A stretch of 29,488 nt of DNA, taken from the IMG/VR virus record IMGVR_UViG_3300042199_000081, positions 1 through 29,488 of that record. One strand, given 5' to 3'. Within the stretch, counting starts at the first letter, position 1, and each line of letters opens with the position of its first letter. The position numbers were made by a program, and so were the translations under genes. Shown one piece after another: positions 1 through 29,488 of this stretch. This DNA is from a virus. Its lineage: Duplodnaviria; Caudoviricetes. Below the pieces are notes generated by a model that was not told the DNA's origin, did not search any database, and was given only the letters and a program-made list of their open reading frames with translations.

Positions 1-1
1 C

Positions 2-280
2 TACGACCGAGACAGGATCGTCAGAATCCTCGTCGAGAAGGACCTGATGACCCACGAGGAGGCGGAGGAGTTCATCGACCACAACATCGTCGGTGGCTGG
101 ATCGGAGAGCGCACGCCGATCGTCATGCAGCGGATGTACCGATCGCCGCGCAGGACACGGACGACAAGCGAGGAGATCGCCAGACTCCGTTCCGCGCTGG
201 AGCGGATCGCCGAGAACAACGACAAGCCGTATGCCCGAGACTTCGCCATCGATGTCCTGCACAAAGGACCTCTGCTATGA
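2..280 (+). CDS. Conserved phage hypothetical protein, 5'-truncated by the window edge
   Basis: Frame is open from base 2 (YDRDRIVRILVEKDLMTHEEAEEFIDHNIVGGWIGERTPIVM). This resembles a common small phage family (YD...M..EEA.E...N..G...G..TP). TGA stop overlaps the next ATG (ATGA 277-280). Confidence 0.7.
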   Translation, partial: YDRDRIVRILVEKDLMTHEEAEEFIDHNIVGGWIGERTPIVMQRMYRSPRRTRTTSEEIARLRSALERIAENNDKPYARDFAIDVLHKGPLL

Positions 281-597
281 ACTACAGCGCACAGGCTGTC
301 GCAAAGGCTGCGAATCAGGTCGTTCCAGTCGTCTCCCGCAACAGGTCAGGCGATGCGTTCCGTGAGACCATCATCTGCGGAGTGACATGGGACATGCCAG
401 CGATCAGGCCAAGCAGCGTTGAGATCGCCGCAGCAGTCGGCTGCGCCCACAGCACGGCGCAGGACCGCGTCGAGGCTTGGAAGAGAATGGACTGGCGTGA
501 TCGGTATGGATGGATGCGATTGGTGGACGGCTGGCTGTCCGAGTACAGGTCAGAGGCTCGTCCGATCATGGAGGTGACATGTACAACGCCGCAGTAG
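277..597 (+). CDS. Small HTH DNA-binding protein, possibly DnaA C-terminal-domain-like (106 aa)
   Basis: PSSVEIAAAVGCAHSTAQDRV resembles the DnaA domain IV HTH (S..EIG..FG.RDHSTV). ATGA-coupled to the upstream gene. Confidence 0.55.
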   Translation: MNYSAQAVAKAANQVVPVVSRNRSGDAFRETIICGVTWDMPAIRPSSVEIAAAVGCAHSTAQDRVEAWKRMDWRDRYGWMRLVDGWLSEYRSEARPIMEVTCTTPQ

Positions 598-1031
598 TTG
601 GATGGCCCCCGCCGCCGCTCTCTCCGAACGCACGACCGCACTTCTACACGAAGGCAAAGGCAACCAAGGAGTATCGGAGCCTGATCGCATACCACGCGAA
701 GGGCGGAGCCATGATCGACAGAGCGATCCTCTACATCGTTCCTCTCGTACGAGACAGGCGCAGGCGTGACTTCGACAACGTCAGCGCCAAGGCCGCAATC
801 GACGGTCTCACGGACGCTCGGTGGTGGACCGACGACTCGTGCATCGAATGGGCCGTGATCAGCAAGCCGATCTACTCAAAGTCTTGGCCCGAGAACAGCG
901 TCCTGTTCGCCGCCGTGAATGGATCGCGCGGTCACGAACTCTGGCACGACATGCTCGAACTCAAGCGGCGAGCAGCCGCTGGAGAAGACTGCGTGTCTTG
1001 GCTCTCGATCTTCGTGAGCGGTCCACGGTGA
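579..1031 (+). CDS. rusA: RusA-family Holliday junction resolvase (150 aa)
   Basis: WPPPPLSPN N-terminus and RRRRDFDN..AKAAIDGL...W.DDS acidic motifs are typical of RusA-like endonucleases. GGAGG at 570-574 precedes the ATG at 579. Confidence 0.8.
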   Translation: MYNAAVVGWPPPPLSPNARPHFYTKAKATKEYRSLIAYHAKGGAMIDRAILYIVPLVRDRRRRDFDNVSAKAAIDGLTDARWWTDDSCIEWAVISKPIYSKSWPENSVLFAAVNGSRGHELWHDMLELKRRAAAGEDCVSWLSIFVSGPR

Positions 1032-1345
1032 CGTTCCCCTGCACGCAATGCGGGGCCTGCTGTCGGAGGCTCCATGTAATGCGGGGAATCGTCCCTGACT
1101 CGATGATCGCGGCAGACGGATCGTGCGTCCACCTTGTCGGCGACCGATGCTCGATCTACCAGACGAGGCCGTCCCTGTGCAGGATTGACGAGATGGTCGA
1201 TCGCCGAGGGATGGACAGGCAGGCCGCATACGACGCCAACGCCGCGATCTGCAACGCGATGATGGACGAGGACGGGATCGATCTGTCGAAGCGGATACCG
1301 CTTCCAGTCGTGCAGCGGCCAAGCGCGTGCGCAGACGATCCATGA
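1028..1345 (+). CDS. YkgJ-family CxxCxxCC Zn/Fe cysteine-cluster protein (105 aa)
   Basis: FPCTQCGACC...GSCVHL..DRCSIYQTRPSLCR signature. GTG start overlaps the rusA stop (GTGA 1028-1031). Confidence 0.85.
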   Translation: MTFPCTQCGACCRRLHVMRGIVPDSMIAADGSCVHLVGDRCSIYQTRPSLCRIDEMVDRRGMDRQAAYDANAAICNAMMDEDGIDLSKRIPLPVVQRPSACADDP

Positions 1346-1347
1346 AA

Positions 1348-1379
1348 CGGAAACGCCTCCATCGGCAGGAGGCGTTCCG
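1348..1379. terminator. Hairpin between convergent genes; probable intrinsic terminator, best oriented for the - strand
   Basis: AACGCCTCC (1352-1360) and GGAGGCGTT (1368-1376) form a 9-bp perfect stem with a 7-nt loop, extendable with one bulge. On the - strand the stem runs into TTTCCGTTT. It lies between the stops at 1345 (+) and 1403 (-). Confidence 0.6.
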
Positions 1380-1402
1380 CTGGGGGAAAAGATGCACCAA
1401 GT

Positions 1403-4400
1403 CTATTCCGTGCGCGATGCCTTGTCAAGCAGGTTCTTCTGCTTGATCACGGAAGTCTGCAATGCCCGTCGCACGGCAGCGATTGCCTCCTGCTGTTCTG
1501 GAGTCGCACCCTTCGACACCTGCCGCAACTTGCGAAGTTCGTTCTCGGTCTTTGAGACGATCTCGTTGAGGGCGACCTTCTCTGGGTCGAGACCTTCGAC
1601 CGCAGACTGAAGACGCTCGGCGCTGGTCGGCGATTCGACTTCCCGAACGCGCAGGGCGGTGGGGGCCAGCGAGTTCGCGATCTCGTAGTACTGCCGGGAC
1701 ACCGATCGCCTGTCGTTGGCTGCGTCTCCGACGAACGACCGCATGATCGGAATGTCGTTGAGTTCGGCCTTGCTTGGGTCGGACATCGCCGTGTAAAGCC
1801 TGTCGAGCAGGCGTCCCGTTCCGCTCAGGTAGTATCCAGCGAGGTAGCGAAGCGTGTCTGGGCTGGCGTCCACAAACCCAGACTCGAACTCGTCACCTCC
1901 TGTAGCGGAGTTGAGAGACTGCGCGAGCGTGCGCCAGCCTTCTGGGGTGAACTCGAACGCCATCTGCGAGTCTGGCTGCTGCACTCGGCCCATCTGCTCT
2001 CGGTAGATCGGGCGACCAGCAAAGTCGGTGTTGGCGGTGATCTCGGCGATAGGGCGGGCCATCGTCGGAGCAAGGCTCGTCAAGAGACCTTCGGTTCCAC
2101 TCTTGATGCCGCTTCCTCCGATCGGGTTGAACGCCGCGAGCGCGTCGTTGAACGTGCCTCCGATGACGTCCGATGCACGGTCGGTTCCGTTGATCGCTGC
2201 CTCAAGCCTGACCCCAGCCGACACGAGTACGTTGTAGCCGTACGGCATCGGCAGGCTGATGTACTTTCCGCTTCCGCTTGGATCGAAGAAGAAAATCTTT
2301 GCGGTCTTGTCCTCGTCTCGGAGGTTGTCCCAGCGCGACTGCCCACGCTCTTCGTCTTCGCCGCCCATAGCACGGGCCATCGCGGCCATGACGTACCCGA
2401 ACAGGATCAGGTGCGGCATCGTGAGAGCGGCCCTGACAGGGTTGCGGATCAACCCAGAGATGATGTTGGCGTTGCCCTGAAGAGCGGCATTCAAGAACAC
2501 GTACCAAGTGTTGAGCGCGGGCTTCGCCAGTCCTCCCTTGGAGAAGTCCACGGTGATGTCTCGGCCAGCGAGCGCGGCGGTCTGAACGCTGTCGCCAGCC
2601 GCAAGACGCTGCTCGAACTGGGCAAGACGAGACGCGGTCTCCGCCGCCGCAAAGAACGCGGTGTACCAGCCGAACAGGGTCTTCGCGAGAGACCTGTCGT
2701 TTGGATCACGGCGCTCTACCCGCCGCGCAAGCGCCTCGAAGTCCGTCCTCTTGACGTCAAGGTCGTTCTCCTTCCAGTAGACCTGACCTCCTCCAGCGGC
2801 GAGGAACCGACGGTAGGTTCCCGTGGCGTTCCCATTTCCGAGCCACTCGTCGCGCATCACGCGAGCGAAAGCCAGAGGCCAACGACTCAGCATCCCAGCG
2901 GTGTCCATGAATCCTCTGGTCACCATGTTGTTCAATGTCGCAGTACCGACGTCGCGCAGCATGTTGACGGGCGCGAACGCTGGGTTCGCGGGACCAGTCG
3001 TCATGTACCTCCAGACGTTGTTGACCGCCCGAAGGCCGCGCTCCCACGCACGGAGGTCCATCGACGGCTGGAGCATCGCATCGGCGAGACGCCTGTTGTT
3101 GATGCGGATCACGACCATGTCCCCAGCCACGTAGTCGTGTCCGTTGATGGTCATCGGCTCGTCCACATAGACTCCGAAGTGACGACCGTCGCTGGTCCAT
3201 GTAGGGTCGTGGACCACGCGGACCGCTCCGTCCACGACGATCCGTCGGGTCGGTCGCACGACCTCGCCCCATGCCCTGTCGTTGATCGCCCGCATCATTC
3301 GCAGGAACCGCTGTCCGACGTCGTTCCTCGCGATGCGCCTGATCGTGTCCTCGTGGACGTATGCCACCTGCGAGGTGATGCCAGACGCTTCGCTTCGGCG
3401 TCCAGCGGCCATCGGCATTCCCCGACCAGTCGTCGAGAGACCGCGACCGTACTGAGGACCCATCTCCTCGAAGTCGGCGTCCCAAGGGTCACGCGCTGCG
3501 ATTCCACGGAGCGGGACGTACCGCTTGTACTCAGCGTTGATCGCGGCGTAGACCTCTGGCCTCACGAGACCAGCGTCGATCCGGGCGTCGAGCGCCTCTT
3601 GCAGCATCATCCGCCACTCATCGGCGAACCGCTCGAACACAGGCAGGCGACCGCTCCGCTGTACACGGGCGATCTCCGCCGCCGCGTCAGCGTTGGTCAT
3701 TCCCGACCCGCCGTCGGGTCGGGTCGGGTCGATTCGGGCGATGTAGCGGTTGCGCTCCTCCGCGTGCTGGGCGTAGAGGAACCGATCCATGTCGTCGAGC
3801 GAGATGCCAGCGACATGCTGACGACGAAGGAGATCGGCGTACCGAGCCTCCGCGTCCAGTTGCTGCTGGGCGATGTTACCCTGCAACAGGCGAGCGCCAA
3901 GGTACGGGTTCGCGACGTCGGCGAGCGCCGTTCCAGTACGCTCCTCGGCCACGCGGGTGGCACGAAGGACCTCGTCAAACCGATCGAGGTATCGGAGCGT
4001 CGCTTCGTCCTTGATTCCACGCACCCCACGGCGCATCGACATCATGGATTTGATGACCCGCTCGCCTGTCAATGGGTCCATTGCCGTCGATGGATCGGTC
4101 GGCAATGTCTCGTCCTCGACACGACCTTCGGTCCATGTCCACGACGGCATCAGACCAGTTTTCTGATCCGCAAACTTCGTCTCGAAGACATTGGCAGTCT
4201 TGTTCTGTTCGGCATACGGCCCGAAGTTGAGCCAACTGTTTTGCCCTCTGGTCTCGCTCGTGAGAGCGCCGACGGCAGAACCTGTGAACAGACGCACGTG
4301 GGCCTGCCATGCGTTCTCCTCTCCTTGCGCTCGGAATCCAGAGCCCTCCATTCCGTGTCCGAACGCATCATGCACGGCTCGGAACAGGTCGTTGGCGAGT

Positions 4401-7400
4401 ACTGGACGAAGCGGACCGTTCGGGTTCCCGAACGGCCACTTGATTCCCGTGTCTGCCAAAAGCGGATTCTGGGATGGATCGAAATCCGATGTCCCGAACC
4501 CAGCAGCGGTGTCGAACACACCCATCTGCTTGTTGCTGCGGAGATCGCGCATCGCACGCCAAGGCTTTCCTTCGTATGGGTCGCTGTTCTCGTCGAACAG
4601 CCAGAACCGATATCCAGCACTTTCAAGCGCCTTGTACTGCGCCGTCGTCTGCTTGATCAGGTTCTCATACGCCTCCGCCACCGTCGGGTCCGACGGGGAG
4701 TGCTGCATGTCTTCGTACGCCTGTGCGATTCGACGGGCTCTTTCCTCGTCCACCATCGCATAGCGTGCCTGCCGCTTCAGGTTGATTCCGTTGTCTTTGG
4801 CGTATTGTTCCGCTACTTGGACGATCGACGGGTCTGGTCCCGTAGCGCCTTCGACAACTGGCGCACCTTCAAGCGGCGAATAGACTCCAGCCGTTCGCTG
4901 CCCTCCTCGGTCTCGACTGAGTTGATCTGAGGATTCTGGACGCCTTGAGTAGGAAATCTCCCCGACGACACCTCTTCCTTGAGGCGATCCATCGCCCGAG
5001 AACCGACCAGTCTGATCAGTTCCTCGACGTTGGAGTCTGGATTCGATGGACCGCGCGGTGTAGTTGCTGATGGTTTCATTGGTGCTTGCCTTGCTGTATC
5101 CTAGCCGCTTCGCCGTGTCGATGATGTAGAACCAGCGGACAGCCTGAAGCGCAGACGGCTGCATGTCGTCGCCAGTCGCCTTCTTCCACTCCTCGTTGAA
5201 GAGTTCGCCAAAGCGGACGAACAGGTCGTGTTCTTCCTCCCCGACTGGAAGTCCCGTGTTCTCCTCGAACATCCCCTTGAACTGGGCTCGGATGAACCGA
5301 GACTCCCAGAGGTCCACGGTCGTGTAGCGGGAATCCCCGAGCGCGTTCATGGTGTAGGCGCCGACCTTCGGGCCGAACATGAACAGGCGCGGCACGACGT
5401 CCGACGTTCCCGATGCGTACTCGACGACGCGGCGGACCTTCCCGACCTCGCCGACTCCGCCCTTGTAGCCTAGAGACTTCTTCTCCTCGGAAAGGTTCTT
5501 GATGGTGTCGGTCTGCATCATGTATTCGAGCGCGGCATCCCACGAACCAAGCCGCTCGGCGATCTTTTCGACGGACTTGATCACCTTCAACTTGTTTGGA
5601 GCGGAGTTGCCGCTGATCTCGTACGGACCCGTGACTCCCTTGGGTGCGCCCTTGTCGTTGACACCGAACTCGAATGCGTCGAAGTTTCCCTTCGCCATCC
5701 AATGGTCGAGAAGCATCACCATGTCGGTGATGTTGGCGGCGAGCGCCGTGTTCGGAGACGTCACGCCAGCCAAGAACCTAGCCACCCGCATCTCTTCGTC
5801 GGTGAGAGGGCGCTTGTAGTGGGCCTCTAGGAACCCGCGCGTGGCCTTCCAGTCGTTCTCGTAGTAGTCCGCGAACCTCCTATTCTCCTTCCCAAGCCAT
5901 GCAGACACGTCTTGGACGGCCCTGCGAGCGGCCTCCCTGATGTTGCGGGCGTCAGGCTTCAACTGGCCGCGACCGCGCCTGAGAAGAGCCGGGAACCCAG
6001 CCGCTGGTCCAAGGAAGAACGCATCCTCGGTCTTGAACTTCCGAGGCGGCTCCCCTCCAGCGATTCGCATTGCTGCGCCGATCGCTCCGCCAGTCTGGTT
6101 GCGGCGCGACATCATCGCGAGACCGTTCTTGGCACGTTCGATGAACTCGGGAGACATGTCGAGGACCGTGTTGGTGCGCCACGGCTCCGCTCCCCTCTGA
6201 TCTATGGTTCCGACGCCAGCCTTAGTCAAAGTCCCCGCGTTCATCTTCTTGACAAACTTCTGGATGATCTTCGGAAGGACGTCGTCGTAGAACTTCACGT
6301 TGCCCTTGCCAGCGACGCTTTCTGGGTTCTGACGCAGGGCCTTGTTCACCTGCGATCCAGTAGCGAACGCGATGCTGGTGTACCCCATCTCGATCGCGTC
6401 TAGGACGATGTTCCTGAGAGCGAGGTTGACGAAGCCCTCTGTGTCGGCACGCTTGCCTAGATCGCGTGCCTCTCCACCGACCTTCTCTGCGGCGATCTCG
6501 GCCTCGCGCATCGACTGGTATCGGCGCGGGTTCTGGTTGCCCTTCTCGTCCGTGTAAAGGACCTCGGCTCCGTCCTTGAACACACCGAACTTCTGGGAGG
6601 TCACGAACGGTGCGTCGCGTTCTGTGGCGGATGCCTCCTCTTCGGTCACTCCAGCACGTTGCCTCAGTTCCGCCTCGGCCAGTCGGAGGTCTCGTTTGGC
6701 CTCCTTGAGAAGTTTTTGCGGATCACGCATGGCATGACGCGCGAGAACATAGTCTCGGATGGCGTCAATCTCGGCTTCCGAAACGTCGCGTTCTGGAGAT
6801 ATGGCCCCTGCTGCGGGGCGCATTTCCTTGACGCGGTCAAAGAACCTCTCGATCCCATCGCGGCCCAAGGTTCCGTCACGGAATGTGCGGTAAAGTTCAA
6901 GCGGGAATGGAATAGCAAACCGTGTCTTGAACCAATCTTCAGCAGCGTCCAAGTAGTAGGAACTTGCAGCAAGGTTCACGGCAGGACGATTCAGGCGCCT
7001 CTCCTCTTCATCGAGCGGAGCCATCGGAGCCTTGAGTTCCTCGATACGCCGCTTCAGCGGGTGATCGGCAGGTAGCCGAACATCAGCACCCTGCAACTTC
7101 TCCTCTCCGCTGCGCCTTCCCTGCGCCCAGTCGCTCTGAATCTCGAACACGCGCATCACTCGGTCCACCAACGAGTTCGGGCGTAGCACCTGCGCTTCGT
7201 CGGTGCGGTAGTGGGCGACTGGGTTCAAGATGGCCCAGTTGTGGCTTTCAAAACCCAGATCGGAGTCAGGGGTCTCTGGCGACACATCCGAATAGGAACG
7301 CGGGAAACGCTTGCCCTTGATCTTGGGAAGGCGAAGGATCGTCTCGCGGTAGTTATGTCCACCAAGACCCACGAACTTGTACTTGGGTTCTCCGTACACC

Positions 7401-10400
7401 GCGCCCTTGTCTGGCTTGTTCGCTTCGACCAGTTCCTTCGCAATCTCGACCGCACGCGGGTTGCCAGACCTTTCGGCAATGTCGGTGATGAACTGCATAT
7501 GCTCGTCAGAGAGCCGTGTCTTGCCTAGCAAAGGGTCTTGCAGTTCCAGAAACGTTGACAACATGTCGTTCAACTGCGCGACACCAGAACTTGCCCGATC
7601 GACGTCCCTGCGGGCCACGCGAACCACATTCGCAATCTCGCGTTCAATCGCATCTTCGGCCTCTTCTTCAGTCTGGAAGACGGACGGATTAGTGTTGCCT
7701 CCAAGCGCGTATGAGTAGCGTGTGCCGTATTCGTCGGTCTTCTCCATCCAGACGCTGTATCCGCCGACGTCATCGTAGAAATGGACATGACCTGTCATCT
7801 CCAAGGCGCTTTCGAGCGCGTTATGCGCCTTGAATCGGTTCGGATTGACTGCATTTATCACTCGTTCGCCATAAGAACCGACAAGAGGGCGCTCCGCAGG
7901 ATTCTGGGAATCTGGGTCGGTTCCGAACGGGATTCGCGGCGGGTTGGCGCGGAACTCTTCGTAGAGTTGCTCGGCGAGAAAACGCCGCCTTGCAAACGGC
8001 TCGGACGCGCCAACGACCCGCTCGATCTGGATTCCGTTCTGGTCGAGGTAGTCGCTGATTTCCTGCTTGGATACCTTGTTGCCGCCAGCGAGGCGCAGGA
8101 AGTCCGTGATGCCAGACCACTCGACCTCGTCGGACTTGACCGTTCCCTTGTTCACGAGCGCGGCGATGCGCTGGGTCCACGCCTGCGGAGACAGCCGCTC
8201 GGAATCGACCGAGAGCATCTCCTTCTTCAGCCCAGAGTAGAGAGGCGGACGCCGCGACCCCATGATGTCCGAAGAAGCATCTGGTGGAATCTCCATCACG
8301 TCCTTCGGTAGCACCGCTATCTGCCCGTCCCGTGACGCCCACAATGGGTTCAACGGAGCGAACACCTTGGTTTCGCGTACTGGCCCGCGAGCAGCCTTCT
8401 TGAGGAGTTCGATGAGGCGAGCGTTCGTCTGAAGACCCTCCTCCGTAAAGTAGAACGTTGCCCTGTTCGGGACATCTCTGGGCTGCTCCAGACCATAGTT
8501 GAGAAGCGCAACGACCTCTGCTTCCTCTTCGTCGTTCAACTTGTCGTAGTTGAGGACTTGGTTGTTGAGCAGGCCCATGTTGGCTGCTCCAACCGTGAAC
8601 CGCGTTGCAACCTGCATTCCCGCTGGTGGTTGCGAACGACGGGAGTACGACGCCCCACGGTACGGGGCGAGCCCACGGATTCCCTTCTCAAGCGCATCGA
8701 ACGGTACGTCGTCGTAGGTTCGGCGAGCGGCCATGTCCTCGACCGTGAACACCTGATCGAGTACCTTCTCTCCCTCGGCCTCGTACAACTTGTCGGCGAC
8801 AGACCGAAGCGACGAGTCGTTGAGCCCGCGCATCTGGATGTTGTTGCCCTGCACGCGGACCCAGTTCTTGTCGAACCCGTATTCACGTGGATCGCCGAGA
8901 CCCATCGCAAAGTTGGCGCGGCGTCGGAACTGCTCGCGCTGTTCCTGCGGAACGCCAGCGGATTCCATGAATGCCGTGATACCTTCGTCTCCGACAATGG
9001 TTCTGACCATGTCCTGCGCTTCGTTGAAGTCCCAGCCGTCGCCCTGATCCATCTCCTCGATTCTGGCGTCGAACTGCTCAAGACTAGACTTCAGCGCATT
9101 GTCAGTAGCCGCTGATGCGAGTTGGCGGAAGTTCGACGCGAGATCGCGCACGGCTTCCTGCTGCGCCAGCATCTCGTGGTTCATGTCACCGACGTCGCCG
9201 TCCGCGAACAGGGGTCCGCTATCTGTCAGCCACCACTCGCCGCGCAGCGTGCGGCGCGACCCCATGATCTCGGGTGCCTGCGTCGGGCGCTCGTTGAAGT
9301 AGCCCTTGATCTGATTGGCGTTGAAGACGGCGATGTCTCGGTCTTCCGCTGGCTGTGCATCGAGTTCACGCACATACATTCCATCGAATCCAGCCGCTTT
9401 GATGGCATTGAGAACACGAGTCTGTTCAAGATTTTCGTAGTGGCCGTCGTCAATGTCATCTCGTGAAACACCAAACCGCCGCAACGCTTTGACATGCCGA
9501 GGATTGTCTGAATCGAACAGGTTCTTGGCACTCAAAACTGCGGGTATCACACGAGCGCCACCGCCTTCGCGAGTGAACTGTTCGATACCAATGTTGTCAA
9601 TGATGTCTTTCTGTCTACCTGTCGCGTAGTCCGACGCATCATCGGCGTTCGGCGAGAAGTAAAACAGACCGTCAGCACCCTCGGGTCCGCGCCTTCCCAT
9701 GTCTCCTTGGAACCGATCGAAGTCATCAGCCGTCCCGTGGAACACGGGAATCAGGTCGCCGTTCTCGTCAACGACCTGAGAGCCCTCGCTCCACGCCGCC
9801 ATCTCGGGGGTCATCTCCGAACGCCTGATCGGGCGCAGCGACATCATCGCCCGCCTGTCTCGGGGGTCGATCGACTGCATGTCCACGAACGGGCTGGTGG
9901 TCGGCTCGGTCGGGCTTTCCAAAGGTTCAGGGATCGGTTCAGCAGCGGCCTGCGCCTGCTCGGTCGCGGGCATCCTCGGCATCCTCGGGATGCTCGGCCT
10001 GCCACCAGACGCAGACTGGACGCTTGCGAGCGTCTGGGTGAGCATGGGAAGGATCGACGCCATCGCGTTGACCGCGCTGGCGAGGGCGCTGACGGTGGGC
10101 GCTCCCTCGGCCTTGAGAGCCTGCCCCGCCTGTTCGAGCGTTTGCCCCGCCTTCTGCATGGGCCGCTCTTCCTCTGGTGGCGCAGACAAGATCGTCGCAG
10201 GAACGCCCTGAGCGCCCTCCAAGGGCCTTCGGCTGAATGAGGCCCCTCCAGCCATCCCGCGCTCGGACTGGGCAGGAGAGGCCGCTCCGCCGCCCTGCTC
10301 GGGCGCTGGCTGGGTCGCCTGAGAATCAAGCCAAGCACGCATCCCCTCGCGGTATCGAGCCTCGGTCTCCCGGCGGGCCTGATCGAATATCCGCATCTCG

Positions 10401-13400
10401 GAGTCGAGTTTCCCGCTCATCCTGCTCTCGATTTCGTAGAGAGCCTGACGGGCCTGCGGCCCAGCAAACCCGCGCTTCGCCAACTGGTAGGCCATCCAAG
10501 AGCCGAACGATCGCAGGCTACGCTCGCGCTTGCCTTTGAACGCCGCGAGCCACTCGGCTCCAGCCTGAGCGGTCTGGCCTAGACCCTCTGTCTGGGTCTG
10601 GGCGACCGATTCCTCGGCGAACCTCTCCATCGTCGATCTGGTCTGGTAGGCACGCTCCTGCTCCCTGATGCGCTGGCTTGCCGAATCCTTCTGCTGCTGG
10701 CTGGCGTTCGGGTCGCGGAGGGTCCTGACGGCGTTCTGGTATCCCTCGGCGTCGGCAAGCGTCGCAACCGCAGCCCCGTACTGGGAGGCGTACCCGACAA
10801 GCACCTGCTCCTCGGTCATCGGGTTCCCCTCGGCATCCTTGAATGCGTCGGGCGTGGCTTCGAGCATGTAGTCGAGTCCGCCCCTGAGAGCAAAGTCTGG
10901 ATCGAGGAACAGCAGGTGTCCCATGTACTCGGCCAAGGCACGGCTCTGGACAACTCCCTTGTGACGAAGTTCGTGCATGAGGGTGGCGAAAGCATTGCGT
11001 CTGGTGAACGCCGTTCCTCCAGCCTTGCGGAGAAGGAACACCCCGTCTGGAGACGACTGCGCGAGATACGCTCCGTCGTTCTCGGTGTCCTTCTCGATGG
11101 TCCTGACGGAGCCGTCCTTCTGCCTGATCCTGTACACCACCTTGGCGTCGAGTATGGTCGGCTTCACGCCTCCTACTGGGGACAGAAGCCTGTCGCTTTC
11201 GCCTTCGGCAAGCGACTCGTCGGATACCTCGGACAACTCGACATCGACCTCGACATCCTCGTTGGTTGCTCCGTTCGTTTCCTTCGCTGTGAGGAGCCGC
11301 GAGGCGAACGGCGCGTCGTCGGCTCCGCTTGGTCCACGGGTGGCCTTCGACCCAAGGGCGGACTGGCGCATCTCAAGGCGCAGGGAGTTGATTCCCCTGT
11401 TGCGCTGGGCCACGGATGGCCTGACCACGGAGCCGACACGGATCGCCGACTGGGCATCGCGCTGCTCGCGGATCGACTGCTCGATGCCTCCGAACGCACG
11501 GGAGTCAACGACCTCGACAGACAGCCCGCTGGTGGCGGCGTCGGCCTCGATCGCGGCCCGTCTCGCCTCTGCGTCCTCGGACCTTGAGAACGGAAGCAGG
11601 TCAACGATCTGTCCTGCGCTGTTTCTGGTCACCACCGCAACGGTCGGCTGTTCCCCTGCGACCACGGTCGGGTTCCTGCCGAACAGGAAGTTGACGTCTC
11701 CAGCGTTCGCGGCGGACATCACGTCCTCCCGCATGGACGGATGCGCGTACACCACGGCGGTTGCGTTCGGGTTGTCGCGTGACAGCCCGACGACGCCGAT
11801 CGGCACGAGGCCGATTCGATCCATCTGCTCCCTCGACGCGCTGGTGAGCGCATTGTCGGAGTCGTCCTTCGGGACGAGGACTGCGGATCGCCTGCCAGAC
11901 GCGACCTCGTCGATCGCGTGCATGACCATCGCCTCGGTCCTCGCGTAGGCGCTGTTCGCGACAAGGTTCTCGCGTGCGATCCTGTCCTGCTTGTCGATCA
12001 TCGACTGGGCCATCGCCCCGAGAAGGCCGCGCTTCTCGGCGTCCTTGATCATCCGAGAACGAGCCCGAGACTCTCGCGCTGCCTTTCCGATAGTTGACTG
12101 CAACGGAGCGATCCCACCAAACATGAGACCGCCAGCGATGAATCCAGTACCCATCGCCTCGGCTGTCGATTCCGAGAAGAAGTCGGATTCGTATCCCGCC
12201 GGAATCCAGATCGCGTCGGAGATTTCCTGAGCGGCCTGCGGAAACGCCTCTTCGACGGCCTCGATGCCCGCGACCTTGGCCCCAGCGACTACGGCCCCTG
12301 CCGCCTTCTTTGCCGTTCCAAGAGGTCCACGGTGTCGTGCCATCGATTCCGACAGCCCGTCAAAGGTCTCCTTCACGGCCTCCGGCGCGAACCTAGTCGC
12401 TTGGACCTTTCCAAACACGCGGCCAGCGCCCATGATGATCGGAACCTGAATGACGTTTCCGACGGTCTCGGACAAAAGTTCCGCTCCTCCAGCGAACGCG
12501 GCCTGCGACATGAGTTCGAGGTTCGACGGCCTTGCTGGGCGCGGAAGTCCTGCGGAACGAGCCGCCTCGTCCTGTTCCTTCCAGATCGAAAGCCTGTTCT
12601 GGTATGCCGACTCCGATGCGCTGAAGAAGAACGGGCTCGTCAGAAGCGCGGCGGCTTTCGGATTTCTGGTCATCAACGCTGGAACCGAATACGGAAGAGA
12701 TGCCAGAGCCGAACCAGTCATCTCCGCAGCCGATGTCCAGAATCCTCCTCCAGCGCGTCCCATGTATGCCCTTGCGTCCTCGGGGTTGTCTGGATCGACT
12801 CCCCTGACCGCTACGAGAGCGGCTGGGTTGCCACTAGAAACGACGCTGCTGGCGATGTCCCGACCGAACCTTCTTGCGGATTCGACAAAGTCCTCGCGAT
12901 CGGCTTCGATCTGCTCCGGCGACCTGCTTTCGGACGCTGAACGCTGCTGCTGTTGATTGCCGTCTCCAGAGTAGAACGCGAGGTCGTGAGCCCACCGCGC
13001 CACGCCAGCAGCCGTCGATCCAGCGAGATTTTCCGAACCAACGACAAAGTTGTGCATCAATCCGTAGTATCGCGCCTGCCACTTGGTGAAGGCGTCCTTG
13101 TCGTATTTGCTCCATCGAAGATGTCCGAGAGCATTCTCGTCGCCACGCGAATACGCGGAAGCGCGGAGTCCCACAAACTCCTCGACCTTGGGATCGTTGA
13201 TCTCGATCCCCTGAGTTCCGTCCGGTCTGTCCACCTTCACAAGCCCGCCGATGCCAGCCTCGAACAACTGGGACTTGGTGTCCTCGTATGCGAGGTCGTA
13301 CATCTCCTTCTGCACCTTGCGCTCAATTTCGCCAATGTCGATTGATTCAGGCGACACGTATGTGTACGACTTGGTGTTTCTGGACAACCCCACCGTAAAG

Positions 13401-13507
13401 GTTTCGGATGGAACAAAGTTTGCATTTTCGGCAAGAGACCGCCGAATGGCTTCTAGTTCTTCCGATCGGCGACGCATGAAGTACTGCTGCGGCGAAGTGT
13501 CGTCCAT
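1403..13507 (-). CDS. Giant polyvalent internal-virion/DNA-ejection protein (4,034 aa) with HExxH peptidase-like, ART-PolyVal-like, EIQSD, HhH glycosylase-like, HDxxGH and LPD38-like modules
   Basis: Single uninterrupted ORF. The likely start MDDTSPQQYF at 13507 overlaps the upstream stop (TGATG). It is the last and largest of three genes after the nozzle, the position of podoviral ejection proteins. Motifs include HELRH, VFHGT...FYFS...ASDYA...AAGFDG...AVFNANQIK, GGHNYRE/EIQSDW, GPKVGAY..N/TVDLW/QAVRW, FRAVHDAFGH/ETRGQNSW and TVDFSKGG/FLNAALQG/PMPYGY/NTDFAGRPI. Confidence 0.88.
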   Translation of the reverse strand: MDDTSPQQYFMRRRSEELEAIRRSLAENANFVPSETFTVGLSRNTKSYTYVSPESIDIGEIERKVQKEMYDLAYEDTKSQLFEAGIGGLVKVDRPDGTQGIEINDPKVEEFVGLRASAYSRGDENALGHLRWSKYDKDAFTKWQARYYGLMHNFVVGSENLAGSTAAGVARWAHDLAFYSGDGNQQQQRSASESRSPEQIEADREDFVESARRFGRDIASSVVSSGNPAALVAVRGVDPDNPEDARAYMGRAGGGFWTSAAEMTGSALASLPYSVPALMTRNPKAAALLTSPFFFSASESAYQNRLSIWKEQDEAARSAGLPRPARPSNLELMSQAAFAGGAELLSETVGNVIQVPIIMGAGRVFGKVQATRFAPEAVKETFDGLSESMARHRGPLGTAKKAAGAVVAGAKVAGIEAVEEAFPQAAQEISDAIWIPAGYESDFFSESTAEAMGTGFIAGGLMFGGIAPLQSTIGKAARESRARSRMIKDAEKRGLLGAMAQSMIDKQDRIARENLVANSAYARTEAMVMHAIDEVASGRRSAVLVPKDDSDNALTSASREQMDRIGLVPIGVVGLSRDNPNATAVVYAHPSMREDVMSAANAGDVNFLFGRNPTVVAGEQPTVAVVTRNSAGQIVDLLPFSRSEDAEARRAAIEADAATSGLSVEVVDSRAFGGIEQSIREQRDAQSAIRVGSVVRPSVAQRNRGINSLRLEMRQSALGSKATRGPSGADDAPFASRLLTAKETNGATNEDVEVDVELSEVSDESLAEGESDRLLSPVGGVKPTILDAKVVYRIRQKDGSVRTIEKDTENDGAYLAQSSPDGVFLLRKAGGTAFTRRNAFATLMHELRHKGVVQSRALAEYMGHLLFLDPDFALRGGLDYMLEATPDAFKDAEGNPMTEEQVLVGYASQYGAAVATLADAEGYQNAVRTLRDPNASQQQKDSASQRIREQERAYQTRSTMERFAEESVAQTQTEGLGQTAQAGAEWLAAFKGKRERSLRSFGSWMAYQLAKRGFAGPQARQALYEIESRMSGKLDSEMRIFDQARRETEARYREGMRAWLDSQATQPAPEQGGGAASPAQSERGMAGGASFSRRPLEGAQGVPATILSAPPEEERPMQKAGQTLEQAGQALKAEGAPTVSALASAVNAMASILPMLTQTLASVQSASGGRPSIPRMPRMPATEQAQAAAEPIPEPLESPTEPTTSPFVDMQSIDPRDRRAMMSLRPIRRSEMTPEMAAWSEGSQVVDENGDLIPVFHGTADDFDRFQGDMGRRGPEGADGLFYFSPNADDASDYATGRQKDIIDNIGIEQFTREGGGARVIPAVLSAKNLFDSDNPRHVKALRRFGVSRDDIDDGHYENLEQTRVLNAIKAAGFDGMYVRELDAQPAEDRDIAVFNANQIKGYFNERPTQAPEIMGSRRTLRGEWWLTDSGPLFADGDVGDMNHEMLAQQEAVRDLASNFRQLASAATDNALKSSLEQFDARIEEMDQGDGWDFNEAQDMVRTIVGDEGITAFMESAGVPQEQREQFRRRANFAMGLGDPREYGFDKNWVRVQGNNIQMRGLNDSSLRSVADKLYEAEGEKVLDQVFTVEDMAARRTYDDVPFDALEKGIRGLAPYRGASYSRRSQPPAGMQVATRFTVGAANMGLLNNQVLNYDKLNDEEEAEVVALLNYGLEQPRDVPNRATFYFTEEGLQTNARLIELLKKAARGPVRETKVFAPLNPLWASRDGQIAVLPKDVMEIPPDASSDIMGSRRPPLYSGLKKEMLSVDSERLSPQAWTQRIAALVNKGTVKSDEVEWSGITDFLRLAGGNKVSKQEISDYLDQNGIQIERVVGASEPFARRRFLAEQLYEEFRANPPRIPFGTDPDSQNPAERPLVGSYGERVINAVNPNRFKAHNALESALEMTGHVHFYDDVGGYSVWMEKTDEYGTRYSYALGGNTNPSVFQTEEEAEDAIEREIANVVRVARRDVDRASSGVAQLNDMLSTFLELQDPLLGKTRLSDEHMQFITDIAERSGNPRAVEIAKELVEANKPDKGAVYGEPKYKFVGLGGHNYRETILRLPKIKGKRFPRSYSDVSPETPDSDLGFESHNWAILNPVAHYRTDEAQVLRPNSLVDRVMRVFEIQSDWAQGRRSGEEKLQGADVRLPADHPLKRRIEELKAPMAPLDEEERRLNRPAVNLAASSYYLDAAEDWFKTRFAIPFPLELYRTFRDGTLGRDGIERFFDRVKEMRPAAGAISPERDVSEAEIDAIRDYVLARHAMRDPQKLLKEAKRDLRLAEAELRQRAGVTEEEASATERDAPFVTSQKFGVFKDGAEVLYTDEKGNQNPRRYQSMREAEIAAEKVGGEARDLGKRADTEGFVNLALRNIVLDAIEMGYTSIAFATGSQVNKALRQNPESVAGKGNVKFYDDVLPKIIQKFVKKMNAGTLTKAGVGTIDQRGAEPWRTNTVLDMSPEFIERAKNGLAMMSRRNQTGGAIGAAMRIAGGEPPRKFKTEDAFFLGPAAGFPALLRRGRGQLKPDARNIREAARRAVQDVSAWLGKENRRFADYYENDWKATRGFLEAHYKRPLTDEEMRVARFLAGVTSPNTALAANITDMVMLLDHWMAKGNFDAFEFGVNDKGAPKGVTGPYEISGNSAPNKLKVIKSVEKIAERLGSWDAALEYMMQTDTIKNLSEEKKSLGYKGGVGEVGKVRRVVEYASGTSDVVPRLFMFGPKVGAYTMNALGDSRYTTVDLWESRFIRAQFKGMFEENTGLPVGEEEHDLFVRFGELFNEEWKKATGDDMQPSALQAVRWFYIIDTAKRLGYSKASTNETISNYTARSIESRLQRRGTDQTGRFSGDGSPQGRGVVGEISYSRRPESSDQLSRDRGGQRTAGVYSPLEGAPVVEGATGPDPSIVQVAEQYAKDNGINLKRQARYAMVDEERARRIAQAYEDMQHSPSDPTVAEAYENLIKQTTAQYKALESAGYRFWLFDENSDPYEGKPWRAMRDLRSNKQMGVFDTAAGFGTSDFDPSQNPLLADTGIKWPFGNPNGPLRPVLANDLFRAVHDAFGHGMEGSGFRAQGEENAWQAHVRLFTGSAVGALTSETRGQNSWLNFGPYAEQNKTANVFETKFADQKTGLMPSWTWTEGRVEDETLPTDPSTAMDPLTGERVIKSMMSMRRGVRGIKDEATLRYLDRFDEVLRATRVAEERTGTALADVANPYLGARLLQGNIAQQQLDAEARYADLLRRQHVAGISLDDMDRFLYAQHAEERNRYIARIDPTRPDGGSGMTNADAAAEIARVQRSGRLPVFERFADEWRMMLQEALDARIDAGLVRPEVYAAINAEYKRYVPLRGIAARDPWDADFEEMGPQYGRGLSTTGRGMPMAAGRRSEASGITSQVAYVHEDTIRRIARNDVGQRFLRMMRAINDRAWGEVVRPTRRIVVDGAVRVVHDPTWTSDGRHFGVYVDEPMTINGHDYVAGDMVVIRINNRRLADAMLQPSMDLRAWERGLRAVNNVWRYMTTGPANPAFAPVNMLRDVGTATLNNMVTRGFMDTAGMLSRWPLAFARVMRDEWLGNGNATGTYRRFLAAGGGQVYWKENDLDVKRTDFEALARRVERRDPNDRSLAKTLFGWYTAFFAAAETASRLAQFEQRLAAGDSVQTAALAGRDITVDFSKGGLAKPALNTWYVFLNAALQGNANIISGLIRNPVRAALTMPHLILFGYVMAAMARAMGGEDEERGQSRWDNLRDEDKTAKIFFFDPSGSGKYISLPMPYGYNVLVSAGVRLEAAINGTDRASDVIGGTFNDALAAFNPIGGSGIKSGTEGLLTSLAPTMARPIAEITANTDFAGRPIYREQMGRVQQPDSQMAFEFTPEGWRTLAQSLNSATGGDEFESGFVDASPDTLRYLAGYYLSGTGRLLDRLYTAMSDPSKAELNDIPIMRSFVGDAANDRRSVSRQYYEIANSLAPTALRVREVESPTSAERLQSAVEGLDPEKVALNEIVSKTENELRKLRQVSKGATPEQQEAIAAVRRALQTSVIKQKNLLDKASRTE

Positions 13508-15153
13508 CAGAGTGCGCTCCCAGTCCTTCGCGTGGTCTTCGGAGTAGTTTCTTCCGATGCAGGCTCCTTGGCTGGCGCGGCCTTCTGTTCTCGGGATCGG
13601 TTTGCGATGGCCGATGACTGGGCCGCGATCCTCTCGAAGGCCACGGCGTCGATCAGGTTCGGATCGGTCTTGTCCCACTTGAACACGCTGGACGCCCACA
13701 TGTCAACCTGAGACAGGTATCGGGAGTAGTCCTTGACGGCCTGCATCTCCTGCGGGGTCATGTTCGATGGATCGGCCACGTACGGAATGTCGCGGATGGG
13801 AATCGTCGCGCCCATGTTTCCGTACGCGGCGAGGTGCTGCACCTGAGTCAGCGACGACATCTCGGTCACGATGTCTTCTTCCTGCGAGACAAGACTCCCG
13901 ATGAACCCGATCTGCGAGTTCGGGTCGATCTGCCTCAACTGCGGAGGCATGACGAACGACTCGATGTTCATCCACGCCATCATGGTGATCTTGTCGCGAG
14001 GCTCCTTCGAGCCGCGCAGGGCCGTCACGTTCTCGTCCCTCACGCTCGGGGCCTTCTGCATCGTCGGCGGAAACATAGACACGTCGGCGTTCGGATTTTT
14101 CCGAAGCAGCATCTCGGCGGTCGGGTTGGGGACCGCACGATCTCCTTGGCTCTGGAGCCAAGGCGCGAGCGCGGCGTTGTTCTTGAACTGCTGGATTTCC
14201 GCCTTTGCCGATCCCGTGAAGTCACGTCCCCGTCCAGTCGCAACGGCGTTGCCAGCCTGCATGGAGAGTTCCATCGCCCTCTGCGGGTCGATCGACGCCA
14301 TTTCCAGCAACGCCTCTCCAGACGCTCCCTGAAGGGAAGGCACAGCCGCGATCATCCGAGAAATGGAATCCCGAGATCGCTTGACCCCGACCGCAAACTG
14401 CATCCTCTGGTCGAGTTCGCTGCGCATCTTCTGGCGCATCGTCATCAGCGACATCCACTCGTTCGCCGCCACGGGAATCACGCCTCCCTTGACGCGAAGT
14501 GCTGGTGTTCCATCCTTCAGGCGAACGAGGTCAAACGATTCCATGCCCGCGTAGTCGCCGTTGGTTATCCCGTCTGCGGCAACAGAGAAGTCGGAGTCGT
14601 CCGTGATCCGTCCCTTCCAAGCACCCTTCATCCACGACATCTCTCCGCCATCACCACCCGGCTCCTCGGCCTTCAGGAAGTATGGTGTCTGGTCGATCGT
14701 CGGCACGACCTGACCGATCGCCTCGCCGAACATGGAGTCGATCTCTGCCCGTCCCTTGTCGATGTCGAAGACTCCCTGAGCGATTGCCTTCTCTCGCTCG
14801 GCGTTCGCCATGTCGATCTCGTCATTGCGCCTCATTACCCCCTTCCGGTACTGGGCTTCCTCGGCGACGCCTTCCGCGTTGATCCTGAAGTTGACGAGTT
14901 CCTTCTGACGCTCGAACGCGGTCTCTGACGCACGCTCCGCACGCGACTCCGCACGCTGTTCCGCAGACAGGGCATCCTCGCGCTCCTGCTGGCGCTGCTC
15001 GCGGGCCATCCCACTCCCGATGGTCGTTTCCATCGCAGCGCCAGCCCCAGCAAACGGGTTGTTTGGGTCGTATGCCTGAAAGCCTCTTGCGATTCCAAGA
15101 CCGATGTCCTGAAGTCGTTCGCGAGTGAGAAACTGGTTGTCTGCGCTCTTCAT
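13507..15153 (-). CDS. Putative internal virion / DNA ejection protein (548 aa)
   Basis: Start MKSADNQ overlaps the upstream stop (ATGA 15150-15153). N-terminal Gly/Ala segment (GLGIARGF...AGAGAA) followed by a Q/E/R coiled coil. Middle gene of the ejection trio by position. Confidence 0.65.
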   Translation of the reverse strand: MKSADNQFLTRERLQDIGLGIARGFQAYDPNNPFAGAGAAMETTIGSGMAREQRQQEREDALSAEQRAESRAERASETAFERQKELVNFRINAEGVAEEAQYRKGVMRRNDEIDMANAEREKAIAQGVFDIDKGRAEIDSMFGEAIGQVVPTIDQTPYFLKAEEPGGDGGEMSWMKGAWKGRITDDSDFSVAADGITNGDYAGMESFDLVRLKDGTPALRVKGGVIPVAANEWMSLMTMRQKMRSELDQRMQFAVGVKRSRDSISRMIAAVPSLQGASGEALLEMASIDPQRAMELSMQAGNAVATGRGRDFTGSAKAEIQQFKNNAALAPWLQSQGDRAVPNPTAEMLLRKNPNADVSMFPPTMQKAPSVRDENVTALRGSKEPRDKITMMAWMNIESFVMPPQLRQIDPNSQIGFIGSLVSQEEDIVTEMSSLTQVQHLAAYGNMGATIPIRDIPYVADPSNMTPQEMQAVKDYSRYLSQVDMWASSVFKWDKTDPNLIDAVAFERIAAQSSAIANRSREQKAAPAKEPASEETTPKTTRRTGSAL

Positions 15154-16100
15154 GAAGGTCCCCATCCGAAGTTGAGGTTTCCGACGCCAGCGGCCTGCGA
15201 AGGCGGAACCCAACCGTACGGGTTAGCCATTGATCCGCTTGCGGCTCCAGACGCGGCTCCAGCCGCTCCGCCAGCCGCTGGTGCGAGCATTCCAGCGAGA
15301 CCAGCGCCGAACATTGCGCCTCCGAAAGAACCCATCGCGGACCCGAACGCACTCGTCATCGCTCCAGCGAGGTTCGCTGCCTGACTTTGGTTCTGAAATG
15401 CGATGTTGTAGCCCTGCTGAATCAGGTTCATGCTGTTCGTCAGGGCTCCCTGCTGCATGTTCGCGATGTTGCCGCTGTATGTCTGGTAGATGTTGGACAG
15501 GTTTGCCGCCATCGACTGCTGGATTCCAGACAGTCCCTGACCCATCTGGGCCGACAGCGTCGATAGTCCCTGCGCCCGAGAGGCTTCCAGCGACGACAAC
15601 TGCCCAGCGTACTGCTCCCTGATCGCGCCCTCCTGAAGGACGCCCTGACGACCGATCGCCTCAAGTCGCTGCTGCCCGAACGTTGTCTGACCAAGACCAG
15701 AGAAGGCGTTTGCTGCTGCCGCACGCTGCTGCGCCTTCTCTGTCTGCTGACGTTGCAACGCGATCGTCGAGTCGCGGCCCACGCGCATCTCCGCAATGGC
15801 CTTGTCCATTCCAGCGCCGTACTGATGCCGAGCCTGCTCGAAGTAGTTGGTGAAGTCGGTTCTGGCCCGCTCCATCTCCTGACGGTAGAGACCGATGTTC
15901 GACTCGCGTTCCCGAGTGTACTGGGTGAGGATCGGCTTGAACATGCCCTGATACTCGGTGGCAAGGCCCCTGTACTCGTTTTTCGCCTGCTGTGCCAAGG
16001 CAGCAAGAGCCCTTCGTCTGGAACGGGCTCCAAATGCTCCGAAGATGCCGCTTGCTCCAAGCAGTCCACCGCCAACAAGCGCCATCGCCAACGGTGCCAT
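15150..16100 (-). CDS. Putative DNA ejection/pilot protein, P22 gp7 / T7 gp14-like position (316 aa)
   Basis: Start MAPLAMALVGGGLLGASGIFGAFG overlaps the nozzle stop (TGATG). Gln/Ala/Gly-rich helical body with Gly-rich hydrophobic ends, typical of first-ejected proteins. Confidence 0.7.
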   Translation of the reverse strand: MAPLAMALVGGGLLGASGIFGAFGARSRRRALAALAQQAKNEYRGLATEYQGMFKPILTQYTRERESNIGLYRQEMERARTDFTNYFEQARHQYGAGMDKAIAEMRVGRDSTIALQRQQTEKAQQRAAAANAFSGLGQTTFGQQRLEAIGRQGVLQEGAIREQYAGQLSSLEASRAQGLSTLSAQMGQGLSGIQQSMAANLSNIYQTYSGNIANMQQGALTNSMNLIQQGYNIAFQNQSQAANLAGAMTSAFGSAMGSFGGAMFGAGLAGMLAPAAGGAAGAASGAASGSMANPYGWVPPSQAAGVGNLNFGWGPS

Positions 16101-18406
16101 CACACGCCTCCTCTGCTCTTGCCTACCTGAGAAACGACTGCCGAAGCACGCTCTATCGACCAAGGCTTTCCGTCTGATGCGATGGTCAGGTACATCGCTT
16201 CTGCTCTGATCCTGCACTTCTGCGCGGTGTTTCGACCGTACACGATCGATCCGATCTGGGTTACCTCGGAATCCGGGAACGAGGCCCCGGACACCAGCGC
16301 GTTGTCCTTCACGTCGGGGGTGATCGGGTTCTGGCGAACGGTCACCATCGCGCTGTTGGGAGAAGCCGCGTCTGGATCGACCTGCTCGTACTCGATGTCC
16401 CAGTTCAGTCCGTTCTGCAAGGCGATCGTCCACGTGTCGGTCTGATCCCACCGCAGGACCCAGTTCCAAGGTCCGTTGTAGACCCTGTCCGTTCCTGACG
16501 CGAACGGATCGTCCTGCGTGTACTGCCCGAACGGACGCACCGCGAACCTGCCGTCGATGAAGTTGGTCGGCGGGTCCGGGACCGGGGTTGCGTCGTCGCC
16601 GTCGTATGTGTTCGCGAAGACCGTGGTCGATGCGTTGCCGCCGTCCACGACGAGCGGATTGATGTTGATTGCGAACAGCGTGTCGGTCTGGAGCCCGAGC
16701 GCCGACTGGGCCGTGTCGCCCGTGGACACCGACAGGACGATCTCGTTGTCGGCGCTTGCGTCGATGAACCCGCTCGGCAGTTCGTACTTGTCGTCCGCGA
16801 GATCGACACGCACCTCGTTCAGCATGAGCCTGTACGGCAACTGGCCGATGATCGGCCCGAACGTCAGGCTCGAACGCACGAACTGGAGGCGCTGCTGGTC
16901 CTCCTCCATCTCCGAGTTCCACCCGTCCACGCCGATCGGAAACTCCTTGTCGATGATGGAGATGGACTGCGTACCGCCCATGAACAGGCGACCGGAGTCC
17001 TGCCTGCTGGTCCCGACGTAACACGACGAGATCGGAGCGTAGATGTCTGGATCGGAGAACCGCTGCGGCCAGAAACTGTCTGTCTTGAGGTCGTAGAACA
17101 GGTGGACGCTCGCTGATTCCGTCCCGCTGACGCTCAGGAACATCCAGACGCCCTCCCTGTCTGGGTCGTAGCAGAGGCACGGGAAGACCTGACCAGCCGC
17201 GAGCGCGTTGCCGATGAGCGACGCAACCTGCGACTGGATGAGAATGGGCCGCTGGTCGTTGGTGGTCGAGATTTTGCCGTCGGACGTGATCACCGTTGAC
17301 GACGCGCCAGTAGGGCTTCCGTCAGAGGTGAGCAGCGACTCAAGCGTTCCTCCGCCAAGAGGGCCGCTGCCGCCGATCGCTGGCGTTCCGAAGTCCAGCC
17401 GCAGGAAGAACGAGTCGAGACGTCCTGCGCTGACCCTGCTTCCACGGTTGAAGTTGAAGTCGTTGGGAGCGAGGTAGTAGAGGCCGTCGTTCGCGAGAAT
17501 CCAAGCGCCCTTCTCCTGAGACTGACACCACGCCCTGCGCCCAGCGATCCCGATGCTGCGCGTGAGGTTGACCATGCTCGCGCTTTCCTCGAACACGGGG
17601 TCGGTGGTCAGGAACGAGAACGAGTTCGTGCAGGCGAACATGAGCCCGCTCTGGGAGAAAGGGAAGATCGCGACAATCGGGTCTCCGAGCGTCCCGTAGT
17701 CGGCGTAGGTCGATCCGCTCACGGCCCCGAGGATGTCTGCTCCAGTCCACCCGTCTACTGGGGCTCCTGTTCCACCCGCTCCAGTATGCGGAAACGGCTG
17801 GTCTGGGGCGCACGCATACCAGATGTTTGGGGTACTCTTGTATCCAGCAAGAACGATCCGCGGACCCCATCGGCAGATCAGCGTTGCCCGTTCACCTGTC
17901 GCCACGGAGTCTGGGTCTGTCCTAAACGGACCGTGGTCGTTCGTGGAATCGAGGCCCCACACGGCAACGGCATTCGACGCCGATGGTGTCGTCAACTTCA
18001 CGAAGACGTAGTGGTCGCCATCGACGAAGTAGAAGTTTTCGTTGAACTGGACGCCCTCGACTAGGGTGTCCGTGTTCAGAAACGTCGTGCTTGCCTGCCC
18101 ACCGAACAAGGTCGCGGTCGCAAGGATGTCAGACCGTGGATTGGCGTAGTAGACCTTGCCAGCCCTGACGAAGATCAGTTTCTCGACCAGAGCGCCAGAC
18201 TCGTACACGCGGTACGTTGACATGAACTGGACGCCGCCGTCGTTGTACTTCTTGGTCCCGTTGCGGGTGCTGATCCTCGTCCTTCCGTTCCATACGTCGA
18301 TCGGCATCACGTTCAGGCACGACGGAGTCATCCCCTGCGGAACGGCGCTGTAGGACGACTGCTCCGTGAAGCCCTTGAAAGGAAGTTGGATCGGGATGTG
18401 GGTCAC
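16100..18406 (-). CDS. Tail nozzle / tail tubular protein B-like (P22 gp10 / T7 gp12 analogue, 768 aa)
   Basis: Size, position between fibre and ejection genes, PFKGF...NV...GR...R.G N-terminus and beta-propeller-like repeats (IGIAGRRAW, WILANDGLY, YDPDREGVW, FYDLKTDSFW). GTG start in a GTGA overlap. Confidence 0.7.
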   Translation of the reverse strand: MTHIPIQLPFKGFTEQSSYSAVPQGMTPSCLNVMPIDVWNGRTRISTRNGTKKYNDGGVQFMSTYRVYESGALVEKLIFVRAGKVYYANPRSDILATATLFGGQASTTFLNTDTLVEGVQFNENFYFVDGDHYVFVKLTTPSASNAVAVWGLDSTNDHGPFRTDPDSVATGERATLICRWGPRIVLAGYKSTPNIWYACAPDQPFPHTGAGGTGAPVDGWTGADILGAVSGSTYADYGTLGDPIVAIFPFSQSGLMFACTNSFSFLTTDPVFEESASMVNLTRSIGIAGRRAWCQSQEKGAWILANDGLYYLAPNDFNFNRGSRVSAGRLDSFFLRLDFGTPAIGGSGPLGGGTLESLLTSDGSPTGASSTVITSDGKISTTNDQRPILIQSQVASLIGNALAAGQVFPCLCYDPDREGVWMFLSVSGTESASVHLFYDLKTDSFWPQRFSDPDIYAPISSCYVGTSRQDSGRLFMGGTQSISIIDKEFPIGVDGWNSEMEEDQQRLQFVRSSLTFGPIIGQLPYRLMLNEVRVDLADDKYELPSGFIDASADNEIVLSVSTGDTAQSALGLQTDTLFAININPLVVDGGNASTTVFANTYDGDDATPVPDPPTNFIDGRFAVRPFGQYTQDDPFASGTDRVYNGPWNWVLRWDQTDTWTIALQNGLNWDIEYEQVDPDAASPNSAMVTVRQNPITPDVKDNALVSGASFPDSEVTQIGSIVYGRNTAQKCRIRAEAMYLTIASDGKPWSIERASAVVSQVGKSRGGV

Positions 18407-19473
18407 GTTGCCGCTATCTCAACTAGCGTGATTGATGAACGACTACCGCCAGTATTGACTTCTCCAAGATTCGCAATGCTGCATTGTGCTTGAACTTGGA
18501 AAGTGTGCAGGGCAAGAGATTGCGCTGTCGATTCTGCCAACACGGTTGCAACAGATTTCACCACGTTGGTTCCCGTTGCTTGCGTAACCAAACGCGCAAC
18601 TGCGGTCGCGGTGTTTACGGTTGCAGCATTCGGAGTAGTGCGCTGGACCCTGAGATCAAGCGAGGGATTTTGTCCAACAGTTGTTTGCGTAACGGTTGTA
18701 GAAACTGACAAAATCACCATGATCTTGTTCGTTGCGCGAGTTGGAGTGATGCTTGCCGACAAGCCCGTCAAATTTGTCCAAGTAAGTGCGGACGTAAGCG
18801 TAGTTTGAGCGCTGGATTCAACGTGAACGACCTGCACTACACAACCCAATGACATCGAAAGCGCAGGAAGAGGATTCGTTGATTTGAATGTGCCTTGAAC
18901 ATCAATCTCGCCCACGCAAGCAATGTCGCCCGTCACGGTCAGGTCGTTATCGACGGTTGCGTTCCGCTTCACCGTGATGTCTCGGACTGCTGCATTGACA
19001 CCCTCGGTCGCGCTGATTCCCCAGTTCGACTGCGGACTCCACGCATCCCAGTTCGTTCCGTCGTAGGTCCTGCTCCACGACTTCGGTGGAATCGATGCGC
19101 CCGAGTCTCCGTCGGTCCACAACTGCTGGACCACGACGTTCCCGACCCTTGCGACCATCATCGTCGCGCCGACATCCGCAGCCTTGATGTCCATCGGAGC
19201 CGCTGGACCATTGGTGATCGAAGCAGGAGTCGAGAACCTGTACATGCCCATCACTCGGTTCGACGAATCGTTCAGGTCGGTGCTGAACGGAGAAGAAAAG
19301 TACGGGAGCGTCCCGCCCAGCCAAGGAAGCGTGTTCCACGGGTTGGTGTTGTCTCCCGCCTTCAACTGGTTCAGGGTCGTGTCGAGACCCAACTCGCCAG
19401 AAGCGAGCGTGGGGGGAGTGCCAGCATTCCAGTTGGCGGACGTGTCGCGACGTACCTGAATCTTCGCGGTCAT
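18403..19473 (-). CDS. Tail fibre / receptor-binding protein: Mtd_N-like N-terminus, knob-like middle, beta-rich C-terminus (356 aa)
   Basis: KIQVRRDTSANW...LASGELGLDT...LKAGD...WNTLPW matches the major-tropism-determinant N-terminal anchor. DLN...GMY...NGP...QQL...RT..G..W..WS resembles a knob domain. G.VVQVV...LSASITP...NKI...SITLVEIA is a common fibre C-terminus. Confidence 0.8.
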   Translation of the reverse strand: MTAKIQVRRDTSANWNAGTPPTLASGELGLDTTLNQLKAGDNTNPWNTLPWLGGTLPYFSSPFSTDLNDSSNRVMGMYRFSTPASITNGPAAPMDIKAADVGATMMVARVGNVVVQQLWTDGDSGASIPPKSWSRTYDGTNWDAWSPQSNWGISATEGVNAAVRDITVKRNATVDNDLTVTGDIACVGEIDVQGTFKSTNPLPALSMSLGCVVQVVHVESSAQTTLTSALTWTNLTGLSASITPTRATNKIMVILSVSTTVTQTTVGQNPSLDLRVQRTTPNAATVNTATAVARLVTQATGTNVVKSVATVLAESTAQSLALHTFQVQAQCSIANLGEVNTGGSRSSITLVEIAAT

Positions 19474-19700
19474 GGCCGTTCATCCTCGACGAAACTCGGC
19501 GGAACGCAGTACCACCCCTCCGGGACCTCGACGCGGTTCTGGGACAGGACCCACTCTCCATCGACCAGAGCGTAGACGCGGGCCTCAGTCTTTGGACCGA
19601 TCCTGATCGGGCTCCCCTCGCCCACCAGCACCGTTCGACTGCATCCACTCGCGGATGCGAGAACCAGCGCGGCGAAGACGACCGTGATCCACGTCAGCAT
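19470..19700 (-). CDS. Putative lipoprotein, o-spanin (Rz1)-like (76 aa)
   Basis: Signal peptide MLTWITVVFAALVLASASG-C with a lipobox-like Cys and a short Pro-containing mature part. Overlaps 19585-19785 in another frame. Stop is coupled to the fibre ATG. Confidence 0.6.
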   Translation of the reverse strand: MLTWITVVFAALVLASASGCSRTVLVGEGSPIRIGPKTEARVYALVDGEWVLSQNRVEVPEGWYCVPPSFVEDERP

Positions 19701-19785
19701 CCACGGCCCGATCCTGCTTGCCGACGCGGCTTTCAAGCCAGTCGAGAAGACGGATCGCCAGTTCGGAAATGAATCTCGCGAGCAT
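19585..19785 (-). CDS. Small membrane-associated protein, possible i-spanin (Rz)-like (66 aa)
   Basis: Amphipathic N-terminus MLARFISELAIRLLDWL. Lies directly after the holin-like gene and overlaps the lipoprotein gene, as in Rz/Rz1 pairs. Confidence 0.45.
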   Translation of the reverse strand: MLARFISELAIRLLDWLESRVGKQDRAVDADVDHGRLRRAGSRIREWMQSNGAGGRGEPDQDRSKD

Positions 19786-19789
19786 CGGA

Positions 19790-19990
19790 TCACTTTGCCC
19801 CCGCGTCTTCGCTGGTCACGTCGTTGTCGCGAGCCGCGAGAAGTCCGACGCCAGCGATGATCGCCGCGATCAGAGCGGAGTAGTCGGGCTCCGTCGCGGG
19901 ATTGCCGTCGAACAGCGCCTGAAGGATAGAGCCGAGCGCCACGAGGATCGCTCCGATGCCAGCCGTCGTCGTCTTCCAAGACTTCTTCAT
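19790..19990 (-). CDS. Holin-like two-TM membrane protein (66 aa)
   Basis: MKKSWKTTTAGIGAILVALG...YSALIAAIIAGVGLLAARD: two hydrophobic helices, a basic N-terminus and a charged tail. Confidence 0.65.
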   Translation of the reverse strand: MKKSWKTTTAGIGAILVALGSILQALFDGNPATEPDYSALIAAIIAGVGLLAARDNDVTSEDAGAK

Positions 19991-20190
19991 TGTCCGTCTC
20001 CTTTGATGTGGCGCTCAAGGCGCTCGATGCGGTTCTCAAGCCTGTTGATGCGGTCCGAGTGGTCGGTGAGGCGAGTCAGGGCCACCTCGATCTTGGTCGT
20101 GATTCTGGCGAGGCTCGTGTGCAGCCACGCGCTCGCCACGAGGATCGGAGCGATCGGGGAAAGCACCATCATCAACTGCTCGAAACTCAT
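19987..20190 (-). CDS. Small single-TM + coiled-coil protein, lysis-associated (67 aa)
   Basis: N-terminal hydrophobic helix then RINRLENRIERLERH heptads. AGGAG RBS upstream; ATGA overlap with the holin-like gene. Confidence 0.55.
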   Translation of the reverse strand: MSFEQLMMVLSPIAPILVASAWLHTSLARITTKIEVALTRLTDHSDRINRLENRIERLERHIKGDGQ

Positions 20191-20205
20191 CCGACGTCTC
20201 CTGAA

Positions 20206-20979
20206 TCATGATGGGTCAGAAACAAACCCGCGCCTGTAGTGGAGCGGGTCGCGGACCATCGGTCCTCGCGCCGCAGGCAGGCGACCGAGGTCGCGCTGCT
20301 GGATTCCGTCCTTGATCGCGCAGGCGTTCGCGACAGGGCCGTTGTCGATCTCAAGGAGCCGTGCGGTAAGGCCCTCGTCCTCGTAGGCCACCGCGAACGC
20401 TCGGCAGTATGCGATGAGCAGGGACTCGGCGTAGGGCGGCACGGCGATCTGGTACGTGTCTGGGGTGACCGCGTTGGCTTCGCCAGAAAGAGGCTCCCAC
20501 GCGGCCCTGTAGCGGATGATCAGGGCGTCGTTGGTGGTGACCGAAGGCTCTGGGTAGAGTTCGAGCCTGACCGCTGGCATACCAGTACCAGCGACGAGCG
20601 GAGAACCGTTCGACTGAGCCCACGGGCGCGAGAGCGCGGCGTAGTAGGTGCTGTCGGTGAACGACATCTCGACCGACGTCCGCATCAGTTCCATGTGTTC
20701 GGGGGACGTCAGTTCGACGCGCCACCCGAGACCGCCCTTGCACACCAGCGAGACGATCTCCTCGACGTTGTCGGGAAGAGGAGCCCAGTCCTGACCAGCG
20801 GTCAGGGAGACGGGACGGGCCGTCCGCTCTCGGAAGCGCCATTGCTTCGAGAACATGTACTGGCCCGCCTGATTCGCGATCTCGGCGATCCGCTGTTCGC
20901 GAGAGACACCGCTGACGATCGACGGTTGCCCGCCGAGCGCAAGGATGATGTGCTGCTTGAGTCCACCGTAGGTGAGCAT
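20206..20979 (-). CDS. Head-tail adaptor / tail tubular protein A-like (257 aa)
   Basis: I..IANQA...W.F...LTAGQ...LPD and LELYPEP...LIIRY motifs resemble podoviral adaptors. Located after the capsid and cement genes. Confidence 0.7.
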   Translation of the reverse strand: MLTYGGLKQHIILALGGQPSIVSGVSREQRIAEIANQAGQYMFSKQWRFRERTARPVSLTAGQDWAPLPDNVEEIVSLVCKGGLGWRVELTSPEHMELMRTSVEMSFTDSTYYAALSRPWAQSNGSPLVAGTGMPAVRLELYPEPSVTTNDALIIRYRAAWEPLSGEANAVTPDTYQIAVPPYAESLLIAYCRAFAVAYEDEGLTARLLEIDNGPVANACAIKDGIQQRDLGRLPAARGPMVRDPLHYRRGFVSDPS

Positions 20980-20982
20980 AAG

Positions 20983-21012
20983 CACGGCAGCGCGGTTTCC
21001 CGCGCTGCCGTG
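20983..21012 (-). promoter_or_regulatory. Strong RNA hairpin after the capsid/cement genes (terminator, attenuator or stabiliser)
   Basis: On the - strand, CACGGCAGCGCGG-GAAA-CCGCGCTGCCGTG is a 13-bp perfect stem with a GNRA tetraloop. Only CTT follows before the adaptor ATG; there is no long U tract. Confidence 0.75.
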
Positions 21013-21026
21013 GATGGGTTTTCAGA

Positions 21027-21512
21027 TCACGCGCCCTGAGAGCCGAAGTTCCAGCCGTTGAACAGAACACGGATGGTTGCAGCACCAGAAGCGTTGGTTG
21101 CAAGCGCAAGTGCGACGCCAGTTCCGACCAGCGTAAAGGCAGGCACGAGGATGCCAGCACCCGGGGTCAACACCGTAGTGCCGATGGTTGTGGCTCCGCT
21201 GATCTTGGCCGAGACCAGTCCAGCGACACAAACTTCGCAACGCTGACCAGCGGCGGCAGCCTGAGTGACGACTCCGTATACGCCGCCCTCTCCGAGAGCA
21301 GCAGTTGCAAGAACGACGACGTTGAACGGATTCTTCTTGTTGTCGAAGTCGTCGAACGTAGCCGTGTCGGTGTAGGTGGTGTTCGATCCAGAAAGATCGA
21401 ACATGACGATGTCGCCAACGGTAACGGCGACACCTGCGATCGGCTTGACGCTGACCTGCTGCGGGGTGAGCGCACCGAGGTTGCCAAGCGGGGTGATGAT
21501 TCCTGCGATCAT
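21027..21512 (-). CDS. Capsid cement/decoration protein-like (161 aa)
   Basis: Small Ala/Gly/Thr/Val-rich beta protein (AVTVGDIV, GVVTQAAAAG, V.VAG) directly after the capsid gene, with AAGGAG RBS. Confidence 0.65.
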   Translation of the reverse strand: MIAGIITPLGNLGALTPQQVSVKPIAGVAVTVGDIVMFDLSGSNTTYTDTATFDDFDNKKNPFNVVVLATAALGEGGVYGVVTQAAAAGQRCEVCVAGLVSAKISGATTIGTTVLTPGAGILVPAFTLVGTGVALALATNASGAATIRVLFNGWNFGSQGA

Positions 21513-21540
21513 GTGAGTTTCTCCTTGGGCAGCGCCCAGA

Positions 21541-22902
21541 TCAGACGGCGGTCATGTTGATGGGAGCGACGATGCCGTGGCGCTGCCGAGAGTTGCAGAA
21601 CAGGTTCCACCAGCAGTCCACGGGCATCACCTTGGTGAACGGCTGGTTCGGGTGAGTCATCACGTCGTGGGTCTGGAAGTACCGAGTCGAGTGGAAGATC
21701 GGCGTCAGGTAGTTGCCGTTCACGAAGTAGTAGCGAGGTGCTCGAACGATGGTGTTGGCTCCGAGTTCGGTTCCGAACGCGGAGAAAGCGCCATTCGCAG
21801 CGGTAACCGAGTTGATTCCCGCCGATGTTCCGATGCCCTGCGTGACCGCCGTGCTGTTGGCGGGGAAGATCGCCGCAGAGTCGAGGTCCGAGCAGTAGGT
21901 GACGTCGATGCCAGCGTACTGCGGGCTGGAGTACGACGGGTCCTGATACGACACAAGAGTGTCGTTCGAGAGACGGAGCGCGTTGCGGTACTGCTGGACG
22001 CCGAGCCGACTCGTCAGGATCATCTGACGGTTGAGCGCGTCGTTCTCGAAGTACTGCTGTCGGCTGGATGGAGCCTCGTACTTGAGGCGCATGAACATGA
22101 CGTCCATTGCGTTGAAGATGTTGCCGACGGAGTGGGTCGTGTTGACGGCTCCAGCAGGACCCTGCTGCGAGTAGACGGTGTTGTTCACGAGAGAAGCCGT
22201 GAACACGTCATCCCACTCGGCGCCGAGCGGCGTGAGGGCTGATGTCTGGCAGTTGTAGAGTTCGACGTGGTTGGTCCAGCGAGGCTCTCCTGCCGTCAGG
22301 GACGGATTCAGGCGCATCACGGTGTTGCCCGTGTTGGCCGCTGCGGTGTACGGGAACGTTCCACGGCGACCAATAGCCTCGCTGAACGAGGCCAGTTCGG
22401 TGATGAAGAACGGCAGCGAGTAGGCGAGACGCCCGCCGTCGGCCTCCATCTGGGCCTGACTCGGTGGAGCCCAGAGGCTCTCCTCGAAGCCGTTGAACAT
22501 CGAGGTCCACATCCGCTGCTCCTTGATCCGCTTCAGGCGCTTGTACATCACCTTGGTGGACGCAGCGTTCTCGCTGGTGTTCAACTGGACCTCGTGGTCG
22601 GTCCACGACATGTGGTCGATCGAGAACCGCCACGGCGCTCGGACGTAGTCGGTGACCTGCGGGTTCGACCACGTGAACGTGTCGTTGGGCTGGTAGAAGC
22701 CGAAGGTGCGGGCGTCATCGAACATGATGACGTCGCGGATTTCGGTTCCACCCTGAATGACGGTTTCCTTGGCCTTGTTCTTCAGCAGGCGGCTGAAAGC
22801 ATAGGTGGTCTTGACTGCCTCGTTGATGACCGCGTCCGCGCCCTTGAGGTACGACGGGCCAGTCGAGGTCATGAAGTCGTTGAAGGTGTTGATTGCGGGC
22901 AT
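21541..22902 (-). CDS. Major capsid protein (453 aa)
   Basis: Position after portal and scaffold, strong GGAGG RBS and size. GG.EI...I early motif, YAGIDV..CSD and YYFVNG.YL...H late motifs, and a C..RQRHG.V terminus fit HK97-fold capsids. Confidence 0.82.
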   Translation of the reverse strand: MPAINTFNDFMTSTGPSYLKGADAVINEAVKTTYAFSRLLKNKAKETVIQGGTEIRDVIMFDDARTFGFYQPNDTFTWSNPQVTDYVRAPWRFSIDHMSWTDHEVQLNTSENAASTKVMYKRLKRIKEQRMWTSMFNGFEESLWAPPSQAQMEADGGRLAYSLPFFITELASFSEAIGRRGTFPYTAAANTGNTVMRLNPSLTAGEPRWTNHVELYNCQTSALTPLGAEWDDVFTASLVNNTVYSQQGPAGAVNTTHSVGNIFNAMDVMFMRLKYEAPSSRQQYFENDALNRQMILTSRLGVQQYRNALRLSNDTLVSYQDPSYSSPQYAGIDVTYCSDLDSAAIFPANSTAVTQGIGTSAGINSVTAANGAFSAFGTELGANTIVRAPRYYFVNGNYLTPIFHSTRYFQTHDVMTHPNQPFTKVMPVDCWWNLFCNSRQRHGIVAPINMTAV

Positions 22903-22915
22903 TTCGCCCTCCTAT

Positions 22916-23788
22916 TCATCGTGTGATCGCCTTGATCGCGTCGGCACGCGAACCACCAGAAAGCAGGATGTCGAGAGCGAGGTCTTCCTTGTCGATCTCG
23001 CGGATCGTCCGGGCGGGAGGCTTGCCGACGCTCGGGCGTGCGATGTTTCGCGGGTCGATCTTCCTTGGCTCTCCTGCCGTCTGTCGGAACGCTTCCCTGA
23101 CGATGTCGGCGACGGAGTTGAACTTCGCTGGGTTCTCGCGACCCAGTTTCGCGGCGGCATCTGCGATCTCGTCGAACGAAGGGGCGGATTCCCCGTACTC
23201 CGACGCGAGACGTTCGTATGCGCTACGTGTCTCGTACCGAACCTCAAGGACGCGGGTCTTCTCGTCGAAGTCGGCCTTGAGGCGCTCGGTGATCTGGCGC
23301 AGGGGCTTGGTGGCCTCGTCTCCGAAGATCGAACCGAACTCGGACAGCGGGTCTGCCTCGGCCTCTCCGTCGCCCGTGGCGACGGATGACTCTGGCTTTC
23401 CCGCTGTCTTGTTTCCTTCGTCCTTCCTCGACGCGGCCTTGGCCCCGAACGCATCCACGTCCGCCTGACGCTTCGCTGCCTTGAGCCCCCACTCCTTCAA
23501 CTTGGAAGGGTCGGACTTCGCGGCCTCGATCACGTCTGGGGGTACGCCGTCGCGCTGCAATGCCTTCAGCGCCCGATCGATGTCGGGATCATTCGCTGGA
23601 GCAGACGCTTCCTGCGTGCGAGTCTCCTGCCGTGGAGCGGGAGCGTCGATGCCGAGCAGCCTGTCCAGAACTTCGTCCATGTCTGCGGAGTTGTCCTCGC
23701 CATCGAATGGGGAGGCTTCCACAGGCACGGCCTCGTTCTCTGGAACGACGGCGTCGGGGGTCTCGGATTGTGCTTCGGGTTCTGGCAT
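22916..23788 (-). CDS. Putative capsid scaffolding protein (290 aa)
   Basis: Acidic, Pro/Glu-rich N-terminus with a helical body. Lies directly before the capsid gene; TGATG-coupled. Confidence 0.65.
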   Translation of the reverse strand: MPEPEAQSETPDAVVPENEAVPVEASPFDGEDNSADMDEVLDRLLGIDAPAPRQETRTQEASAPANDPDIDRALKALQRDGVPPDVIEAAKSDPSKLKEWGLKAAKRQADVDAFGAKAASRKDEGNKTAGKPESSVATGDGEAEADPLSEFGSIFGDEATKPLRQITERLKADFDEKTRVLEVRYETRSAYERLASEYGESAPSFDEIADAAAKLGRENPAKFNSVADIVREAFRQTAGEPRKIDPRNIARPSVGKPPARTIREIDKEDLALDILLSGGSRADAIKAITR

Positions 23789-24078
23789 CAGTCCTTCTCG
23801 AATCCGTGACGTGCCATGATCTCGCGTTCATGGCGCTTCGACATGACGATCGGCTTCCCCTTCTTGTCGGTCCTGCATCCCTCAAGCCTGCGCGGAAGTG
23901 CCGTGCTGACATAGGGATACTGAGACCGATTCGTGGCTGGATCGACCTGCACGAGGCTTGCGATCCTGCGGAGACTCCGACCGTCGTGGGTGATAATACT
24001 GCCGATCGGAGGAGCCTCGCGCATCGGCAGGTTGATTTCGACAAGATTTCCGTATTCGTCCTCGAACTCGTACTTCAT
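23788..24078 (-). CDS. Small protein after portal, FmdB-like N-terminus without the Cys pairs (96 aa)
   Basis: MKYEFEDEYGNLVEINLPMREAP...GRSLRRI resembles the MP.YEY.C..CG..FE pattern of FmdB-like phage proteins. Starts 2 nt after the portal stop. Confidence 0.55.
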   Translation of the reverse strand: MKYEFEDEYGNLVEINLPMREAPPIGSIITHDGRSLRRIASLVQVDPATNRSQYPYVSTALPRRLEGCRTDKKGKPIVMSKRHEREIMARHGFEKD

Positions 24079-24080
24079 GG

Positions 24081-25871
24081 TCAGGTCCTGTTGGCTGCGC
24101 CCCTGATGCTGGCAAGGCTCGACGCCGGGATCGGGTTTGGCTCGCCCATCGCGTTCCGAGGCTGCTGCTGGCCCTGAACCCCCTGCGGGGCCTGAGCGGC
24201 TGCTGCGGCCTGAGCCTGCTGCTGCATGGCCTGCTGCATCCCCTGCTGGTCGATCATGTCGGCGAGGTTCGGGATGTTGAGTGAGTCGCCGACCGTGGAC
24301 AGGATTTCGTTCCACCTGATGAACGGCATCGCCATCATGCCCTGAGCCACAGAGGTCGTGATCTGGAGGAGTTCCATCGCCCGCTTCTGAACGAGCGCCT
24401 CGCTCACGCGCTCCATGCTGTAGGCGTCCACCGACACCTCAAGGTCCTCCCAGCCTCCAGACTGGACACCGCCTTGGAACACGGGGTTTGCCTCAAGGAG
24501 AGCCTGAACGCCGTCCTTGCCGAGCGGGAACACGATTCGGTCGTCGTGCCACATGAACCAGAGGACGGACTTGGCGAGGTCGTCAACGGCGTCCTGAAAC
24601 TGGCGCTTGAGGTGGGCCATCCGCATGGTGGCGCTCGACTCGGCGACGGCGACCTCGGTCGCGGTTGCGCTTCCCGTGATGTTTCCGCGCATCGCGTCGT
24701 GGATGCCCGACACGCGGTCGAGCCTGTCCTGAGCGATCTGGGAGTACTGGACCTGCTGCTGGGTGATGCCGCCGACCTCAAGGTTCAGGACCTTGTCCTT
24801 GTCGAGGCTCTCGGACAGGACGATGTAGTCGTGGGGCTTGTCCTTGAGGTCCTGAGCCAGTTTCGCGTTCCGTGCGTCCACGAGGATCAGGCGCTTGTAC
24901 GCAGCCGCGCTCGAACGGACGCTCGTCAGGTGGGCGTTGAGGTCCTCGATCTGGGACTGGATCGCCATCATCGGAGACAGCGGGTACGGGTCGTCGGGGA
25001 CCGTGTAGACGCCGAAGACCGTGTACGGGCCAGTCCTAGGACCGAAGTACGGGATCGGCTTCCTGACGAACCCTTCCCATCGGCTTCCCTTCGGACCGAC
25101 CGACTTGACCAGCGTGTAGATCGTGCCGTTGACCATGTTCTGGCCGAACGCCTTGTCGATGAGTTCTGCGGTCTCCTGATCGACCTCCGGGACCCAGACC
25201 TCGTAGACCACGATCTCGTTCCGATCCTCGACCTCCCTGCCTTGGTCGTCCCGCACCATCTCGATGTCGGTGCTTGCCGCGATCTCCCGGATCGCAACCT
25301 TGTCCCAAGTCGGGTCGTCTTCGGACCTCCGAATCAGTTCGTCCTTGTCCACCGCGTAGCAATGGCCCATGTAGCGGGCGTCCTCTGCGTTGGTGGCCGC
25401 TGGGTCGATGAAGAATCGGTCCGGGCTCAGGCGGTAGACGCGGGGCAGGTAGGGACCCTTGCCGTCGATGACGCGGGCCTCTGGACGGGGCTCGCTGACG
25501 GTCAGCGCGACTCCGTACGAGAACAGCATGTCGGTCGCGATCCGCTCAAGCGTCCGTCGGAGTTTGGTGATGCGCGACCATCGGTTGACGGCCACCTGCA
25601 TCCTTCTTCCAAGCACCATGTCGAGGACGGCGTCGGCGAGCCGAACCCTGAACTTCGGGACGTCGTGGATGATGCGTGGAAGTACCAGCGACACGTACTC
25701 GTGACCGAAGTTCTCGGGTGCATCGATGTCTGGATCACATCGATCGCTCCTGAAGGAGGGGCCGTGATACTTCTCCAGCATCGTGCGGAGTTCCGCCAGA
25801 TGCACGTCCCTGAACTTCTCGGCGCTCTCGATCTCGCGCCTGATCGCGTCGTACGTGTCGCCGATCGGCAT
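24081..25871 (-). CDS. Portal protein (596 aa)
   Basis: Size and position between terminase and scaffold. LSPDRFFIDP, VYEVW, RVSGIHDAMRG...ATATEV motifs and a Gln-rich C-terminal barrel fit P22-like portals. Confidence 0.88.
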   Translation of the reverse strand: MPIGDTYDAIRREIESAEKFRDVHLAELRTMLEKYHGPSFRSDRCDPDIDAPENFGHEYVSLVLPRIIHDVPKFRVRLADAVLDMVLGRRMQVAVNRWSRITKLRRTLERIATDMLFSYGVALTVSEPRPEARVIDGKGPYLPRVYRLSPDRFFIDPAATNAEDARYMGHCYAVDKDELIRRSEDDPTWDKVAIREIAASTDIEMVRDDQGREVEDRNEIVVYEVWVPEVDQETAELIDKAFGQNMVNGTIYTLVKSVGPKGSRWEGFVRKPIPYFGPRTGPYTVFGVYTVPDDPYPLSPMMAIQSQIEDLNAHLTSVRSSAAAYKRLILVDARNAKLAQDLKDKPHDYIVLSESLDKDKVLNLEVGGITQQQVQYSQIAQDRLDRVSGIHDAMRGNITGSATATEVAVAESSATMRMAHLKRQFQDAVDDLAKSVLWFMWHDDRIVFPLGKDGVQALLEANPVFQGGVQSGGWEDLEVSVDAYSMERVSEALVQKRAMELLQITTSVAQGMMAMPFIRWNEILSTVGDSLNIPNLADMIDQQGMQQAMQQQAQAAAAAQAPQGVQGQQQPRNAMGEPNPIPASSLASIRGAANRT

Positions 25872-25872
25872 G

Positions 25873-26001
25873 TCAGCGGCCCTTCTTCGGCTTGGCCTTC
25901 TTGCCGCCGCACTTGGCTCCTCCCTTGCCGCCGCCGTTGTGGCCGAGTCGGCTCATCGCGTGGCTTCCAGAGTCGCTCTTGTATCCGCTTCCGTACTTCA
26001 T
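25873..26001 (-). CDS. Tiny Gly/Lys-rich basic protein (42 aa)
   Basis: MKYGSGYKSDSGSHAMSRLGHNGGGKGGAKCGGKKAKPKKGR. Start overlaps the upstream stop (ATGA 25998-26001) and the gene ends 1 nt before the portal ATG. Confidence 0.55.
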   Translation of the reverse strand: MKYGSGYKSDSGSHAMSRLGHNGGGKGGAKCGGKKAKPKKGR

Positions 26002-26147
26002 CTGCTGCTCCTGCGCCTTACGCGCTTCTTTGGCGAAGCCTTCTTCGGCGACGCCTTGGTTTCCTTTGCCTCGTCTGCCCAACGTCGGGCGACCTCGGGC
26101 TCGTTGGACCACAGGTATCTCCGCTGTTTCTCGCTCTTGAAAGGCAT
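25998..26147 (-). CDS. Tiny basic phage protein, MPFKS.KQRR type (49 aa; absent from the ORF track)
   Basis: Read manually: MPFKSEKQRRYLWSNEPEVARRWADEAKETKASPKKASPKKRVRRRSSR. TGATG and ATGA overlaps at the two ends. The N-terminus resembles a recurrent phage microprotein family. Confidence 0.7.
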   Translation of the reverse strand: MPFKSEKQRRYLWSNEPEVARRWADEAKETKASPKKASPKKRVRRRSSR

Positions 26148-26407
26148 CAACTGGTCTCGTTTGGAAACAGGATCGGCTCTGGAAACTCGACCACGTCAAC
26201 GACTACCGCGTCGATCTGATGCTCGGGTTTCGTTGGAACTTCAAATGCCCACGATCCGGTCGTGGTCTGTCGAGGAATCGCCCATCGAATCATGGTTGTC
26301 CTTGCTTCGGCTTCATCCAGCAACGGGCATCCGATCAGAGCGGATACCTGTGACTCCGCTTGAATCGACATGGCCTCGGTATCGAATATGTACCATCGCT
26401 GCGCCAT
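26147..26407 (-). CDS. Hypothetical protein, possible chaperone/partner of the upstream lectin-like protein (86 aa)
   Basis: ATG directly follows the upstream TAG (TAGATG). Contains an RWAIP...TGSWAF motif. Confidence 0.55.
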   Translation of the reverse strand: MAQRWYIFDTEAMSIQAESQVSALIGCPLLDEAEARTTMIRWAIPRQTTTGSWAFEVPTKPEHQIDAVVVDVVEFPEPILFPNETS

Positions 26408-27337
26408 CTAAAGCCTCGGAGCGAAGTTCTTGAACGGATGATTGGCCGGAAGGCCCTCTTGCACCCTCCACTTCCAAGCAAGGTATCCCTCGATTTTCTC
26501 CCATATCGACTGAGTGGCAGCGTTCGCGTTCCTCACCACGAGAAACTCGCCAAATGTAGTCTGTGAGTGAAGGGCCGGAACTCCGTTGTCGCCGTCAGCG
26601 CCAAGGCACAAGCCGTAAAGTTCCGCTACCGCTGCCAATCCAACCTGCAAATTCTCGGTAGACCCGTATGTCCTTCGCAAGCAGGCCGATGCTCCATCGA
26701 ACACCGTTCCGGTGAGAAACAGACCGTTTGGATTCCTCGACAATCCAGCAGCGCTGTAGACTGTGTAGTCTGCTCCGAATGTCTCTACCGTGCCACCAAG
26801 CCCGCCTACACCGCCAATAATCCCCACGGGATTCGCTCCGCCTGCGTAAACCAAGTAATCGAACGTGTACGTTGCGTTCAATCCGCCGACGCTTTTCGAA
26901 TACCCGCTCCACGGCCTGCGACTGTCTGTCGGGAACCCCGCATACGGAGCAGGCTTGCAGATGTAGAACACGGCAAACGGCATGGGTTGGCCGTTCGGAT
27001 TACCCGGCCAGTTTGAATAGACACTCGGATCTGACCGAAGGGTGTCGTTCACTCCGTCAAAGACAATTCCCGGCATTCCGCTCATCGCAGTCGCGCTGTA
27101 CGTTGGTTGACTTGAACCGAAAGTCTCATTCAGATTGTTGCCAAGACCGCTCTTGTCCAACCAGTATGAAACAGACGGGAATCCCTGAAGCGGCGGAAGT
27201 ATCGTGTTCGTGTCCGTTGCGTCGTACCACGCAAGCAGATCGGATTCGATTTCATTCGGGGTCCACGGCCTGACCCGGAGCGCAGACGCGGCCTGAGCCT
27301 TTCGGAACACCGTCGATGAACGAACGAAACGACGCAT
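26408..27337 (-). CDS. Concanavalin A/LamG-like fold virion accessory protein (309 aa)
   Basis: WTP...LLAWYDA.D...V..W.DKSG.GN...QPTY...P.I.FDG.ND...GEFLV...IEGYLAWKW...LP..HP is a recurrent phage lectin-like signature. Start overlaps the upstream stop (TGATG). Confidence 0.7.
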   Translation of the reverse strand: MRRFVRSSTVFRKAQAASALRVRPWTPNEIESDLLAWYDATDTNTILPPLQGFPSVSYWLDKSGLGNNLNETFGSSQPTYSATAMSGMPGIVFDGVNDTLRSDPSVYSNWPGNPNGQPMPFAVFYICKPAPYAGFPTDSRRPWSGYSKSVGGLNATYTFDYLVYAGGANPVGIIGGVGGLGGTVETFGADYTVYSAAGLSRNPNGLFLTGTVFDGASACLRRTYGSTENLQVGLAAVAELYGLCLGADGDNGVPALHSQTTFGEFLVVRNANAATQSIWEKIEGYLAWKWRVQEGLPANHPFKNFAPRL

Positions 27338-27570
27338 CAGCAGCCCCACCTCTCGCGAGCGGCCTTGCCGCGACCGCCTGTCCATGACCGCGATCGGGCG
27401 CAGAACGACTTGTGGCGGGGGTCGTCCTTGTCCTTGGTGGGGGCCTTCAGGTTCGACCCGGTCTCCCTGTTGTACTTGGCTCGACCCTTCGCGGTCAGGC
27501 CAGCGCCCTTCGACACAGGCAACTTCTCGCCGCGTCCGACCGAGAGGCTGGGTCCTCGCTTCTTCTTCAT
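27337..27570 (-). CDS. Small basic phage protein, DUF6321-like (77 aa)
   Basis: GLTAKGRAKYNRETGSNLKAP...RHKSFCAR...RWGC signature. ATGA overlap with the terminase stop. Confidence 0.75.
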   Translation of the reverse strand: MKKKRGPSLSVGRGEKLPVSKGAGLTAKGRAKYNRETGSNLKAPTKDKDDPRHKSFCARSRSWTGGRGKAARERWGC

Positions 27571-29288
27571 CGGAACACCTCGTGGTGCTTCAGGATCGCC
27601 CCAAGCGTGTCGGATGGAAGGGGCTCCTCTGGGAGTTCCGAACCGACGCCTTCCTCGCACAGCATCAACGCCCCAGCCACCGCGATCACTCGGTCGCCGT
27701 GGGCCTCTCGGGCTCCAGTCGCGAGGTCCCTGACGCTCGCCGACTCTATCGCTCCGTCCGATAGGATCACATAGTTGAGCATCTCGCGCAAGGTGTCCTC
27801 GCTCGGAATCCGAACATTCCCCTGACTCAGCGCACGGCTCAACGCACCCAGCAGGGTCCTCTTGGCACGCCTGCTGCTGTTCCACCCGTACCTCACCGTC
27901 ATCCTCGACGTGGTGGTCCCCACCATACGCTGCCTGTACAGCGAGTGGTAGCCGAGGGCCTCGAAGTCGTGGTGCATCGACGCACCAGCGCCGTTCACCT
28001 CCCACCCGACCAGCGGCAACCTCCGACCCCTGTACACCGTCTTCGCGACCTCGACCATCTCCTGAGCGAGGTCGTGGGGAGGCACGTTCGGGTCGCTGAA
28101 CTCGGCCACCAGATGCCTGCTCTCGGCGTCCATCACCGCGATCACCGAGTTCGCGGCCCCCACCCCGTAGGACGGGTCCGCGAACACCACGTACTCCCGA
28201 TGATGCTCGCCGTGACGCCACACACGCCACCTCCCGTTCGGGTCTCCCACGAAACGGCCACGGAGAATCTCGCACCTCTCGCCGACCTCGGCCCACTCGT
28301 TGACGTGGGCCGTCACCACAGACGGCACGAAGTACTGGCTCCCGCTCGCCACGTCCGTCGCGAACACGTTCTGGGCCATGTCCACCGCGTCACGCCTCTT
28401 CAACTGCTCCTGCAACCACGGGGTCCAGACGTACTCGCTTCCAGCCACCCCAGTCACCCGACCGTCAACGTCCACCCGCGACTCGGCTCCAGCACCCTTC
28501 ATCGGGTGGTCCGTGTACAGCAACTCAACCAGTTTCGGGTCACCGCTCACCTGAGCCTGATGCACCAGCGACGAGTACTGGGTTCCGCTCCCGAGGGGGG
28601 TACTCACCGCGATCCGACACGCAGTCGCGTCCGCAGCGGACCGCCACGCGGCAGGAGCCTCGTCCAAGGCCGCGAACTCGTCGAACAGGATCATCGTCCG
28701 ACGTCCGCCTCGACCCACGTGCGCGGTACTCGCCTGACCCGTGATAGTCGCACCCGTCACGGGGTTCTTCAGGATCATGTGCTGGCGGGTATCAGTACCC
28801 CTCTCAAGCAGGGAATCCGCCCGCATCGGCAACAGCCACTCGGGCTGCGCCCGCAACAGGTAATCCACCTTCCAGAACAGGCTGTCGGGGTCCCCGCTCT
28901 TGTCAACTCCGTCCTCTACGCGGCTCACCAGAAGGCTCTGCCACCCCTTGAACAGCCACCCCCAGCACGAGACCGCCGTCAGAATCCACGACGCACCCAT
29001 GTCGCGGCTCTTCCGAACCACCACGTCGCGACCGTCACCTACCGCAGACACGATCTCCGTGATCGCACGCTCCTGACACGGCCACAAGACAAACGGCCTG
29101 TTCGGCTTCTCGCTCGGAACCTCGCGCCCAGTAACGGGATCGACCTCCTTCGGGGCGTAGGTCCACCCAGTCAACTTCATCCACAGCACGATGTCGTCCG
29201 AAAACAACGCACGGAAGTCCGACTGGGCATCGGTACTCTTCGCCGTCGCGTCCAAGAACTTCCGCCGCAGTTCAATAATCTCGGACAT
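27567..29288 (-). CDS. terL: Terminase large subunit (573 aa)
   Basis: Q-motif LWPCQ, deviant Walker A KSRDMGASW, Walker B ILFDEFA and motif III VSTP.G. Nuclease domain motifs VFADPSYG.G, WEVNG.G, YGW and HGDRVIA. Confidence 0.93.
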   Translation of the reverse strand: MSEIIELRRKFLDATAKSTDAQSDFRALFSDDIVLWMKLTGWTYAPKEVDPVTGREVPSEKPNRPFVLWPCQERAITEIVSAVGDGRDVVVRKSRDMGASWILTAVSCWGWLFKGWQSLLVSRVEDGVDKSGDPDSLFWKVDYLLRAQPEWLLPMRADSLLERGTDTRQHMILKNPVTGATITGQASTAHVGRGGRRTMILFDEFAALDEAPAAWRSAADATACRIAVSTPLGSGTQYSSLVHQAQVSGDPKLVELLYTDHPMKGAGAESRVDVDGRVTGVAGSEYVWTPWLQEQLKRRDAVDMAQNVFATDVASGSQYFVPSVVTAHVNEWAEVGERCEILRGRFVGDPNGRWRVWRHGEHHREYVVFADPSYGVGAANSVIAVMDAESRHLVAEFSDPNVPPHDLAQEMVEVAKTVYRGRRLPLVGWEVNGAGASMHHDFEALGYHSLYRQRMVGTTTSRMTVRYGWNSSRRAKRTLLGALSRALSQGNVRIPSEDTLREMLNYVILSDGAIESASVRDLATGAREAHGDRVIAVAGALMLCEEGVGSELPEEPLPSDTLGAILKHHEVFR

Positions 29289-29406
29289 GGATGTCAGGAT
29301 TCCGATTTTCGGTGAGGCTTGGGAGAGGGTGGTTAGATACTAGGTTCCGGGCGCGGGCGCGTTCGGGGGGGTGCGGGCGGGTGGGCGGGGCGTGCGCGGT
29401 TCCTGC

Positions 29407-29487
29407 TCACCCCGCGCCGTCCCCGTCCGCCGCCTCTCGCCGCCTCGCGAGGTCGAGCGCGGCTCGGGCGATGCCGCCGCTGTCGAG
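29407..29487 (-). CDS. 3' end of an upstream gene, possibly terminase small subunit (partial)
   Basis: Open frame LDSGGIARAALDLARRREAADGDGAG-stop runs in from the window edge and ends 118 nt before terL. Identity is inferred from position only. Confidence 0.3.
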   Translation of the reverse strand, partial: LDSGGIARAALDLARRREAADGDGAG

Positions 29488-29488
29488 C

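Follow-up and report, generated by a model that had tools for sequence, protein, structure and literature searches.

A recurrent peptide motif appears to mark the junctions of exchangeable modules in a giant phage LPD38 protein

The window analyzed here, the whole 29,488-nucleotide stretch of IMG/VR virus record IMGVR_UViG_3300042199_000081 (a partial genome), carries a gene for a giant LPD38 polyvalent protein that closes a podovirus-like morphogenesis block. Upstream on the same strand lie terminase, portal, major head, and tail matches, which indicate that a portal-terminase packaging system is present. Translation probably begins at the ATG at 13507, where start codon and upstream stop codon overlap (TGATG) and a GGGAG site lies 5′; the full open frame encodes 4,098 aa, and residue numbers of motifs and domains follow this longer frame. 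PF18760 and PF18857 score above cutoff, and six cargo cassettes lie between constant N- and C-terminal parts (Table 1). Its disparate LPD and PolyVal domains, its portal-terminase setting, and its variable architecture place the giant protein among the phage-type polyvalent proteins. It is likely an ejection protein and, by analogy with homologues detected in virions, would be located in the virion. A scan of viral contigs with the constant core as the query found no locus.

Table 1. Features of the giant LPD38 protein gene, in window positions
Feature	Positions	Strand	Remarks
Giant LPD38 polyvalent protein	1403..13507	−	4,034 aa from ATG at 13507; open frame to 13699
Constant N-terminal region, aa 65-794	11318..13507	−	Free of junction motif
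Predicted zincin-like metallopeptidase region, aa 795-1130	10310..11317	−	HELRH 10961-10975; conserved Glu1030 10610-10612; helical insert between
Weaker ninth motif-like peptide DPDFALRGG, inside peptidase region	10877..10903	−	Family-conserved; model rank 9
Junction motif 1, ASFSRR	10226..10243	−	aa 1153; low-confidence coil in model
Proline-rich spacer, ~125 aa (aa 1156-1286)	9851..10225	−	Belongs to constant N-part in most relatives
Junction motif 2, AMMSLR	9833..9850	−	aa 1284
Cassette F8, ART-PolyVal ADP-ribosyltransferase domain	9269..9832	−	PF18760, E 5e-17
Junction motif 3, IMGSRR	9251..9268	−	aa 1478
Cassette F10, ~200 aa	8654..9250	−	No family match
Junction motif 4, ASYSRR	8636..8653	−	aa 1683
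Cassette F15, ~123 aa	8267..8635	−	No family match
Junction motif 5, IMGSRR	8249..8266	−	aa 1812
Cassette F2, ~710 aa, predicted GNAT-like core plus large inserts	6119..8248	−	Structure model
Junction motif 6, AMMSRR	6101..6118	−	aa 2528
Cassette F11, ~380 aa	4958..6100	−	Weak DUF7178 match below cutoff
Junction motif 7, ISYSRR	4940..4957	−	aa 2915
Cassette F3, ~297 aa, conserved HDxxGH...EE	4049..4939	−	phrog_3170
Junction motif 8, SMMSMRR	4028..4048	−	aa 3218; constant core begins here
Constant C-terminal core, aa 3225-4098	1403..4027	−	LPD38 at 1745-2338

The eight similar motifs reported by the initial annotation all translate from the minus strand as it had given them. Its consensus, x-[SM]-[FYMG]-S-[RLM]-R, was written after the sites had been seen and matches the giant protein 8 times against 0.07 expected (20,000 shuffles), while an exact-word search of this protein alone gave a best log10 P of −7.7, not beyond the best values of 30 shuffles (−5.5 to −8.4); proof therefore rests on an out-of-sample test. 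A motif model built only from 31 relatives (P0004 to P0034), whose seed pattern was adapted from the earlier consensus, ranks the eight sites 1 to 8 of 4,091 windows. An earlier and wider model, which drifted onto a conserved nonjunction column, placed them within the top 13. When homologues are compared with shuffled sequence, the check that the annotation had proposed, the motif is clearly enriched in the close family (32 occurrences of the original pattern in 34 close relatives versus 1.6 expected), and five relatives found later hold 26 motif sites against 3.4 expected. The original wording of the consensus does not travel far, however: it is barely enriched in 86 distant relatives (4 versus 2.5), in which the shorter [FY]SR is doubled (142 versus 71). 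Over 163 central sites of the close family the consensus is [ASIP]-[MRQL]-[FYM]-[SA]-x-R, the Arg being fixed partly by the site-calling procedure. The RR pair is a dialect of the window protein's lineage and not a family-wide feature. The distant set was treated with fixed patterns and positional tests only, because an iterated motif model over-fitted there (192 sites versus 140 to 160 in shuffled proteins). Set against their generally known motifs, a Tat signal, a dibasic OmpT-type site, and a prepilin peptidase site are all out, with position +1 variable and the flanks a misfit.

The 35 close members have in common a constant N-part and a constant C-terminal core, between which cassettes have been gained, lost, and reordered into 30 architectures, some of them owed to missed sites. 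That the motifs lie at domain boundaries, as first proposed, is borne out by where homology breaks. Breakpoints called from BLAST alignments blind to the motif fall within 10 aa of one in 118 of 454 clusters (25 expected; maximum 41), and of the 163 central motifs, 125 lie no farther than 20 aa from a breakpoint (43 expected). Fifteen motif pairs lie no more than 40 aa apart, the pattern expected from cassette loss; in P0002, F15 is absent and two motifs stand 13 aa apart. The order of F10 and the ART cassette is swapped in P0035, and segment clustering places the ART cassette, the only one with a Pfam match above cutoff, in 7 of 35 relatives, with four different downstream neighbors. Because unrelated cassettes carry the same motif, it does not belong to any single fold. 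These sequence comparisons indicate that the motif marks seams between interchangeable cassettes.

Of the intervening segments, each of which the initial annotation read as a self-contained module, the first is a proline-rich spacer rather than an effector. The structure model of F2 (pTM 0.54) suggests a GNAT-like core that draws on both ends of the segment, and it aligns with VIA over 142 residues (Z 8.6, rmsd 3.4; model range 1 to 713) and with several GNATs at Z 6 to 7.7, all values (Z 6 to 8.6) within the range of common matches. Foldseek returned nothing at E ≤ 0.001 for this model and the ESM Atlas returned unnamed clusters; the predicted GNAT-like fold is a lead only. F11 matches DUF7178 at E 0.0033 (17.8 bits against a cutoff of 27). 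F3 has 1,169 homologues and is also the C-terminal domain of many proteins of 225 to 500 aa, many of which stop at the domain end.

In two sets of more distant homologues the motif takes the shorter form [FY]-S-[RLI] before the core and stands immediately there in 40 of 81 proteins (5.3 expected) and, in the third set, in 43 of 119 (6.3 expected). It is missing in the form tested from 41 of the 81 and, with a looser pattern, from 55 of the 119. In the forms searched, the precore motif is absent from roughly half of the distant homologues. A motif also precedes the HExxH domain in 27 of 100 proteins of the distant set (7.7 expected) and follows it in 28 (13.9 expected), and in the third set the motif falls inside that domain in 4 of 116.

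What is constrained at the seams is chiefly the peptide, with lineages having their own dialects. At nonhomologous seams, motifs within one protein are alike at 3.24 of 6 positions versus 2.65 when permuted, an excess concentrated at positions −3 to +3. Five Ser codons and the full set of six Arg codons occur in the motifs. A conserved DNA crossover site of the shufflon or integron type was not found at the junctions, where codons vary across motifs. These data bear directly on the distinctly unlikely alternative that cassette shuffling left the motif behind as a by-product: a short patch of homology for crossover, retained at the peptide level as a folding cap or spacer and lacking any reader. 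Breakpoints do peak on the motif, motif pairs with identical residues use the same codon mildly more often than expected (189 of 458 versus 138, or 41% versus 30%), and the upstream half of the motif accompanies the cassette before it and, in F2, may pair as a strand. Synonymous codons nevertheless vary widely, including AGC against TCN; same-codon pairs within the window protein number 26 of 85 where 20 are expected; the motif persists between unrelated folds and where cores are less than 30% identical; and stand-alone F3 homologues just end at the domain. As for the expectation that the motifs would fall in disordered linkers, their flanks are disorder prone (rich in Pro, Gln, Arg, and Glu) and motif 1 lies in coil with pLDDT < 50, but in the F2 model a short, confidently modeled strand at the edge of the domain is made up of the hydrophobic residues of motif 6.

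A candidate reader lies in the constant N-part, in a region predicted from sequence to be a zincin-like metallopeptidase. The HELRH site singled out by the initial annotation (its E846 is E910 in our numbering) is retained family-wide: H909, E910, H913, and the downstream E1030 are invariant in 31 of 31 aligned proteins, and HExxH or HExxxH is present in every one of the 40 close members. In the structure model (pTM 0.44), HExxH and the downstream Glu are both on helices, and strands precede the HExxH helix. A peptidase profile matches 116 of 119 proteins of the third set; with the polyvalent-peptidase profile this region is the best domain in 28 of 35 proteins, all weak matches, and profile-profile comparison with other polyvalent-protein peptidases gives a weak link (probability, 26 to 28%). 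The region has no Pfam peptidase match, and fold searches with its model gave nothing at E ≤ 0.001, only helical-hairpin matches (Z ≤ 5.5) and no zincin. PDB sequence searches with the peptidase region, the core, F11, and the Bcep22 peptidase gave nothing significant; in the ESM Atlas the peptidase query returned clusters bearing LPD23 and LPD1, with low shared-feature counts. A complex prediction of the region with a 32-residue motif 8 peptide and zinc scored 0.00, which weighs neither way. The motif dialect tracks the peptidase clade and the core clade together, so that coevolution with the peptidase is not separable from kinship; the FQ dialect of one distant clade, confounded in the same way with core kinship, is suggestive.

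The motif might instead be cut by a different enzyme, either a protease of the host or the product of another phage gene, leaving the HExxH domain a separate task such as peptidoglycan digestion during ejection. A preprint on phi24B proposes a cell wall role for the gp47 peptidase; the [FY]S core is common to very divergent peptidase clades; the contig is incomplete, so a cutter could be encoded outside it; and P0324, one of four proteins without the catalytic motif, still has a precore site. (P0346 has HExxxH and no precore site.) We nonetheless regard this explanation as quite improbable: dialects differ between close lineages, for which a private reader fits better than a conserved host enzyme; proteases specific for dibasic sites do not suit a motif whose Arg-Arg pair is variable; and neither HExxH nor HExxxH occurs in the 15 other window ORFs tested.

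The motif might also go uncleaved, as a docking or threading signal for the packaging or ejection machinery that, for example, paces the unfolding and refolding of modules through the tail channel. Several polyvalent proteins are reported to be packaged or transferred uncut, among them the N4 virion RNAP, ArdC, and TraC1 (Iyer, Burroughs, Anand, de Souza, and Aravind 2017; PMC5512222). Each module has one motif copy, whatever its fold, and motif density is 0.13 per 1,000 aa in the core against 2.9 in the cargo region, toward which training was biased. Such a signal is unlikely, since the other virion proteins lack the motif, including two likely coejected ones encoded upstream (1 weak match in 14 ORFs), and since in distant relatives the motif flanks the peptidase domain on both sides, as release sites would.

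Polyproteins of eukaryotic RNA viruses consist of a single chain with an embedded protease and a short repeated junction consensus. The window protein and its family likewise have a conserved junction consensus at domain boundaries; the differences are that this is a likely virion protein of a double-stranded DNA phage, with a predicted metallopeptidase, exchangeable cargo, and putative cleavage. Iyer 2017 (PMC5512222) drew this same analogy and predicted MPTase processing of phage-type polyvalent proteins; neither a cleavage site nor a junction motif is named in its main text (0 occurrences of "linker"). The proteins described there resemble ours in combining LPD38 with ART-PolyVal and HExxH, in their portal-terminase block, in their variable multidomain build, and in their proposed autoproteolysis, whereas the window protein has its predicted peptidase, which contains a helical insert, within the constant N-part, and most of its cassettes have no counterpart among curated families. 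The giant LPD38 proteins of the cultured phages phi24B (gp47), Sp5 (ORF80), Bcep22 (gp75), and JC1 (gp69) have homologous cores at 25 to 29% identity and different cargo; they are described as found in virions or essential, and the literature searched reports no processing of any of the four. In Bcep22 gp75, FSV-type motifs flank the peptidase before and after, and [FY]SR stands at three seams between domains in a 2,787-aa Escherichia coli homologue. Sites are predicted near aa 3209, 3434, and 3686 of gp75 and near aa 2154 in Vibrio phage D79.

We lean toward a reading in which the predicted zinc peptidase, itself part of this protein's constant N-part, recognizes and cuts the motif, freeing the cassettes. 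On this proposal, for which homologues and gene order suggest packaging and ejection, the protein would likely enter the virion as a polyprotein, and its peptidase would cut at or next to the motif, probably during or after ejection rather than before packaging, releasing the cassettes from the delivery scaffold; the host-takeover or antidefense roles that the initial annotation proposed for them are conjectural. Cutting at all sites would yield products of ~118, 14, 22, 23, 14, 81, 43, 34, and 97 kDa from a 445-kDa precursor. Each cassette end bears half a motif, so recombination at a seam would likely rebuild a complete site and make new cargo processable at once. Against this reading we count the distant homologues that lack a precore motif, the strand at motif 6 in the F2 model, the mild excess of shared codons, the polyvalent proteins reported to be delivered uncut, and perhaps P1 DdrB, reported as processed, which has no clear motif at the position giving 76 kDa. 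The literature searched yielded no cleavage data for the window protein or for LPD38 homologues and no paper on the junction motif. Zinc-peptidase processing was predicted in 2017, and mapped sites were not found in the literature searched.

A broader proposal, plausible but still tentative, is that in many podoviruses the LPD38 ejection protein is a programmable polyprotein: a delivery scaffold that cuts itself would read a short peptide code tuned to its lineage, and a domain that gained the motif halves would become plug-in cargo set free inside the host cell. The motif occurs in cultured phages and supplies precise positions, the sizes of expected products, a catalytic mutant, and controls by dialect swap. 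With it, unannotated giant proteins can be split cleanly into modules for functional screening, and it might suggest how one virion could deliver several proteins. If the proposal is true, the boundaries of cargo in thousands of giant phage proteins could be read straight off the sequence.

The contig, which the window covers in full, is a partial phage genome in which the terminal repeat is absent. Genes on its minus strand run in order from terminase and portal to the major head protein and the tail genes; after these come two helical genes and then a giant open reading frame that likely starts at 13507. The helical genes, which are rich in Gln and Ala and matched no family, adjoin the giant ORF upstream; podoviruses encode smaller ejection proteins at this place. 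Homologues of the constant C-terminal LPD38 region (the core) are giant proteins in 337 cultured-phage records, at <30% identity. Some are described as seen in virions or as essential in the accessible portions of three reports (bioRxiv 10.64898/2026.04.10.717836; PMC9144972; PMC5155283).

Coordinates of the giant ORF, its parts and neighboring features
Feature	Position	Strand	Remarks
Giant ORF	1403-13699	minus	4,098 codons
ART-PolyVal	aa 1311-1473 of giant ORF		Pfam
LPD38	aa 3788-3985 of giant ORF		Pfam
Cassette F3	4049-4939	minus	
Cassette F2	6119-8248	minus	
DPx[FLY][AS][MLI]RGG	10877-10903	minus	motif-like; ~25 residues past HELRH; family-conserved
Two helical genes	13507-16100	minus	
Another late gene	16100-18406	minus	single weak motif match, DGRFAVRP, at aa 622

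All eight motif peptides claimed in the initial annotation were found in place, and the motif observation is real. Their pattern, x-[SM]-[FYMG]-S-[RLM]-R, matches the giant protein 8 times versus 0.07 in shuffles. Exact-word discovery within this protein alone did not exceed shuffles, and we therefore turned to homologues: a search with the core yielded 172 proteins, of which the best 120 were used, 34 of them close and 86 distant. The pattern occurs 32 times in the close relatives (versus 1.6) and 4 times in the distant ones (versus 2.5), among which [FY]SR is doubled (142 versus 71). A motif model trained on 31 close relatives, which included neither the window protein nor the three closest to it, placed the eight sites at ranks 1 to 8 among 4,091, and five relatives found later carry 26 motif sites versus 3.4. 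The DGRFAVRP match is likely chance.

When 35 close proteins were cut at the motif and the pieces clustered, a constant N-terminal part was present in 34 and a constant core of 865 to 880 aa in 32, the remaining ones being chance-split or truncated, together with about 20 families of cassettes, each nearly constant in length and variable in order. One homologue (P0035) has the ART cassette and F10 reversed; another (P0002) is without F15 and retains two motifs 13 residues apart. Among 454 clusters of motif-blind BLAST ends, 118 lay ≤10 aa from a motif (versus 25), and 125 of 163 central motifs had a breakpoint ≤20 aa away (versus 43), counts in which relatives are not independent; the proposed enrichment at module boundaries was thus borne out. 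A junction code is strongly supported. In P0004-P0034, the mutually related families F6, F9 and F16 tend to fill the last cargo slot, before the core, as do F11, F7 and F22.

The cargo of the giant protein comprises six cassettes and one spacer; the spacer is a proline-rich segment rather than an effector. The ART assignment is firm. The F2 model is confident as far as both segment ends and its structural matches cover residues 1-713, so the segment behaves as a single module; as a modeling lead, the cassette is a candidate GNAT-fold enzyme that holds large inserts. F2 has a conserved EIQSDW and is widespread among distant LPD38 proteins. F3 conserves HDxxGH...EE, which resembles a metal site, and many stand-alone homologues stop where the domain stops; in those of ~400 aa these residues are C-terminal, and two have a weak, sub-cut-off MATCAP match. 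The F11 match to DUF7178 was under the cut-off, and family searches with F10 and F15 gave no match.

Codons were compared in 11 genes (the window and 10 of 15 loci, five being too short). Because motifs draw on five Ser and six Arg codons and the excess of same-codon pairs is mild (189 of 458 versus 138), the signal is mainly at the peptide level; a recombination seam without any reader is distinctly unlikely. At non-homologous seams, motifs within one protein have 3.24 of 6 residues in common versus 2.65 permuted, and wording is lineage-specific (the dialects MFAMR, RMSxR and MGSRR). The expectation of disordered linkers was partly upheld: motif flanks are disorder-prone and motif 1 sits in predicted coil with pLDDT<50, but in the F2 model the hydrophobic half of motif 6 is a short edge strand, which counsels caution over a free linker. 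A docking or threading signal that is never cleaved is unlikely.

Of 81 anchored proteins in the distant set, 40 have a motif ahead of the core (versus 5.3); of 100, 27 have one before the HExxH domain and 28 have one after it (versus 7.7 and 13.9, respectively). In a third set, the best 119 of 1,172 proteins, a pre-core motif occurs in 43 (versus 6.3), or 64 with a looser pattern (versus 9.2). About half of the distant proteins are therefore without a tested form there; some of these carry other candidate dialects. In five homologues (P0122, P0125, P0148, P0153 and P0169), the junction-like peptide that comes after F3 is a different one, QRYMP, which suggests a further dialect.

The candidate cutter is the HELRH region of the N-terminal part. 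H909, E910, H913 and E1030 are invariant in 31/31 aligned proteins, each of the 35 close proteins, like the five found later, keeps HExxH or HExxxH, and a peptidase-profile match occurs in 116 of the best 119 of 1,172. Exhaustive searching confined its relatives to the giant-protein family (17 at E<=1e-10), the region is linked weakly to the peptidases of other polyvalent proteins, and model and fold searches gave no confirmation of a peptidase fold. Dialect tracks peptidase and core jointly. One of four third-set proteins without the catalytic motif retains the pre-core site, four being too few as natural knock-outs. In P0080, a distant homologue, the peptidase site has decayed to HEAVGEY and the pre-core motif is missing. 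HExxH is absent from 15 other window ORFs; cutting by another protease is the least likely reading. The DPx[FLY][AS][MLI]RGG peptide could act as a pseudo-substrate or have a structural role, or it could be coincidental.

The giant LPD38 protein belongs to the phage-type polyvalent proteins that Iyer 2017 (PMC5512222) describes. In its accessible part, that paper predicts MPTase processing and lists some such proteins as delivered uncut; no cleavage site is named in its main text, and its online files may bear on the point. The accessible parts of PMC9503650 and PMC9024508 gave no further site, and a literature search, with subscription journals mostly outside its coverage, found no publication on the junction motif. 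A cleavage code is a candidate reading; cleavage of some form at the motifs is fairly probable. On the likeliest account, which we consider slightly more probable than not, the giant chain would be packaged in the virion and ejected, and the predicted zinc peptidase that it carries would cut at the motifs, freeing the cassettes from the N-terminal part and the core.
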